DNA of 64,000 bases from an uncultured Anaeroplasmataceae bacterium (GCA_944325035.1 CALUYM010000002.1:7329-71328), one strand, 5' to 3'. Numbered from the stretch's first letter, positions 1 to 64,000 are shown. Notes: generated by a model not told the origin, from the letters alone. Made by a program: numbers and translations.

Positions 1-2301
1 GGAAAGAGTTACGCAGGACTTTTAGTAGGTAGAAAGACGATTAATGGTATTACTGTAGACCAAATTACTGTAAAAGCTAATAGCTCAACAAGTGGAAACT
101 ATGGTGGAGGATTAGTAGGTGATGCACGTGATATGAATAAAGGGGATGTATCATTTACAAATCTAGATATTGATTTAAATATGAACGTAGTAAATAATAC
201 TGGTGGATTACTTATTGGTAGAAGCGATGGGTCTAAAATGGGGAAGACAATCGTTAGAAATGTTAGAATTAATGCCAATATTACAGGGCAATCTACTAAA
301 GCAGGGTGCTTATTTGACGGGGCAAGTAAGATAGAGGATTATTTATGTGAAAATGTATTGTTAAGCGCTAATTGTAGTGACGGTATAACAAGTGATTTTT
401 ATACAGGTCAAAAATATGGACCAACATCAGCTAATAACATTTGGTTTATTGAAGATAAAACTAACGCAACTAATACATCAGGTGTACCACAAGCTATTCA
501 ATCTAAAGATTTAAATGCTGAGTGGTATTATAATGTTCTAGGTTTAGATAAAGATATTTGGGTGACTGAATCAAATGGTACAGTTAAATTAAAAGGAGCT
601 TCGTCAAATGTAATAGTAGAAGCTGCAGAACTTTTAAAAATTGAAGTATTTGAATCTCGTGCTAAAACATATTATTATTTTGAAGAAGCATTTACAAGTG
701 AAAACCTTGTAGTCCTTGGAACATATAAGAATCCAGATGGCAATATTTTACAAGCAAACTTATCAACTGTAGAAGTTGCAAATCTTGGTTCGTATAAAAT
801 TGATGATTCAGAATTTAACAATAAGAAAGCCGGTACATATACAATTAATGTAATTGCTTCTAAAAAGTTTATAACAGATGAAAATCCAGATGATGAAATA
901 TATGGATGGATTGCTAATGGTTCATATTCTGTTACTGTAAATATGATTGAAAAACTAAGTGTTTATGATCAAGAAGCAAATCGTATCTTCCTAAAAGGCG
1001 AATCATTTGATGATACTGGATTAGTTGTTAAAGCTATCTTCTCAAATAACTCAGATAGCACTGATGATAATGTAGAATCAACAATGCATAATAGTGAAGA
1101 AAAAACATTCTATAATTTAGATACATCTCAATTTAAATCGGATACTGTAGGTTCATATACAATTAAAGTATCTGCAACTGAGAATGGTACAGCATTTAGT
1201 AATGAATATGTAGTTGAAGTAGTGGACGCAATTGATGTAACTGGTTTAACTGAAGTAAGTGTCACAGTTGATGCTAATGCCCAAAGTACAACTATTGACA
1301 CAGAAAATAAAACTGCAACATTCAACTCTATTAGCAAAGCTTTAGACTATTTAGAGTCATTAAAACTTGCTGATAGTGTTGCTAAGATTATTAATCTAAA
1401 AAATGGTAAATATGAAGAAAAGATAACTGTTTCTATTCCTAATGTATCATTTGTAGGAGAAAGTCAAGATGGCGTTATTATCGCGTATGGCGCTGCTGCA
1501 GGTCATAAATACTTAGATGAATCAAAAGGTAATTATGGTACAGATAAATCGGCTACTGTACTAGTAGAAGCTGATTTATTTACTGCTAAAAACGTAACAT
1601 TTGTTAACTCATTTGATTATAACAATGACAATTCAGTATCAGATAAACAAGCTTTAGCAATTGGAGTTTATGCTGATCAAGCTGTATTCTACAATTGTTC
1701 ATTTAAGGGATATCAAGATACTCTTCAAACCAAAGAAGGACGTTCTTATTTCTATGAATGTTATATTGAAGGTAATGTAGACTTTATATTTGGTGTTGAT
1801 TGTACAACTTATTTCAATAAGTGCGAAATCAAATCTTTAAATAGAGAAAGTTCATCAAATGGAGGATATATTGTAGCTCCTAAGACAGAGGAAAAATACA
1901 CTTATGGTTTCTATTTCAATGAGTGTAATTTTACAGCAGAAACAGGTGTAGTAGATGGTACTGTTTCAATTGCTCGTCCATGGGGAGCTAAAGGTACATG
2001 TGTAGTAATGAATTCGACATTAGGAAAGCATATTTCAAAATTAGGCTATAAAGATGGTAATACTAATAAGATAAATTCTCGTTATGAAGATATGAGTGGA
2101 AACTTACCTGTAAATGCTAATTTTAAAGAATACAATAACACAGGTGATGCGGCTATTACTGAAGCTGTAGAAGGTTGTACAATGCTTACTAAAGAAGAGG
2201 CAGATGCTCTTATTGTTCTTACTAATTTATATAAAGCAGATGCGTCTTTAGAATTTGAAGCATGGGATGCTCAAGCTGTATTAGATAAATTAATGAAATA
2301 G
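1..2301 (+). CDS. Large surface/secreted protein, 5'-truncated by the window edge: GLUG-like beta-helix repeats, two Ig-like repeats and a C-terminal pectinesterase (CE8) domain
   Basis: Frame 1 is open from nt 1 with no stop before the ATG at 133, so the gene starts upstream. Pectin methylesterase signatures are present: QALAI, GYQDTLQ, GNVDFIFG, ARPWG. The N-terminal part has GGLVG/GGLLIG repeats. Two roughly 90-aa repeats begin LLKIEVFES and IEKLSVYDQE. Confidence 0.8.
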   Translation, partial: GKSYAGLLVGRKTINGITVDQITVKANSSTSGNYGGGLVGDARDMNKGDVSFTNLDIDLNMNVVNNTGGLLIGRSDGSKMGKTIVRNVRINANITGQSTKAGCLFDGASKIEDYLCENVLLSANCSDGITSDFYTGQKYGPTSANNIWFIEDKTNATNTSGVPQAIQSKDLNAEWYYNVLGLDKDIWVTESNGTVKLKGASSNVIVEAAELLKIEVFESRAKTYYYFEEAFTSENLVVLGTYKNPDGNILQANLSTVEVANLGSYKIDDSEFNNKKAGTYTINVIASKKFITDENPDDEIYGWIANGSYSVTVNMIEKLSVYDQEANRIFLKGESFDDTGLVVKAIFSNNSDSTDDNVESTMHNSEEKTFYNLDTSQFKSDTVGSYTIKVSATENGTAFSNEYVVEVVDAIDVTGLTEVSVTVDANAQSTTIDTENKTATFNSISKALDYLESLKLADSVAKIINLKNGKYEEKITVSIPNVSFVGESQDGVIIAYGAAAGHKYLDESKGNYGTDKSATVLVEADLFTAKNVTFVNSFDYNNDNSVSDKQALAIGVYADQAVFYNCSFKGYQDTLQTKEGRSYFYECYIEGNVDFIFGVDCTTYFNKCEIKSLNRESSSNGGYIVAPKTEEKYTYGFYFNECNFTAETGVVDGTVSIARPWGAKGTCVVMNSTLGKHISKLGYKDGNTNKINSRYEDMSGNLPVNANFKEYNNTGDAAITEAVEGCTMLTKEEADALIVLTNLYKADASLEFEAWDAQAVLDKLMK

Positions 2302-2392
2302 TAAAAATAAGAATACTCATTTTAATGGGTATTCTTTTCTTTATAAATTACAATATTTAAGTTATAATCTAATAAGAAAAGAGGGATGAAAT

Positions 2393-3697
2393 GTGCTAGA
2401 TTTAAAAAATGTATTTAAGTATTTTGAAAAAGAAAATTTAATTGAAATTGAATTATTTAATTTTGATTATTTTTTTGAAAATATTGATATTCTTAAAAAA
2501 AATGGATTTCACTTAATTGAAGAAAAGAACCTAAATTATTATTTTGAAGGAAAGAAAAAACTTGTTTTAAAGATTAATACTGGATATTTAGATTTAAAAA
2601 CTAAAATGCCAGATTATAAAGATTCAATGGTTAATTTAGTTTCTTCCTTTAAAAAGTACTATAATCGTCCTATCGAATATAGTACTATTGAAGATGTGGA
2701 TAATATTTTAAGTGAAAAAGAATATAAACATGTTGTATTCTTAATTTTAGATGGATTAGCTCCTTACATTTTAAATGATGTCTTGGATGAAAATTCGTTT
2801 TTAAGAAAATATTTTAAGCGATCTATGAGTGCAGTTTTTCCGCCTACTACAGCTTGTGCTATTCCTGCTAGCGCATCAGGAAAATTAGCTTATCAAACCG
2901 GTTGGCTTGGATGGGAAAATTATTTTCCTAATTTAAACAAGCATTTAGTTCTTTTTTCAGGTGAAGATTATCTAAGTCATGAACAAACAGGAATAAACAT
3001 TAGGAAAGATATTTTGCCTTATGATCTTTTTTTTGAAGATTTAGGTGTTAAGTTTGATGATTTAGAACCAAGCTTTAGACCAGATGGCTTTTTAACATTT
3101 AGAGATATGTTAAAAAAGATTAAAAATATTTCAAATGATAATAAAAAAACATTTACTTATGCGTATTGGACTGAACCTGACTCTACTATGCATCGTTATG
3201 GTGTTTATAGTAACGAAACAAAAGAAGTTATCACGAAATTATCCAATGAATTAGATGAACTTGTGAATAATCTAGGTGATGATACAGTATTAGTTATCAC
3301 TGCTGATCATGGACATCAAGATTGTATTCCAATAGATTTATATAAATTTGATGAGTTATATGATAAATTAGAAAGATTACCTTCAAATGAAGGTAGAGCA
3401 TTATGTTTTAAAGTCAAATCTGGACAAGAAGATGATTTTTTAAATTTGTTTAACTTATATTTTAAATCAATATATGATATTTATTCTAAAGAAGAATTTT
3501 TACAAAAAGGTTTTTTAGGTGAAATAAAAGGGGAATTAAATTCTTACTTAAATGATTTTTTAGGTAATTTTATTGCGGTGGCTAAATCTAATTATTATTT
3601 TTCATATGTTCACACTGATTTTATTTTTAAGTCGCATCATGCCGGAATTACTAAAAATGAAATGGAAACACCACTTATAATCTATACTAAAAATTAA
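2393..3697 (+). CDS. Alkaline phosphatase superfamily metalloenzyme (phosphodiesterase/PglZ-like fold)
   Basis: 434-aa ORF with a GTG start after GAGGGA. Motifs FLILDGL, VFPPTTACAIPASASG and ITADHGH are typical of the alkaline phosphatase/NPP superfamily. Confidence 0.6.
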   Translation: MLDLKNVFKYFEKENLIEIELFNFDYFFENIDILKKNGFHLIEEKNLNYYFEGKKKLVLKINTGYLDLKTKMPDYKDSMVNLVSSFKKYYNRPIEYSTIEDVDNILSEKEYKHVVFLILDGLAPYILNDVLDENSFLRKYFKRSMSAVFPPTTACAIPASASGKLAYQTGWLGWENYFPNLNKHLVLFSGEDYLSHEQTGINIRKDILPYDLFFEDLGVKFDDLEPSFRPDGFLTFRDMLKKIKNISNDNKKTFTYAYWTEPDSTMHRYGVYSNETKEVITKLSNELDELVNNLGDDTVLVITADHGHQDCIPIDLYKFDELYDKLERLPSNEGRALCFKVKSGQEDDFLNLFNLYFKSIYDIYSKEEFLQKGFLGEIKGELNSYLNDFLGNFIAVAKSNYYFSYVHTDFIFKSHHAGITKNEMETPLIIYTKN

Positions 3698-3705
3698 TAG
3701 TAAAA

Positions 3706-3731
3706 AATTCAGGATTAATCCTGAATTTTTT
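3706..3731. terminator. Bidirectional hairpin terminator between convergent genes
   Basis: Near-perfect palindrome AATTCAGGAT-T-AATCCTGAATT flanked by an A-run and a T-run. It abuts the MATE gene stop. Confidence 0.6.
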
Positions 3732-5082
3732 ATATAGATTCTACTAGTTCACTCATATAGATACTGCTTTTGGAATATTGACGTTTAAAAATAAACGCCG
3801 TAAGAATTAAAGTAATGGCTTCTGCCACTGGAATAGCTAGAAGAAGTCCTGTAACTTCGAAGAAATAGCTTAGTAAGTAAATATTAATAATAATGAATAC
3901 AAAAGTTCTTAAAAAAGATAATAATGCACTGGTAAATCCATCTGATAAAGCGGTAAAGAAAGCAGATGAGAAAATATTAGCGCCAGTCATTAAGAAACTA
4001 ATAGCAAATAATTTTAATCCTATATTAATTAAACTATAAATTGTTTCATTATTATTACTGAAAATTTGAGCCAAAAGGCTTGCAATTAATATTGTTAACA
4101 AACAAATAAAAGCAGACGAAATAGCAATAAAGATATAACTCACTTTCGCAAAATATTTAATTTTTTCCTCTTTTTTTGCTCCAAAATTATAGCTAATTAC
4201 TGGTGCAATACCAATTGAATATCCCATAAAAATTGATGTAAATAGATATTGACAATAAAGAATGACTGACATAGCAACAACACCATCATTACCTACAAAT
4301 TTAAGCATTAAAGCATTAAAAATTAACGTTGTTATGGCAGTTGATAGATTTGTAACCATTTCAGAAGAGCCATTTCCCATTGATTTTAAAATATATGAGT
4401 AATTAAAAACGGGTTTTGCAAAATGTAGACCTTTTTTTCTTACGAAAAAATAAATTGTACCTGGAATTGCAGTCATCATATAACCGATTACAGTTGCATA
4501 AGCAGCTCCTTCAATTCCCATGTTAAGTGGTCCCATAAATAAATAATCTAAAATCATATTAGCTAGTCCTGATATAATTGTTAAACATAGGCCAAGTCTA
4601 GGTTTACCTGCTACTACAAAAAAACTTTGAAATAGCATTTGAATCATTGCAAATGGACTAAAAAATAAGAAAATAGTTATATAAATTTTAGCATCTTGAT
4701 AAGTATTATTATCAGTACCTAAAAAACTAAGTAAAGGTTTGATAAAAATGATGCTAAAAATAAGCCCTAATAAAGCAAAAATAATGCTTATAAAATAAAG
4801 ACTAGTGAAAATCCGATTTCCTGTATGTTCATCTCTTTCTCCAAAAAATTTAGCAACCAAAGCACTACCACCAGTTGCGAACATTACTCCTATTGCGATA
4901 AAGATACTTATTAATGGATAAACTAAGCTTAATGCGGCAAAAGCATCATTACCTACGTATGTTGATACAAAGAAACCATCGACAATTGTATAACTAGACA
5001 TAAATATCATCATCACGATAGAAGGAAGTGCAAATACTAGTAGTTCTTTAAATGAACTAATACTACCAATATTTTTTTTCAT
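3730..5082 (-). CDS. MATE family multidrug efflux transporter
   Basis: 450-aa polytopic membrane protein with about 12 hydrophobic segments. The N-terminus (FALPSIVMMIFMSSYTIVDGFFVS) and overall length are typical of MatE/NorM-type proteins. Confidence 0.85.
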   Translation of the reverse strand: MKKNIGSISSFKELLVFALPSIVMMIFMSSYTIVDGFFVSTYVGNDAFAALSLVYPLISIFIAIGVMFATGGSALVAKFFGERDEHTGNRIFTSLYFISIIFALLGLIFSIIFIKPLLSFLGTDNNTYQDAKIYITIFLFFSPFAMIQMLFQSFFVVAGKPRLGLCLTIISGLANMILDYLFMGPLNMGIEGAAYATVIGYMMTAIPGTIYFFVRKKGLHFAKPVFNYSYILKSMGNGSSEMVTNLSTAITTLIFNALMLKFVGNDGVVAMSVILYCQYLFTSIFMGYSIGIAPVISYNFGAKKEEKIKYFAKVSYIFIAISSAFICLLTILIASLLAQIFSNNNETIYSLINIGLKLFAISFLMTGANIFSSAFFTALSDGFTSALLSFLRTFVFIIINIYLLSYFFEVTGLLLAIPVAEAITLILTAFIFKRQYSKSSIYMSELVESI

Positions 5083-5107
5083 AATTTCACTTTCCTTTCA
5101 CTTGGCA

Positions 5108-5140
5108 ACTATAGTATAATCTATAGTGTAACACTATAGT
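5108..5140. promoter_or_regulatory. Candidate MerR operator/promoter in the MATE-MerR divergent spacer
   Basis: Palindrome ACTATAG-TATAAT-CTATAGT at 5108-5127 embeds a -10-like TATAAT and is preceded by TTGGCA at 5102-5107. A third half-site, CACTATAGT, lies at 5132-5140. Confidence 0.4.
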
Positions 5141-5153
5141 CAAGAGGTGCATT

Positions 5154-5951
5154 ATGAGTAAAACTTATTTAACTACAAAAGAATTTGCTGATTTATTTGG
5201 TATTACTAAACATACACTTTTTCATTATGATGAAATGGGAATTTTTAAACCGGCTTATGTGAATGAAAAAGGATATCGTTTCTATAGCATTTATCAATAT
5301 GATATGTTAGATACAATTATCGATTTAAGACGTTTCGGAATGAGTTTATCTGATATAAAAAAATATTTAGATGAAAGAAATCCTACTAAACTCTTGTCAT
5401 TATACGACGAAGAATTGAGTAAAATTAGGCAGGATATTAGGAATTTAAAATTAATGGAAAAAAATTTAACAATTATCAAAAAAGAAGTATTAGATGCATT
5501 AAAAAATGTTGATAAACTTTTAATCATTGAAGAAAACGAAGAGTATTTAATTCTATCTAAAGAGGTAAACTCTCCTTCAGATATGTCATATTTTAAATTA
5601 TTAGGAGATACCTTAAAGAAGAATCGTGGTTTTGAAGCACAAAGTATTGTCGGAACTAGACTTATTACAGAAGAAGTTTTAAATGGCAAGTATTATAATA
5701 AATTAAGCTGCTATATAAAAACAATGATAAAAGATGAAGATGCATTTATTAAAGAAAAAGGTAGATATTTAACTTTTTATCATCAAGGTGACATATTAAA
5801 AATAGATAATGCATATCTAAAGATTTCTAATTATATCAAGGATAAGAATTTGAAAGTAGATAGTTTTTTCTATGAGGAATTAGTTGTAGGTGAATGGGCA
5901 ACTAAAAATAATGATGAAATGATTTATAAAATTAGTGTTAAGTTATTATAA
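5154..5951 (+). CDS. MerR family transcriptional regulator with a C-terminal effector-binding (GyrI/BmrR-like) domain
   Basis: N-terminal MerR helix-turn-helix (YLTTKEFADLFGITKHTLFHYDEMGI...GYRFY), a coiled-coil linker and a roughly 150-aa C-terminal domain. It is divergent from the MATE pump gene. Confidence 0.85.
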   Translation: MSKTYLTTKEFADLFGITKHTLFHYDEMGIFKPAYVNEKGYRFYSIYQYDMLDTIIDLRRFGMSLSDIKKYLDERNPTKLLSLYDEELSKIRQDIRNLKLMEKNLTIIKKEVLDALKNVDKLLIIEENEEYLILSKEVNSPSDMSYFKLLGDTLKKNRGFEAQSIVGTRLITEEVLNGKYYNKLSCYIKTMIKDEDAFIKEKGRYLTFYHQGDILKIDNAYLKISNYIKDKNLKVDSFFYEELVVGEWATKNNDEMIYKISVKLL

Positions 5952-6083
5952 TCTTTTTAAAAGTTGTAGAAAAAATAGAAAAATACTTTATAATAAATTT
6001 GTTAAATACGTTTTCATTAACCAAAGTTGAAAAAACGTGTTATAATTTTAAAGGTTATTTACCTATGAAAGAAGGACAATTTT

Positions 6084-7910
6084 ATGGAAATTAGAAATGT
6101 TGCAATTATTGCTCACGTTGACCATGGGAAGACTACTTTAGTTGACTCCCTTTTAAAGAGCTCACATACTTTCCGTGACAACCAAGTGGTTGAAACTTGT
6201 GTAATGGATTCAAATGCCATTGAACGTGAACGTGGAATTACAATTTTAGCTAAAAATACAGCAATTAAATACAATGATGTTAAAATTAATATCTTAGATA
6301 CTCCAGGACATGCAGACTTTGGTGGCGAAGTTGAACGTATTATGTCAATGGTTGATGGAGTAGTACTTGTTGTTGATGCTTATGAAGGAACGATGCCACA
6401 AACTCGTTTCGTATTAAAGAAAGCTTTAGAAGCTGGTCGTCGCCCAATTGTGGTTGTTAATAAAATTGACAAACCAAGTGCACGTCCTGCTGAAGTACTT
6501 GATGAAGTTCTTGAATTATTAATGGATTTAGGAGCTGATGATTCACAATTAGATTTCCCGATTTGTTATACATCAGCAATTAATAATACTAGTTCGCTAA
6601 ATCCAGATCCAGCTACTCAACAACCAAGTATGGCTAATTTATTAGATTTAATTATTAAACATGTACCAGCCCCTAACCAAGATGTAAATAGTCCTCTTCA
6701 ATTCCAACCTGCTTTATTAGATTATAATGACTTCGTTGGACGTATTGGAATTGGACGTATTGTTCGTGGAACTATAAAAAATGGTCAAACTGTATCTTGC
6801 TGTCGTACAGATGGGTCAGTAAAACAATTTAAAGTTCAAAAACTATATAGCTTTTTTGGATTAGATCGTATTGAAGTTGCTGAAGCTAGCGCTGGTGAAA
6901 TTATTGCTGTTGCAGGACTAACAGATATTTCAGTAGGTGAAACTATTTGTCCAATTGGACAAGAAGAACCTCTTCCACTGATTGCGGTTACTGAACCGAC
7001 ACTTCAAATGACATTTGGAACTAACACGTCTCCATTTTGTGGAAAAGATGGTAAATTAGTTACTGCCTCTAAGATTGAAGATAGACTAATGCGTGAAGTT
7101 CAAAAGGATGTTTCCCTTCGAGTTGAACGTATTGGAAATGCTGAAGAATGGGTTGTATCAGGACGTGGAGAATTACATTTTTCAGTTTTAATTGAAAATA
7201 TGCGTCGTGAGGGATATGAATTCCAAGTTTCACGTCCACATGCAATTTTAAAAGAAGTGGATGGAATTATGTGTGAACCATATGAAGAAGTAGTAGTTGA
7301 TGCCCCATCTGAATGCATTGGTTCAGTAATTGAACTTTTAGGAAATCGTAAAGGTATTATGAAACATATGGAAAATACAACTGACACCCAATCACGTGTT
7401 ATATATGAAATTCCATCACGTGGATTAATTGGTTTTAATACAGATTTTATGACTGTTACTAAAGGTTATGGTATTATTAGTCATTCATTCTTAGATTATC
7501 GTCCAATGGAAAATATGAATGCTGTAAAACGTAGCATTGGTGTATTAGTATCAATGGCTCAAGGACAATCTACAGCTTATGCCTTAGGTCAATTGGAAGA
7601 TAGAGGTATTATGTTTATCGAACCTGGTGAAGAAATCTATGAAGGTATGATTGTTGGTCAATCTAATCGTGATTTAGATATGGCAGTAAATGTTGTTAAG
7701 GCTAAGCAACAAACAAATACACGTTCTTCAAATAAGGATATGACAGTTGTATTAAAACGTCCAATGATTCTTACTCAAGAACAATGCTTAGAATTTATTA
7801 ATGATGACGAATTAGTAGAAATTACGCCTAATCATATTCGTCTTCGCAAGAAAATTTTAGATACAACTGAGCGTAAAAAATATGATGCTAGAATGCGTGA
7901 TAGTGAATAA
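6084..7910 (+). CDS. typA: Translational GTPase TypA/BipA
   Basis: G motifs AHVDHGKTT, DTPGH and NKID are present. The 608-aa EF-G-like architecture and the C-terminal region are typical of BipA. Confidence 0.95.
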   Translation: MEIRNVAIIAHVDHGKTTLVDSLLKSSHTFRDNQVVETCVMDSNAIERERGITILAKNTAIKYNDVKINILDTPGHADFGGEVERIMSMVDGVVLVVDAYEGTMPQTRFVLKKALEAGRRPIVVVNKIDKPSARPAEVLDEVLELLMDLGADDSQLDFPICYTSAINNTSSLNPDPATQQPSMANLLDLIIKHVPAPNQDVNSPLQFQPALLDYNDFVGRIGIGRIVRGTIKNGQTVSCCRTDGSVKQFKVQKLYSFFGLDRIEVAEASAGEIIAVAGLTDISVGETICPIGQEEPLPLIAVTEPTLQMTFGTNTSPFCGKDGKLVTASKIEDRLMREVQKDVSLRVERIGNAEEWVVSGRGELHFSVLIENMRREGYEFQVSRPHAILKEVDGIMCEPYEEVVVDAPSECIGSVIELLGNRKGIMKHMENTTDTQSRVIYEIPSRGLIGFNTDFMTVTKGYGIISHSFLDYRPMENMNAVKRSIGVLVSMAQGQSTAYALGQLEDRGIMFIEPGEEIYEGMIVGQSNRDLDMAVNVVKAKQQTNTRSSNKDMTVVLKRPMILTQEQCLEFINDDELVEITPNHIRLRKKILDTTERKKYDARMRDSE

Positions 7911-7915
7911 TAATC

Positions 7916-7947
7916 ATCCTGTAATTTTACAGGATTTTATTTTTTTA
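7916..7947 (+). terminator. Rho-independent terminator of typA
   Basis: Stem ATCCTGT / ACAGGAT followed by a T-run. Confidence 0.7.
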
Positions 7948-8029
7948 GAGAATAAATGATTAAAAAATTAAATATTAACGAATTTTAAAAAAAATATTAA
8001 GGAATATAGAATAAAATAGTCTTATTATT

Positions 8030-8079
8030 AAAAATAAAAACCTATAAGAAAATCCAATTAGTTTTGGTTCTTATAGGTT
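8030..8079 (-). terminator. Rho-independent terminator of pepT
   Basis: 12-bp stem AACCTATAAGAA / TTCTTATAGGTT. The plus-strand A-run before it gives a U-run on the minus strand. Confidence 0.7.
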
Positions 8080-8125
8080 TTATATAATATTATTATAAAT
8101 TTAAAAGTTTTATTCAATTATTATC

Positions 8126-9328
8126 TTATTTATCAGTTAGAATAGTTTTAACTACTTCTACCATTTTTTCCATTTCATACATATCTGCATATTCATGAAT
8201 ACCATGGCAATTATATCCACCAGTAGCAAGGTTAGGTGTATTAATTCCCATAAAAGTAAGACGAGCACCATCAGTACCACCACGGATTGGATCGATATTA
8301 ACTTCAAGTCCTAGTTTTTTATAAGCAGCTAATGCTTTATTAACCGAGCGCATATCTTTTTCGATTACTTCACGCATATTACGATAACTATCTTCTAATT
8401 CAACTATACAAGTTCCAGCTCCGTATTTTGCGTTAATGAAATTCATGGCATTAATAAAATCATTTTTTTGTCGATTCAAGATAGTTAAATCATGATTTCT
8501 TAAAATGTAATGCATTGAGGCATGACCAGTTTCACCCTTGATAGAAGTTAAGTGATTAAAGCCATCATATCTATCAGTATATTCAGGAGCCATTTGCACT
8601 GGAAGAAGGGAATCAAATTCCATTGCTACTTTACTTGCATTAATCATCTTGTTTTTAGCACCTCCAGGATGTATTTCAAAACCCTTGATAGTAACTTTTG
8701 CAGATGAAGCATTAAAATTTTCATAAGAAAATTCTCTAAAATCACCGCCATCAACTGTATACGCATAATCAACTTTGAACTTTGATGTATCAAAGCTCAT
8801 AATTCCAGTTCCGATTTCTTCATCAGGTGTAAAGGCAACCTTTATTTCTCCATGCTTGATATTATTAGTAATAATATCTTCTAAAGCTGTCATTATGATT
8901 GCAATTCCTGCTTTATCATCAGCCCCCAATACAGTATTTCCACTAGTTGTAACTAATTGATGAGAAACTTTTGTTTTTAGAATAGGAAATTCATCAGGAT
9001 TTAAAAATGCACCATGTCCTAAATCAATTATTCCACCATCGTAGTTGTCAATTACTTTAGGATCTACATTCTTACCACTAACTTCAGGAATTGTATCCAT
9101 ATGTGCTAAAAGTCCAATTGTTTCAAACCCATCATCATTTTTTGGTAAAGTAGCAAATACGGTACACTTATCATTTACGAAAGCATCACTCAGACCTAAT
9201 GTTTTTAATTCATCAACTAATATATGTGCTAAATCCCACTGATTTTGTGTAGAAGGAGTTAAACCTGAATTGTCATCAGACATTGTATTTATTTTTACAT
9301 ATTTTAAAAAACGTTCTAATAATTTCAT
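8126..9328 (-). CDS. pepT: Peptidase T (tripeptide aminopeptidase, M20B)
   Basis: The full-length 400-aa protein is collinear with PepT: LERFLKYVKINT, GLLAHMDT, LGADDKAGIA, FTPDEEIG, IRGGTDG. Confidence 0.9.
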   Translation of the reverse strand: MKLLERFLKYVKINTMSDDNSGLTPSTQNQWDLAHILVDELKTLGLSDAFVNDKCTVFATLPKNDDGFETIGLLAHMDTIPEVSGKNVDPKVIDNYDGGIIDLGHGAFLNPDEFPILKTKVSHQLVTTSGNTVLGADDKAGIAIIMTALEDIITNNIKHGEIKVAFTPDEEIGTGIMSFDTSKFKVDYAYTVDGGDFREFSYENFNASSAKVTIKGFEIHPGGAKNKMINASKVAMEFDSLLPVQMAPEYTDRYDGFNHLTSIKGETGHASMHYILRNHDLTILNRQKNDFINAMNFINAKYGAGTCIVELEDSYRNMREVIEKDMRSVNKALAAYKKLGLEVNIDPIRGGTDGARLTFMGINTPNLATGGYNCHGIHEYADMYEMEKMVEVVKTILTDK

Positions 9329-9509
9329 TAAATCACCATTCCTTTAAGCCATTATACTCTATCTTTAATATTTTTTCTAGTTTAGTATAAATTTATAAAT
9401 ACTAATTTTTAGAGATTAATTTTTCAAAACGTGTTATTGTTTGATTTTTATTAAAGGTTTATGTATAATAAAAATAGTTTGAATATCAAAATGAAAGGCG
9501 GATTAGTTC

Positions 9510-9944
9510 ATGAATGCTAAGGAGATAATAAACGAACTGTTAGTCGATGTATTTAATCATATTGTAGATATTGAAGAAGATGAGCTAAAAAAAGCGGGTG
9601 TTAAACTTTCGATGAAAGAAGTGCATGCTATTGAAGCAATATCTTTAACAGAAGATAAAACGATGAGTAATGTCGCTAAAAAACTAAGAATAACAGTAGG
9701 CTCTCTTACAATTTGTATTGATCGCTTAGTTTCTAAAGGTTATGTTAAACGAGTTAATGATGAGTTCGATCGTAGAAAAGTTTTGATTGAATTAACTAAA
9801 AAGGGCGAAGAAGTCTTAGCTACACATGTTAAGTTTCACGAACAAATGTTAAATGATGCTTTAGGTGATTTATCAATCGAAGAAAACGAAGTCTTAATTA
9901 AATCACTAGAAAATATAAAAAATTACTTTAAATTTAAATATTAG
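9510..9944 (+). CDS. MarR family transcriptional regulator
   Basis: 144-aa winged helix-turn-helix protein (MSNVAKKLRITVGSLTICIDRLVSKGYVKRVNDEFDRRKVLIELT). Confidence 0.8.
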   Translation: MNAKEIINELLVDVFNHIVDIEEDELKKAGVKLSMKEVHAIEAISLTEDKTMSNVAKKLRITVGSLTICIDRLVSKGYVKRVNDEFDRRKVLIELTKKGEEVLATHVKFHEQMLNDALGDLSIEENEVLIKSLENIKNYFKFKY

Positions 9945-10005
9945 TTAATTAACCATACCAACTCCTAATTCCTTACATATATTATAAGGGTTAGGAGTTT
10001 TTAAA

Positions 10006-11049
10006 ATGATAATAAAAAAATTTGGTGGTACATCGCTTAAAGATTTAAAGTGTATTGAAGATGTAGCTAAAGATATATTTAAAACTAAAGAAAAACAAAT
10101 TATAGTTGTTTCTGCACCAAGTGGATTTACAAATAAAATTTTAAGTGATGCATATAGTTTAAGCGAAAAACCAAGCTTAAGAGAAATTGATCAAATGATT
10201 ATAACGGGAGAGATGATTAATGCCTCGTTATTAGCAATTTCTCTTGATAATTTAGGGTTAAAAGCAATTAGTCAAAATGCATTAAGCTTAAATATAGAAG
10301 TTAGTCTAGATTATGGTGATGCAAATATTTTGCAAATTGATAAGAACAAATTAGATTCGTTGTTATTGGAATATGATGTAATTGTAGTAACTGGGTTTCA
10401 AGGGATAAAAGAAACCGAGTTTTTAAGTTTAGGTCGTGGTGGATCTGATACAACAGCCTTAGCAATCGCGTCACTTTATGATTTACCTTGCTATATATAT
10501 ACTGATGTTGCTGGGGTTTATTTAGTAGATCCAAGAACAATGAATGAAGTTTTTCCTTATGAAGATATATCCTTAAGCGATATGCTTGAATTTTCATTAG
10601 CAGGTAATAAGGTTTTAGCGCCCAAAGCGGCGCAACTTGCGTTTGATAAAAAAATACCTACTACAATTTTAAAGAGTTTAACGAATAAAGGAACAGATAT
10701 TTTACCAATTGAAACAAGAGGAATTCGTGGTATCGAAATTATTGATAATATATCGATAAGCAATACATTTGAAAAAAATTCGTTACTTTATTTTCTAGAT
10801 AATGAAGAAGTCACATCAATAAAGAAAGAAAAAAGTTCAGAATATTCTTTGTTTACGATTATAGGTTCTTTTTTAATTAAAACAAAGATTTATGAAAAGG
10901 TTTTAGTTATTTTGAAGAAGTATGAAATCAAAAAAGCAATTATTAAAGAAAACTACATGGCACTTATTATCCCTAGTATTTATAAAAATATAATTCTTGA
11001 TAATCTCTTAAATAATATAAAAGAATTAAATGAAAATATTGAAATTTAA
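10006..11049 (+). CDS. Aspartate kinase-like amino-acid kinase with a short, divergent C-terminal region
   Basis: N-terminus KFGGTSL...VVSAPSG and GRGGSDTTA are amino-acid kinase fold motifs. At 347 aa it is shorter than typical aspartokinases, and I could not recognise clear ACT domains. Confidence 0.6.
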   Translation: MIIKKFGGTSLKDLKCIEDVAKDIFKTKEKQIIVVSAPSGFTNKILSDAYSLSEKPSLREIDQMIITGEMINASLLAISLDNLGLKAISQNALSLNIEVSLDYGDANILQIDKNKLDSLLLEYDVIVVTGFQGIKETEFLSLGRGGSDTTALAIASLYDLPCYIYTDVAGVYLVDPRTMNEVFPYEDISLSDMLEFSLAGNKVLAPKAAQLAFDKKIPTTILKSLTNKGTDILPIETRGIRGIEIIDNISISNTFEKNSLLYFLDNEEVTSIKKEKSSEYSLFTIIGSFLIKTKIYEKVLVILKKYEIKKAIIKENYMALIIPSIYKNIILDNLLNNIKELNENIEI

Positions 11050-11265
11050 AAGGGCTTTAGATAATGGATGATATAAATAAAAATTATTAGCTAAATTAAC
11101 TATATCTTTTCAGTTTTTTTAGAAAAAATATACTTTTGAATTAATTATCCCAAAACATTTCTTTTAAAATACTAGTATTTATTTTTTATAGAGTAATGAT
11201 GTTGAAAAAAAACGAAAAAGGTACTATACTAGTATTGTGTGAAAAAATCACAGGAGGAATTATTT

Positions 11266-14200
11266 ATGGCTCAAAAAAAAGAAATTAAAAGAATGGCTAT
11301 AGATGGTAACTACGCTGCCGCATATGTATCATATGCATTTACTGAAGTAGCTGGTATTTACCCTATTACGCCTTCAACTCCAATGGCAGAATACGTTGAT
11401 GAATGGGCTTCTCAAGGTAAGAAGAACTTATTTGGTATGCCAGTTAAAATTGTAGAAATGCAATCAGAAGCTGGTGCGGCTGGTACAGTTCATGGTTCTC
11501 TTGAAGCTGGTGCATTAACAACTACTTACACGGCATCTCAAGGATTACTATTAAAGATTCCTAATATGTATAAAATTGCCGGTGAATGCTTACCAGGAGT
11601 TATTCACGTTGCAGCTCGTGCACTTGCTGCACAATCATTATCAATTTTTGGTGACCACCAAGACGTTATGGCAGCTCGTCAAACTGGTTTTGCGATGCTT
11701 TGCTCAAACAGTGTACAAGAAGTTATGGATTTAGGTGGAGTAGCTCACTTATCAGCTATTAAATCATCAATTCCATTCCTACACTTCTTTGATGGTTTTA
11801 GAACATCTCATGAAGTTAACACTGTAGAATTAATGGACTATGAAGTATTCGATCGTTTATTAGATCGTCAAGCTGTTCAAAAGTTCCGTGAAAATGCTTT
11901 AAACCCAGCATTCCCTAAAATTAGAGGAACTGCACAAAATGATGACGTTTATTTCCAAACTCGCGAATTACAAGCTAAGCAATACAAGAATGTTCCAGAT
12001 GTAGTTGCTGAATATATGGCAGAAATTTCTAAAGTTACTGGTCGTCACTATGCTCCATTTGTATACTATGGTGCTCAAGATGCAACTGATGTAATCATTG
12101 CAATGGGTTCTGTATGTCAAACAGCTAGAGAAGTTGTTGATTATTTAACTGAAAAAGGGAAAAAAGTTGGTTTATTAGAAGTTCATTTATATCGTCCATT
12201 TAGCGCAAAATACTTCTTCGAAGTTATGCCTAAATCTGTTAAGAGAATTGCTGTATTAGATCGTACAATCGAACAAGGTTCTGTTGGAGAACCATTATTC
12301 CTAGATGTTAAGGGTCTATATTATGGTGTTGAAAATGCTCCATTAATCATTGGTGGACGTTATGGTTTATCTTCAAAAGATACAACTCCAAACTTAATCA
12401 ATGCTGTTTATGAAAACCTTGCTAGTGAAGCTAGAAACAACTTTACAGTTGGTATTAATGATGATATTGATCATACTAATGTTGTTGTAAAAAATACAAT
12501 TGATACAGCAGATAAAACTGCTACTGAATTACTATTCTTCGGTTTAGGTTCAGATGGTACAGTAGGTGCTTGTAAAAATATCGCTAAAATTGTTGGAGAC
12601 TATACTGATTTATATTCTCAAAGTTATGCAGCATATGACTCTAAAAAATCAGGTGGTTCTACAAGATTACACTTACGTTTCTCAAAGAATCCAATCCGTT
12701 CTACTTATTTAGTAAATAATCCACACTTCGTATCATGTTCACTTGATGCATACTTAAAGAAATTTGATATGATTAAGGGATTACGTGATGGAGGTACATT
12801 CCTTCTTAATACGGTAACACCTAAAGAAGATATTGAAAAGTTACTTCCAAATTCATATAAGATTATTCTTGCAAAACGTCATGCTAAGTTATATATTATC
12901 GATGCGACTCATGCTGCATTAGAATGTGGTTTCCGTCCAGGTCTTGGTGTTAACACAATTATGCAATCAGCTTTCTTCAAATTGAATGAACAAATTATGG
13001 ACTATGAAGAAGCAAAACAACATATGAAAGAGTTTGCTCAAAAGACTTATGCTAAGAAGGGTCAAGAACTTGTAGATATGAACTGTAAAGCTGTTGATAT
13101 GGGTGAAAGCAAGATTGTTGAAGTTGAAGTTAAACCTGAATGGGCTAATCTTGAACCTGAAACTAAGATTGAAGCTACTAATCGTCCACGTTTCGTTCGC
13201 GAAATTGCAGATAAGATTGACTCATTAGAAGGAGATAATTTACCTTTATCAGTGTTCACAGGTCGCGCTGATTGTTCAATGCCAAGTGGAACTGCTCAAT
13301 TTGAAAAACGTGGTACAGCTTCTCAAGTTCCAGTTTGGGATGCTTCAAAATGTATTCAATGTAATCAATGTTCATTCGTATGTCCACATGCTACAATTCG
13401 TCCATTCTTAGTTAGTAAAGATGAAGAAGCAAATGCTCCTGAAGGTGTTGATTATCTAAAGGCAGTAGGTAAGGGACTAGAAGACTATAAGTATACATTA
13501 GTAGTTAGTCCACTTGACTGTACAGGATGTGGAGTATGTACAACAGTTTGTCCTAAGGACTGCTTATCAATGAAACCTATTAAGGATTCAATTGATGCTA
13601 AGCGTGATGTTGTAACAGATTACTTCTATAATAAAGTTACTTATAAATCTGATTTAGTTGGAAATGCTAATGTTAAGAATGTTCAATTCGCTAAACCATT
13701 ATTTGAGTTCTCAGGAGCTTGTGGTGGATGTGGTGAAACTCCTTATGTTAAAGCATTATCTCAATTATTCGGTTCTCGTATGATGGTAGCTAATGCAACT
13801 GGATGTTCTTCAATCTATTCTGGTTCATATCCATCTAGCCCATATACAACAAATGCTAAAGGCCATGGTCCAGCTTGGGCTAACTCATTATTTGAAGACA
13901 ATGCTGAATTCGGATTTGGTATGCATATTGCATATGAAACAATGAGAGATAGATTACAAAATGTAATTGTAAACAACTTAGATGAAATGTCAGAAGAACA
14001 AAAGGCTGTTGCTCAAGAATGGTTAGATAACCGTCAAAATGGTGAAGTTACTGAAGCTTTAGCTCCTAAGATGGTTGAATTATTCGAAACTGATAGTCGT
14101 CCATTTGCTAAAGAAATTATGACATTAAAACAATTCATCGTTAAAACAAGTCAATGGATTATCGGTGGAGATGGTTGGGCTTATGACATTGGATTTGGTG

Positions 14201-14811
14201 GTCTAGACCATGTTATCGCTAATAATGAAGACGTTAATATTTTAGTTGTCGATACAGAAGTATATTCAAATACAGGTGGTCAATCTTCTAAATCAAGTCA
14301 TACAGGTTCAATTGCTAAGTTCACAGCTGCAGGTAAACGTGCTGCTAAGAAGGATTTAGCTTCTATTGCAATGTCTTATGGACATGTATACGTAGCTACA
14401 GTATGTCATGGTGCAAACCCAGCTCAAGTTATCAAGGCATTAAAAGAAGCAGAAGCTTATAAGGGTCCATCAATCGTTATTTGTTACTCTCCTTGTATTG
14501 CTCATAACATCAAAGGTGGTCTATTCAAGACACAAATTGAAGCTAAGTTAGCAACAGAATGTGGTTACTTCCCTACTTTCCGTTTCAATCCTGATTTGGC
14601 AAAAGAAGGCAAGAACCCATTTGTTATGGATTGCAAGGAACCTAACTGGGATAAGTATAATGACTTCTTAATGAACGAAGGACGTTATGCTCAATTATCT
14701 AAGATTAACCCAACTAAGGCTAAAGAATTACTTGAAGAAAATTTACGTAATGCACAAATTCGTTATGAATCTTATAAAGCTCGTGCTAACGATCCAAAGT
14801 ATAATAATTAA
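11266..14811 (+). CDS. nifJ: Pyruvate:ferredoxin (flavodoxin) oxidoreductase (PFOR)
   Basis: About 1180-aa single-chain PFOR with two 4Fe-4S ferredoxin motifs (CIQCNQCSFVCP, CTGCGVCTTVCP) and a TPP-binding region (GGDGWAYDIG). ATG 11266 is preferred over the track's GTG 11239 because AGGAGG sits 7 nt upstream. Confidence 0.95.
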   Translation: MAQKKEIKRMAIDGNYAAAYVSYAFTEVAGIYPITPSTPMAEYVDEWASQGKKNLFGMPVKIVEMQSEAGAAGTVHGSLEAGALTTTYTASQGLLLKIPNMYKIAGECLPGVIHVAARALAAQSLSIFGDHQDVMAARQTGFAMLCSNSVQEVMDLGGVAHLSAIKSSIPFLHFFDGFRTSHEVNTVELMDYEVFDRLLDRQAVQKFRENALNPAFPKIRGTAQNDDVYFQTRELQAKQYKNVPDVVAEYMAEISKVTGRHYAPFVYYGAQDATDVIIAMGSVCQTAREVVDYLTEKGKKVGLLEVHLYRPFSAKYFFEVMPKSVKRIAVLDRTIEQGSVGEPLFLDVKGLYYGVENAPLIIGGRYGLSSKDTTPNLINAVYENLASEARNNFTVGINDDIDHTNVVVKNTIDTADKTATELLFFGLGSDGTVGACKNIAKIVGDYTDLYSQSYAAYDSKKSGGSTRLHLRFSKNPIRSTYLVNNPHFVSCSLDAYLKKFDMIKGLRDGGTFLLNTVTPKEDIEKLLPNSYKIILAKRHAKLYIIDATHAALECGFRPGLGVNTIMQSAFFKLNEQIMDYEEAKQHMKEFAQKTYAKKGQELVDMNCKAVDMGESKIVEVEVKPEWANLEPETKIEATNRPRFVREIADKIDSLEGDNLPLSVFTGRADCSMPSGTAQFEKRGTASQVPVWDASKCIQCNQCSFVCPHATIRPFLVSKDEEANAPEGVDYLKAVGKGLEDYKYTLVVSPLDCTGCGVCTTVCPKDCLSMKPIKDSIDAKRDVVTDYFYNKVTYKSDLVGNANVKNVQFAKPLFEFSGACGGCGETPYVKALSQLFGSRMMVANATGCSSIYSGSYPSSPYTTNAKGHGPAWANSLFEDNAEFGFGMHIAYETMRDRLQNVIVNNLDEMSEEQKAVAQEWLDNRQNGEVTEALAPKMVELFETDSRPFAKEIMTLKQFIVKTSQWIIGGDGWAYDIGFGGLDHVIANNEDVNILVVDTEVYSNTGGQSSKSSHTGSIAKFTAAGKRAAKKDLASIAMSYGHVYVATVCHGANPAQVIKALKEAEAYKGPSIVICYSPCIAHNIKGGLFKTQIEAKLATECGYFPTFRFNPDLAKEGKNPFVMDCKEPNWDKYNDFLMNEGRYAQLSKINPTKAKELLEENLRNAQIRYESYKARANDPKYNN

Positions 14812-14852
14812 TTATTGCATTAAATAAAATTAAATAAAGCTTAAATAATAAA

Positions 14853-14900
14853 CTCAGTTAAAACTATTTAATATATGTTTAGTTCTTAACTGGGTTTTTT
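14853..14900 (+). terminator. Rho-independent terminator of nifJ
   Basis: Stem CTCAGTTAA / TTAACTGGG with an inner AACTA/TAGTT extension, followed by TTTTTT. Confidence 0.6.
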
Positions 14901-15737
14901 ATTATTTTATTATAAGTAATTATCTAATTTAAACTTGAAAATATGTATAGCATTTGGATTTAGAAAAGATAATAAAGATAAACTTTATAATATCTTAATT
15001 TATTTGCTCGTAATCACAATTTTTAATAAAAATTATTTGAATATGTGCACTTGATATTAATCCTATTATTTGGTTTTAGTTCTTTTTTTGTATAAATGGT
15101 ATAAAATATTTTTGATAGCTAACATGGAATTAAGCTAATTGAATTTATATTTTTGTTTTAATTTATCTAATATTAAATTGTAAATTCTAGCTACTTATTT
15201 AGATTGTTAAGTACCAAGAAGTATTTCATCTGTTTTCTCTCAACGATGTAATATGATATAGCATCCGTCTTGCTTGCGTTCCAAAGATGATAAGTTTTTG
15301 TACTGGGCAATTTTTCATACGTTCCTTTTATTTTGTTTTCCGATTCCATTTTCTTTTCGGTGTCAAGCCGGTAGTATTACTTTTCGGATGTTCATTCTAT
15401 TTTCTAGGAACTATATCGATGACTACCCCAAGTAGACACCTAAATTACCTTCGTTCTATAAAAAAGCTCGTTTTTCTGATAAAATATTATATAAAACTAG
15501 ATAGTTATAAGGCGTTAGATAAATATAAGCATTTATATTACATAATTCAATAGATGGTTAAAACAAGTGAAGAATTTCAAAAAAAGCTTCCAGTTATTAT
15601 AAAACCAAACTTATATGATTGATTACATCTAAATCTAAAAAATTAAAGAAAAAGCATTGCATCAATTAAGTTAAAGTAAATTAAGAAAAAATAAACTATA
15701 ATTTGTTTTCTAGTTATAATATTTGATAAAGTTTAAC

Positions 15738-15766
15738 TTGATTATCATACTAAAATAACATATAAT
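15738..15766 (+). promoter_or_regulatory. Sigma-A-type promoter for the riboswitch-ATPase transcript
   Basis: TTGATT (15738-15743), a 17-nt spacer, then TATAAT (15761-15766). Confidence 0.5.
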
Positions 15767-15785
15767 ATACATACGAATTAAAGTT

Positions 15786-15886
15786 CCTTTAAAAAGGGGA
15801 GTAGCAGGCAATATGCAACTAAAGTCGACATCCCGATAGAAATATCCGGCTTTAGTAATCATTCACTTGATTTGCAAGACCTTTTC
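15786..15886 (+). promoter_or_regulatory. yybP-ykoY-type Mn2+ riboswitch aptamer
   Basis: Contains the hallmark AAAGGGGAGUAG element, a downstream GUCGACAU element and a closing CCUUU strand. The 3' strand of the closing helix overlaps the 5' arm of the terminator at 15877-15912. It lies directly upstream of a P-type ATPase gene. Confidence 0.65.
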
Positions 15887-15912
15887 ATGTTTATATGAAG
15901 GGTCTTTTTTTT
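15877..15912 (+). terminator. Riboswitch expression-platform terminator (attenuator)
   Basis: Stem AGACCTTTTCAT / ATGAAGGGTCT (one bulge, G-U pairs), loop GTTTAT, then a T8 run. It ends 28 nt before the ATPase start. Confidence 0.7.
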
Positions 15913-15940
15913 GTGAAAAATATTTAGGAGGAATAATAAA

Positions 15941-18538
15941 GTGAAATTAGAAGAAATCATTAAGTCTAATTCAAGTGATACTGAAAAAGGTTTATCACAA
16001 GCACAAGTTGCTGAAAAGCAACAACAACATGGATTTAACGAACTTAAAGAAGGTAAGAAAACACCTCTTATTGTTAAATTCTTAGAACAATTTACTGATG
16101 TATTAATTATTATTTTAATCATTGCAGCGATTGTTTCTGTGATTATCGATCCACATGAATGGGTAGAATCAGTAATTATCTTTGCAGTAGTTATTTTAAA
16201 TGCTGTTTTAGGTGTATTCCAAGAAAATAAGGCTGAAAAAAGCCTTGAAGCCTTAAAGAAAATGAGTCAACCTAGCTGTAAAGTATTACGTGATGGTGTT
16301 GTAAGTCAAATTCTATCTCGTGAAGTTGTAGTTGGCGATATTATTTTTGTAGAAGCGGGAGATTTTATTCCTGCAGATGCTCGTATTATCGAGTCAACAG
16401 ATTTAAAAGTAGATGAATCATCATTAACCGGAGAATCATTACCAGTAAATAAGAATAACAAAGAATTACCTGAAGGTGATCACCCATTAGGAGATCAAAA
16501 AAATATGTTATTCTCATCTACTTACGCAACTAATGGTAAAGCTAAGGCTATTGTTGTAGCTACAGGGATGAATACTGAAATTGGTAAGATTGCCGACATG
16601 CTACAAACTTCTGAAAAAGAAATCACACCACTTCAAATTAAATTAGCGCAAGTTGGTAAGATTATTGGTATTATGTGTCTTGCAATCTGTGCTGTTGTAT
16701 TTGCCTTTGAAGTAATTTCAGGTTATTTACATGGTGGAGATGCAAAATCAATTTGGTTAGAGTCATTTAAACAAGCGATTGCATTAGCTGTAGCTGCTAT
16801 TCCAGAAGGTTTAGCTGCCGTTGTAACTATCGTTTTATCTATCGGGGTTCAAAAGATGGTTAGACATAATGCAATTGTAAAAAAATTACCTGCTGTTGAA
16901 ACTTTAGGTTCTACTAATGTTATTTGCTCAGATAAAACTGGTACTCTTACTCAAAATAAGATGACAGTTGTAAAATTATATAAACAAGAATTGAAAGAAA
17001 TCACAGGTTTAACTGCTGATGAAAAGAAGATGCTATCTTACTTTGCAGTATGTTGTGATGCAAGTATTCAAGAAGATGGAAAACGTTTAGGAGATCCAAC
17101 AGAACTTGCTTTACTTGATGTTAATAATTTACATGGTGTTAATATTGCAAATGTAAAACGTTTGTTAGATTTACCTTTTGATAGTGAAAGAAAAATGATG
17201 ACAACTGTTATAAATGAAGACGGTAAATTCATTGCTATCACTAAAGGTGCACCAGATATTGTTTTACGTAAATCAGTTAATAAGCAAACTGAAATCGATA
17301 ATGCATTAGCTGCTAATAAACGCATGGCTGAAAGTGCTCTTCGTGTACTTGCTTTAGCTGTTAAGATTTTTGATACTTTGCCATCTAAAGAAGATTTAGA
17401 ACAAGAAATGACATTTGTTGGTCTTGTTGGTATGATTGACCCTGCGCGTCCTGAAGTAAAAGAATCAATTCGTATTGCTAAACAAGCACATATTAAAACA
17501 GTTATGATTACTGGAGATCACATAACTACAGCTACCGCTATTGCTAATGAATTAGGTATTATGGAAGATGGTAAGAAAGCTATTACTTCACTTGAACTTG
17601 ATAAGATTTCAGATGAGGAATTAGCTCAAACTATTGATGATTATCGTGTATTTGCACGTGTTGCTCCTAAGGATAAAGTAAGAATTGTTGAAGCATGGCA
17701 AAAGAATGATGCAGTTGTAGCAATGACTGGTGATGGTGTTAATGATGCTCCGTCTTTAAAACGAGCTGATATTGGATGTGCTATGGGTATTACTGGTACC
17801 GATGTATCTAAACAAGCTGCAGATATGATTTTGACTGATGATAATTTTGCAACAATTGTTGAATCAGTAAAACAAGGTCGTGGTATTTATTCTAATATTA
17901 AAAAATGTGTTCGTTTCTTACTATCAAGTAATATTGGTGAAGTAATTACTATTTTCTTAGTAACTATCGTTGGTTTATTCGTAGCTGGTCTTGGTCAACC
18001 ATTATTAGCTGCTCAATTACTATGGATTAACTTAATTACAGACTCTTTACCAGCCTTTGGTATTGGTATGGAAGAGCCTGAAGATGATGTAATGTTTGAT
18101 AAGCCACGCTCTAAGAAAGAAAGTTTCTTTGCTGGTAGAATGGGATTAAATATTGTTTTAGAAGGAACATTTATTGGTTTAATTACAGTTGCTGCATATT
18201 TTATTGGACATTTCGTATTCCATGATGATGGAATGGGACATACAATGGCATTTATGACTTTAGCTACTGCTGAATTATTCCATGCATACAATATCAAATC
18301 TGAACATACAATTTTCTCAAAGAAGACTTTCTCAAATAAATTTATGAACATTGCCTTCTTAATTGGTATGGGATTACAATTTGCAGTATTATATATTCCT
18401 GGATTAAATGATATTTTCCAATTAGTTCCATTAACAATTGGACAATTAGGAATTGTATTTGCATTAGCTATTTCTGTAATTGTGTTTATGGAAATTTATA
18501 AGTTAATCGTTAGAAAAACTGCTAAAAAAAATAGATAA
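15941..18538 (+). CDS. P-type cation-transporting ATPase (P2-type, Ca2+-ATPase-like; Mn2+/Ca2+ efflux suggested by context)
   Basis: GTG start after AGGAGG. Motifs TGES, the DKTGTLT phosphorylation site, TGDHITTA, GDGVNDAP and a 10-TM layout are present. Confidence 0.9.
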   Translation: MKLEEIIKSNSSDTEKGLSQAQVAEKQQQHGFNELKEGKKTPLIVKFLEQFTDVLIIILIIAAIVSVIIDPHEWVESVIIFAVVILNAVLGVFQENKAEKSLEALKKMSQPSCKVLRDGVVSQILSREVVVGDIIFVEAGDFIPADARIIESTDLKVDESSLTGESLPVNKNNKELPEGDHPLGDQKNMLFSSTYATNGKAKAIVVATGMNTEIGKIADMLQTSEKEITPLQIKLAQVGKIIGIMCLAICAVVFAFEVISGYLHGGDAKSIWLESFKQAIALAVAAIPEGLAAVVTIVLSIGVQKMVRHNAIVKKLPAVETLGSTNVICSDKTGTLTQNKMTVVKLYKQELKEITGLTADEKKMLSYFAVCCDASIQEDGKRLGDPTELALLDVNNLHGVNIANVKRLLDLPFDSERKMMTTVINEDGKFIAITKGAPDIVLRKSVNKQTEIDNALAANKRMAESALRVLALAVKIFDTLPSKEDLEQEMTFVGLVGMIDPARPEVKESIRIAKQAHIKTVMITGDHITTATAIANELGIMEDGKKAITSLELDKISDEELAQTIDDYRVFARVAPKDKVRIVEAWQKNDAVVAMTGDGVNDAPSLKRADIGCAMGITGTDVSKQAADMILTDDNFATIVESVKQGRGIYSNIKKCVRFLLSSNIGEVITIFLVTIVGLFVAGLGQPLLAAQLLWINLITDSLPAFGIGMEEPEDDVMFDKPRSKKESFFAGRMGLNIVLEGTFIGLITVAAYFIGHFVFHDDGMGHTMAFMTLATAELFHAYNIKSEHTIFSKKTFSNKFMNIAFLIGMGLQFAVLYIPGLNDIFQLVPLTIGQLGIVFALAISVIVFMEIYKLIVRKTAKKNR

Positions 18539-18546
18539 TAAAAAAA

Positions 18547-18573
18547 TCCACAGTAAAACTGTGGGTTTTTTTT
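18547..18573 (+). terminator. Rho-independent terminator of the ATPase gene
   Basis: Stem TCCACAG / CTGTGGG followed by a T8 run. Confidence 0.75.
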
Positions 18574-18621
18574 AAAATAATTGTAAAAAAACGATTATAG
18601 ACTATGCCTGAGGTGATTAGT

Positions 18622-19565
18622 TTGAAAAAAATATTTATTGTTATTATTGGATTAATTTTATCACTAACCTTATCATGTGGAGATAATAAAGATTTATCAT
18701 AATTCACTAAAAATAAATCTGGTGACGAAGTTGCAACGGAAATCACTAAAATATACATTGAAGGGGAAGTAGAAATACCAAATGAGGGAACTTACAAAAT
18801 GGATTTTTTATTCTCTTTTCAATTTTTAGAGGGAATCAATAAGATCAATTTTTTAGGTAAATCAGAAGCAAGTTTCGTAGTTGATAGAGGTATGAGAATG
18901 ACTTTTAGCTTTGAGTATATTGTTAATAATGAAAAAATAATTTAAGAATTGACGCTGTATATGAAATTTCAAATGATAGACTTTATATAGTTTATAAAGA
19001 GGCTAACTTAGAAAAAGTAAAAATTTACTATGATCAAGTATTATCTAATATTCCTAATGGTTATTTATCAAATAATTCTACTTTATTTTTAAGTAGTTCA
19101 ACTATGCCTGATTATACAATCATTTATTCTTTCATTACTGCATACAAAGATTGTTTTAAAGCAGAAGTATCTGGAGATTATTTATATTTAAATTTTGATG
19201 GAAATACGATGTTTAATACTTTTTTAAATGGACTAATTAATACAATTTTTGTTCCAAATTGTATCACAGGTGCTTTTCTTTATAATACTAAATTTAATGC
19301 AAGTATTAAATTTGACAATAATCTAGTGATAAGAGGAATTAGTACTGAGCCGACTACAAAAATGAATCAAAGTGGAAATGTAGTTGAAATGTGGGCTAAA
19401 TTGTCGATGCAAATAGAATATGGCAATATAAGTTATACATCAATTGCAAATAAGGATTCCTTTATACAAGTTTCTTATCTTTATTATAATGACTACTTAA
19501 ATGTAGTCTTTTTTATTTTTAGTAAAAATTTGCTAAAATTTTTCCTTGAGGATTATTTTTTTTAA
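18622..19565 (+). pseudogene. Disrupted lipoprotein gene (in-frame TAA plus frameshift)
   Basis: TTG start after GAGGTGA encodes the signal peptide KKIFIVIIGLILSLTLSC with a lipobox Cys. An in-frame TAA lies at 18700-18702. The frame stays open to 18945, then continues in another frame from 18933 to 19565 (the track's ORF 19104..19565). The switch is at the A-rich tract GAAAAAATAATTT. Confidence 0.6.
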
Positions 19566-19606
19566 GTGTATAATTATTTAATATATTACAAAGGAGAGAT
19601 TACACT

Positions 19607-21370
19607 ATGCTAAATTTTATTAAGAATATGAGGTGGTTTATTCGTAAAAACCTATACTTTTATATCCCAATTTTCATTTTAGGAATTATTCAGGCATTAA
19701 TTTCATTATTACCAGCATTTATATTGGGAAACTTTACAGAACATGTAACTGATTTAAATCTTACTAAAAATTATTTAATATACAATGTAGCAATATTTAG
19801 CATAGCTACAGCTATATTAATTTATGTTGTAACAACTACTAAAAGATTAATTCAAGTAAGATTAGAAACTAAACTTTTTTATGCATTACAAGTTAGGTAT
19901 ATGCAAAACATTATAATTCAAGATGCGACATTTTTCGAGAACTTTCAGTCTGGTGACCTGCTAACAAGAGCATTAGGCGATGTTAAACAAGTAAACTTTT
20001 CGGGAGGTAACCGATTACTTAATATTAGTTTTGAAGCCACAGTTGTAATCGTTAATTTAGTCGCAATGTGCTTAATCCATCCTCTTTTAACATTGGTTTC
20101 AGCATTACCTTTAGTGTTAATTTTTATTGCGAATATTCTATTAAGAGTAAAAGTAAAAAGAAATTGGTTGAATGTTAGAAAAGCTTCATCAGAAATGGGA
20201 AATGTTATTTTAGAAAGTATTACAAATGTAAGAACAATTCGTGCTTTTTCAAAAGAAGATGAAAATTATGCTAAAAATTTAGCTGAATCTAAGCGTGTTT
20301 ATGATATTGAAAGGAAAAACTTGAAAATAAATGTTGCTTTTCAACCTATTTTTGAATCAATTACAGCTGTATCATTAATGATAGCATATGGATTTGCATC
20401 TTGGATATTAATTGATGAAGTTTCAGTATCTTTTACGGTAGCAGCATTTGTTCAATTTATTGTTTATTTAAACAGTTTAACAAGACCATTAACAAATATT
20501 GGAAACATGTTAACTAATTTTTATCAAAGTATTATTTCACTTGAACGTTTAAACGAAATTTATGAATCTAAATCTGTCATTATTGATAAGCCAGATGCAA
20601 TAGTCTTAAATAAGGTTAAACAAGTGGAATTTAAAGATATATCATTTACATACCCTAATGATGAAACTCCAGTTTTAAATCATATAAATTTAGTTATTAA
20701 TGAGGGAGATACGATTGGCATTGTTGGAAAAACAGGCTCTGGTAAATCAACGCTAGTACGTCAACTTATGCGTCAGTTTCCTATTACACAGGGTGAGATA
20801 TTGATAAATGGTATTAACATAAAAGATTATACTAAAGAAAGTGTAAGAGAACATATCGGATATGTTCCACAAGAGCACACGCTTTTTTCACGCAGTATTT
20901 TTAAAAATGTTGCTTTGGGAACAATTCATGCTTTTGATGATAAAGATATCTATGATGCTATTAATATGGCAGATTTTTCAAAGGATATTATAAATTTGCA
21001 AGATGGTTTGAACACGATTGTTGGCGAATATGGGGTTACATTATCAGGAGGCCAAAAGCAAAGATTATCAATAGCTCGTGCATTTATGAAAAATGCAGAT
21101 GTTATGATTTTAGATGATTCATTGAGCGCAGTTGATGGGAAAACTGAATCCAATATTATTAAGAATTTGAAGAAGTATCGTTCAAATAAAACAAATATAA
21201 TAGTTGCACATCGACTTTCTGCAGTTATGCATGCGACTAATATTATAGTTTTAGACCAAGGTTCAATTATAGAAGAAGGAACTCATGATGAATTGATGAA
21301 ATTAGGTGGTTATTATGCCCGCTTATTCCATGAACAAGAAATGGTAAAGGATGGTGAGAATAATGAGTAA
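19607..21370 (+). CDS. ABC exporter, fused permease/ATPase (heterodimer subunit 1)
   Basis: Six-TM N-terminal domain followed by an NBD with Walker A GKTGSGKST, signature LSGGQKQR and Walker B ILDDSLSAVD. Confidence 0.9.
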   Translation: MLNFIKNMRWFIRKNLYFYIPIFILGIIQALISLLPAFILGNFTEHVTDLNLTKNYLIYNVAIFSIATAILIYVVTTTKRLIQVRLETKLFYALQVRYMQNIIIQDATFFENFQSGDLLTRALGDVKQVNFSGGNRLLNISFEATVVIVNLVAMCLIHPLLTLVSALPLVLIFIANILLRVKVKRNWLNVRKASSEMGNVILESITNVRTIRAFSKEDENYAKNLAESKRVYDIERKNLKINVAFQPIFESITAVSLMIAYGFASWILIDEVSVSFTVAAFVQFIVYLNSLTRPLTNIGNMLTNFYQSIISLERLNEIYESKSVIIDKPDAIVLNKVKQVEFKDISFTYPNDETPVLNHINLVINEGDTIGIVGKTGSGKSTLVRQLMRQFPITQGEILINGINIKDYTKESVREHIGYVPQEHTLFSRSIFKNVALGTIHAFDDKDIYDAINMADFSKDIINLQDGLNTIVGEYGVTLSGGQKQRLSIARAFMKNADVMILDDSLSAVDGKTESNIIKNLKKYRSNKTNIIVAHRLSAVMHATNIIVLDQGSIIEEGTHDELMKLGGYYARLFHEQEMVKDGENNE

Positions 21371-23180
21371 AGTATATGATAAGTATTCAAAATCTGGCCT
21401 TTTAAAAAGAACATTTCCCTATTTAGTAAAAAATAAATACAAATTGATATTTTGTATTCTTTGTGTAATTTCAATTGCTTTTTTACAAACTTATACTCCT
21501 CGGATTACTAAAAGTATTCTAGATGATTATATTGTAAATGCAAATTTGAATGTTAACGTTAAATATAAAGCTATTTACAATTTATTGATGTTATATGGTG
21601 GATTAACCATCATTACAATTTTCTTACGCTATTTTCAAAATTATGTTTTGAATTTAATCGGAATGAATATTGAACGTTTGATAAGAGAAGAAGCTATATT
21701 AAAAGTAAATCATTTACCAGTTGATTATTTCAGTCTAGAACCAGATGGTAAAATTGTATCGAAAATTACATCTGACTCTAACGGAGTAAGAACGTATTTT
21801 ACGATGTTTTTTTCCATCACACAAGCAATAATTAACTTAATTGCAGTTTATGTGGGGATGATTTTTCTTCAATGGCAATTAGCGATCATTATATTAATTG
21901 CATCACCAATTATTATAGTGTGGATAACTTATTACCGAAAGAAAGTTCATGCACATTTTACAGAATTAAGAGAAACTAGCTCACGTATTACAGGTAAATT
22001 AAATGAGTTAATATCTGGTGCTTTAATAATTCAAGCATTCAATCAAGAAGATTATATGCTAGGAGATTATAAAGATTTAGTTAATGAATATAATTATCAA
22101 AATAAACTTGTAAAAACAATTTCAGCTTATTTTGGATTTGAACTTTTAAGTTTAATAAAAAATTTGATAACAGCGGGAATTCTAATTTATTTTGGATGTG
22201 CTTATTTTAATATTGGTGGTATTGTAGTAACAGCTGGTATTATTACAACATTTACAAGCTATCTAGATAAGATGATTAATCCGATTAATACTATTTTTAA
22301 TAACTTAAATGATTTAGAGGATAGTTTAGTTGCGGCTAATCGTGTCTATATGTTCATAGATGAAGCAAATGATACGAGAATTTTTGATGGTATAAAGGAC
22401 ATTGAACCATTTACAGGTAATATTGAATTTAAAAATGTAAGATTTTCTTATGTGAAAGAAAAAGAAGTACTACATGGAATTAATTTAAAAGTTAAAGCTG
22501 GAGAAACAGTTGGAATTGTAGGACACACTGGTTCAGGTAAATCGTCTTTAATGAATTTACTTTTACAATACAATGATACTGATAGTGGAGAAATCTTAGT
22601 TGATGGAATTAATATTGAAACATTAAATAAAGCTAAATATCGAGAACAATGCGGAATAGTTTTACAAACACCAGCTCTTTTTAAAGGAACGCTTAAAAGT
22701 AATGTTACTATGGAAAGGAATTATTCAGATGAAGAAGTAGAAAATGCTTTACGTGAAGTTGGTGCTGGATATATGATTGATAAAAGTAAAGATGGTATTT
22801 ATGCACCTGTAAGCTTTAAGGGTGAGAACATGTCATTAGGTGAAAAGCAATTAATTGCATTTGCACGTATATTACTTAGAAATCCGAAAATACTAGTTTT
22901 AGATGAGGCAACAGCCAATATTGATACTGATACAGAAATGAAGATTAAGCATGCGATGGATGTAGTCACTAAGGGAAGAACAACATTTATTATTGCGCAC
23001 CGTTTATCAACTATCAAAGATGCTGATAAAATTGTAGTGTTAGATAGCGGCTTAATTAAGGGTGAGGGTAGTCATGATAGTTTATATCAAACTTCACCTA
23101 TCTATAAAGATATGTATGATAGTCAATATGAAACAATTTTGGCTAAGCGTAAATTAGAAAATAAGAAGATAGAAGCATAA
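21363..23180 (+). CDS. ABC exporter, fused permease/ATPase (heterodimer subunit 2)
   Basis: Walker A GHTGSGKSS, a degenerate signature motif LSLGEKQL and Walker B LVLDEATANID. It overlaps the upstream partner. ATG 21363 is preferred over 21351 on RBS spacing. Confidence 0.85.
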   Translation: MSKVYDKYSKSGLLKRTFPYLVKNKYKLIFCILCVISIAFLQTYTPRITKSILDDYIVNANLNVNVKYKAIYNLLMLYGGLTIITIFLRYFQNYVLNLIGMNIERLIREEAILKVNHLPVDYFSLEPDGKIVSKITSDSNGVRTYFTMFFSITQAIINLIAVYVGMIFLQWQLAIIILIASPIIIVWITYYRKKVHAHFTELRETSSRITGKLNELISGALIIQAFNQEDYMLGDYKDLVNEYNYQNKLVKTISAYFGFELLSLIKNLITAGILIYFGCAYFNIGGIVVTAGIITTFTSYLDKMINPINTIFNNLNDLEDSLVAANRVYMFIDEANDTRIFDGIKDIEPFTGNIEFKNVRFSYVKEKEVLHGINLKVKAGETVGIVGHTGSGKSSLMNLLLQYNDTDSGEILVDGINIETLNKAKYREQCGIVLQTPALFKGTLKSNVTMERNYSDEEVENALREVGAGYMIDKSKDGIYAPVSFKGENMSLGEKQLIAFARILLRNPKILVLDEATANIDTDTEMKIKHAMDVVTKGRTTFIIAHRLSTIKDADKIVVLDSGLIKGEGSHDSLYQTSPIYKDMYDSQYETILAKRKLENKKIEA

Positions 23181-23280
23181 TTTTTGCAATTATCCCATAA
23201 TTCTTCATTGTATTTTAAGAATTATATTAAGTTTTTAAGACTATTTTAAGCTATAATACATATTATGAAAGGGTGATTGG

Positions 23281-24264
23281 ATGAACATATTTAGTTATAT
23301 TTTAGATGTATTCATATTAATGATTACGACTTACTTTTTTAATCAAATCTTATTAATATTATTATCATTTATGAGATCAAATAAACAACGCCGACTATGG
23401 TCAGGCATTTTATTAACTGTTTTAGACTTTGCATTAATTTGGGTTTATGCGTTAAATGTTTTTGTAATAGCAATAAAATCACCATCAATTAGCTCAACAG
23501 CTAGTGAAATTGTATTTGGATGTATGCGTATAGCCGGAGTTGTGTTTATATATCTTTTCTTTATGACAGCAATTTTCGGTAAAATTAGATTAAAGACGAG
23601 AAGACAAAAGGAGTTTGAAAGAGCTATGGGAAATCGAAATAAAAACTATTTAACACCAATTTTAATCTTTAGTATTGCATTAGTAGCTGGAATTATTGGA
23701 TGGATTTTTTATCATATTAATTATATTAGTGACTATAGTACTGACTTATGGATTTCACGTGTTATAACTATTGTATCAGCTATTGGGTTGGCTTATTTTG
23801 CAACTAAGGCTATTGTAGAAAAAAAGAAACCTGTACAAAATATGAATTTTTCATCAAACTTTAATTCGGGCTTTACAAGACCAAATAATCCTCAAAGTGA
23901 CACTTTTACAGTTCCTAAAGAAAATTTTAAAGAAAGAACATGTGTTTTTATAATTCAAGAAAATGATGATTGTCATTTTTACAAAGGAACTTATCGTGGA
24001 AAAGTTGCGTTAAATGAACTAGTTGGTAATATTGGAGATTATTATTATATTTCAAGTTATGGAATATTGAAAGCTAAAGGTGAAGAATATGATTTGTTTG
24101 GTGTTAAGACATCTTATTTTGATGATAATCTTTTCAACCAGATTAAACTAGCTCCTTTCTCATCAAAAGAAGTAGAAGCAATTATTCCATATTTAGAAAA
24201 AAATCATGCAAAAGTTTTTGAATTAGATGAGAATAATAATCCCATTAATAGTTTTGATGCATAA
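23281..24264 (+). CDS. Hypothetical membrane protein (about 5 TM segments plus a roughly 130-aa soluble C-terminal domain)
   Basis: 327-aa ORF with GGGTGA 5 nt upstream and a hairpin terminator GAGTGG..CCACTC downstream. I recognised no family motif. Confidence 0.5.
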   Translation: MNIFSYILDVFILMITTYFFNQILLILLSFMRSNKQRRLWSGILLTVLDFALIWVYALNVFVIAIKSPSISSTASEIVFGCMRIAGVVFIYLFFMTAIFGKIRLKTRRQKEFERAMGNRNKNYLTPILIFSIALVAGIIGWIFYHINYISDYSTDLWISRVITIVSAIGLAYFATKAIVEKKKPVQNMNFSSNFNSGFTRPNNPQSDTFTVPKENFKERTCVFIIQENDDCHFYKGTYRGKVALNELVGNIGDYYYISSYGILKAKGEEYDLFGVKTSYFDDNLFNQIKLAPFSSKEVEAIIPYLEKNHAKVFELDENNNPINSFDA

Positions 24265-24711
24265 ATATATTGGATTTAAAATATTTGATTCATTGAACTA
24301 TAAATAATTGGAGTGGTATAAAGCCACTCTTTTTCTTATAATGACAATTTATCAACTAAATTTCTTCAAATTATAATATTTCATCTTGGACTTGAAAAAT
24401 ATTTGTTAGTGTTCGTTAGAGTATATACAAAAAGATGAAGTATCATATGTAATATAAAAATAAAATTATTAAAATTTATATATTGCTAATCAATAATTTT
24501 ATGATTAAATAGCGCAATCATAAAAAAACAATATTTAGGATAGTTAGATATTTTAAATATATTAACCACTAGATAATATAAATTATATATATAAAAATGT
24601 AAAATAAAGCGACTTATAACCCATATTGTTTGTAAATCTTATGGTATTATAGTATAATATTTTTCGTGAAATTAAAGTTTCACCAAAATGGGTAATTGTG
24701 AGGTTGCTAAT

Positions 24712-26172
24712 ATGCCTAAAATTGGGTTAAGAAATATAAAAACGGCATTTTCCGTATTTATTTGTTTACTGATTTATTTTCTTATCATCTTGTGTTCTTA
24801 TTTAGGATACAAAGATTGGAGTAGGAGTATTAAGTTAGCCTCAACTATTTATACACCATTCTTCGCTTGTATCGCAACAGCGTATTCAGTTTCCACCGAC
24901 AAGGGAAAATCTCTCTCTCAAGCTAAACTTCGCTGTCTAGCATCTCTTGTTGGCGGAACTTTAGGGGTTATAATTATTGCGATTTATATTTATGTATTAA
25001 AACAGGATTGGCCATTCTCACATATTAGTTCGATTGGAATACCTGCTCAAGGATTTGAAGCTTCGGACATGAATAGTCAATTTATGCTAAGTTTTATTGC
25101 CCCTGTTATTTTAACTGGATTAGGAACGATTTTAGTTATTTGGGTATGTAATCTAATTCATCATGCGGAATTATCATTTGTTGCAGTTTTAACTTTCACT
25201 GCTGTCATGGTTAGCTTGGGGACAAATCCGATTGTATATGGCCCTAATCGTATTTTTTCTACAATTGTTGGAGTTCTAGTTGCACTTGGTGTTAACTTGT
25301 TTAAGTTGCCACATTATAGAGATAAATCTAAATTATTTATTATTTCGCTTGATGGTTTTTACACAAAAGAAACGCATAAGTTAAGTGGATATAATGAATA
25401 TAAAATTCGCCACTTACAAAATGATGGGGCAAATATTACATATTTTTCAAATCGAACTCCTGAGGGAATGATATCATTGATGGGACATATGGAACCAAAA
25501 TTACCAGTTATTTGTATGTCTGGAGCTGCGCTATATGATATTGAGAAAAAAGAATATCTTTATATTGAAAATATTGATAAAAAAATAAGTAGTAAATTTC
25601 TATCATTTTTAGATAAAAATAAACTTAATTCATTTGTAAGTTTTGTTGAAGATAATGTCTTATATACATATATTAAGAATATTACCAATGAAGCCGAAGC
25701 GGCTTTTTTCAAAAAACGTAAAGATAGTGCTTATGGATGCTTAATTCATGGTCAAATTTTTGATAAACCAATATGTTATTTTATGATTATTGAAAAAAAG
25801 GATAGAATTAATGAAATTATTGAAGAAATTAAAAAATTAGATTTTTACAACGAATTGCTGTTACTTGAATATACATCTGAAGAGATTATGGATAATAATG
25901 ATTTTAATGAATTTATATATCTTAAAATTTATTCAAAAAGATTAGATAATTTAAATGTATTATCTAAATTACAATCTGAATATCAATTAATTGGTGCGGG
26001 TAAGCACCGATATGATGATATATTACTATCTAAATGTAAACATAAAGTTACAACTTTAGATGGTAAAGAAATATTAAAAGTACCTTCAATAAAGGTATTA
26101 AATACAATGAATACGGAAAAAGTATTTAAGGAGCTTGGAAAAAGCTATCATAGTAGAAATTATGAGGAGTGA
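24712..26172 (+). CDS. Fusion protein: ArAE/FUSC-like membrane domain plus a degenerate Cof-type HAD-like domain
   Basis: The N-terminus PKIGLRNIKTAFSVF resembles the aromatic acid exporter (UPF0421) family. The C-terminal half aligns by eye to HAD-IIB, but motif I reads IISLDGF, with Ser in place of the nucleophile Asp. ATG 24712 follows GAGG. Confidence 0.55.
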   Translation: MPKIGLRNIKTAFSVFICLLIYFLIILCSYLGYKDWSRSIKLASTIYTPFFACIATAYSVSTDKGKSLSQAKLRCLASLVGGTLGVIIIAIYIYVLKQDWPFSHISSIGIPAQGFEASDMNSQFMLSFIAPVILTGLGTILVIWVCNLIHHAELSFVAVLTFTAVMVSLGTNPIVYGPNRIFSTIVGVLVALGVNLFKLPHYRDKSKLFIISLDGFYTKETHKLSGYNEYKIRHLQNDGANITYFSNRTPEGMISLMGHMEPKLPVICMSGAALYDIEKKEYLYIENIDKKISSKFLSFLDKNKLNSFVSFVEDNVLYTYIKNITNEAEAAFFKKRKDSAYGCLIHGQIFDKPICYFMIIEKKDRINEIIEEIKKLDFYNELLLLEYTSEEIMDNNDFNEFIYLKIYSKRLDNLNVLSKLQSEYQLIGAGKHRYDDILLSKCKHKVTTLDGKEILKVPSIKVLNTMNTEKVFKELGKSYHSRNYEE

Positions 26173-26176
26173 AATT

Positions 26177-26989
26177 ATGTCACAAACAATTGAAATTAAA
26201 GACTTACATGCAAGAATTCCAGAAAAAGAAATTCTAAAAGGAGTTAACTTAACAATTAAAACTGGTGAAATCCACGCTATTATGGGTCCTAATGGAACAG
26301 GTAAATCAACTTTATCAAGTGTAATTATGGGAAATCCTAAATATGAAGTTACATCAGGAGAAATCATTTTAAATGGTGAAAATATTAATGATTTAGCAGT
26401 TGATGAACGTGCTCGTAAAGGGTTATTTATTGCTTATCAATATCCGATGGAAGTACCAGGAGTTACAAATAGTGACTTTGTAAGAACGGCGATGAAATCT
26501 TGTGGACAAGATACTTCATTATTCAAATTTATTAAAGGGTATGAGAAAGCTTGTAAAGAATTAGAAATGCCTGAGGATTTAGCTCATCGTTACTTAAACG
26601 CCGGTTTTTCTGGTGGAGAGAAAAAGCGTAATGAAATCTTACAAATGAAGATGCTAAAACCTAAGTTTGCAATTTTAGATGAGATTGACTCTGGTCTTGA
26701 CGTTGATGCTTTACGCATTGTTGGAGAAAATGTATCAAATATGGTCTCTGATGATTTTGGTTGTCTACTAATCACTCACTACGAAAGACTATTGGACTAC
26801 ATCAAACCTGATTATGTTCATATAATGATTAATGGACGTATCGTTATGACAGGTGGTCGTGAATTAATTAAAAAAATTGATCAAGAAGGTTATTCTTGGG
26901 TCAAAAAAGAATTAGGAATCACAATTGAAAATGATGATGAAAAGGAAACACATGTAGTTTTAGGTGCATGTGCTAACAATTTAAAATAA
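26177..26989 (+). CDS. sufC: Fe-S cluster assembly ATPase SufC
   Basis: Walker A GPNGTGKST, FSGGEKKRNE and ILDEIDSGLD. ATG 26177 follows GAGGAG; the track start at 26135 overlaps the upstream gene. Confidence 0.95.
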   Translation: MSQTIEIKDLHARIPEKEILKGVNLTIKTGEIHAIMGPNGTGKSTLSSVIMGNPKYEVTSGEIILNGENINDLAVDERARKGLFIAYQYPMEVPGVTNSDFVRTAMKSCGQDTSLFKFIKGYEKACKELEMPEDLAHRYLNAGFSGGEKKRNEILQMKMLKPKFAILDEIDSGLDVDALRIVGENVSNMVSDDFGCLLITHYERLLDYIKPDYVHIMINGRIVMTGGRELIKKIDQEGYSWVKKELGITIENDDEKETHVVLGACANNLK

Positions 26990-27762
26990 TGAAAAAAATT
27001 GATATTACTAATATTGAAAATTTAACTATAAAAGAAGATGCAATTTTAATTGGTAAACAAGAAAATTTAAATTTAGTCTTACCTGCTTTTGCATCAGTTC
27101 AAATTGTTTTAACTGATTTAAATGTTAAAAATTTAAACTTAAGTTTAGAAGAAAATAGTAGTTTAAAATGTGATTCCTATGAATTTAGTGATAAAGATAT
27201 TAATCTAAATATTCAATTAGCAAGAAATTCTAGTCTTAAGTTAAAAACAATTGCTAGCTTGTCTTTAGAAGAAAAACTAAATGTATTTTTAAATGGAGAA
27301 AATGCTTCTTTTGATAGTAGTTTTTTAGTTTTTGCTAAAAATAGTCAATCTAATATTACAACTAATGTTTTTCATAAAGCTAAATATACTACTTCCAATG
27401 TATCAAACTATGGAATTAGTTTAGTCAACGGTGGTGTGACTTATACAACAACAGGCAAGATTGAGCGTGGATTTAGTGGTTCTTCTTGTGTACAACTATC
27501 TAGAGGTATCATTGCCGGTGATAAAGCTTATGTGAAAGCTTTACCAATCCTTCTAATTGATGAATATGATGTTAAAGCTAATCACGGAGCCTCAATTGGA
27601 AAAATGTCAGATGATGAATTATTTTATTTAATGAGTAGAGGGCTTAATAAACAAGAAGCATTTAAATTAATTTTATCAGGAATTATCAACCCTTTCTTAG
27701 AAAGTTTAGTTGATGATAATTACCGTGAACAAATTTCAGAATCGATTTATCGATTAATTTAA
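26989..27762 (+). CDS. sufD: Fe-S cluster assembly protein SufD (short form)
   Basis: C-terminal SufB/D signature [21 protein letters not shown]. It sits between sufC and sufS. Confidence 0.75.
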   Translation: MKKIDITNIENLTIKEDAILIGKQENLNLVLPAFASVQIVLTDLNVKNLNLSLEENSSLKCDSYEFSDKDINLNIQLARNSSLKLKTIASLSLEEKLNVFLNGENASFDSSFLVFAKNSQSNITTNVFHKAKYTTSNVSNYGISLVNGGVTYTTTGKIERGFSGSSCVQLSRGIIAGDKAYVKALPILLIDEYDVKANHGASIGKMSDDELFYLMSRGLNKQEAFKLILSGIINPFLESLVDDNYREQISESIYRLI

Positions 27763-27775
27763 AAAGGTGAAAAAT

Positions 27776-28981
27776 ATGAATGTAACAAATTTAAAGAAAG
27801 AATTTCCGGTTTTTGATAAACACCCAAACCTTTGTTATTTGGATAGTGCAGCTTCTAGTTTAAAACCTAGATGTGTTATTGAAATGATGGATTATTATTA
27901 TAACAATTTAGCTTGTAATGTTCATCGTGGTGTTTATGAATTATCTTATGAAGCGACTGATTTATATGAAAATGCTCGTCATAAGATTGCTAAATTTATC
28001 AATTCCAAATTTGAAGAAGTTGTATTTACGCGAGGAACTTCTGCCGCTTTGAATTTAGTTGCACAAAGCTATGGGATGGATAATTTAGAAGAAGGCGATG
28101 AGGTAATAACGTCTGAGTTAGAACATCATTCTTCACACATGCCATGGTTTAATGTATGTAAGCGAAAAAAGGCAATATTAAAATACATACCACTTACTAA
28201 AGAAGGTAGAATTACAATTGAAAACTTTAAAAAAGTTTTAACAGCTAAGACAAAAATTGTCGCTTTAACCTATGTTTCGAACGTTATGGGGTATATTACA
28301 CCAATTAAGGAAATTATAGAGTTATGTCACAGACAAGGCGCGATTGTCATAGTAGATGCAGCTCAAGCGATTCCTCATATGAAAGTTGATGTAAAAGACT
28401 TGGATTGTGATTTTTTAGCTTTCTCAGGCCATAAAATGTGTGGTCCGACTGGAATTGGTGTTTTATATGGTAAATCAAAGTTACTAAATCAAATGGAACC
28501 GATTGATTTTGGTGGAGATATGGCTGATGTGGTAACTTTGGACAGTCAAACATATAAGGATGCACCATATAAATTTGAAACAGGAACACCGCCTATTGCA
28601 GAAGCGATTGGTTTGGGTCGTGCTTGTGATTTTTTAGATAGTATAGGTCTTGAAGAAATTAAGGCTTATGAAAAAATGTTGGCGCATAAAGCGATTGAAC
28701 TATTAAGTCAAATTCCAGATGTTGAAATTTATAATAAAACAACAGATACGGGTGTAATTGCATTTAATATAAATGGAGTTCATCCTCATGATGCAGCTAG
28801 TATCTATGATAAAAATGGTGTTTGTATTCGTGCAGGGCACCACTGTGCACAATTGATTACTAATTTTTTAGGGCAAATTTCCACTACAAGAGCTTCATTC
28901 TATTTTTATAATACAATGGATGATGTTAAAAGATTAGTTGATAGTGTAAGAGAAGCCCGTGAATTTTTTAAAGCATTTTAG
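27776..28981 (+). CDS. sufS: Cysteine desulfurase SufS
   Basis: Class V aminotransferase with the PLP-lysine motif FSGHKMCGPTG and the active-site region RAGHHCAQ. Confidence 0.9.
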   Translation: MNVTNLKKEFPVFDKHPNLCYLDSAASSLKPRCVIEMMDYYYNNLACNVHRGVYELSYEATDLYENARHKIAKFINSKFEEVVFTRGTSAALNLVAQSYGMDNLEEGDEVITSELEHHSSHMPWFNVCKRKKAILKYIPLTKEGRITIENFKKVLTAKTKIVALTYVSNVMGYITPIKEIIELCHRQGAIVIVDAAQAIPHMKVDVKDLDCDFLAFSGHKMCGPTGIGVLYGKSKLLNQMEPIDFGGDMADVVTLDSQTYKDAPYKFETGTPPIAEAIGLGRACDFLDSIGLEEIKAYEKMLAHKAIELLSQIPDVEIYNKTTDTGVIAFNINGVHPHDAASIYDKNGVCIRAGHHCAQLITNFLGQISTTRASFYFYNTMDDVKRLVDSVREAREFFKAF

Positions 28982-28990
28982 GAGGCATTT

Positions 28991-29434
28991 ATGGCATCAA
29001 AATTAGAAGAATTATATCGTGATGTAATTATGGATAATGCTAAAAATCCGAAAAATAAAGGTTTACTAAAAGATCCAAAATATCAATTTGTTCATTTTAA
29101 AAATCCTTCATGTGGAGATGATATTAATGTTGAAGTTCAAATTGAAAATGGAATTATTAAAGATATTCGCCAAGATGGAACAGGATGTTCAATTTCAATG
29201 TCATCTGCATCTGTTATGAGCGATGTTTTAAAAGGACATACTGTTAAGGACGCTTTAGCCATTATTAATGAATTTTATACTCTTGTTAAGGGCGAAGAAA
29301 TTGCAATGGAAGATGAATTGGGAGAAGCTGTAGCTTATGCCGGTGTTAGCCAATTTCCTGCTCGCATTAAGTGTGCGACCTTAGCTTGGAAAGCAATTGA
29401 GCAAGCTATAAACGAAAGTGAAACTAAAGAATAA
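28991..29434 (+). CDS. sufU: SUF system Fe-S scaffold/sulfur acceptor SufU
   Basis: [19 protein letters not shown] and RIKCATLAW cysteine motifs. Confidence 0.9.
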
Positions 29435-29472
29435 TCGTACATATTTCCTACGATAGAAAAGAGGAAGATATA

Positions 29473-30873
29473 ATGACAAATAAAGACGAACTAATCGATG
29501 ACGATTACAAATATGGTTTCAAAACTGAAACTAAGCCAGTATTAGACTCGGGAAGAGGTTTGAATGAGGATGTAATTCGTTTTATTTCAAAGACCAAAAA
29601 TGAGCCAGAATGGATGTTAAATTTCCGCTTAAAAAGTTATGAGGCTTTTAAAAAGATTGAAAATCCAGCTTGGGGACCAGATTTAAGTCAAATCAATTTT
29701 GATGATTATACATATTATATAAAATCAACAAACAATCAAGGACATAATTGGGATGAAGTACCAGAAGAAATTAAAGAAACATTTGATAAGTTAGGAATTC
29801 CTGAGGCTGAACACAAGTTTTTAGCAGGTGCTTCTACACAATTTGAATCAGAAGTTGTATATCATAATAATTTAAAGGAACTTGATGATGCTGGAGTTAT
29901 TTTTTGTGATACAGATACAGCGTTAAGAGAATACCCAGAATTGTTAAAAGAATATATGGGAGTATTAGTTCCACCAACTGATAATAAGTATGCTGCTTTA
30001 AATAGTGCTGTATGGTCAGGTGGTTCAGTTATTTATGTACCTAAAGGTGTTAAGTTAACAAAGCCAGTTCAATCATATTTTAGAATTAATAGTGAAAGAA
30101 TGGGTCAATTTGAACGAACACTGATTATTGTTGATGAGGGTGCATCAATTCATTATGTAGAAGGATGTACAGCACCAATTTATTCAAAAGATTCATTGCA
30201 CGCTGCCGTAGTTGAAATTTATGTAAAAAAAGGTGGATATTGTCGTTATTCAACTGTACAAAATTGGGCTGATAATATTGTAAATTTAGTTACAAAACGT
30301 ACATTAGTTGAAGAAAATGGAACAATGGAATGGATTGATGGAAATATTGGATCTGGTTTAAATATGAAATATCCATGTTGTGTTTTAAAAGGCGATAATG
30401 CAAAGGGTACATGTGTAACTATCGCTTTTGCTTCAAAAAACCAATTTCAAGATACCGGAGCAAAGATGATTCATATTGGAAAAAATACGACTTCAACGAT
30501 TATCTCTAAATCAATTGCTCGTGGTGGTGGAAAAGTTAACTATCGTGGAATGGTACGAGCATTAGATAATGCAAAGGGTGCACGCAGTCATATTGAATGC
30601 GATACACTTCTTTTAGATGCTATTTCAACATCAGATACTATCCCTTTGAATGAAGGAAGAAATGACGAAATGTATATTGAGCATGAAGCTTCGGTTTCAA
30701 AAGTAAATGAAGATCAACTATTTTATTTAATGAGTCGTGGATTAACTGAGGAAGAAGCCACTAAAATGATTGTAATGGGGTTTATCGAACCTTTTGCTAA
30801 AGAATTACCAATGGAATATGCAGTTGAACTAAATCGCTTAATTAATTTGAATATGGATGGTTCGATTGGCTAA
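29473..30873 (+). CDS. sufB: Fe-S cluster assembly protein SufB
   Basis: 466 aa. YGF near the N-terminus, EGCTAP and C-terminal [12 protein letters not shown], in operon context. Confidence 0.95.
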
Positions 30874-30927
30874 AATAAATATTATTATTAAAACTAAAGA
30901 TAAAAGGTAAGAATAAATATAAGAATG

Positions 30928-30956
30928 GTATGTCTATAAAAAGGACATACTTTTTT
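30928..30956 (+). terminator. Rho-independent terminator of the suf operon
   Basis: Stem GTATGTC / GACATAC followed by TTTTTT. Confidence 0.7.
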
Positions 30957-31145
30957 ATTATTAAAGAAAATATGACTATGAGAAGAGATAATTTTAACTT
31001 CAAAAGATTAAATTAAATGATAGTGTATTTAGTCTAATTAAAATAAACAAAGTGAAAATAAAGTACTTAATTTTATTAAAAAAATACAATGATATATCCA
31101 CTTTAAAATATTAAAAAAAGTATTGTTTTCTTGTGTGCAAAGCGT

Positions 31146-31173
31146 TTGACAAATAAATATATAATGATATAAT
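31146..31173 (+). promoter_or_regulatory. Sigma-A-type promoter of rubrerythrin
   Basis: TTGACA (31146-31151), a 16-nt spacer, then an extended -10 TGATATAAT ending at 31173. Confidence 0.5.
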
Positions 31174-31306
31174 GAAGGCAGGAATTGATACTATTCCGCT
31201 TACTTAAGGCCATGAAGTGGTCTAAGTAAAATAATTTAATATTTTCTAAGTTTAATTAGATAAATTTTAAAGTTTCATAAATTAATAAAGTAAAGGAGAA
31301 AAAATT

Positions 31307-31843
31307 ATGTCAAAGTATAGTGGAACACAAACTGAAAAGAATTTACAAGCTGCATTTGCCGGCGAATCACAAGCTAGAAATAAGTATACTTATTTCGCAA
31401 GCGTTGCTAAAAAAGAAGGATATCAACAAATTGCTGCTTTATTCTTAGAAACAGCAGATAATGAAAAAGAACATGCTGAAATCTGGTTTAAAGAATTAGG
31501 ATATTTAGGAGATACTGCAGCAAACTTAAAGGCAGCTGCTGAAGGTGAAAACTATGAATGGACAGATATGTATGATTCATTCGCTAAAACTGCTGATGAA
31601 GAAGGTTTCCCTCAATTAGCAGCTAAGTTTAGAGCTGTAGCAAAGATTGAAAAAGCTCATGAAGAAAGATATTTAGCATTATTAAATAATGTTGAAATGC
31701 AACAAGTATTTGAAAAGAGCGAACAAGTAATGTGGAAGTGTCGTGTTTGTGGTCATTTAGTAGTTGGTAATAAGGCTCCAAAAGTATGTCCAGTTTGTTC
31801 ACATGAACAAAGCTACTTCGAAGTTGCAAGCAAGAACTACTAG
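31307..31843 (+). CDS. rbr: Rubrerythrin
   Basis: Ferritin-like diiron E..E..H motifs ([26 protein letters not shown]) and a C-terminal rubredoxin-like CRVCGH...CPVCSH. Confidence 0.9.
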
Positions 31844-31871
31844 AATTTAGGAAATAAGGAGATGAATTATT

Positions 31872-32105
31872 ATGTCAAATAAGGTAGATAACTTAGTAAA
31901 TATGTTAGATGCTTATGTATCTGATGGTGGACATCACTTAAACGTTAACGTTTTTAATCGTGATACATTATTAGATGCTCAAAAACATCCGGAAAAGTAT
32001 CCACAATTAACAGTTCGTGTATCAGGATATGCTGTTAACTTCATTAAGTTAACTAAAGAACAACAAGACGATGTAATTCATCGTACTATTCACGAATCAA
32101 TGTAA
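31872..32105 (+). CDS. grcA: Autonomous glycyl-radical cofactor (GrcA/YfiD-like, minimal 77-aa form)
   Basis: [54 protein letters not shown] is nearly identical in pattern to the PFL/GrcA C-terminal glycyl-radical domain, including the RVSGY glycine. Confidence 0.8.
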
Positions 32106-32177
32106 TTTTAAAGATGTGCTATCATTTGGTAGCACATTTTTTATTTTCACTGCGTATTATATAGCGATGGTGATAAA

Positions 32178-32846
32178 ATGTATTATAAAAATATGTACTA
32201 TAAATCATTTGTGAATACAAAGCGACCAATTATATTTCTTCACGGTTGGAAAGGTAGTCATAAATCATTTATGAATTTAATACCGTATTTTAAAGATGAA
32301 AGTCTATATTTTTTAGATTTACCTGGTTTTGGTAACTCGAGAATTACAAAGGCATATACACTAAAAAATTATGCAAAACAGATTAATGACTTCATTGTGG
32401 AAAAAGACCTAGAAAATCCTATAATTGTAGGTCATTCATTTGGAGGAAGAATAGCATTAAAATTGGCAGAATATAAAAACTATGACACAATTGTTGTAAG
32501 TACACCAGCATTCGATTTAAAAAGTTTTAAGACAAAAATAAAGCTAGTTTTAAATAAATGCTTTAAATTAAAATTTCCTTCTAAGGATTATCAAAATGCT
32601 AGTTTCTTAGAACGAGAAACTTTGAAACAAGCATTAAAGGATACAAAACGTTTAAGATTTAAAAAAATGAAAAATATTTTAATTATTCATTCTAAAACAG
32701 ATTTAACAGTTAAGTATAAAGAAGCGTTAAAATTAAAAAGAAAAGTATCAGGAAGTGCTTTAATTGAAATGGGGGTAAATCATTTTCCATATTTAGAAGA
32801 AGAGGAAAAATTTGCATCTGTGGTGAAGAGTTATGCTTCTAATTAG
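32178..32846 (+). CDS. Alpha/beta hydrolase
   Basis: Oxyanion-hole HGW and nucleophile elbow GHSFGG; 222 aa. Confidence 0.6.
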   Translation: MYYKNMYYKSFVNTKRPIIFLHGWKGSHKSFMNLIPYFKDESLYFLDLPGFGNSRITKAYTLKNYAKQINDFIVEKDLENPIIVGHSFGGRIALKLAEYKNYDTIVVSTPAFDLKSFKTKIKLVLNKCFKLKFPSKDYQNASFLERETLKQALKDTKRLRFKKMKNILIIHSKTDLTVKYKEALKLKRKVSGSALIEMGVNHFPYLEEEEKFASVVKSYASN

Positions 32847-34284
32847 TATTATTATCGTATTTCCCATCCTGATTCGAATTTATCATGCATTAATGATATA
32901 TCAACAAAGTCATTATAAAATTAAAAGTTATCTAAAGTATTATGCATCAAATTGGTATTATCTATTGATACCTTTAATTACAAGTATTGTCTTTTTAAAA
33001 GGAGATAATTTAGGAATAAATTTGTTATTTGCTATAAATCTCGTCCTATATGAAGTATCATTTATTAAAATAAGGAAACTACCTCTTAAATATACCAAAC
33101 GTATTATTCGACTCATTTTATTTATTATTTTGTTCAGTGTTCCAGTTTTAATTTATCCATTTATCTATCCATTTATAAATTTAATTATAATTTTACCTTT
33201 CTTTATATCTTCTCTTTTAGAAAAAATTATTAATACAAAATATTTAACGAAAGCTGTTACTAAGATAAATAGCTTCAAGGGTGATATTATAGCTATAACT
33301 GGCTCATATGGTAAAACAACTACAAAAGTTTTCACTGCACAGTTGCTTGAAGAATTAAATCCATTTTATACTATGAAAAGTTATAATACTCCAATGGGAA
33401 TATCCAAAGCTATTAACAACTCAGAACTTGATTTAGCTAAAATTATGATTTTAGAATTCGGAGCTACTAAGTTGAACAATATTTCGTATTTAACTAAGAA
33501 ATTTAAACCGAATATTGCCATTGTAACAGAGATTGGACCAATGCATTTAAATACTTTTAAATCAATAGAAAATATTTTGTTTGAGAAAATGAAATCAGTA
33601 GAAAGTCTTAAAGCTGATGGCCTAGCTATTATTAATTATGAAAATGAATATTTAAGACAATATGAGATAAAAAATACATGCAAAATTATATCTTATGGTA
33701 TAAATTATGGCGAGTATCGTTATAATTTAGTTGATGAAAAAACACTGATAATTACTAGAAATAATAAATTTCTATATAAATTTGTTCATACTAGTTTATC
33801 ATCAATAGATATATCTAACTTGATGCCAGGTATAATACTTGGAATTCATTATGGTATGAATGGTAATGAAATAGGCTCTAGGATATTAAATATAAAAAAA
33901 CCAAAATCACGTCTTGAGGAAAAACATTTTAAGAATATGACAATTTTAGATGATTCATTTAATGCCAATTTAAAAGGAGCACTTAATGCTTTAGATAAAC
34001 TAAGTATGATGATAGGAATTAAATATGTAATTACTCCTGGAATTGTGGAACAAGATAAACTTAGTAAGGAAAATCATTTAATTTTAGCTAAAAAAATGAA
34101 AGAAGTTGCAGACATAATTTTTATAATTAATTCAAAAACAGGTAGAACTTTATATAAGCATTTTACAAAAAATGCGTATCTTGTTAACTCATTTGATGAT
34201 GCGTTTTTCTTGTTTAATTTAGATAATCGAAAACGTGTTTTATTGATTGAAAATGATCTACCTGATATATATGAATATTTTTAG
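32833..34284 (+). CDS. murF: MurF-like UDP-MurNAc-tripeptide--D-Ala-D-Ala ligase with an N-terminal polytopic membrane extension
   Basis: Mur ligase P-loop ITGSYGKTTTK and central and C-terminal Mur ligase regions (DDSFNAN). The first roughly 140 aa are hydrophobic TM segments. ddl is adjacent. Confidence 0.7.
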   Translation: MLLISIIIVFPILIRIYHALMIYQQSHYKIKSYLKYYASNWYYLLIPLITSIVFLKGDNLGINLLFAINLVLYEVSFIKIRKLPLKYTKRIIRLILFIILFSVPVLIYPFIYPFINLIIILPFFISSLLEKIINTKYLTKAVTKINSFKGDIIAITGSYGKTTTKVFTAQLLEELNPFYTMKSYNTPMGISKAINNSELDLAKIMILEFGATKLNNISYLTKKFKPNIAIVTEIGPMHLNTFKSIENILFEKMKSVESLKADGLAIINYENEYLRQYEIKNTCKIISYGINYGEYRYNLVDEKTLIITRNNKFLYKFVHTSLSSIDISNLMPGIILGIHYGMNGNEIGSRILNIKKPKSRLEEKHFKNMTILDDSFNANLKGALNALDKLSMMIGIKYVITPGIVEQDKLSKENHLILAKKMKEVADIIFIINSKTGRTLYKHFTKNAYLVNSFDDAFFLFNLDNRKRVLLIENDLPDIYEYF

Positions 34285-34333
34285 ACATATTTTTCATATC
34301 TAAAGAATATAATTATACTGAGGATGATGAAAG

Positions 34334-35335
34334 ATGAAAATAGCGATACTTTCCGGAGGGCGAAGTCCGGAGCATGAAATATCAATAATTACGGCCTTAG
34401 ATATTTATCAAAAATTAGATAAGGCCTATTTTTTATATTTAACTAAAAATAATGAATTGTATTATTATAAGAAGCCATCTATTGACAAAATTTTGAAAAA
34501 TAAGGGAAAAAAGATTACTTTTAAAAAACATAAAGTTGGCAATATAAGATTAGATTTAATTGTAATGGCAACCCATGGTAAATATGCTGAAGATGGGCAT
34601 CTATCTGCTATTTTAGATTTTTATGAAATTCCTTATTTGGGTTCTAATATGGAAGCGTCTTGTTTAGGAATGGATAAAGAATTAACAGATCTTTTATTAA
34701 GACATAATAATATTACAACTGTGAATAAAAAATCATATTTTAAAGGCGATTATATTGAAATTGATAACTATCCGGTTATTATAAAACCTGCTAGATCAGG
34801 TTCATCATTAGGAATAAGCGTTGTAAAGAAAGAAGAAGACTTGGGAAAAGCTTTAAATCTAGCTTATCTATATGATGAAAAAATTATAGTTGAAACATAT
34901 TTACCAAATGCAGTAGAGTATGCTATGGCATTATATAAGACTGAAGAGATTAAATTTTCTAAGATTGAGATTGTTCAATCAAATCATGAATTTTTTGACT
35001 ATAATGAAAAATATAAAAGTAGAAGAAAGGGTAAGAATCATTTTTATTTAGATGATATAAATAAAGTTAAAGAACTTGAAGAAATTGGTGCTTTAATTTA
35101 TAAGATATTTGAATTAGAAGGAATAGTAAGAATTGATTTTTTAGAGCAAAATGGAGTATTGTATGTAAATGAAATTAATACGATTCCAGGCTCACTTTCA
35201 AATCATATGTTTGATAATTTTGAAAATGTAATAAATCGTTTAATTAAAAGTAAACTATATGATATAAAAAAACAGATTATAAAAAAAGAAAGTATTAGTG
35301 AAGATATTTTGTATTTAAATAGTAAAAATAAATAA
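34334..35335 (+). CDS. ddl: D-alanine--D-alanine ligase
   Basis: ILSGGRSPEHEIS, the HG..GEDG-like motif HGKYAEDGHL, ATP-grasp region KPARSGSSLGIS and C-terminal EINTIPG. Confidence 0.85.
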   Translation: MKIAILSGGRSPEHEISIITALDIYQKLDKAYFLYLTKNNELYYYKKPSIDKILKNKGKKITFKKHKVGNIRLDLIVMATHGKYAEDGHLSAILDFYEIPYLGSNMEASCLGMDKELTDLLLRHNNITTVNKKSYFKGDYIEIDNYPVIIKPARSGSSLGISVVKKEEDLGKALNLAYLYDEKIIVETYLPNAVEYAMALYKTEEIKFSKIEIVQSNHEFFDYNEKYKSRRKGKNHFYLDDINKVKELEEIGALIYKIFELEGIVRIDFLEQNGVLYVNEINTIPGSLSNHMFDNFENVINRLIKSKLYDIKKQIIKKESISEDILYLNSKNK

Positions 35336-35400
35336 AATATTAAAAATAACAATTGCATTCTTTTAATATATGGTATAATTAGGTAAAGGTGGATGATATT

Positions 35401-36237
35401 ATGAAAAAAGCGACGTTAGGTCAACGTTTTTTAGCCTTGATTATTGATACAATTATTATACTTGTAGTGGGACTAGGTATTATTTTTGGTATACAAAAAG
35501 CCAAGATAATTGAGCGCCCAACTTTAGATAAAGAAATACCAGCAGATTTAGTTGAACCTTTATCAGATTATATATATTTTTCTACTGGCGTTAATATTGA
35601 AAAACAAAATAATAATTTTTATCTTATAATTGGATATTCAGATGAAGCGAGTTTATTAGAATTTATTGAAAATAATAGTAATCGCTATGGTGATATTACA
35701 GATCAAGAAGTCTTAATAGTATATGAAAAATGTAAAGCTTTTGCACAAGAATATGTTTATTACTATACATCCATAGTATTTTTATTTACAGCCATTTGCT
35801 TTGCAATGTTTATAATTTATTATTGTGTCATTGGATATCTTTGGAAACATCAAACTATTGGGCGTTTATTAGCAGGGATTAAAGTTATAACTCAAGATGG
35901 ACAACGAGTAGGTTTATTTAGATTAATACTACGTGATGGAGTAGGTTTTTATTTATTAAATTTATTGATGTCGTGTTGCTTTGCACCACTAATTTTCAAC
36001 ATAGTTTTTTTAACTGGTGTAGATAAAATGTCACTTGGTGATAAAATCTCTGGTACTATGATGGTCGTTTGTGATAAATCAGGTAAACCGATTAAAGATG
36101 ATGTTTTTAATTCAAATAATCCGTTTGTTCACAATTTTTATGAAGATGGAGTTGTTACACAAAAGAAAGAAGATACTGAAGAAGTAAACATAGACGATAA
36201 AAAGGATGAAACAATAGACAATGAAAAAAAAGAGTAG
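35401..36237 (+). CDS. RDD family membrane protein
   Basis: N-terminal ATLGQRFLALIIDTIII and an RDG/RDD-like LILRDGVGFYL region. ATG 35401 follows AAAGGTGGA. Confidence 0.6.
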   Translation: MKKATLGQRFLALIIDTIIILVVGLGIIFGIQKAKIIERPTLDKEIPADLVEPLSDYIYFSTGVNIEKQNNNFYLIIGYSDEASLLEFIENNSNRYGDITDQEVLIVYEKCKAFAQEYVYYYTSIVFLFTAICFAMFIIYYCVIGYLWKHQTIGRLLAGIKVITQDGQRVGLFRLILRDGVGFYLLNLLMSCCFAPLIFNIVFLTGVDKMSLGDKISGTMMVVCDKSGKPIKDDVFNSNNPFVHNFYEDGVVTQKKEDTEEVNIDDKKDETIDNEKKE

Positions 36238-36802
36238 TTATCTTTTAATTCTAAGGAATAATAATTTAGATGAAGAAACCATTTTTGATTTTATTAAAGC
36301 TATTTTAGGAAATACAATTCAAATTGAACATACTCAAGAATATTATTTAATTATTTTTCATGAAAATGAAGATTTAGAATTAGAAGAAAATTTAAATTCA
36401 TTTATCTATGATACGAATTTATATATAAAATGCTACATATCGAATAGCTTCGATGATATTAACATACTTAAACAAAATGTTACAGCTATCTTAAACTATT
36501 TTACATTTGAATTAAAGAATAGTATTTATACTGAAAAAAGTTTAATTGACGAAATACTATCTAAAGATTTAATGATTCTTAAACCATTTATTTTAAAGGA
36601 TTATTTATATGATTTAGATATGCATAACATTTTAATTACATTTATGAAAAATGATTTAAACACTTTAAAAACATCTAAAATTTTATATATGCATAGAAAT
36701 ACTTTGATTAATAAACTTGATCGCTTTTCTCAAATTACAGGATATGATCCACGTCATTTTGAAGATGCATATATTATATATAGCATTATTAAAAACAAAT
36801 AA
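36221..36802 (+). CDS. PucR/CdaR-type C-terminal HTH domain protein
   Basis: The C-terminus TSKILYMHRNTLINKLDRFSQITGYDPRHFEDA matches the PucR C-terminal helix-turn-helix pattern. It overlaps the RDD gene by 17 nt. Confidence 0.5.
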   Translation: MKKKSSYLLILRNNNLDEETIFDFIKAILGNTIQIEHTQEYYLIIFHENEDLELEENLNSFIYDTNLYIKCYISNSFDDINILKQNVTAILNYFTFELKNSIYTEKSLIDEILSKDLMILKPFILKDYLYDLDMHNILITFMKNDLNTLKTSKILYMHRNTLINKLDRFSQITGYDPRHFEDAYIIYSIIKNK

Positions 36803-36902
36803 ATCATAAATTGAATTAAAAATAAAAGAATGTGCACTTTGTACATTCTTTTTTTTAAGCAGCTGTAGTAAAATATAGGTAAAATTTAAGGAGGATTAAC
36901 TA

Positions 36903-38024
36903 ATGGCTACATTAAGTTTAAAACACATAGATAAAATTTATCCTAATGGAACACAAGCTGTATTTGATTTTAATCTTGAAATTAAAGATAAAGAATTTAT
37001 TTGTTTCGTAGGACCTTCAGGTTGTGGTAAATCAACAACTCTTCGTATGATTGCTGGTCTTGAAGATATTACATCAGGAGAATTATGGATTGATGATAAA
37101 ATCGTAAACGACGTATCTCCTAAAGATCGTGATATTGCGATGGTATTCCAAAGCTACGCATTATATCCACATATGTCTGTTTATGAAAATATGGCATTTG
37201 GTCTACGTCTTCGCCGTATTGATAGAGATGTTATTGCTCAAAAAGTAAAAGAAGCTGCAGAAATTCTAGGATTAACACCATATTTAGACCGTAAACCTCG
37301 TCAATTATCAGGTGGTCAATGTCAACGTGTTGCCCTAGGACGTGCAATTGTTCGTGATGCTAAGGTATTCTTAATGGACGAACCACTATCAAACCTAGAT
37401 GCTAAATTACGTGTTTCTACTCGTGGAGAATTAATTAAATTACACCGTCGTTTAAATGCGACTACAATTTATGTAACACACGACCAAATTGAAGCGATGA
37501 CAATGGCTACAAGAATCGTATGTATGAAAGATGGTCGTATCCAACAAGTAGGTGCTCCTCGTGAAATCTACTCTCATCCACATAATATGTTCGTAGGTGG
37601 ATTCATCGGTACACCTCCAATGAATTTCATTGAAGGTTCAGTTGATGAAAAATGTGTATTTACATGTGCTAAAACACCAGAAATTAAGATTGAAGTACCT
37701 AAAGGAAAAGTTGAAATTCTTAAACAAAAAGGATTTATTGGTAAAAAAGTATTCTTAGGTATTCGTCCTGAAAATATCCATGATGAACGTGATGAAATTA
37801 TGTTTGAAACATATCCAAATGCTATCTTAGATTGTAAAGTTAAAATTTCTGAACTTTTAGGTGCAGAAACTAATATTTACACTGAAGTTGGTGGAGCATC
37901 AATTATTGCTTCTGTAGACTCTCGTTCTGATTTAACATTTGATTCAGATATCAAATTAGTATTCGATATGAATAAGTGTCATTTCTTTGATGCTGAAACT
38001 GAAATTAATGTTGCAGATTTATAG
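36903..38024 (+). CDS. msmX: Sugar ABC transporter ATP-binding protein (MsmX/MsmK/MalK family)
   Basis: GPSGCGKST, LSGGQCQRVALGRA, MDEPLSNLD and a C-terminal TOBE/MalK-type regulatory domain. It is a stand-alone gene with its own terminator. Confidence 0.9.
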   Translation: MATLSLKHIDKIYPNGTQAVFDFNLEIKDKEFICFVGPSGCGKSTTLRMIAGLEDITSGELWIDDKIVNDVSPKDRDIAMVFQSYALYPHMSVYENMAFGLRLRRIDRDVIAQKVKEAAEILGLTPYLDRKPRQLSGGQCQRVALGRAIVRDAKVFLMDEPLSNLDAKLRVSTRGELIKLHRRLNATTIYVTHDQIEAMTMATRIVCMKDGRIQQVGAPREIYSHPHNMFVGGFIGTPPMNFIEGSVDEKCVFTCAKTPEIKIEVPKGKVEILKQKGFIGKKVFLGIRPENIHDERDEIMFETYPNAILDCKVKISELLGAETNIYTEVGGASIIASVDSRSDLTFDSDIKLVFDMNKCHFFDAETEINVADL

Positions 38025-38085
38025 GAATTAAATCATCCGTAAGGATGATTTTTCCATATATGGGCATCGTAAAATGATAAATTCA

Positions 38086-38114
38086 TTGTCAATAGTTCGA
38101 TATAATGATATAAT
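38086..38114 (+). promoter_or_regulatory. Sigma-A-type promoter of pgk-HPr-tpiA
   Basis: TTGTCA (38086-38091), a 17-nt spacer, then an extended -10 TGATATAAT ending at 38114. Confidence 0.5.
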
Positions 38115-38154
38115 TTAGAAGTAGAGTCATTACTATATAGTGGAGGTTATTAAC

Positions 38155-39348
38155 ATGGCTAAAAAAGTAATTACAGACTTAAACGTTAAAGGTAAAAAGG
38201 TATTAATTAGAGTAGACTTTAATGTCCCAATGAAAGATGGGGTTATCACAGATGATAATCGTATTCGTGAAGCTCTTCCTACTATTAAATATGTAGTTGA
38301 AAATGGTGGGAAAGCTATTGTTTTCTCACACTTAGGAAGAATTAAAGAAGAAGCTGCTCTTGCTAAGAATTCTTTAGCACCAGTTGCTAAGAGATTACAA
38401 GAATTAATTGGTTTAAATGTTCAATTCGTTCCTGTTACGCGAGGACAACAATTAGAACATGCAATCGCTGAAATGGAAAATGGCGAAATTGTTATGTTTG
38501 AAAATACTCGTTATGAAGACTTAGATGGAAAAAAAGAATCAAAAAATGATCAAGAACTTGGAAAATATTGGGCGTCTCTTGGTGATGTATTTGTAAATGA
38601 TGCATTTGGTACTGCTCACCGTGCTGCGGCTTCTAACGTAGGCATTGCTGCTAATATTGCTGAAACTGCTGCTGGTTTCTTGCTAGAAAAAGAAATTAAG
38701 TTTATTGGTGGAGCTGTAGATAATCCAGTTCGTCCATATGTGGCAATTTTAGGTGGTTCAAAAGTTTCTGATAAAATTGAAGTTATTTCTGCATTATTAG
38801 AAAAAGCTGACAAGCTTTTAATTGGTGGAGGTATGATGTTTACTTTCTTAAAAGCACAAGGTTATAATGTAGGAAAATCAAAATGCGAAGAAGATAAAGT
38901 CGATCTAGCTAAAGAATTATTAGCTAAAGCTAATGGAAAGATTGTATTACCTGTGGATACAGTTGTTACTAATGAATTCTCAAATGATGTACCATTTAAA
39001 ACAGTTAGTGTTGAAAATATCGGCGAAGATGAAATGGGTCTAGATATTGGTGAAAAATCTGTTGAAGAATTCACTAATATTATTAACACTGCTAAAACAG
39101 TTGTATGGAATGGACCAATGGGCGTTTTTGAAATGTCAAACTTTGCTAAAGGTACAATCGGTGTTTGTGAAGCTATTGCTAATTTGAATGATGCTAACAC
39201 AATTGTTGGTGGTGGAGATTCAGCTGCTGCGGCTATTCAATTTGGATATAAAGATAAGTTCTCTCATATCTCTACAGGTGGTGGAGCTTCTCTTGAATAT
39301 TTAGAAGGAAAAACATTACCAGGAATTGCCTGTGTAAATGATAAGTAA
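38155..39348 (+). CDS. pgk: Phosphoglycerate kinase
   Basis: [20 protein letters not shown] and [12 protein letters not shown] 38155 follows GGAGG. Confidence 0.95.
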
Positions 39349-39377
39349 AATTTAATCATTGGAAGGGAAATGAGAAG

Positions 39378-39626
39378 ATGGAAAAACAAATCGTAATTAA
39401 AAGTACAGTTGGCTTACACGCAAGCCTAGCTGCCAAAGTAGTTCAAGCAGCTTCAAAATACTCTGTTGATATTAATTTATACTATCATGATAAGGTAGTA
39501 GATGTTAAATCAATTTTAGGTTTAATGTCACTAGCTGTTCCTCAAGGGGAAAATGTAAAAATCGTAGCGACAGGAGATCAAGCAGAAAAAGCTATTGATG
39601 AAATTGCAGAATTACTAGAAAAATAA
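39378..39626 (+). CDS. HPr family phosphocarrier protein
   Basis: 82 aa with the His15 context VGLHASLAA and the Ser46 context VKSILGLMSLAV. Confidence 0.8.
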   Translation: MEKQIVIKSTVGLHASLAAKVVQAASKYSVDINLYYHDKVVDVKSILGLMSLAVPQGENVKIVATGDQAEKAIDEIAELLEK

Positions 39627-39648
39627 AATAGGGGAGGGGCGTGTTTCT

Positions 39649-40416
39649 ATGCGTAAGCCAATTTTGGCCGCAAACTGGAAAATGTTCAAAACTAGAGATG
39701 AAGCTCTTGATTTTATATATGAAGTCAATGGTAATGTTCCTAGTAAAGATTTAATAGACACAATTGTCTGCGCTCCGGCAATTCATTTACGAACATTGGT
39801 AAAACGACAAGGCGAAAATCTAAGAATTGGCGCTCAAAACATGCATTACGCTGATGAAGGAGCATATACTGGTGAAATTTCACCGAATATGCTAGTTTCA
39901 ACAGGTGTTACTTATGTTATTATTGGACATAATGAAAGACGTCGTTATAATAACGAAAGCGAACAAGATGTAAATTTAAAGCTTTTGGCAGCCTTAAGTC
40001 ATGGAATTACGCCGATTGTGTGCTTAGGTGAAACGCAAGAACAATATGAACACGCTGATACTGACTATATTTTACGAGAGCAAGTAAAAACGGCCTTTAG
40101 AGGTGTTAAATCAGTTGATGCTAGTCGAGTAATTCTTGCATATGAACCAATTTGGGCAGTAGGTACTGGTATTTCTGCCCCTAGTGAATTAGCTGATCAA
40201 AAGTGTGGACTAGTTAGAAGAATTATTCGCCAATTATATAATCAGGAAATCGCAAGTGAAATAAGAATTTTATATGGAGGCTCAGTTAATCCAGATAATT
40301 GTGAAGAACTAATGTCAAAAGAAAATATTGATGGTGCATTAGTTGGTGGAGCTGCATTATATCCTGATAAGTTTTTGAAAATGTGCGATATTTGTTTAAA
40401 ATGCAAGTCTAGATAA
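39649..40416 (+). CDS. tpiA: Triosephosphate isomerase
   Basis: AANWKM, IIGHNERR, AYEPIWAVGTG and YGGSVN. Confidence 0.95.
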   Translation: MRKPILAANWKMFKTRDEALDFIYEVNGNVPSKDLIDTIVCAPAIHLRTLVKRQGENLRIGAQNMHYADEGAYTGEISPNMLVSTGVTYVIIGHNERRRYNNESEQDVNLKLLAALSHGITPIVCLGETQEQYEHADTDYILREQVKTAFRGVKSVDASRVILAYEPIWAVGTGISAPSELADQKCGLVRRIIRQLYNQEIASEIRILYGGSVNPDNCEELMSKENIDGALVGGAALYPDKFLKMCDICLKCKSR

Positions 40417-40421
40417 GATAA

Positions 40422-40449
40422 ACTGCAAGATTATTTCTTGCAGTTTTTT
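40422..40449 (+). terminator. Rho-independent terminator of tpiA
   Basis: 9-bp stem ACTGCAAGA / TCTTGCAGT followed by a T-run. Confidence 0.75.
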
Positions 40450-40595
40450 ATTTAATCATCATTGATTATCATAAGATTAATAGATTTGACAAAAATATTT
40501 ATAGTAGTATAATATCGTTATAATGTTAGTTTAGTCTAACTGGACATTCACATAATAGTTTATTAAGAATACAATATATAGAAGATGGTGAGAAT

Positions 40596-41384
40596 ATGTG
40601 GTTAAAAATAGTTTTAGGTATTTTAATTCCATTCATCGGTACATCATTAGGAGCATTTATGGTTTTCTTTTTAAAAGAAAAACTTAATTCAACCGTTGAA
40701 AGAATTCTATTAGGTTTTGCAAGTGGTGTTATGATAGCTGCTTCAGTTTGGTCATTGATTATACCTGCTATTGATATGTCAGAATCTTATGGTAATTGGA
40801 AATTCATTCCAGCAGCTGTAGGTTTTCTCTTAGGTATTTTATTTTTAGGTGGTATTGATAGAATTATTCCTCATTTACATCCTAATACCGATAAGCCGGA
40901 AGGATTGCACACTAAAAAGAAATTAAAAAAAACTTGGATGATGGTTTTTGCAGTTACAATTCATAATATACCTGAGGGAATGGCCTTAGGAGTAGTTTTT
41001 GCGGGCGTAATTACTGGAAATGCTTTAATTACCTTATCAGCTGCTTTTGCTTTAGCAATAGGGATTGCAATTCAAAATTTTCCTGAAGGAGCAATTGTAT
41101 CACTTCCATTAAAAGCGGAGGGAATGAATCGAAAAAAAGCATTTGGAATTGGCGTTTTCTCTGGTATAGTAGAACCAATTGCGGCTATTATTACAATTTT
41201 GTTAGCTAAGATAGTAACTCCAATATTGCCTTATTTGTTAAGTTTTGCGGCTGGAGCTATGATATACGTAGTTGCAGAGGAGTTAATCCCAGAAGCCAAA
41301 AAGAATGAACATACTGATATTGGAACTTTAGGTCTAGCTGTTGGTTTTGTCGTTATGATGATTTTAGATGTGGCTTTAAGTTAG
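40596..41384 (+). CDS. zupT: ZIP family metal (zinc) transporter
   Basis: HNIPEGMALG and QNFPEGA signatures, with 8 TM segments. Confidence 0.8.
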   Translation: MWLKIVLGILIPFIGTSLGAFMVFFLKEKLNSTVERILLGFASGVMIAASVWSLIIPAIDMSESYGNWKFIPAAVGFLLGILFLGGIDRIIPHLHPNTDKPEGLHTKKKLKKTWMMVFAVTIHNIPEGMALGVVFAGVITGNALITLSAAFALAIGIAIQNFPEGAIVSLPLKAEGMNRKKAFGIGVFSGIVEPIAAIITILLAKIVTPILPYLLSFAAGAMIYVVAEELIPEAKKNEHTDIGTLGLAVGFVVMMILDVALS

Positions 41385-41399
41385 TTGGGGAGTTGATTT

Positions 41400-41642
41400 T
41401 TGTTGTTAAAATACATTATAAAAATTGATGGTATGAAGTGTGGTATGTGTGCAGCTCATATTGCTAATATAGTTAGGAAAACTATTTCAATAAAAAAGGT
41501 TAAAGTAAGTCATAAAAAAAATACTTGTATAATAATAACAGGTGCTGATATTGAATTAGTTATAAAAGAAATTGAGAATATGGGATATAAAGTTACTGAT
41601 ATAAAGCAAGAAGAATATAAAAAAAGAAGGTTATTTTGGTGA
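41400..41642 (+). CDS. Heavy-metal-associated (HMA) domain protein
   Basis: GMKCGMCAAHI is an MxCxxC metal-binding motif. 80 aa with a TTG start. Confidence 0.6.
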   Translation: MLLKYIIKIDGMKCGMCAAHIANIVRKTISIKKVKVSHKKNTCIIITGADIELVIKEIENMGYKVTDIKQEEYKKRRLFW

Positions 41643-41797
41643 TAATTGTCTTAACGATGTTTTTATTCACCTATTTTACAAGTCTCATTAGAAATATTTT
41701 GTTAAAAAAGACGCAAAAATTTCTTTCAATAAAAATATTTATATCTTTAGCTTTAACAATTACAGGATGTATCTTTTCATATTTTTATTATAAATAA
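41639..41797 (+). CDS. Possible 52-aa two-TM small membrane protein (not in the ORF track)
   Basis: A GTG overlaps the HMA stop (TGGTGA). The peptide VIIVLTMFLFTYFTSLIRNILLKK...ISLALTITGCIFSYFYYK has two hydrophobic segments, and a hairpin terminator (AGTTACAC/GTGTAACT) follows immediately. Confidence 0.3.
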   Translation: MIIVLTMFLFTYFTSLIRNILLKKTQKFLSIKIFISLALTITGCIFSYFYYK

Positions 41798-42003
41798 AAG
41801 AGTTACACTGAATTTAAGTGTAACTTGATTTTTAAAAGTAAATAGTTTTAAAAAAAGCAGCATTGTTTATCCATGCCGCTTTTTTTATTTAAAATTAATA
41901 ATTCTAAACTTTAAAATTTTTAGAATCATATAGTTATCAAAAATATGAACAAAGATATTATAAAATTATAGTTTTATATTATCTTAAGTTATTTCACATA
42001 TTA

Positions 42004-42789
42004 TTATTTAATTCGATTAGTAGTTGCTTCATAGATAAGAATGGATGCAGCAACACCAACATTCAAACTATTATTAGATCCATACATTGGAATAAAAACT
42101 TTTTCATGTTTATGCAAATACCAATCAGGATTAATACCAAATCTTTCATTTCCGACAACGATAGCTATTTTACCAGTATAGTCGTATTCTTTATATGATT
42201 TTCCTAAATTTGGTTCACCTAAAAAAATAGTATAGTTATTAGCTAAAAGCCAATTTAAAGCCTCATCAAAATTTGTAGAGACTGTATCAATTAAAAGATT
42301 GCAACCGCGAGCAGAAGATGTCAATTTAGGATTAGTTGGTTTAGTTATAGTATCAACTAAAATCATCCCATCAACTTTAGCAGCATCCATGGTTCGATAA
42401 ATTGTACCAAGATTACCAGGAATTTCAAGAGAATCACAAACAACTAAATATTCTTTTGATTTTAAATCGTCTAACTTTAATTGAGGATTCCTAATAATAG
42501 CCATTAAACCGACACTATTACCTTTTTGCTTAATAGAATCAAATGTTGATTTAGAAATAGTATAAGATTCTTTAGAAATCTTTATCAGATGATTAATTAA
42601 TTCCATAGTTTGAGGTTGGTAGCAAAGCTCATCGCAATATAAAAAACTTTCAACTTCAATTGGATAATTTTTTGTTAAAGATAATACTGACAAGTCATCA
42701 ACAAAGATTAAATCATTTGTCTTATTATTCTTTTCTAATTCTTTAAATTTTTGAAAAATAGGATTAGAACGAGAGATCTTATTAAGCAT
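42004..42789 (-). CDS. TrmH/SpoU family RNA 2'-O-methyltransferase
   Basis: SPOUT motifs PGNLGTIYRT, VVGNERFGI and LNVGVAASILIYE. Confidence 0.8.
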   Translation of the reverse strand: MLNKISRSNPIFQKFKELEKNNKTNDLIFVDDLSVLSLTKNYPIEVESFLYCDELCYQPQTMELINHLIKISKESYTISKSTFDSIKQKGNSVGLMAIIRNPQLKLDDLKSKEYLVVCDSLEIPGNLGTIYRTMDAAKVDGMILVDTITKPTNPKLTSSARGCNLLIDTVSTNFDEALNWLLANNYTIFLGEPNLGKSYKEYDYTGKIAIVVGNERFGINPDWYLHKHEKVFIPMYGSNNSLNVGVAASILIYEATTNRIK

Positions 42790-42790
42790 T

Positions 42791-43156
42791 TTAAACTTCT
42801 CCTAAATACTTTTTAATTGCCTCAAAAGATTCATCAGATAAAACATGTTCAATTCGACAGGCATCAATTTTAGCTTGTTCTAAAGAAACTCCGTATGATA
42901 CTAATAATTTAGTGATTATTTTTTCTTTTTCATATGTTTTACTGGCAATTTCAAATCCTTTTTCTGTCAATTCAATTGAACCATTTTCAGCGATAGTAAT
43001 GTATCCATTTTCTTTAAGATTCTTCATAGCAATACTTATACTTGGTTTTGAAAAGTTTAACTCATTGGCAATATCAATTGCACGTACTCGTGGCATAGTT
43101 TCTTTTAGCTTTAGAATACTTTCTAGATAGTTTTCAGCAGATTCTTGAATTTTCAC
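42791..43156 (-). CDS. DtxR/MntR family metal-dependent transcriptional regulator (short form)
   Basis: N-terminus ESAENYLESILKL...VRAIDIANELNFSKPSISIAMKNLKENGYI is the typical DtxR-type HTH. 121 aa. Confidence 0.8.
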   Translation of the reverse strand: MKIQESAENYLESILKLKETMPRVRAIDIANELNFSKPSISIAMKNLKENGYITIAENGSIELTEKGFEIASKTYEKEKIITKLLVSYGVSLEQAKIDACRIEHVLSDESFEAIKKYLGEV

Positions 43157-43218
43157 AATATCAACTCCATATTGCTAATTATAGCATAAGTTGACGTATT
43201 TTAAAATTAGAAAGTAAG

Positions 43219-43437
43219 CTATTTATCACTTAGATCATCGTTTTGCGTACGAATATCATTAAATTTGTTATTCGTTGGGCTTAACATATCTGGATCTTTA
43301 TCAATTTCTCTAATTGCAGAATCAGCGAAATCTATTCCTAAACTATCGGCAATTTCATGATTAACTTCATCTTTATATTGACCTATTAAACGTTCATCCA
43401 TCATTGTATCTGGAAAATTATATTTTTTTCTATGCAT
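43219..43437 (-). CDS. Hypothetical small acidic protein
   Basis: 72-aa ORF with GGTGGTGA upstream of its ATG on the minus strand. I recognised no family. Confidence 0.4.
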   Translation of the reverse strand: MHRKKYNFPDTMMDERLIGQYKDEVNHEIADSLGIDFADSAIREIDKDPDMLSPTNNKFNDIRTQNDDLSDK

Positions 43438-43512
43438 CTTATCACCACCATTTTATTATGGTTAAAAATAAAATAAAAAAGCTCCCAAAAATTGGAAGCT
43501 TTAAATTAAATC

Positions 43513-44112
43513 TTATCTGTTGTAGAATTCTACGATTAATTGTTCTTTAATATCCTTTAAGAATTCATCTCTTTCAGGAACTCTTACCAATGAACCACTT
43601 AATGTATTTTCATCAAATGATACATATTCAGGACGAGATACAGTGCTTTCTAAAGAAGAAGTAACGATTACAAACTTCTTAGCTGCATCTTTTAATGAAA
43701 TAGTTTGACCTGGTCTTAAACGGTATGAAGGAATATCTACTTTCTTACCATCAACTAAAATATGACCATGGTTAACGATTTGACGAGCTTGAGCACGAGT
43801 ACGAGCAAAACCTAAACGATAAACAATGTTATCAAGACGGCATTCTAATAACTTTAAGAAGTTTTCACCAGTCTTACCTGACATTTTTGATGCATCATTG
43901 AAAATCTTTCTGAATTGCTTTTCAGAAACACCATAAGTGAATCTTACTCTTTGTTTTTCTTGTTGTTGGATACCATATTCCTTTAATTTTGATCTACTTT
44001 GACCATGTTGTCCTGGAGCATAGTTTCTCTTAACTAGTTCCTTACCAGTTTCGCTGATTGAATAACCAAGACGACGAGAAATCTTCCAACTTGGACCTGT
44101 ATAACGTGACAT
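43513..44112 (-). CDS. rpsD: 30S ribosomal protein S4
   Basis: [16 protein letters not shown]... followed by an S4 RNA-binding domain ([33 protein letters not shown]). Confidence 0.97.
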
Positions 44113-44288
44113 AATTAAAATCCTCCTATATGTCTATTTTTTAAATAGGCAAAAAGAATCGATATTGCTTATATTTAAGGATATCACAATTACCACTTTT
44201 CATCTAAAGCAGCCGAGATTACTAAGTGCCTCCTATAGGGATTGGATATTGACTTAAAAAGATAAACAACTTGCTGCTTTTTACCTAC
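44113..44288 (-). promoter_or_regulatory. Long rpsD 5' leader, a candidate S4 autoregulatory leader
   Basis: About 175 nt lie between the predicted promoter and the start codon. Long-range complementarity AAAGCAGC / GCTGCTTT is present. Firmicute rpsD genes are known to carry S4-binding leaders. Confidence 0.4.
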
Positions 44289-44294
44289 CGCTAA

Positions 44295-44323
44295 ATTATA
44301 CTAGATATTTAGATGCTAGTCAA
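44295..44323 (-). promoter_or_regulatory. Sigma-A-type promoter of rpsD
   Basis: On the minus strand: TTGACT (44323-44318), a 17-nt spacer, then TATAAT (44300-44295). Confidence 0.55.
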
Positions 44324-44402
44324 GAAAAATGTGAAAAAACCGATGGTCAAACACACATATTTAAGTTATAATATGTAATAAATATTAAATGAGGTTGATT
44401 TT

Positions 44403-45055
44403 ATGAAAATTAATAATCAAGATATTAAAGGAGTAATTTTTGATTTAGATGGAACTTTACTAGACTCATGTGGAATATGGCATGACATTGATGTTGAATT
44501 TTTTAAAATGCATAATTTAGAACTTCCTTCAGACTATAGTAAAGAGATTGCGCATTTGGGATTGAAAAATGCAGCACAATATACGAAAAAAGATTTAATC
44601 TTATAGATAGTGAAGAAGAAATAATTAAAACATGGGATAATATGGCTGTTTATGAATACGAAAACAATGTATCATTAAAGCCCTATGCCAAAGAATATTT
44701 AAAAAAGCTTAAAACTAACGGAGTAAAATTAGCTATAGCTACTGCCAATAGCGAAAAATATTATATTCCATGTTTAAAAAAATATAAAATTTTGGATTAT
44801 TTTGATCATATCTACGATGTTTCTAAAACAAATGGTGGGAAGGAAAGTCCAGATATCTATTTAAATATTTTAAAAGATATGGGATTTAAAGCTTCTGAGG
44901 TAGCAGTTTTTGAAGATATCCCTAGAGCAATTAAGACGGCAAAAGATGCTGGATTTTACGTAGTAGCTGTGGATGATATTACCGAAGTGGATGATATTAA
45001 CTTAAAAAAAGAGTTAGCTGATTTATTTATAGAATCATTTGAGAGTTTATTATGA
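44403..45055 (+). pseudogene. HAD-IA hydrolase split by a frameshift at a poly-A tract
   Basis: ORF 44403..44606 carries motif I (VIFDLDGTLLDS). ORF 44642..45055 carries the cap and motifs III-IV (GKESPDIY, FEDIPRAIKTAKDAG). The second frame is already open from 44543, so the two overlap around CGAAAAAAGA (44585-44592). Confidence 0.7.
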
Positions 45056-45759
45056 TTAAAGCAATAATTTTTGATTTAGATGGAACAATATTAAATACCT
45101 TAACTGATTTAAATAAAGCATTAAATTATGCTTTAGCTAAAGTTGGTTTTTCAAATGTTACACTTGAAGAAACTCGTTCCTTTCTAGGAAATGGTATCAA
45201 ATCATTAGTTTTAGCCGGATTAAAAGGAAATATTGAAAAATTAGATGAAGCATATCAAGCTTTTCAATGGTATTATAAAAGACATATATCAGATTATTCA
45301 AAACCTTATTCAGGCATAGTTGAATTACTTAACAAACTAAAAGAAAAAAATATTAAATTAGCTGTCTTATCAAACAAGCAAGAAAAATTTTTAAAACAGT
45401 TAGTTTCAATTCATTTTCCTGACTTGTTTTTAAAAGTTATCGGTGATAAGCCTAATCAAAAACGAAAACCTAATCCAGATAGTCTTATAAAACTCATGGA
45501 TTCATTAAAGGTTAATCCTTCAGAAGTTATTTATATTGGTGATAGTGAAGTAGATGTAGAAACAACTATCAATGCTAAAATTTCAGGTGTTTTTGTTAGT
45601 TATGGTTTTAGAAACAAAAAAGATTTAGAAAAAATAGCTAATGTTAAAATTTGTGAAAATGTTTGTGAACTGGAAATGTATTTATTAAGTAAATTGGAAA
45701 ATGATAAACTTAGTACTTCTAAACATATCTTAGGCTTAAATGAATTAGAAGATAATTAA
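45052..45759 (+). CDS. HAD family hydrolase (phosphoglycolate phosphatase-like)
   Basis: IIFDLDGTILNT, LSNK, KRKPNPD and GDSEVDV motifs. Confidence 0.8.
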   Translation: MIKAIIFDLDGTILNTLTDLNKALNYALAKVGFSNVTLEETRSFLGNGIKSLVLAGLKGNIEKLDEAYQAFQWYYKRHISDYSKPYSGIVELLNKLKEKNIKLAVLSNKQEKFLKQLVSIHFPDLFLKVIGDKPNQKRKPNPDSLIKLMDSLKVNPSEVIYIGDSEVDVETTINAKISGVFVSYGFRNKKDLEKIANVKICENVCELEMYLLSKLENDKLSTSKHILGLNELEDN

Positions 45760-45831
45760 ATAAAGATTAAGTGTTTTTCTTTAGGCTTTACGATTTATTT
45801 AAAGTTATACAAAATAAGTTTAATAAAAATA

Positions 45832-45867
45832 GGCTCTAAACTGCTTTTAATGTGCTAGTTTAGAGCC
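45832..45867. terminator. Bidirectional terminator between the HAD and aldo/keto reductase genes
   Basis: 11-bp stem GGCTCTAAACT / AGTTTAGAGCC with A/T runs on both sides. Confidence 0.65.
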
Positions 45868-45873
45868 TTTCTT

Positions 45874-46722
45874 TTAATAGTTAATATTATCGATATCTTT
45901 TAATGGGGCTAAATAATTAGGAAGAGTATCGATTATATCCATATCTTCTTTCGATAGCTCAAAATCAAACACTTCACTATTTTGGATAATTCTTTCTTTG
46001 TGGGTACTCTTAGGAAGAGGTAAAAATCCTTTTTGCAATGAATAACGGATACATATTTGAGCAATTGATTTTCCATATTTTTCAGCTAGTTTAGCTAATT
46101 CTTGTACTTCAAAAATCTTTCCAGTTCCAAGAGGAGAATATGCTTCTAATAAGATATTGTTTCTTTCACAAAACTCACACACTTCTTTTTGAATCAAACC
46201 AGGATGCAGTTTAATTTGATTAACTTGTGGTTTTATAGTAACATTTTTCATCAAATCTTCTAAGTGATGAATTAAAAAGTTAGAAACACCAATTGCTCTA
46301 ATTTTACCTTCTTTGACTAAATCTTCCATAGCACGATAGGATTCAACATTTAAGGCTAAATGATTTTCACGATATTTGACAGGATTTGGCCAGTGAATTA
46401 GATATAAGTCAAGATAATCAACACCTAATTTACGCATTGATTCTAAACATGCCGCTTTTGTATCTTCGTAACCACGAACATCATTCCAAAGTTTAGTTGT
46501 AATAAAGATTTCTTCACGAGAAATCCCACTATCTTTAATTGCCTTTCCTACCATTTCTTCATTTTTATATACTGCTGCTGTATCAATATGTCTATACCCA
46601 GATTCTAAAGCCCAAAGTACTGAATTATACGCTTCTTCACCTGTACTTTGCCAAGTCCCAAAGCCAATACAAGGAATTTTAACACCATTATTTAAAACAT
46701 AAGTATCAGTTAATTTTTTCAT
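45874..46722 (-). CDS. Aldo/keto reductase
   Basis: GFGTW, HIDTAAVYKNE, LYLIHWP and SNF motifs. 282 aa. Confidence 0.9.
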   Translation of the reverse strand: MKKLTDTYVLNNGVKIPCIGFGTWQSTGEEAYNSVLWALESGYRHIDTAAVYKNEEMVGKAIKDSGISREEIFITTKLWNDVRGYEDTKAACLESMRKLGVDYLDLYLIHWPNPVKYRENHLALNVESYRAMEDLVKEGKIRAIGVSNFLIHHLEDLMKNVTIKPQVNQIKLHPGLIQKEVCEFCERNNILLEAYSPLGTGKIFEVQELAKLAEKYGKSIAQICIRYSLQKGFLPLPKSTHKERIIQNSEVFDFELSKEDMDIIDTLPNYLAPLKDIDNINY

Positions 46723-46920
46723 AAATCAATCTCCTTTGTAGTTATTAATTTTTTAAATGTGAAATATTTTGTATACTATTTTCAAGCTAATTTAAAATCC
46801 TAAAAATTAAATCTATTCCAGTTAAATTATATCATAAGTTAAAAATTTAAAAAACAAAATTAACTAGATTAGTTTAAATATACTATTAAAATAAAAAAGT
46901 AAAACTCACTTTAATGAGTT

Positions 46921-47574
46921 TTACTCCTTATCTAGATATTTAATTGCTTTTAAAAGTCCATCGAAAAAAACAGCACCAATACCATTACCCAATGCCATTA
47001 AGGCAAAGTATCCAATAACTTTTAAATTAAATACACCAGCATATGTATAATAGCATGCATTAGCAATAACGTGTTCAAAGCTTAAAAGAATGAAAACAAC
47101 AATTGGGATAAACGCAAATAAAACTTTACCTAATGGGTTTGTAGAATGTTCATAACCACAAACTGCAATATAAATAACAATACCACATAAGATTGATAAA
47201 AATAAAATGCTATACCATGTATCATTTTGTTTAGCTGCTACAATACTTGATGCAGCATTTTCTAATGCATCACCAGCACGAGTTAATTTAATAAATGCGG
47301 CCAATAAAACAGTTCCTAAAATATTAAAGATAAAACATACTGCCAAATCAAGAAAATATTTAGGCTTATTATTTAAAATGTTTCCAACTTTACCAGTGTA
47401 TAACCAAAATTTTAAACTTAAAATTGTAAAAAAGCCAAAACAAAATAAGAAAGAACCTACAATCTTCAACCCATATGAACCTTGACTTGAACACATTAAA
47501 TAAGTACTAGCTCCTAAAGTTATACAGAAGCCAGCTAAAATAGAACTAATAATAATTTTAAAATACTTCTTCAT
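46921..47574 (-). CDS. Formate/nitrite transporter (FNT) family protein
   Basis: FEHVIAN signature and six TM segments. ATG 47574 (MKKYFK) follows GGAG. Confidence 0.7.
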   Translation of the reverse strand: MKKYFKIIISSILAGFCITLGASTYLMCSSQGSYGLKIVGSFLFCFGFFTILSLKFWLYTGKVGNILNNKPKYFLDLAVCFIFNILGTVLLAAFIKLTRAGDALENAASSIVAAKQNDTWYSILFLSILCGIVIYIAVCGYEHSTNPLGKVLFAFIPIVVFILLSFEHVIANACYYTYAGVFNLKVIGYFALMALGNGIGAVFFDGLLKAIKYLDKE

Positions 47575-47641
47575 AATCAATAACTCCAATTCCTTAAAAT
47601 TTTACTAGCAAAGGAATAATTTGTAAAGTGGAATTTTACTA

Positions 47642-48100
47642 TTATATGAATTTTAATAGTATTTTTTCAATTATTTTTGTAAATTTTTCTAAACCAATTT
47701 TATCTTCATTGGAAAAATTAGCAATAAGGTAAGAATCGATATCTAGTACGCCATAAAATTGATTTCCTTTACTGATGGGAATTACTATTTCAGAATTAGA
47801 ACGGTTATCGCAGGCAATGTGTCCATCAAAATCATGAACATTGTCAACTAAAATGGTTTCATTTTGTAAAAATGCCTTTCCACAAACACCTTTTCCTCTT
47901 TTGATTTCAGTACATGCCATAAGTCCTTGAAACGGTCCTAATACTAGTGTATCATCTTTAGCTAAATAAAAACCTACCCAGTTGATATTCTCTAAGTGCA
48001 TATTTAAAAGAGCTGATGCATTAGCAAGCAGACTTATTTCATGGCTAATAGGGGTTAATAGTTCTATTGCCTGTTTATTTAAAATTTCATAATTTATCAT
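47642..48100 (-). CDS. GAF domain protein (free methionine-(R)-sulfoxide reductase-like)
   Basis: WVGFYL, LGPFQG..AC, GKGVCG, GHIACD, SEIVIPI and VLDIDS. ATG 48100 follows AGGTGA. Confidence 0.75.
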   Translation of the reverse strand: MINYEILNKQAIELLTPISHEISLLANASALLNMHLENINWVGFYLAKDDTLVLGPFQGLMACTEIKRGKGVCGKAFLQNETILVDNVHDFDGHIACDNRSNSEIVIPISKGNQFYGVLDIDSYLIANFSNEDKIGLEKFTKIIEKILLKFI

Positions 48101-48232
48101 TTTATCACCTAATTTAAAATTTTTTTGCAAAAGTTACATATAATATAGTTGTTAAAATTATTTATAAGTTTCTTTGACTTTTACTGTCTATTATTATAAA
48201 ATAAGATAGCAAAAAAAGCGAGGAAGATAGTA

Positions 48233-49471
48233 ATGATATATAATCAAATTTTAGTGCGTTTTGGTGATTTAACACTTAAAGGCCGTAATCAAAAAGAATT
48301 TTTAAACCGCGAATATGCTTTAGTAAGACATAAATTAGAAGGTTTAAATGTAAATATTATTAATAAACATGATAGAATTTATATCGATATTTTGGATGAA
48401 GATTATAAAAAAATTATTAATGCTTTAGATAAAGTATCTGGACTAAGTTCATATTCATTATGCTTAAAGTGTGATTCTAATTTAGACGCAATTAAAGAAA
48501 GCGGCTATAATCTAGTTCATGCAGAAATCACCACACCGAAAACATTTAAGATTGAAACACGTCGTGCAAATAAGAAGTTTCCATTAAACAGTTTAGAAGT
48601 AAGTAAGGAAGTATCAGCTTATATTTTAGCAAAAATGGGAATTTTAGAAGTTGATGTAAAAAAACCTCAAGTTACACTAACTATTGAAATTAGAGAAGAT
48701 GCAACATATTTATATTTAGATGCAATTAAAGGTATGGGCGGATTTCCAGTTGGAGTTGCAGGCAAAGGTTTGTTAATGCTATCAGGAGGATTGGATTCAC
48801 CAGTTGCTGGGTATTTAGCTCAAAAACAAGGAATCGAATTAGAATGTGTTCATTTTGAATCGACTCCACTTACCTCTATTGAATCAAGTCAAAAAGTTGT
48901 TGACTTGGTTAAAATTATGAGTGCTTATTCTAAAAATAATAAAACAGCTCTTCATATGGTTCCATTTAAAGAATTGCATATGATGATTCTTGATAAAATT
49001 CCAGATTCTTATAAAATTACTATTATGAGAAGAATGATGTATCGAATTGCGACTAAACTTGCAAAAAAAAGAGATTGTTTATGTATTTTAAACGGAGAAT
49101 CTGTTGGTCAGGTTGCAAGTCAAACTCTACAATCAATGGTTACGATTAATTCGGTTACAAATTATCCAATTGTAAGACCACTTGCAACTTATGACAAAGT
49201 AGATATTGTCGCACTTGCTAGAAAAATTGGCACTTATGATTTATCAATTAAGCCATTTGAAGATTGTTGTACTATTTATGTACCAAGAAATCCAGCAACT
49301 GCTCCAAAATTAGATAAAGCGATTGAATTTGAAAAAGCATTTGATTACGAAGAAATGGTAGATTGGTGTGTTGATAATACCAAAACTATTTATTTAACGC
49401 CAAATAGTGACTTAGATTTATCATTACTTGGTTTAGAAGTGAGAAATGTGTTAGAAGATTTAAAAAAATAG
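48233..49471 (+). CDS. thiI: tRNA 4-thiouridine synthase ThiI
   Basis: N-terminal ferredoxin-like and THUMP region (VRFGDLTLKGRN) and the PP-loop SGGLDSPVA. Confidence 0.9.
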   Translation: MIYNQILVRFGDLTLKGRNQKEFLNREYALVRHKLEGLNVNIINKHDRIYIDILDEDYKKIINALDKVSGLSSYSLCLKCDSNLDAIKESGYNLVHAEITTPKTFKIETRRANKKFPLNSLEVSKEVSAYILAKMGILEVDVKKPQVTLTIEIREDATYLYLDAIKGMGGFPVGVAGKGLLMLSGGLDSPVAGYLAQKQGIELECVHFESTPLTSIESSQKVVDLVKIMSAYSKNNKTALHMVPFKELHMMILDKIPDSYKITIMRRMMYRIATKLAKKRDCLCILNGESVGQVASQTLQSMVTINSVTNYPIVRPLATYDKVDIVALARKIGTYDLSIKPFEDCCTIYVPRNPATAPKLDKAIEFEKAFDYEEMVDWCVDNTKTIYLTPNSDLDLSLLGLEVRNVLEDLKK

Positions 49472-49523
49472 TATAAATTGAACTTTTTCATCCATAATAA
49501 TGGTGAAGGAGGTGCAATTTATA

Positions 49524-49874
49524 ATGGCATCTAATAATAATAACAAAAACAATCAGCAACAACAATCAGTTCAAAATAGTCAATCAACTCCGATGAAGGG
49601 TTCAGGTAACCTTAAATATGAAGTGGCTAATGAACTAGGTGTTGAATTAGGACCGGATACATCGGCTCGTAATAATGGTCGTGTTGGAGGTTCAATTACA
49701 CGTGAACTTGTTAATCGCGGAAAACAATCAACTGATACAAATAGTATGAAATATGAAACAGCATCAGAACTTGGTGTTGAACTAGGACCAGACGCTTCAG
49801 CTCGTTCAAACGGTAGCGTAGGCGGATCAATGACTAAGAAATTAGTTAATAAAGGTAAACAATCAAATAATTAA
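49524..49874 (+). CDS. Alpha/beta-type small acid-soluble spore protein with two tandem SASP domains
   Basis: Two copies of the SASP core (KYEVANELGVELGPDTSARNNGRVGGSITRELV and KYETASELGVELGPDASARSNGSVGGSMTKKLV) follow an N/Q-rich N-terminus. ATG 49524 follows AGGAGG. Confidence 0.8.
   Translation: MASNNNNKNNQQQQSVQNSQSTPMKGSGNLKYEVANELGVELGPDTSARNNGRVGGSITRELVNRGKQSTDTNSMKYETASELGVELGPDASARSNGSVGGSMTKKLVNKGKQSNN
49611..49865 (+). repeat. Intragenic tandem duplication (2 x 40 codons, 45-codon period) within the SASP gene
   Basis: Copy 1 is 49611-49730 and copy 2 is 49746-49865. They are similar at both protein and DNA level. Confidence 0.8.
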
Positions 49875-49882
49875 GGTAAATA

Positions 49883-49908
49883 AGGCTAGGGAAAAATCCT
49901 AGCCTTTT
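49883..49908 (+). terminator. Rho-independent terminator of the SASP gene
   Basis: Stem AGGCTAGG / CCTAGCCT followed by TTTT. Confidence 0.7.
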
Positions 49909-49967
49909 CGCAAAGATTGATTGGACGAACTCTTTTAATTTGATATAATTGAATGAGAGGTTTAAAT

Positions 49968-50483
49968 ATGAAACGATTAATATTTATTGGTGGGCCGATG
50001 GGGGTCGGAAAAACTAGTGTTTCCAAATTGTTACAAACTAAACTTAAAAATACTGTTTATTTAGATGGTGATTGGTGCTGGTTTACTAATCCTTGGATTT
50101 TAACAGATGAAACAAGAAAAATGGTTATTGATAATATTGTGTATTTATTAAATAATTTTATTAAAAATCAAAGTTATGAAAATATTATTTTTTCTTGGAT
50201 TTTATATAGTGATGAGATTATTGGTGAAATTACATCACGTCTTAATATGAATTGTGTATCATTTTATAATTTTTCTTTGATTGCTAGTGAACGTGAGATA
50301 GTTAAAAGATTAAATAAAGATTTAGAAGAAGGCATTAGAAGCGAACATGTGGTGATTGAAAGAAGTTTAGCAAGATTAAAACAATTTAAGGATATTAATA
50401 CTATAAAAATTGATACAAGTTCTTTAAAGATAAAAGAAGTTGTTATAAAGATATTAAATGAAGTTGGTGAAATAAATGATTAG
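49968..50483 (+). CDS. P-loop NTPase/kinase-like protein
   Basis: Walker A GGPMGVGKTS near the N-terminus. About 170 aa. The family was not resolved. Confidence 0.5.
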   Translation: MKRLIFIGGPMGVGKTSVSKLLQTKLKNTVYLDGDWCWFTNPWILTDETRKMVIDNIVYLLNNFIKNQSYENIIFSWILYSDEIIGEITSRLNMNCVSFYNFSLIASEREIVKRLNKDLEEGIRSEHVVIERSLARLKQFKDINTIKIDTSSLKIKEVVIKILNEVGEIND

Positions 50484-51189
50484 TTCTTTGACAAATGAAA
50501 GAGTAAAAAAAATAATAAAACTATATACACCTAAAGGTAGAAAAGAAGCTGGATTATTTGTAGTTGAAGGACCTCATTTGGTAAAAGAAGCGAAAGAAGC
50601 TGGACTTTTAGTTGAAGCATATACAACAAGTGATAAATATGAAGGTGAATTGGTTAGTGTTGAGGTTATGAAAAAAATTTGTAAAACAGATACACCAACT
50701 GCTCAAATTGGAGTTTGTAAATTAACGGACAAGCATGAAATAAGTGATTTGATTTTAGTACTAGACGGAATCCAAGACCCGGGGAATTTAGGGACTTTAA
50801 TGCGTAGTGCTAAGGCATTTGGTTTTGAGACAATTTTCTTAGCAGATAAAACTGTTGATATTTATAATGATAAGGCTATTCGTTCTAGTCAAGGTGCTAT
50901 CTTTAAATTGAATTTTATTTATGGAAATAAAATAGATTTTATAAATCAAATTAATAAGACACACCATATTTTTTCAACTAATGTTTCAAAAGGATATTCT
51001 GTTGAAGCTGTCCAACCTTTTAAAAAGTTTGTCTTAATTCTGGGAAATGAAGGAAATGGAGTAAGTCAAGAGATTAATGACTTAGAATTAGAAAATCTTT
51101 ATATTCCTATAATAAATACTGAAAGTTTAAATGTTTCTGTAGCTGGAGCTATTTTAATGTATGAATTAGCAAAAAAGACTCTTAAATAG
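50476..51189 (+). CDS. TrmH/SpoU family RNA methyltransferase
   Basis: SPOUT motifs DPGNLGTLMRSA, ILGNEGNGVS and LNVSVAGAILMYE. Confidence 0.8.
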   Translation: MISSLTNERVKKIIKLYTPKGRKEAGLFVVEGPHLVKEAKEAGLLVEAYTTSDKYEGELVSVEVMKKICKTDTPTAQIGVCKLTDKHEISDLILVLDGIQDPGNLGTLMRSAKAFGFETIFLADKTVDIYNDKAIRSSQGAIFKLNFIYGNKIDFINQINKTHHIFSTNVSKGYSVEAVQPFKKFVLILGNEGNGVSQEINDLELENLYIPIINTESLNVSVAGAILMYELAKKTLK

Positions 51190-51342
51190 CTTAAAAAGTA
51201 AACTCTCTTATTAAGAGAATCGCTTTATGTAAATTCTACTTTACATAATTTATAATAGAGAGTCCAATTTGGTTGACTCTCTATTAGTTTAGGCATATAC
51301 TCCATATGACTTAAAAAAGTTAAAATGTTAGTGGAGGATTTT

Positions 51343-52521
51343 ATGAATAAGATATCAATTATTATTCCTTTTTATAATAGCGCTAAAACAATTGAAAAAT
51401 GTTTAAAAAGTGTTTTAGCACAAACATATACTAATTTTGAAGCCATTTTAGTTAATGATGGTGGAGTAGATGGTTCACTTGAACTAGTTAAAGATTATGC
51501 AAAAAATGACTCGCGTATTATAGTATTGGATAAACCACATACTGGAGTATCAGATACAAGAAATTATGGGATTAAGCATGCAATAGGTGATTATATTCAA
51601 TTTTTAGATTCAGATGATTATATTGAGCCTAATATGTTTTCAAGAATGTTAGAAGAAGCTTTAAAACATGATGCTGATGTTGTTGTATGCAATTATACAC
51701 ATCCATCTATAAAGAACTATTTAGGTGATTGTGTTTTAGATACAACTAATAAAGCTGATGTTTTAAAGTATTGCCAAGTAACATTTGGCATCGTAGTACC
51801 ATGGAATAAATTATATAAACGTTCAGTAATCACAGATTTATATGATAAAAACGTAGCATTTTGTGAAGATGATTTATTTGCCTTGACTAATTTAAAAAAT
51901 ATCAAAAAAATTGTAAGTATTTCTGATAAATTATATCATTACTATGTAGCACCAGCTGATACTTCTTTAGAAGAATCTAGCTGCATTAATAAGATGGCTA
52001 AAGCACCAGATTTCTGGAAAACAAAGAATACATATTGGTACATGCGCCGTCCACTTGTAGAAAAGAGTTATCATTCTTTAAAAACGCATTTGGATCATGA
52101 AACGGCTCTTGATTGTGCATATGCTCGCATGTTTGATTTTATGATTTGGGAACTTTTAATTATGCATCAAATTGGTGCTGATGAAAAAGGTCTTATTTAT
52201 GAAATGCAGGATATCTTTAAAGAAAAGGAATTTTTATTAAGTCTTAACTTAAGAAAACGTTATGGTCTTAAGCCTAAGAAGTATAGTGATGAAGAAATGA
52301 AAGAAAAAGTTGAGGAATTCGTTACGAAATGTTTTACGATATCTAGAAAATCACATGAGGAAAATGATTTTAAAGCATTCTATTGTTGCCTATATTTATT
52401 CGTAGATACATTTATGGAAGAATGTGGAGAATTAGATACGAGTGACCTTTTAACTAGAGCATATTATGAATACCAAACAATGCAAAATGATGAAATACAT
52501 TTCGCAAGAAACTTAGCATAA
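51343..52521 (+). CDS. Family 2 glycosyltransferase with a long C-terminal extension
   Basis: ISIIIPFYNSAKTIEKCLKSVLAQTY, VNDGGVDGS and a DSDD motif. ATG 51343 follows GGAGGA. Confidence 0.8.
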   Translation: MNKISIIIPFYNSAKTIEKCLKSVLAQTYTNFEAILVNDGGVDGSLELVKDYAKNDSRIIVLDKPHTGVSDTRNYGIKHAIGDYIQFLDSDDYIEPNMFSRMLEEALKHDADVVVCNYTHPSIKNYLGDCVLDTTNKADVLKYCQVTFGIVVPWNKLYKRSVITDLYDKNVAFCEDDLFALTNLKNIKKIVSISDKLYHYYVAPADTSLEESSCINKMAKAPDFWKTKNTYWYMRRPLVEKSYHSLKTHLDHETALDCAYARMFDFMIWELLIMHQIGADEKGLIYEMQDIFKEKEFLLSLNLRKRYGLKPKKYSDEEMKEKVEEFVTKCFTISRKSHEENDFKAFYCCLYLFVDTFMEECGELDTSDLLTRAYYEYQTMQNDEIHFARNLA

Positions 52522-52653
52522 GAGGATTATTCCTCTTTTTTTTCTAGCTAAATATAATATATTATTCAATTACTGCATTATGGTTTGAAATTTAATCGTA
52601 GTTTCATTTACAAAAATTTAAAAGTTTGGTATAATTCAAAATGGTGATAATTT

Positions 52654-53589
52654 ATGGAAGATAAAGACTTAATGGAGTTATTCCATGATGTATTAGAAGA
52701 GTCAATTGTTTTTCTTTATGATAAATTACACTTAAAATATTTCGACTTATTTTTTGAAAGTGCTAAAAATATCTTAGAAGGTGAAGTTCAAACTGATTTA
52801 TCTGATGAAGATATTATTGCGCTTGATAAAATTTACGAACCAATTCGTGATTTGGATTTAAATGTTGAACAGATTCGTAAAGCATTACAAGCGATTGTTT
52901 TAAGAGGATTTAAGGAACAACAAATTAATAATGGCAATATGACACCGGATACTATTGGAATGATTTTTGCTTATGTGGTCTCAAAGTTTGAGCCAAAAAA
53001 ACGCGCCGTTAAAATTCTTGATCCGCTTGCAGGAGCTGGAAATTTGTTATTCACAATTATAAATCACCTAGAATTAGATATTGATGCTTATGCTGTTGAA
53101 CATAATCAATTAATGGTTAATATATTAAAAACACTAGCTGATTTAATGAATCAACCAGTTAATATCTATTTTCAAAATACATTAAATACTAAATTTAGTG
53201 ATATGGATTTTATTGTTTGTGATTTTGACTATTCACAGGTAACTGATTACAAATATTTTCCATATGAATGTATCAAGCATCATCTTTTAAGTTTAAAAGA
53301 TGAAGGTGTAATGATTGCACTTATTCCAAATGACTTCTTTGATTATGACAAAGACCAAACATTTAAAAAAGAGATTAATCAGACATGTTCAATAATTGGT
53401 TTGATTGAACTTCCGGATGAAATGTTTAAAATTGAAAAGAAAAGTATTGTTCTAATTCAAAAGAAAGTATATGAGAATAAGAAATGTTTAATGGTCAAAC
53501 TACCAAGTTTTTCTGATGCAAAGAGTTTTAATCAAGCTCTAATGCAAATTGAAACGTGGTTTGAAACTAATAAAATTATTAAGAAGTGA
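52654..53589 (+). CDS. Class I SAM-dependent methyltransferase (YtxK-like)
   Basis: SAM-binding motif ILDPLAGAGNLL. It sits immediately upstream of ackA, as ytxK does in Bacillus (from memory). Confidence 0.6.
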   Translation: MEDKDLMELFHDVLEESIVFLYDKLHLKYFDLFFESAKNILEGEVQTDLSDEDIIALDKIYEPIRDLDLNVEQIRKALQAIVLRGFKEQQINNGNMTPDTIGMIFAYVVSKFEPKKRAVKILDPLAGAGNLLFTIINHLELDIDAYAVEHNQLMVNILKTLADLMNQPVNIYFQNTLNTKFSDMDFIVCDFDYSQVTDYKYFPYECIKHHLLSLKDEGVMIALIPNDFFDYDKDQTFKKEINQTCSIIGLIELPDEMFKIEKKSIVLIQKKVYENKKCLMVKLPSFSDAKSFNQALMQIETWFETNKIIKK

Positions 53590-53599
53590 GGAAATTATA

Positions 53600-54814
53600 A
53601 TGTCTAAAATTATGGCTGTTAATGCTGGTTCTAGTTCAATCAAGTTCCAATTACTTGAAATGCCAGCAGAAGAAGTAATTGCATCAGGGGTTATGGAAAG
53701 AATCGGTCTTGAGCAAGGTATCTTTACAATTAAGTATATTAAGAACGGAGAAAAGGTAAAAGAAGAAACTAATCCAGTTTTACCTACTCATGCTGAAGGT
53801 GTTGAATTATTACTTAACTCTTTACTTGAAAAAAATATCGTTAAAGATTTAAAAGAAATCGTAGGTGTTGGTCACCGTGTTGTTCAAGGTGGAGAATTCT
53901 TTAAGGACTCTTGCTTAATCGATGGACCAGATGGTGTAGTTATCAACAAGATTTTAGAACTTGCTGATTTAGCTCCTCTTCATAACCGTGCACACGTAAT
54001 CGGTATACGTGCATTCATGAAAGTTTTACCAGATGTACCTGAAGTTGCAGTATTTGATACTACATTCCATCAAACAATGGAAGAAGAAGCTTATATGTAT
54101 GCAACACCATATGAATGGTATACAAAGTATGGAATTCGTAAGTATGGTGCTCATGGTACAAGCCATCAATATGTATCTCAAAGATGTGCAGAAATTATGA
54201 ATAAGCCATTAGAAGATACAAAAATTATTGTATGTCACTTAGGTAATGGTGCATCAATTTCTGCAGTTAAGGGCGGAAAATGTATCGATACTTCAATGGG
54301 ACTTACACCACTTGAAGGTATTCCAATGGGAACACGTTCTGGAAACATTGACCCAACTGCATTAGAAGTAGTTGCTAAGCATGAAGGAGCATCACTTTCT
54401 GAATTAATTAATACTTTAAATAAAAAATCAGGTCTTTTAGGTATGGGTGGACGCACTAATGATGCCCGTGATGTTACAGCTGGTGCTAACGAAGGTGATC
54501 ATCGTTGTATTATGGCATTCAATGTTCAAGCTAAACGTATTGTTGACTATATTGCTTCATACTATGTATATTTAGGTGGTTGTGATGCTATTTGCTTTAC
54601 AGCTGGTATGGGTGAAAACTTATGTCATTTAAGAGAAAAGATTTGTAATCGTCTTGGTGTTCTAGGAGTGAAGATTGATACTGAAGTTAATAATCAAACA
54701 TATGGTGTTGAGAAAGAACTATCTACTCCTGAATCTAAGATTAAGGTATATGTAGTACCTACAAATGAAGAAGTTATGATTGCTCGTGATGTTTGTCGTT
54801 TAGCAAATATCTAG
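53600..54814 (+). CDS. ackA: Acetate kinase
   Basis: MAVNAGSSSIKFQL, VGHRVVQGG, FDTTFHQTM, HLGNGASI and GTRSGNIDP. ATG 53600 follows GTGAGGA. Confidence 0.95.
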   Translation: MSKIMAVNAGSSSIKFQLLEMPAEEVIASGVMERIGLEQGIFTIKYIKNGEKVKEETNPVLPTHAEGVELLLNSLLEKNIVKDLKEIVGVGHRVVQGGEFFKDSCLIDGPDGVVINKILELADLAPLHNRAHVIGIRAFMKVLPDVPEVAVFDTTFHQTMEEEAYMYATPYEWYTKYGIRKYGAHGTSHQYVSQRCAEIMNKPLEDTKIIVCHLGNGASISAVKGGKCIDTSMGLTPLEGIPMGTRSGNIDPTALEVVAKHEGASLSELINTLNKKSGLLGMGGRTNDARDVTAGANEGDHRCIMAFNVQAKRIVDYIASYYVYLGGCDAICFTAGMGENLCHLREKICNRLGVLGVKIDTEVNNQTYGVEKELSTPESKIKVYVVPTNEEVMIARDVCRLANI

Positions 54815-54890
54815 TATAATTAAGCATTTAAGGATAAAACCTTGAATGCTTTTTTCATTATTTTTGACTTTTATACCATACTATTAATGG

Positions 54891-55685
54891 GTGATGATGT
54901 TGAAAAAAATAGTAGATTATTATAAAGAAATAAAAAAATATCGTATTTCTTCTTTAGCATCATCAGTTACATTCTTTTTTATTATTAATGGTGGTTCGCT
55001 TTTTTTCTTATTAGCATTAACTCTAAATTTATTTAACATCGAATTTAAAGAATATGTGTTAGAAGCAAATCAAACACTTAAGACTATCATTTTATATTTT
55101 GAAACAAATGCTAATATATATTATAGACCATTTTATTTTATTTTAACCATTACTTCGCTTTGGTCATCATCAACACTTTTTTATCACATAATAGGAGTTG
55201 GTGAATTAATTTATCAAAAAAAACGAAAAGCTTATCCTTTCTTTTATCGGCTTGTTTCGATATTATTTGTCTTTATTTTTATCGCATTGCTATTAATCGC
55301 TTTTATTGTTGCTGTTTTTACTAGCTATTTATTAATTCATTTAAAAAGTTTTTATTTGCGGTTGTGCTTAAGATTAATTTTATATCTAATTATTCCACTT
55401 TTTGTCATAAGTTTTTTTATGCTTTTTGTGCCTCCTATTCGACTTAAATTAAAGCAGGTTAAAAAAGGAATGTATTTTACATTAGTGTCATTTATTTTAA
55501 TAACTGTCGGTTTTCGAATTTATTTGGTTATTTTTGATAAGTATAAAGCAATTTATGGAGCTTTAACTTTTTTAATTATTGGTATGATTTATATTTATCT
55601 ACTGATTTATTTTTTGATTATTGGACTTCTAATTAATATGTTAGAAAATAGAAAAATAAAAGAAAAAAGTTTGGATAAAATATAA
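54891..55685 (+). CDS. YihY/BrkB family membrane protein
   Basis: The N-terminus LASSVTFFFIINGGSLFFLL and a 6-TM layout are consistent with the YihY family. Confidence 0.55.
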   Translation: MMMLKKIVDYYKEIKKYRISSLASSVTFFFIINGGSLFFLLALTLNLFNIEFKEYVLEANQTLKTIILYFETNANIYYRPFYFILTITSLWSSSTLFYHIIGVGELIYQKKRKAYPFFYRLVSILFVFIFIALLLIAFIVAVFTSYLLIHLKSFYLRLCLRLILYLIIPLFVISFFMLFVPPIRLKLKQVKKGMYFTLVSFILITVGFRIYLVIFDKYKAIYGALTFLIIGMIYIYLLIYFLIIGLLINMLENRKIKEKSLDKI

Positions 55686-55696
55686 ATGGTGATAAT

Positions 55697-56446
55697 ATGA
55701 AAAAAATCTTGATATTAATAAACACTATTCTTATTTGTTTATTTTTGACTTATAAAACAGACGCGTATAGTTTTGGAATTGGTAAAATAGAAAATAATTC
55801 TAGACCAAGTGCGGGTGTTTTTAAAAATATTATTGAAAAAAATAATGGGTTTTATATTGGAAAAGATGAACAAAGTGTGACATTGACTTTTGATTGTGGC
55901 TATGAAAATGGCTACACATCATCAATGCTAGATACGTTAAAGGAAAAAAATGTAAGTGGAACATTTTTTATTACAGGTCATTATTTAAATAGTGCAACTG
56001 ATTTAGTCAAAAGAATGATAGATGAAGGGCATATTGTAGCTAATCATACTGATAAACATGGTCATTTTACTAAACAATCGGCTTCTAAAACACTGGAAGA
56101 TGTAATTAGATTAGAAGCAATGTATGAACAAAAAATTGGTTCAAAAATGAGTAAATATTGTCGTCCACCAGCGGGAGAATTTACAGAAGAGAGTCTTTCA
56201 CTATTAAATAAAAATGGTTATATTCCCTCTTTTTGGTCGTTAGCTTATGTTGATTGGAATAAAGATGTGTTTCATGGCAATAATTATAGTTATAATGAAG
56301 TAATGAAGAGACTTCATAATGGGGCTGTAATTTTAATGCATACGGTAGGTAAAGATAATGCGGTTGATTTAGATAAAATAATTGATGGTATACGTGATAA
56401 GAATTATGAAATCAAAAGTTTAAAAAATTTAATCGAAGCTCGTTAA
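55697..56446 (+). CDS. Polysaccharide deacetylase (PdaA-like NodB domain), secreted
   Basis: Signal peptide, then LTFDCGYENGYT, TFFITGHYL, ANHTDKH and RPPAGE. Confidence 0.8.
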   Translation: MKKILILINTILICLFLTYKTDAYSFGIGKIENNSRPSAGVFKNIIEKNNGFYIGKDEQSVTLTFDCGYENGYTSSMLDTLKEKNVSGTFFITGHYLNSATDLVKRMIDEGHIVANHTDKHGHFTKQSASKTLEDVIRLEAMYEQKIGSKMSKYCRPPAGEFTEESLSLLNKNGYIPSFWSLAYVDWNKDVFHGNNYSYNEVMKRLHNGAVILMHTVGKDNAVDLDKIIDGIRDKNYEIKSLKNLIEAR

Positions 56447-56610
56447 TTTTCAATAATATAAGATTAATTTTTGTAAAAAATGGAAAAATCTTTTCCTAAA
56501 GGAAAGATTTTTTTTATTTACTACTATAATTTAATAAATAGCTATATGGTTTTTTAAAATAAATTATGATATAATGATAAACGCATAAATATGATAAGGA
56601 GTTGAGTTTA

Positions 56611-56844
56611 ATGAAAGATTTAGTAAAAGCAATCGAAGGTCTTCCTTGGATAGTAAAATTAATTTTTGTAATTTTCGCAGACATTTTAGCTAATATTTAT
56701 CGTCTTGCTAGATCAATTGCAAAAGGAAATGTCGTAGGAATTATTTTATCAGTAATTTTATTATTTACTGGTGGTTTCTTTGTTCTATGGATTTTCGACA
56801 TTATCTGGGTTCTTCTAGGACACGATGTTTGGTGGATTGACTAA
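56611..56844 (+). CDS. Small membrane protein (2 TM)
   Basis: ATG 9 nt after AAGGAG, with an extended -10 promoter upstream and a hairpin terminator downstream (AAGCTTAG/CTAAGCTT). Confidence 0.45.
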   Translation: MKDLVKAIEGLPWIVKLIFVIFADILANIYRLARSIAKGNVVGIILSVILLFTGGFFVLWIFDIIWVLLGHDVWWID

Positions 56845-57023
56845 TTTAAGTAAGCTTAGGAAACTAAGCTTTTTTTTCATATTATAAACTAATAACACAA
56901 GTTATATAATGTAATTAAGTTAAATATTTTATATTAATACTTCTAATTATAATATTCTTTTTTCTAGCTTTTAAATGACAATTATGATATAATGCATTTG
57001 AAATTTGAAGAGGAGGAATAAAT

Positions 57024-57332
57024 ATGGCAAAACATGAAGGGAAGGCATTTACTGTCAACTTTTTTGCATTCATAGCTATCGTATTAAATGCTATTGCGTG
57101 GATTTTTAATCTAATTTGTAATGCATTTAAATTAGAACTTTCAATTGGTGGAATGTCAGTAAATGGATTGTTAACTTCTATTTCTAGTTTAATTTTAACT
57201 TTTATAGTATTATACATGGCTTATGGGTATGCTAAAAAGCTTTCTAAAACTTGGCGTATTATTTACTGGGTAATTGCGATTATAAGTATTTTAGCTATTC
57301 TATTCGGTGTTGGCTTCAATTTTGCAAGATAA
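57024..57332 (+). CDS. Small membrane protein (3 TM)
   Basis: ATG after GAGGAGGA. It is a monocistronic unit with its own terminator. Confidence 0.5.
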   Translation: MAKHEGKAFTVNFFAFIAIVLNAIAWIFNLICNAFKLELSIGGMSVNGLLTSISSLILTFIVLYMAYGYAKKLSKTWRIIYWVIAIISILAILFGVGFNFAR

Positions 57333-57384
57333 TTTATAAAAGCTGTCTTAAGGCAGCTTTTTATTTATAAATGGTGGTGAAATA

Positions 57385-58572
57385 ATGATTAACCTTTTAA
57401 CTAAAATGTTTATAAAAAATAAAGAGGATATAAAAAATGATAAGGTGAGATCAGCTTATGGAACCTTAGCTTCAATTTTCGGAATCGTATCTAATTTAGT
57501 TGTATCAACAATGAAGTTGATTGTTGGTTTTATAACTAATACTATTTCAATTGTAGCTGATGGATTTAATAATTTATCAGATAGTTTGTCTTGTTTTGTA
57601 TCGTTGTTTGGCTTTAAGATGAGTCAAAAAAAAGCAGATAAAGAACATCCATATGGCCATCAAAGAATTGAATATATCGCTAGTTTTATCGTTTCAGTTA
57701 TAATTGTCGTGTTAGGAGTTCAATTGATTGGAAGTTCGATTGAAAAAATACGTTTTAAAGAAGAAGTAACTGATAAGTTTGTTTTAAATGTAGTTATATT
57801 GTCAATTGCTATTATTATAAAGCTGTATCAAAGTTATTTTAATTATAAAATTGGTAGAAAAATAAACTCTTTAGCATTAATTGCTACAGCTGCCGATTCT
57901 AGAAATGATGTCATTGCTACGAGTGCTGTATTAGTTGGTTTAATCATTTCTCATTTTTCTGGTTATAACTTAGATGGATATATTGGTCTTTTAGTAGGAC
58001 TTTTAATATGTTATTCTGGTTTTAAACTAGTATTTGAATCTGCTAGTCCATTAATAGGGGAAGCACCTAATTTAGAATTGATCCAAGATTTAAAAAATAC
58101 TATTTTAGAAAGTGAATTAATAATTGGTGTTCATAACTTACAAATTCATAGTTATGGCCCATCTATAAACTTTGCAAGTTGCGATGTTGAAGTAGATTCT
58201 AATCTTGATTTAATTACTGTTCATGAAGAAATTGATAATATTGAATCTATTTGCCGTCAAAGATATCAAATAAAATTAACAATGCACGTTGATCCTGTTT
58301 TGGTTGGAGATAAAAACACTCAAGAATATAAAGATTTTATTTTGTCTCTTTTAAATCAAACGTTTAATTTTAAGTGCATGGTATTAGATTTTAGAGTCGG
58401 AATGAAATCTAGTGGGACTAAAATTAATTTTAATTTAGTTGTTCCATATGATATTAAATTGAGTGATGAAGAAATAGTTAATATTTTAAAAGAAAAAGTT
58501 ATGGAAAAAGATAGTAAAATTGAACTTTTGGTTTATATTGATCATAATTATACGGATTCAATTGAACTTTAA
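57385..58572 (+). CDS. Cation diffusion facilitator (CDF) family transporter
   Basis: TM2 ADGFNNLSD and TM5 ADSRNDV metal-site motifs, plus a C-terminal cytoplasmic domain. Confidence 0.85.
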   Translation: MINLLTKMFIKNKEDIKNDKVRSAYGTLASIFGIVSNLVVSTMKLIVGFITNTISIVADGFNNLSDSLSCFVSLFGFKMSQKKADKEHPYGHQRIEYIASFIVSVIIVVLGVQLIGSSIEKIRFKEEVTDKFVLNVVILSIAIIIKLYQSYFNYKIGRKINSLALIATAADSRNDVIATSAVLVGLIISHFSGYNLDGYIGLLVGLLICYSGFKLVFESASPLIGEAPNLELIQDLKNTILESELIIGVHNLQIHSYGPSINFASCDVEVDSNLDLITVHEEIDNIESICRQRYQIKLTMHVDPVLVGDKNTQEYKDFILSLLNQTFNFKCMVLDFRVGMKSSGTKINFNLVVPYDIKLSDEEIVNILKEKVMEKDSKIELLVYIDHNYTDSIEL

Positions 58573-58688
58573 TAAAATACTGATTAATAGCGAAAAATTT
58601 CGTACTATATTAATCAGTTTTTATATGCTATAATTAAGTGTAATATTTAAGTTTTAATCAAAACTTAATTTAGAAAATGAGGTCTAAT

Positions 58689-60041
58689 ATGCAAACAGAT
58701 TTAAGAGAAAATGATGAAATAATTGTCGATATCAAACGCTTAGGAATAAATGGAGAAGGTATCGCTTTTTATAAAAAATTAGCTATTTTTGTAGAAGGAG
58801 CACTACCAGGTGAAGGTGTTAATGTCAAAATTACCAAAATTTTGAAAAATATGGCTTTTGCAGAAGTTATAGATTTTAAACATATATCAAAAGATAGAGT
58901 AGAACCTAAATGTGGTTATTATGAAAAATGTGGTGCATGCCAAGTAATGCACGTTAACTATAATAAAATGCTTGAATATAAACGTGAATTAGTAATCGAA
59001 TCTATTGCACGCTATACAAAATTAAATCCAAGAAGTTTTGAAATTCATAAGACTATTGGAATGGATAATCCTTATGGATATCGCTTTAAATCAAGTCTTC
59101 CTTTAAGACATAATGAAAAAACGAGTGTTGGTATAATTAAAGCTAATACAAATATTGTAGTACCAATTGATTTTTGTTTAAATCAAAATGATATAATCAA
59201 TAATATTAATAAAGAAGTATGTAAATTGATTGATAAGTTTGGGATTGAGGTATATGACCATAAAGAGAATAAAGGGTTAATTCGTTATATTGTAGTACGT
59301 GTTTCTCACTATAATAAGGAAGCTCAAGTTACTTTGGTTGTATCAAAGAAGGGATTTAATTTAAAACCAATTGCGAAAGAAATAATGAAGATTTCTCATG
59401 TCGTTGGTGTATTTGAATCTTACAATGATGGAGAAGGAGTATCTATTTTTGGTACTACTAAAAAGTTAGATGGAAAAGATACTATTACAGAGACAATTGG
59501 TTCATATAAATTTGAGTTAGGTCCAGATACGTTCTTCCAATTAAATCCAATTCAAACTGAAAAGTTATATGAAGTTGTAAAAAAAGCAACGAAGTTATCG
59601 ATGAAAGAAACTGTACTAGATTTATATTGTGGTGTTGGAACAATAGGTATTTATTTATCGAAATTTGCTAAAGAGATTATTGGTATAGAAACCAATGAGA
59701 TTTCAATTGAAAATGCAAAAACTAATGCAGTTATTAATAAAGTAAGAAATGCTAGTTTCTATGCAGGTAGTGTTGATGATATTCTTCCTAAAGTTTTACG
59801 TGAAAAACAAGTTGATGTTTTAGTTTGTGATCCACCTCGAACAGGATTAGGTGAATATGTGGCTAAAACAATTGTTAAAAGTCAAGCCAAGCAAGTTGTA
59901 TATGTTTCATGTAATCCTGCTACATTAGCTAAGGATTTAGCTATCCTTAGTGAAAAATATCATGTTAAATGGATTCAACCTGTTGATATGTTCCCTAATA
60001 CTAGTCATGTTGAGTGTGTGTGCTCGCTATCTCTAAAATAG
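58689..60041 (+). CDS. rlmD: 23S rRNA (uracil-C5)-methyltransferase RlmD/RumA family (TRAM, Fe-S cysteines and SAM MTase domains)
   Basis: TRAM domain at the N-terminus, a Cys cluster CGYYEKCGACQ, FFQLNP, LDLYCGVGTIG, DPPRTG and SCNPATLAKD. Confidence 0.85.
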   Translation: MQTDLRENDEIIVDIKRLGINGEGIAFYKKLAIFVEGALPGEGVNVKITKILKNMAFAEVIDFKHISKDRVEPKCGYYEKCGACQVMHVNYNKMLEYKRELVIESIARYTKLNPRSFEIHKTIGMDNPYGYRFKSSLPLRHNEKTSVGIIKANTNIVVPIDFCLNQNDIINNINKEVCKLIDKFGIEVYDHKENKGLIRYIVVRVSHYNKEAQVTLVVSKKGFNLKPIAKEIMKISHVVGVFESYNDGEGVSIFGTTKKLDGKDTITETIGSYKFELGPDTFFQLNPIQTEKLYEVVKKATKLSMKETVLDLYCGVGTIGIYLSKFAKEIIGIETNEISIENAKTNAVINKVRNASFYAGSVDDILPKVLREKQVDVLVCDPPRTGLGEYVAKTIVKSQAKQVVYVSCNPATLAKDLAILSEKYHVKWIQPVDMFPNTSHVECVCSLSLK

Positions 60042-60155
60042 GCTAAAAATAGTAAAAAATAGGACAAAAAAGAGGAATTTACTGTATCTGATATTTGGCA
60101 TAGTGATTATGCTAGAGAAAATGTTATTGCTATTTTTTCTAAGCCTGATCCAGAG

Positions 60156-61004
60156 TTGAAAGCAGTCAATGAATATGATAAATATTTTGGTCAACCAATA
60201 AAACTGTTGGGATATAGTAAAATTCTGAATGTAAGAAAAGAGAAAAATAGGTATTATTATTCAATAAACAATAGAGAATTATTGGATAAAATTGCTTTAA
60301 GGCCGATGAATGCATTGAATTTCCTATATGAATATATTTGTAAAGTACTGTCTGATAGTGATTTGATGAATGACTTTACTAACTTTTTTAGTGTGCAGAA
60401 TAAAGAGGCATATAAAGATGTCAGAGATAGATTTATTCAATTTACTATTAATAATACCAATATAAATGGTGAAACCGAATGTGGAAGGATATTTACTAAA
60501 GTGATAAATCCTCTGGCTTTCAAATTAAGAAAACTAGGAACTGAAAAAGGAAGAATATCTAAAAATATAATCACTTTGAATGATTTACAATATAATCGTT
60601 CAAACTGGAGAGACGAACTTAGTGGTAAGGATAAGTCTGTAATAAGAACGGAACATGAACTTACAAATGCTCAATTGCAGGCAAAGGCATTAGCAACATA
60701 TACAGTAAATAAAGCGAAAAAAGCGATTCGCAAATTCAATGATTTGATGTTTGAAAGTAAATCTGAAGTATATCAAGCAACTGAAACTGTAAAAGCAACA
60801 CAAGCTCATCATATTTTTGCACAATCAGATTATCCTGATATTTCTGATTATGTAGAAAACTTGATTATGTTAACGCCAAATCAACATTTTACCATGGCAC
60901 ATCCTAATAATAATACTCAGTACATAGATAAGGATTTTCAGTATATCTGTTTAATTGCTAAGTCAACAAAGATTTATTCCAATTTAACGTCTGTTACTGA
61001 ATAA
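60156..61004 (+). pseudogene. HNH-motif nuclease gene, probably decayed (5'-truncated, premature TAA)
   Basis: HNH-like motif QAHHIF...ENLIMLTPNQHFTMAH. The frame is open from 60063 with no start codon before a weak TTG at 60156 and no RBS. After the TAA at 61002-61004 the same frame stays open for about 61 more codons, to about 61187. Confidence 0.45.
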
Positions 61005-61208
61005 AAATTTTATGATTTTGACGATTATAAATATGTACTTAATACAGGGCTAGAAACCGATGAGTTTTCTTATGTTGATTATCTAGATTTTGCTACTATA
61101 GTAGATAAAATTGACTATTTCTATGGAAATGAATTTGAAAATAATAAATATAATCATTTAATACAAGGGAATAGACTTGTAATATAAATACAAAGCGAGG
61201 AAGCAATT

Positions 61209-62126
61209 ATGAAACTAAATCAAAATTCAAAAAATGCAATTAAACAATTTAAACATCTATCGCATTTTGTTATATCAGATAATCAAGATGATGGTTTTTT
61301 AGATTTATTTTTACTTCCAATAAATGCAAGAAATTTTAATTATAATTATGTTTCTGATAATTTAATAGAATCTGTCGCAGATTATTCTTTATCTTGGAGA
61401 ATTAGGGAAAAATATAAAGATAAAGCGATGATGCTCAGTAAAAAAGCTAGAGAAAAATTTAAAGAATGTGAGAGAAATGATGGTGAGCTTGGAGAATTAT
61501 TATTGTTTTGTTTTTTAGAAGGACATCTTGAAGCACCTAAAATTTTAACAAAATTGGAATTAAAAACTTCAAACAAATTATATGTTAATGGTTCGGACGG
61601 TGTTCATTTGAAAAAAATCGGTGATAAAAAATATCATTTGATTTTTGGTGAATCAAAGACATATGAGGAACTAACAAAAGCTTTTGAAAATGCATTTAAA
61701 TCTATAAATGAATTTGTGAAAGAGATAAATTCAAAAGGAGAATCTAAAAGTGGAATAGAATTTGAGAGAGGATTAATTTCCACTAATATGGAACAAATCA
61801 TTTTCGATGAAGATGATGAGGATATATTAAATTTATTATTATACCCTGAAAATAGACATTCTTCTGACATAACGCTCGATGATGCTTTTTCTATTTTTGT
61901 TGGATACGAAATTGATATTACAAAGGAACAAAAAGAACTATCTAGTGATGAATTTCCTAATAAAATAGAAAAGAAAGTTATTTTTCAAATTGAAAACTAT
62001 AAAACTAAAATTTATGAATTAATAGAAAAATACGAATTGATTGGTTATACATTTTATATTTTTGTAATGCCATTTACTGAAATTGCAAAAAACAGGAAAA
62101 AGATTTTAGAGAGGGTGCTAGAGTGA
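61209..62126 (+). CDS. hamA: PD-(D/E)xK-like nuclease candidate, HamA (DUF1837)-like partner of the downstream helicase
   Basis: 305-aa ORF with an ATG after GAGGAAG. Motifs ELGELLLFCFLE and GSDGVHL...LIFGESKTY (D130, E148, K150). Its stop overlaps the helicase start (GTGATG). Confidence 0.55.
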   Translation: MKLNQNSKNAIKQFKHLSHFVISDNQDDGFLDLFLLPINARNFNYNYVSDNLIESVADYSLSWRIREKYKDKAMMLSKKAREKFKECERNDGELGELLLFCFLEGHLEAPKILTKLELKTSNKLYVNGSDGVHLKKIGDKKYHLIFGESKTYEELTKAFENAFKSINEFVKEINSKGESKSGIEFERGLISTNMEQIIFDEDDEDILNLLLYPENRHSSDITLDDAFSIFVGYEIDITKEQKELSSDEFPNKIEKKVIFQIENYKTKIYELIEKYELIGYTFYIFVMPFTEIAKNRKKILERVLE

Positions 62127-64000
62127 TGTCGATTATACAAAAAATGTCAAAAAAAGCGTTTGAAGATGTTTATCTAAAAGATTTGTTATATAAATTAGAA
62201 GAAAATTATTGTAATAGATTATGTTATGATGATTTTCAACTCACAATTAATAATAAAGAAATAAATCATTTATTAAGGTTCTCAGATATTTTGTGTAGAT
62301 CTGAATATAGTAAACACAGAAATCTCTCATTAAAAATTATAAGTTTATTGCAAGAAATAAACGAGATAAGAAATATGGAATATTTTCAAATTATTGCAAC
62401 AAATGTTTTGGTTAAATTAGGGAATTTTCCATCAATGCCAATAATAATAGATAGCGAACAATATTTAAAAATAGATGAAATTAGAAATGATTATATCATT
62501 AAAATTTTAGCTCAAAGCTCACCATTAGAAAAGCCTTTTACAGATGCTCAATATAGCGTTTTTGAAGAAATGAAGAGGAGAAATCATTATAGCTTTTCTG
62601 GAAGTACATCATTTGGAAAATCTTTTATTTTTGAAGCTTTTACTAAATATATTATTGAAGCGCATAATAAAACGGACAATATAGCATTCATCGTTCCAAC
62701 TAAGGCACTTATTAACCAAGTTGGACAAAGATTGAAAGAAATAACAAGAGACTTTGGATACAAAGTAATAACAACCCCTATAATACCTAAAGTTTTCTTA
62801 AATCAAGATAATAGGTATGTATTTGTTTTTACGCCAGAAAGATTGATTTCGTACTTTATGGATGGCAATAATCCACAAATTGATTATCTAATGGTGGACG
62901 AGGCACATAAATTATTAAGCAAAAAAGACACTAGAACACCATTGCTTTACCATTCGTTAGTATTGGCGAAAAGAAAAAGTGTTAATATCTATTTTGCATC
63001 ACCCAATATCCCAAATGCAGATGTTTTTTTGAAAATGATTAATAATAGCACTGAAGAAAGTAAATCTGTTATAGAATCGCCAGTAGCTCAAAATAGATTT
63101 TTTATCGATACTGTTAATGATAAATCTTTTATGATTTCAGAGTTTGGAAAAGATATTATTTTCTCCAAATTCAATTTTAGTGATGACAAAATAGAAAATT
63201 TAAAAAAAGTATTAGAAACTTTTTCTAAGAATAGACAGAGTATAATATATTGCAATACTGTGGATAAGACCATACAAACTGCAATTAGATTTTCTAATAG
63301 AATAAATGATGTAGACTTACTACAAATTAATGAACTTATGGAATTGATAGATGAGAAAGTTCATAGCCAATATTTTCTAAAAAAATGTTTAAAAAAAGGA
63401 ATTGCATATCATTTTGGTGGAATACCAGAAGAAATAAAATTAAGAATAGAAAATTTGTATAAACAGGGGCAAATTAAATATTTATTCTGTACTTCGACTT
63501 TATTGGAGGGAGTAAATCTACCAGCTAAAAATATTTTTATTTTGAGTGAAAATATAGGTAACGGAAAGATGACAGATATAGATTTTTGGAATTTAGCAGG
63601 TAGAGCAGGAAGATTGAGTAAAGATATATCCGGAAATATCTTTTGTGTAAATTTATTTGATCAAAGGGGATATTGGAAAGATACGAAAGATGGAGTTAAA
63701 ATACTTCGAAACAAACAAATAAAAGAAGTTGAACCGCAAATATTATCTAATAGAAATGATAATTTATATAAAAATATTAGTAACTATATAGAAGGGAAAG
63801 ACTATACAAATAAAAGTTTAAGTAGTGAACAAAAAAAGATAATTGAAATGTATGGAAATGTATTGCTTTTTCATGATTCAATTAATAATGATTCAATTCT
63901 AAAAGACAAATTTATAGATAATAATACTGACTCCATTTCTTTATTAAAGAAAACAAGAACATCATTAAAAGTTCCGTCAGAAATACTAGCTACTAGTATT
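62126..64000 (+). CDS. hamB: SF2 DEAH-box helicase, 3'-truncated by the window edge (HamB-like)
   Basis: Frame 2 is open for 625 codons from ATG 62126 to the window end; the ORF track misses it because there is no stop. Motifs: I GSTSFGKS, Ia PTKALINQ, TPERL, II MVDEAH, V TSTLLEGVNLPA, VI AGRAGR. Confidence 0.7.
   Translation, partial: MSIIQKMSKKAFEDVYLKDLLYKLEENYCNRLCYDDFQLTINNKEINHLLRFSDILCRSEYSKHRNLSLKIISLLQEINEIRNMEYFQIIATNVLVKLGNFPSMPIIIDSEQYLKIDEIRNDYIIKILAQSSPLEKPFTDAQYSVFEEMKRRNHYSFSGSTSFGKSFIFEAFTKYIIEAHNKTDNIAFIVPTKALINQVGQRLKEITRDFGYKVITTPIIPKVFLNQDNRYVFVFTPERLISYFMDGNNPQIDYLMVDEAHKLLSKKDTRTPLLYHSLVLAKRKSVNIYFASPNIPNADVFLKMINNSTEESKSVIESPVAQNRFFIDTVNDKSFMISEFGKDIIFSKFNFSDDKIENLKKVLETFSKNRQSIIYCNTVDKTIQTAIRFSNRINDVDLLQINELMELIDEKVHSQYFLKKCLKKGIAYHFGGIPEEIKLRIENLYKQGQIKYLFCTSTLLEGVNLPAKNIFILSENIGNGKMTDIDFWNLAGRAGRLSKDISGNIFCVNLFDQRGYWKDTKDGVKILRNKQIKEVEPQILSNRNDNLYKNISNYIEGKDYTNKSLSSEQKKIIEMYGNVLLFHDSINNDSILKDKFIDNNTDSISLLKKTRTSLKVPSEILATSI

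What the first reader, a model, noticed from the sequence alone, without database searches (positions are those of the whole stretch)
61209..64000. Translationally coupled PD-(D/E)xK-like protein plus SF2 DEAH helicase: Hachiman-type defence candidate running off the window
Seen in the sequence: the supplied ORF track lacks a 625-codon open frame (62126-64000, no stop before the window end). Its ATG shares one base with the TGA of the upstream 305-aa ORF (GTGATG). The long ORF has a full SF2 helicase motif set (GSTSFGKS, PTKALINQ, MVDEAH, TSTLLEGVNLPA, AGRAGR). The upstream ORF has a D...E-x-K arrangement (GSDGVHL / LIFGESK) and an ELGELLLF helix. Established knowledge: Hachiman systems are defined as a DUF1837 protein (HamA, a PD-(D/E)xK nuclease) encoded next to an SF2 helicase (HamB). 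Inference: this pair is a Hachiman-like anti-phage module. The family assignment of the small protein is from memory of motif style, not from an alignment, so it could be a divergent or different nuclease-helicase system. Its context also marks it as accessory: it directly abuts a core rRNA methyltransferase gene and follows a decayed HNH nuclease gene.
Basis: partly seen in the sequence, partly recalled or inferred. Interest (0 to 1): 0.75.

Follow-up and report, generated by a model that had tools for sequence, protein, structure and literature searches.

The report
Ordinary Hachiman anti-phage gene pair
This is a standard two-gene Hachiman anti-phage system (HamA nuclease plus HamB helicase) beside the remains of a restriction enzyme gene in an uncultured low-GC bacterium; it is real and looks intact, but it is a well-known kind of system that routine defence-finding software would flag.

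Summary

- **HamA:** ORF 61209-62126 (305 aa) matches Pfam PF08878 at 1.7e-51 and PADLOC HamA1 at 7.7e-108, end to end. Its predicted fold matches the two solved HamA structures.
- **Catalytic residues:** E93, E96, D130, E148 and K150 are invariant in 46 homologues. They line up, by motif and spacing, with residues shown by mutagenesis to be essential in other HamA proteins.
- **HamB:** the open frame 62126-64000 is the first 625 of 864 codons (PADLOC HamB1, 4e-231). All SF2 motifs are present, and its ATG shares one base with the hamA stop codon.
- **Selection:** both genes are under strong purifying selection (dN/dS about 0.07-0.19).
- **Accessory status:** a distant relative of the host lacks the pair at this site. 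The closest sampled relative carries an unrelated Hachiman there, in the opposite orientation.

The "decayed HNH nuclease" is a type II restriction enzyme pseudogene. It was cut at codon 49 by a deletion across an 11-nt microhomology with the rlmD terminator, and it also carries a nonsense mutation. Intact versions of the block (C5 methyltransferase, restriction enzyme, HamA, HamB) occur in several bacterial phyla.

Verdict: a canonical type I(-A) Hachiman system, already known, of low interest.

The parts
58677..60041 (+). rlmD (23S rRNA U1939 C5-methyltransferase). Core flanking gene, not part of the defence module; it marks the left side of the insertion site.
   Evidence: NCBIfam TIGR00479 rumA/RlmD 1.2e-120, full length. 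Pfam TRAM plus tRNA_U5-meth_tr. Syntenic with the CDF transporter and rlmD in relatives L017 and L018.
60042..60080 (+). Left arm only of the rlmD intrinsic terminator, ending in the deletion junction. The 11-nt microhomology AAGAGGAATTT lies at 60070-60080.
   Evidence: The window matches relative L017 up to 60080; L017 has the complete hairpin AAAAAAGAGGAATT/TTGGTGTG/AATTCCTCTTTTTTTT at -19 kcal/mol. The window matches the intact restriction gene of L012 from 60070 onwards. The overlap between the two matches is AAGAGGAATTT. No terminator is left between rlmD and hamA.
60069..61187 (+). Pseudogene of a 420-aa type II restriction endonuclease. It lacks codons 1-48 and has an in-frame nonsense mutation (GAA to TAA) at 61002-61004. 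Its cognate methyltransferase is absent from the window.
   Evidence: PADLOC REase_II PDLC03488 at 2.6e-123, covering only profile positions 83-358 of 430. The intact 420-aa gene in L012 covers 7-417 of 430. The nucleotide alignment to L012 shows the 5' cut and the stop. tblastn with the L012 proteins finds residues 49-420 of the enzyme at 98% identity and no methyltransferase in the window.
61197..61202 (+). Shine-Dalgarno-like GAGGAA, 6 nt upstream of the hamA ATG.
   Evidence: Read directly from the sequence.
61209..62126 (+). hamA: 305-aa DUF1837 / PD-(D/E)xK nuclease, the effector. Active-site candidates are E93, E96, D130, E148 and K150.
   Evidence: Pfam PF08878 1.7e-51. PADLOC HamA1 PDLC00156 7.7e-108, residues 3-304 against profile 3-297 of 298. 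The listed residues are invariant in 46 homologues. AlphaFold pLDDT 88.7. Foldseek hits 8zue_A (E 1.1e-5) and 8vx9_A (E 7.9e-4), both probability 1.00. dN/dS 0.08-0.19.
62109..62115 (+). Shine-Dalgarno-like GAGAGGG inside the 3' end of hamA, 10 nt upstream of the hamB ATG.
   Evidence: Read directly from the sequence.
62126..64000 (+). hamB: first 625 of 864 codons of the Ski2/Hel308-like SF2 helicase, the sensor/ATPase. The ATG overlaps the hamA TGA by one base. The gene runs off the window.
   Evidence: PADLOC HamB1 PDLC00176 4e-231, profile 1-620 of 845. Protein P0001 (864 aa) is 100% identical over all 625 residues and covers profile 1-842 of 845 at 5e-300. P0001 shares a longest-contig length of 277,587 bp with the window's RlmD, TypA and SufB. 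PDB best hit is 9wh1_B, 1.5e-72. Motif positions. dN/dS 0.07-0.15.

Best explanation
The pair is a canonical type I Hachiman anti-phage system, subtype I-A in the scheme of Cui et al. 2025: a stand-alone DUF1837 HamA with an intact catalytic motif. The two genes are translationally coupled, so the proteins are made together.

The mechanism is inferred from characterised homologues; nothing was tested here. HamA (a PD-(D/E)xK nuclease) and HamB (a Ski2/Hel308-like ATPase/helicase) should form a heterodimer. HamA has no activity alone. HamB keeps it controlled while the complex surveys intact dsDNA. Free 3' ssDNA ends or other damage produced during infection enter the helicase and trigger ATP binding and hydrolysis. 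That switches on HamA, which degrades phage and host DNA indiscriminately and aborts the infection.

In this genome the pair is the surviving 3' half of a horizontally acquired block (C5 DNA methyltransferase, type II restriction enzyme, HamA, HamB) inserted downstream of rlmD. A microhomology-mediated deletion removed the 3' arm of the rlmD terminator, the first 48 codons of the restriction gene and, by inference, the methyltransferase. Transcription of hamAB now probably depends on read-through from rlmD or on a weak promoter inside the pseudogene.
For: Shown here:
- HamA family membership by profile and by fold.
- HamB membership over its full length, with its closest solved relative being a HamB chain (9wh1_B, 1.5e-72).
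- Same strand, one-base stop/start overlap. The overlap is also seen in L001, L004, L005, L007, L010, L012, L013, L034 and L036; L006 and L008 have a 4-nt overlap.
- E93, E96, D130, E148 and K150 are invariant in 46 homologues. The helicase motifs, including I (GKS) and II (DEAH), are present.
- Purifying selection on both genes.
- Accessory, horizontally moved status. The same pair at 74-78% amino-acid identity occurs in Eubacterium brachy, Streptococcus massiliensis, and MAGs labelled Veillonella, Faecalitalea, Streptobacillus and Saccharimonas; a Gemella MAG has it at 66%. It is absent from the rlmD locus of L018 and replaced by a 30%-identical, inverted Hachiman in L017.
- Deletion junction and pseudogene.

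From the literature:
- E138A/K140A in HamA or D431A in HamB abolish defence in E. coli ECOR31, where 3' ssDNA and ATP activate the complex (PMC12278908).
- Type I-A HamAB from E. coli DEC14B degrades DNA only as a complex, and E150A/K152A kill its activity (PMC11914072).
- In S. thermophilus HamA, D90, E93, D127, E147 and K149 are all essential (PMC13064477). By motif and spacing, not by an alignment, these correspond to E93, E96, D130, E148 and K150 here.
Against: - No experiment or expression data exist for this locus.
- The native upstream operon, and whatever promoter it had, is deleted. Promoter-like hexamers in 59800-62300 are no more frequent than in shuffled sequence (16 found against 18.1 +/- 4.2 expected).
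- The last 239 codons of hamB lie outside the window. They are inferred from P0001, which shares a longest-contig length with the window's genes.
- The HamB AlphaFold model is poor (pLDDT 61). Its Foldseek hits do not separate HamB from Hel308 or Pol theta helicases, so the HamB assignment rests on sequence profiles and on the HamA partner.
- Published mechanisms disagree on whether HamA is released from HamB (PMC12278908) or cuts while in the complex (PMC11914072, PMC13064477). Which applies to this clade is unknown.
Confidence: 0.9

Rival explanations
1. Silent relic. The genes are a genuine Hachiman pair and still intact, but the deletion that destroyed the upstream restriction-modification operon also removed their promoter. 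They would then be expressed poorly or not at all in this host and be on the way to decay.
For: The 5' part of the block is gone and the restriction gene is a pseudogene. No promoter signal rises above background. The deletion looks recent: the window differs from L012 by only about 1.3% over 60070-64000, and the pseudogene still shows dN/dS 0.18. Relatives in L002, L005, L008 and L009 show split hamA or hamB reading frames, so decay of this clade may occur, although assembly errors are not excluded.
Against: Both reading frames are complete with every catalytic residue. The deletion removed the 3' arm of the rlmD terminator, so read-through from a housekeeping gene is plausible. Good ribosome-binding sites are retained. 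Three independently truncated versions (window, L034/L035, L010) all keep intact hamAB.
Confidence: 0.15
2. Obligate composite. In this clade HamAB works only together with the adjacent type II restriction-modification system, for example by needing restriction-generated DNA ends as its trigger. Loss of that system would then have crippled the defence here.
For: This HamAB clade sits directly downstream of at least five different C5-methyltransferase restriction systems, on the same strand. A native S. thermophilus island of Hachiman plus a type II restriction system protected far better than Hachiman alone expressed from a plasmid (PMC12322248). Free DNA ends activate HamAB (PMC12278908).
Against: HamAB pairs alone protect in several published systems (PMC12278908, PMC11914072, PMC13064477). 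L004, L008 and L009 carry this clade without an upstream type II system. hamAB stays intact and under purifying selection where the restriction gene has decayed. Infection itself produces the DNA ends that trigger HamAB.
Confidence: 0.05
3. Housekeeping DNA-repair helicase (Hel308/RecQ-like) with an associated nuclease, not a defence system.
For: The low-confidence HamB model hits Hel308/Hjm slightly ahead of HamB structures in Foldseek. The helicase core aligns with Ski2/Hel308/Pol theta chains.
Against: Full-length match to HamB profiles at 5e-300. The partner is HamA. Distribution is patchy and horizontal, spanning different phyla. The pair is not conserved at this locus in relatives. It lies in defence-island and mobilisable-element contexts with relaxase, MobC, recombinase and restriction systems.
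Confidence: 0.01
4. A different Hachiman subtype: an AbpAB-like type I-B system (Cap4-HamA fusion with a dead DUF1837 domain) or a type II system (HamA2/HamB2 plus a third gene).
For: The closest solved HamB, 9wh1_B, is partnered with a 528-aa HamA whose DUF1837 lacks the ExK motif: it has HSAA where this protein has GESK.
Against: This HamA is 305 aa, is covered end to end by a HamA1 profile, has no N-terminal extra domain, and keeps D130/E148/K150. HamA2 and HamB2 models score far lower than HamA1 and HamB1 (126.9 against 358.6 bits, and 284.9 against 767.5 bits). In L012, 98.7% identical, the next gene after hamB is a 100-aa ORF on the opposite strand.
Confidence: 0.02

Closest known systems
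Type I-A Hachiman HamAB of E. coli DEC14B (Cui et al. 2025, PMC11914072)
   Same: Same architecture: a stand-alone DUF1837 HamA of about 300 aa with an intact D...ExK motif (E150/K152 there, E148/K150 here), followed by an SF2 HamB. It belongs to the majority class, 86% of the HamA sequences in that study.
   Different: The sequences are distant. A profile of this clade does not reach any E. coli HamA chain in the PDB by sequence. The host here is an uncultured low-GC bacterium rather than E. coli.
E. coli ECOR31 HamAB, PDB 8VX9/8VXA/8VXC/8VXY (Tuck et al. 2024, PMC12278908)
   Same: Same HamA fold (Foldseek probability 1.00, E 7.9e-4, TM 0.46-0.53) and the same D-ExK chemistry. HamB is Ski2-like with an N-terminal helical region ahead of RecA1. 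The DNA-end-sensing, abortive-infection mechanism comes from this system.
   Different: ECOR31 HamB is much larger (1174 aa) and has a C-terminal OB-like domain. It aligns with this HamB only over residues 416-512 by sequence (2.1e-8). Motif II is DEGH there and DEAH here.
HamAB of PDB 9WH1/9WHK/9WHU, and E. coli K-12 AbpAB (PDB 8ZUE)
   Same: 9wh1_B (853 aa) is the closest solved relative of this HamB, aligned over residues 8-604 at 1.5e-72. 9wh1_A and 8zue_A are the closest solved HamA-domain chains, by sequence (6.6e-13) and by fold (E 1.1e-5) respectively.
   Different: Those HamA proteins are about 530 aa and carry an extra N-terminal domain, described as Cap4-like for 8ZUE in PMC11914072. 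Their DUF1837 domain is catalytically dead: 9wh1_A has HSAA in place of GESK. This HamA has the active motif and no extra domain.
S. thermophilus Hachiman systems: type III-B HamAB (PMC13064477) and the native 7.2-kb Hachiman plus type II restriction-modification island of strain DGCC8849 (PMC12322248)
   Same: The mutagenesis-validated HamA motif set (D90, E93, D127, E147, K149) parallels this protein by motif and spacing, not by alignment. A Hachiman plus type II restriction island of about the size of the intact four-gene block seen here (about 7.2 kb) exists and protects strongly.
   Different: The III-B HamB has motif I at K275 against K165 here, so it is a different HamB lineage. Whether the DGCC8849 island is homologous to this block could not be checked, because no sequence was available. 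In the window the restriction half is dead.
Hel308/Hjm and Pol theta helicase domains (housekeeping Ski2-like DNA helicases)
   Same: Shared RecA1/RecA2 core and overall Ski2-like fold.
   Different: They have no HamA partner and no match to the HamB-specific N- and C-terminal regions, and they are vertically inherited repair genes. This gene is accessory and horizontally mobile.

Membership tests
Hachiman type I (HamA + HamB) | A protein with the DUF1837 / HamA domain (Pfam PF08878) | tested here: met
   PF08878 at 1.7e-51, 175.7 bits against a gathering cut-off of 25, profile 4-230 of 230. PADLOC HamA1 PDLC00156 at 7.7e-108, profile 3-297 of 298.
Hachiman type I (HamA + HamB) | An SF2 (Ski2-like) helicase matching HamB models | tested here: met
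   PADLOC HamB1 PDLC00176 at 4e-231 for the 625 residues in the window, and 5.2e-300 over profile 1-842 of 845 for the full-length P0001. Pfam DEAD, ResIII and Helicase_C.
Hachiman type I (HamA + HamB) | hamA and hamB adjacent on the same strand, forming an operon | tested here: met
   One-base stop/start overlap at 62126. The same or a 4-nt overlap is seen in more than 10 related loci.
Hachiman type I-A (catalytically active stand-alone HamA) | Intact D...ExK nuclease motif and no extra N-terminal domain | tested here: met
   D130, E148 and K150, plus E93 and E96, are present and invariant in 46 homologues. The protein is 305 aa and covered end to end by the HamA1 profile. Equivalent residues are essential in three published systems; the correspondence is by motif and spacing, not by alignment.
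Hachiman type I (HamA + HamB) | HamA adopts the PD-(D/E)xK-like fold of solved HamA structures | tested here: met
   AlphaFold model with pLDDT 88.7 and pTM 0.90. The only PDB hits with E below 1e-3 are HamA chains 8zue_A (1.1e-5) and 8vx9_A (7.9e-4), both probability 1.00. TM scores are only 0.46-0.53, so peripheral elements differ.
Hachiman type I (HamA + HamB) | HamB ATPase/helicase motifs intact (Q, I, Ia, II, III, V, VI) | tested here: met
   FTDAQ 138, GSTSFGKS 159, PTKALINQ 191, VDEAH 257, FASPNI 290, CTSTLLEGVNLPA 455, NLAGRAGR 489. These positions are invariant in 40 homologues.
Hachiman type I (HamA + HamB) | Complete hamB gene | tested here: inconclusive
   The window ends at codon 625. 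P0001 (864 aa) is 100% identical over those 625 residues. Its longest contig (277,587 bp) has the same length as that of the window's RlmD, TypA and SufB. The 3' DNA itself could not be fetched.
Hachiman type I (HamA + HamB) | HamA-HamB heterodimer with ATP/DNA-end-triggered DNase activity, and protection against phage | not testable with these tools
   Needs biochemistry and plaque assays. No complex-prediction tool was available.
Hachiman type I-B / AbpAB | HamA with an N-terminal Cap4-type nuclease domain and an inactive DUF1837 | tested here: not met
   There is no N-terminal extension and the active motif is present. By contrast 9wh1_A has HSAA at the ExK position.
Hachiman type II (HamA2/HamB2/HamC) | Best match to HamA2/HamB2 models and a third gene | tested here: not met
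   HamA2 best score 126.9 bits against 358.6 for HamA1; HamB2 284.9 against 767.5 for HamB1. In the 98.7%-identical L012 there is no co-oriented gene directly after hamB. The window itself ends before this can be seen.
Housekeeping Hel308/RecQ-type repair helicase | Conserved at the same locus in related genomes, with no dedicated nuclease partner | tested here: not met
   L018 (RlmD 72% identical) has the same left flank but no Hachiman. L017 (RlmD 85% identical) has a 30%-identical Hachiman in inverted orientation. A HamA partner is present.
Type II restriction-modification system (the upstream remnant) | Full-length restriction enzyme plus its cognate methyltransferase | tested here: not met
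   The restriction gene lacks codons 1-48 and has a TAA at 61002-61004. No homologue of the 836-aa methyltransferase occurs anywhere in the 64-kb window. The intact pair is present in L012, L036, L002, L003, L005 and L007.

The most novel reading that the evidence does not exclude
This HamAB clade may be the constant 3' module of a swappable cassette made of a C5-methyltransferase restriction-modification system followed by Hachiman, and the two halves may be functionally coupled. Restriction cuts, or Vsr nicks at deaminated m5C sites, in incoming DNA would supply the free ends that load HamB. Hachiman would then act as a second-line amplifier for restriction.

At least five unrelated restriction systems sit in the same position directly 5' of near-identical hamAB genes, across several phyla. 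The window would be a case where the amplifier outlived its first-line partner. The evidence here is only gene adjacency, which ordinary defence-island clustering and co-mobilisation also explain.
Probability: 0.15. Interest if true: 0.45.

Novelty: already known. Interest (0 to 1): 0.15.

Why it matters
The finding adds little. It places one more canonical Hachiman in an uncultured, poorly sampled low-GC lineage; the nearest named RlmD relatives are Acholeplasmatales, Anaeroplasmataceae and Erysipelotrichaceae MAGs at 51-58% identity.

The modest points of value are contextual.
- It gives a base-pair-resolved example of how a defence island erodes: a microhomology deletion fuses a housekeeping terminator arm to a restriction gene, and the restriction enzyme and methyltransferase are lost while hamAB survives.
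- The site downstream of rlmD has taken up two unrelated Hachiman systems in sister lineages.
- One HamAB clade recurs next to different C5-methyltransferase restriction systems. This is a testable hint of restriction-Hachiman cooperation, for which S. thermophilus already offers an experimental precedent.

Tried and rejected
- **Extending the contig past the window.** Exact-protein look-ups of the window's HamA and RlmD, of P0001 and of P0269 found nothing on record. The 3' end of hamB and the right edge of the island therefore remain unseen.
- **First genome scan.** Single-protein patterns found no relative. The second scan, with an alignment, worked.
- **Reaching E. coli HamA structures by sequence.** A 46-sequence profile still hit only 9wh1_A. 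The link to 8zue_A and 8vx9_A needed the fold search.
- **HamB structure.** The AlphaFold model built from a shallow alignment (71-89% identity) was poor (pLDDT 61, pTM 0.42). Its Foldseek hits (TM 0.22-0.29) show only membership of the Ski2/Hel308 class and cannot separate HamB from Hel308. I give it no weight for family assignment.
- **HNH nature of the upstream nuclease.** There is no Pfam hit for either the fragment or the intact 420-aa protein and no PDB relative. Only the AHH...N...H motif style supports it, so I call it a type II restriction enzyme on the PADLOC match and leave HNH open.
- **Plasmid or phage origin.** There is no DNA similarity in PLSDB or INPHARED. IMG/VR holds only 27-34%-identical HamB relatives.
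- **Naming the host.** Cluster look-ups returned no names, and Rfam found no rRNA or tRNA in the window.
- **Promoter.** The consensus scan shows no enrichment over shuffled sequence, so no promoter is claimed.
- **Alternative genetic code (TGA = Trp), which would read through the hamA stop.** Rejected because the large conserved genes in the window (TypA, pyruvate:ferredoxin oxidoreductase, SufB, RlmD) are full length under code 11.


Full report
**1. The observation**

ORF 61209-62126 encodes 305 aa. The frame starting at 62126 is open for 625 codons to the last base of the window. The ORF lister omits ORFs that run off the source, which explains why it was missing from the track. The hamA stop TGA (62124-62126) and the next ATG (62126-62128) share one base.

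In the long frame they are FTDAQ 138, GSTSFGKS 159, PTKALINQ 191, VDEAH 257, FASPNI 290, CTSTLLEGVNLPA 455 and NLAGRAGR 489. In the short one they are GELGELLLF 92, GSDGVH 128 and GESK 147. At about 27% GC roughly 8.5% of random codons are stops, so a 625-codon open frame has a chance probability near 1e-24 (my arithmetic).

**2. What the two proteins are**

The 305-aa protein matches Pfam HamA (PF08878, formerly DUF1837) at 1.7e-51, 175.7 bits against a cut-off of 25. It matches PADLOC model HamA1 PDLC00156 at 7.7e-108 over essentially its whole length.

An alignment of 46 homologues (51-95% identity) shows E93, E96, D130, E148 and K150 invariant. An AlphaFold model from that alignment is confident (pLDDT 88.7, pTM 0.90). 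It has a helix at 93-106 followed by strands 111-114, 131-138 and 141-151, which carry D130 and E148-x-K150. That is the arrangement expected of a PD-(D/E)xK core. A Foldseek search of the PDB returns only two hits below E = 1e-3, both HamA chains: 8zue_A at 1.1e-5 and 8vx9_A at 7.9e-4, each with probability 1.00. A type II restriction enzyme, EcoO109I, follows at low probability.

The 625-residue frame matches PADLOC HamB1 PDLC00176 at 4e-231, covering profile positions 1-620 of 845. Protein P0001 (864 aa) is 100% identical over all 625 residues. Its longest contig (277,587 bp) has the same length as that of the window's RlmD, TypA and SufB. P0001 covers the HamB1 profile 1-842 of 845 at 5e-300. 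The closest solved structure is a HamB chain, 9wh1_B (1.5e-72, residues 8-604).

**3. Selection and distribution**

I compared the window with loci carrying the same clade. These are stretches fetched from other genomes and metagenomes, labelled L001 onwards. Against L013, L001, L006, L007, L004, L010 and L003, dN/dS is 0.08-0.19 for hamA. For hamB it is 0.07-0.15 in the comparisons where synonymous sites are not saturated.

The clade occurs at 74-78% amino-acid identity in Eubacterium brachy, Streptococcus massiliensis, and MAGs labelled Clostridiales, Veillonella, Faecalitalea, Streptobacillus, Saccharimonas and "proteobacterium". A Gemella MAG has it at 66% and Citroniella at 60%. Such a spread across phyla means horizontal transfer. 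HamA relatives number 893 cluster representatives at E <= 1e-3 in a 1.84-billion-protein library.

**4. The host and the locus**

The window has 26-34% GC throughout. It encodes ordinary chromosomal genes read with code 11: TypA, pyruvate:ferredoxin oxidoreductase, SufB, acetate kinase, a CDF transporter and RlmD. The nearest named RlmD relatives are Acholeplasmatales, Anaeroplasmataceae and Erysipelotrichaceae MAGs at only 51-58% identity, so the host is an undersampled low-GC lineage.

Two related contigs share the left flank (CDF transporter, then rlmD).
- L018 (RlmD 72% identical) has unrelated small genes and an RNase III-like gene downstream, and no Hachiman.
- L017 (RlmD 85% identical) has a different Hachiman downstream, in the opposite orientation. 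Its HamB is 30% and its HamA fragment 31% identical to those of the window.

The pair is therefore accessory. The site after rlmD has taken up Hachiman systems at least twice.

**5. The upstream "decayed nuclease" and the island edge**

ORF 60156-61004 matches a PADLOC type II restriction enzyme model (PDLC03488, 2.6e-123), but only over profile positions 83-358 of 430. A metagenomic contig, L012, is 98.7% identical to window 60070-64000. It carries the intact block: a fused double C5 methyltransferase (836 aa, PF00145, PADLOC MTase_II), a 420-aa restriction enzyme, HamA and HamB.

The nucleotide alignment shows that the window lacks the first 48 codons of the restriction gene. It also has GAA changed to TAA at 61002-61004; otherwise the frame runs to 61187. 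No methyltransferase homologue exists in the window.

The junction is resolved to the base.
- Up to 60080 the window follows L017. In L017 the sequence AAAAAAGAGGAATT-TTGGTGTG-AATTCCTCTTTTTTTT is the rlmD intrinsic terminator (-19 kcal/mol).
- From 60070 the window follows the restriction gene of L012.
- The 11 nt shared by both, AAGAGGAATTT at 60070-60080, is the crossover.

A microhomology-mediated deletion therefore fused the left arm of the terminator to codon 49 of the restriction gene. No terminator remains between rlmD and hamA.

The same restriction gene has been truncated independently elsewhere. In L034/L035 it is cut at codon 139 and carries a frameshift, now behind a LlaJI-type system. 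In L010 only fragments remain. In both cases hamAB stays intact.

Whether the enzyme is an HNH nuclease is unproven. There is no Pfam or PDB match for the fragment or for the intact protein.

**6. Mechanism (inferred from characterised homologues)**

- In E. coli ECOR31, HamAB is a heterodimer. HamB restrains HamA while the complex scans intact dsDNA. A 3' ssDNA end entering the helicase triggers ATP hydrolysis and a movement of the N-terminal helical domain that holds HamA. The activated system clears both phage and host DNA, giving abortive infection. HamA E138A/K140A or HamB D431A abolish defence (PMC12278908).
- In the type I-A system of E. coli DEC14B, HamA alone is inactive. The complex degrades any DNA to fragments of about 100 nt, and E150A/K152A abolish both nuclease activity and defence (PMC11914072).
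- In S. thermophilus, HamA D90, E93, D127, E147 and K149 are all essential. The complex cuts with loose CNNNG preference, stimulated by ATP binding (PMC13064477).

By motif and spacing (G-[DE]-x-x-E, then D, then E-x-K), the window's HamA carries the equivalents E93, E96, D130, E148 and K150. I did not make a residue-by-residue alignment to those proteins. Its HamB has motif I (K165) and motif II (D258-E-A-H). I therefore expect the same logic: coupled synthesis, a heterodimer, activation by DNA ends and ATP, then non-specific DNA degradation. Whether HamA is released or cuts within the complex is unsettled in the literature and untested here.

**7. Comparison and membership**

All sequence-testable defining features of type I (I-A) Hachiman are met, as listed in the membership table.
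- It is not the AbpAB / type I-B form: there is no N-terminal domain and the active site is intact. The closest solved HamB (9wh1_B), however, belongs to such a system, whose HamA has HSAA in place of GESK.
- It is not type II: HamA2 and HamB2 models score far lower.
- It is not a housekeeping Hel308. The poor HamB model (pLDDT 61) cannot separate these by fold, but the full-length profile, the HamA partner and the distribution do.

**8. Context seen along the way**

This HamAB clade lies immediately 3' of at least five different C5-methyltransferase restriction systems:
- the 836-aa methyltransferase plus 420-aa enzyme (L012, L036, L002, L003, L005, L007);
- a methyltransferase, a PDLC03563 enzyme and Vsr (L001);
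- a methyltransferase, a PDLC03553 enzyme and Vsr (L006);
- a LlaJI-type set with two methyltransferases (L013-L016);
- a LlaJI-type set with one methyltransferase and Vsr (L034).

These often sit near relaxase, MobC or recombinase genes. A native 7.2-kb island of Hachiman plus a type II restriction system in S. thermophilus protects far better than plasmid-borne Hachiman alone (PMC12322248). That is a precedent, although I could not check whether it is homologous to this block. Functional coupling, with restriction-made ends feeding HamB, is possible, but co-mobilisation is an equally good explanation.

**9. Verdict**

The system is a canonical, already-known Hachiman type I(-A) that standard tools would annotate. 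Interest is low (0.15). The remaining uncertainty concerns expression after loss of the upstream operon, and of course actual phage protection.

Noticed in passing
L017:3061-5867 (minus strand), downstream of its rlmD at 1350-2723: The closest sampled relative of the host (RlmD 85% identical) carries a different Hachiman at the same site after rlmD, in inverted orientation. Its HamB is 30% and its HamA fragment 31% identical to those of the window. The rlmD 3' flank appears to be a recurrent landing site for Hachiman systems.
   Followed up: partly
L012:5274-12595; L036:3010-10328; L001:6300-12598; L006:5707-12577; L013:3237-12589; L034:2709-12595: One HamAB clade (74-99% identical HamB) lies directly 3' of at least five unrelated type II or LlaJI-type restriction systems with C5 methyltransferases, always on the same strand. 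Several are next to relaxase or MobC genes. This may be a modular cassette or a functional partnership; only adjacency was established.
   Followed up: partly
L034:8215-9059, L035:78-922, L010:8719-9046: The 420-aa restriction gene upstream of hamA has decayed independently at least three times: in the window, in L034/L035 (cut at codon 139 plus a frameshift) and in L010 (two small fragments). hamAB remains intact each time. All three remnants keep at least 146 nt upstream of hamA, equivalent to window 61063-61208. That stretch contains the promoter-like TTGATT-N16-TATAGT at 61075-61102 (9 of 12 matches), which might be a hamAB promoter.
   Followed up: no
L002:9083-10001, L005:10001-12597, L008:9992-12566, L009:9087-11579: hamA or hamB of the same clade is split into two or three reading frames in a Streptococcus massiliensis scaffold, a 'proteobacterium' MAG, Citroniella saccharovorans and Streptobacillus notomytis. 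These are either pseudogenes or assembly errors.
   Followed up: no
PDB 9wh1_A aligned to window HamA residues 29-301: The solved HamA-domain protein closest in sequence to this HamA has HSAA where this protein has GESK, so its DUF1837 domain is catalytically dead. Its partner 9wh1_B is nevertheless the closest solved relative of this HamB. HamB lineages seem to switch between active stand-alone and inactive fused HamA partners.
   Followed up: partly
L012:14202-17300: In the 98.7%-identical island, a type III restriction enzyme (PADLOC REase_III PDLC03647) is split into two adjacent ORFs covering profile 1-416 and 423-985. Further uncharacterised genes follow, then rpsL-rpsG-fusA. That island sits in a different chromosomal site from the one in the window.
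   Followed up: no
window 1-64000: No Rfam family (tRNA, rRNA, riboswitch, leader) reaches its gathering threshold anywhere in the 64 kb. This is somewhat unusual for that length of bacterial chromosome.
   Followed up: no
window 133-2301: A 722-aa protein has a pectinesterase-like domain (PemA model 1.3e-40, far below the model's cut-off). This hints that the host degrades plant polysaccharide.
   Followed up: no
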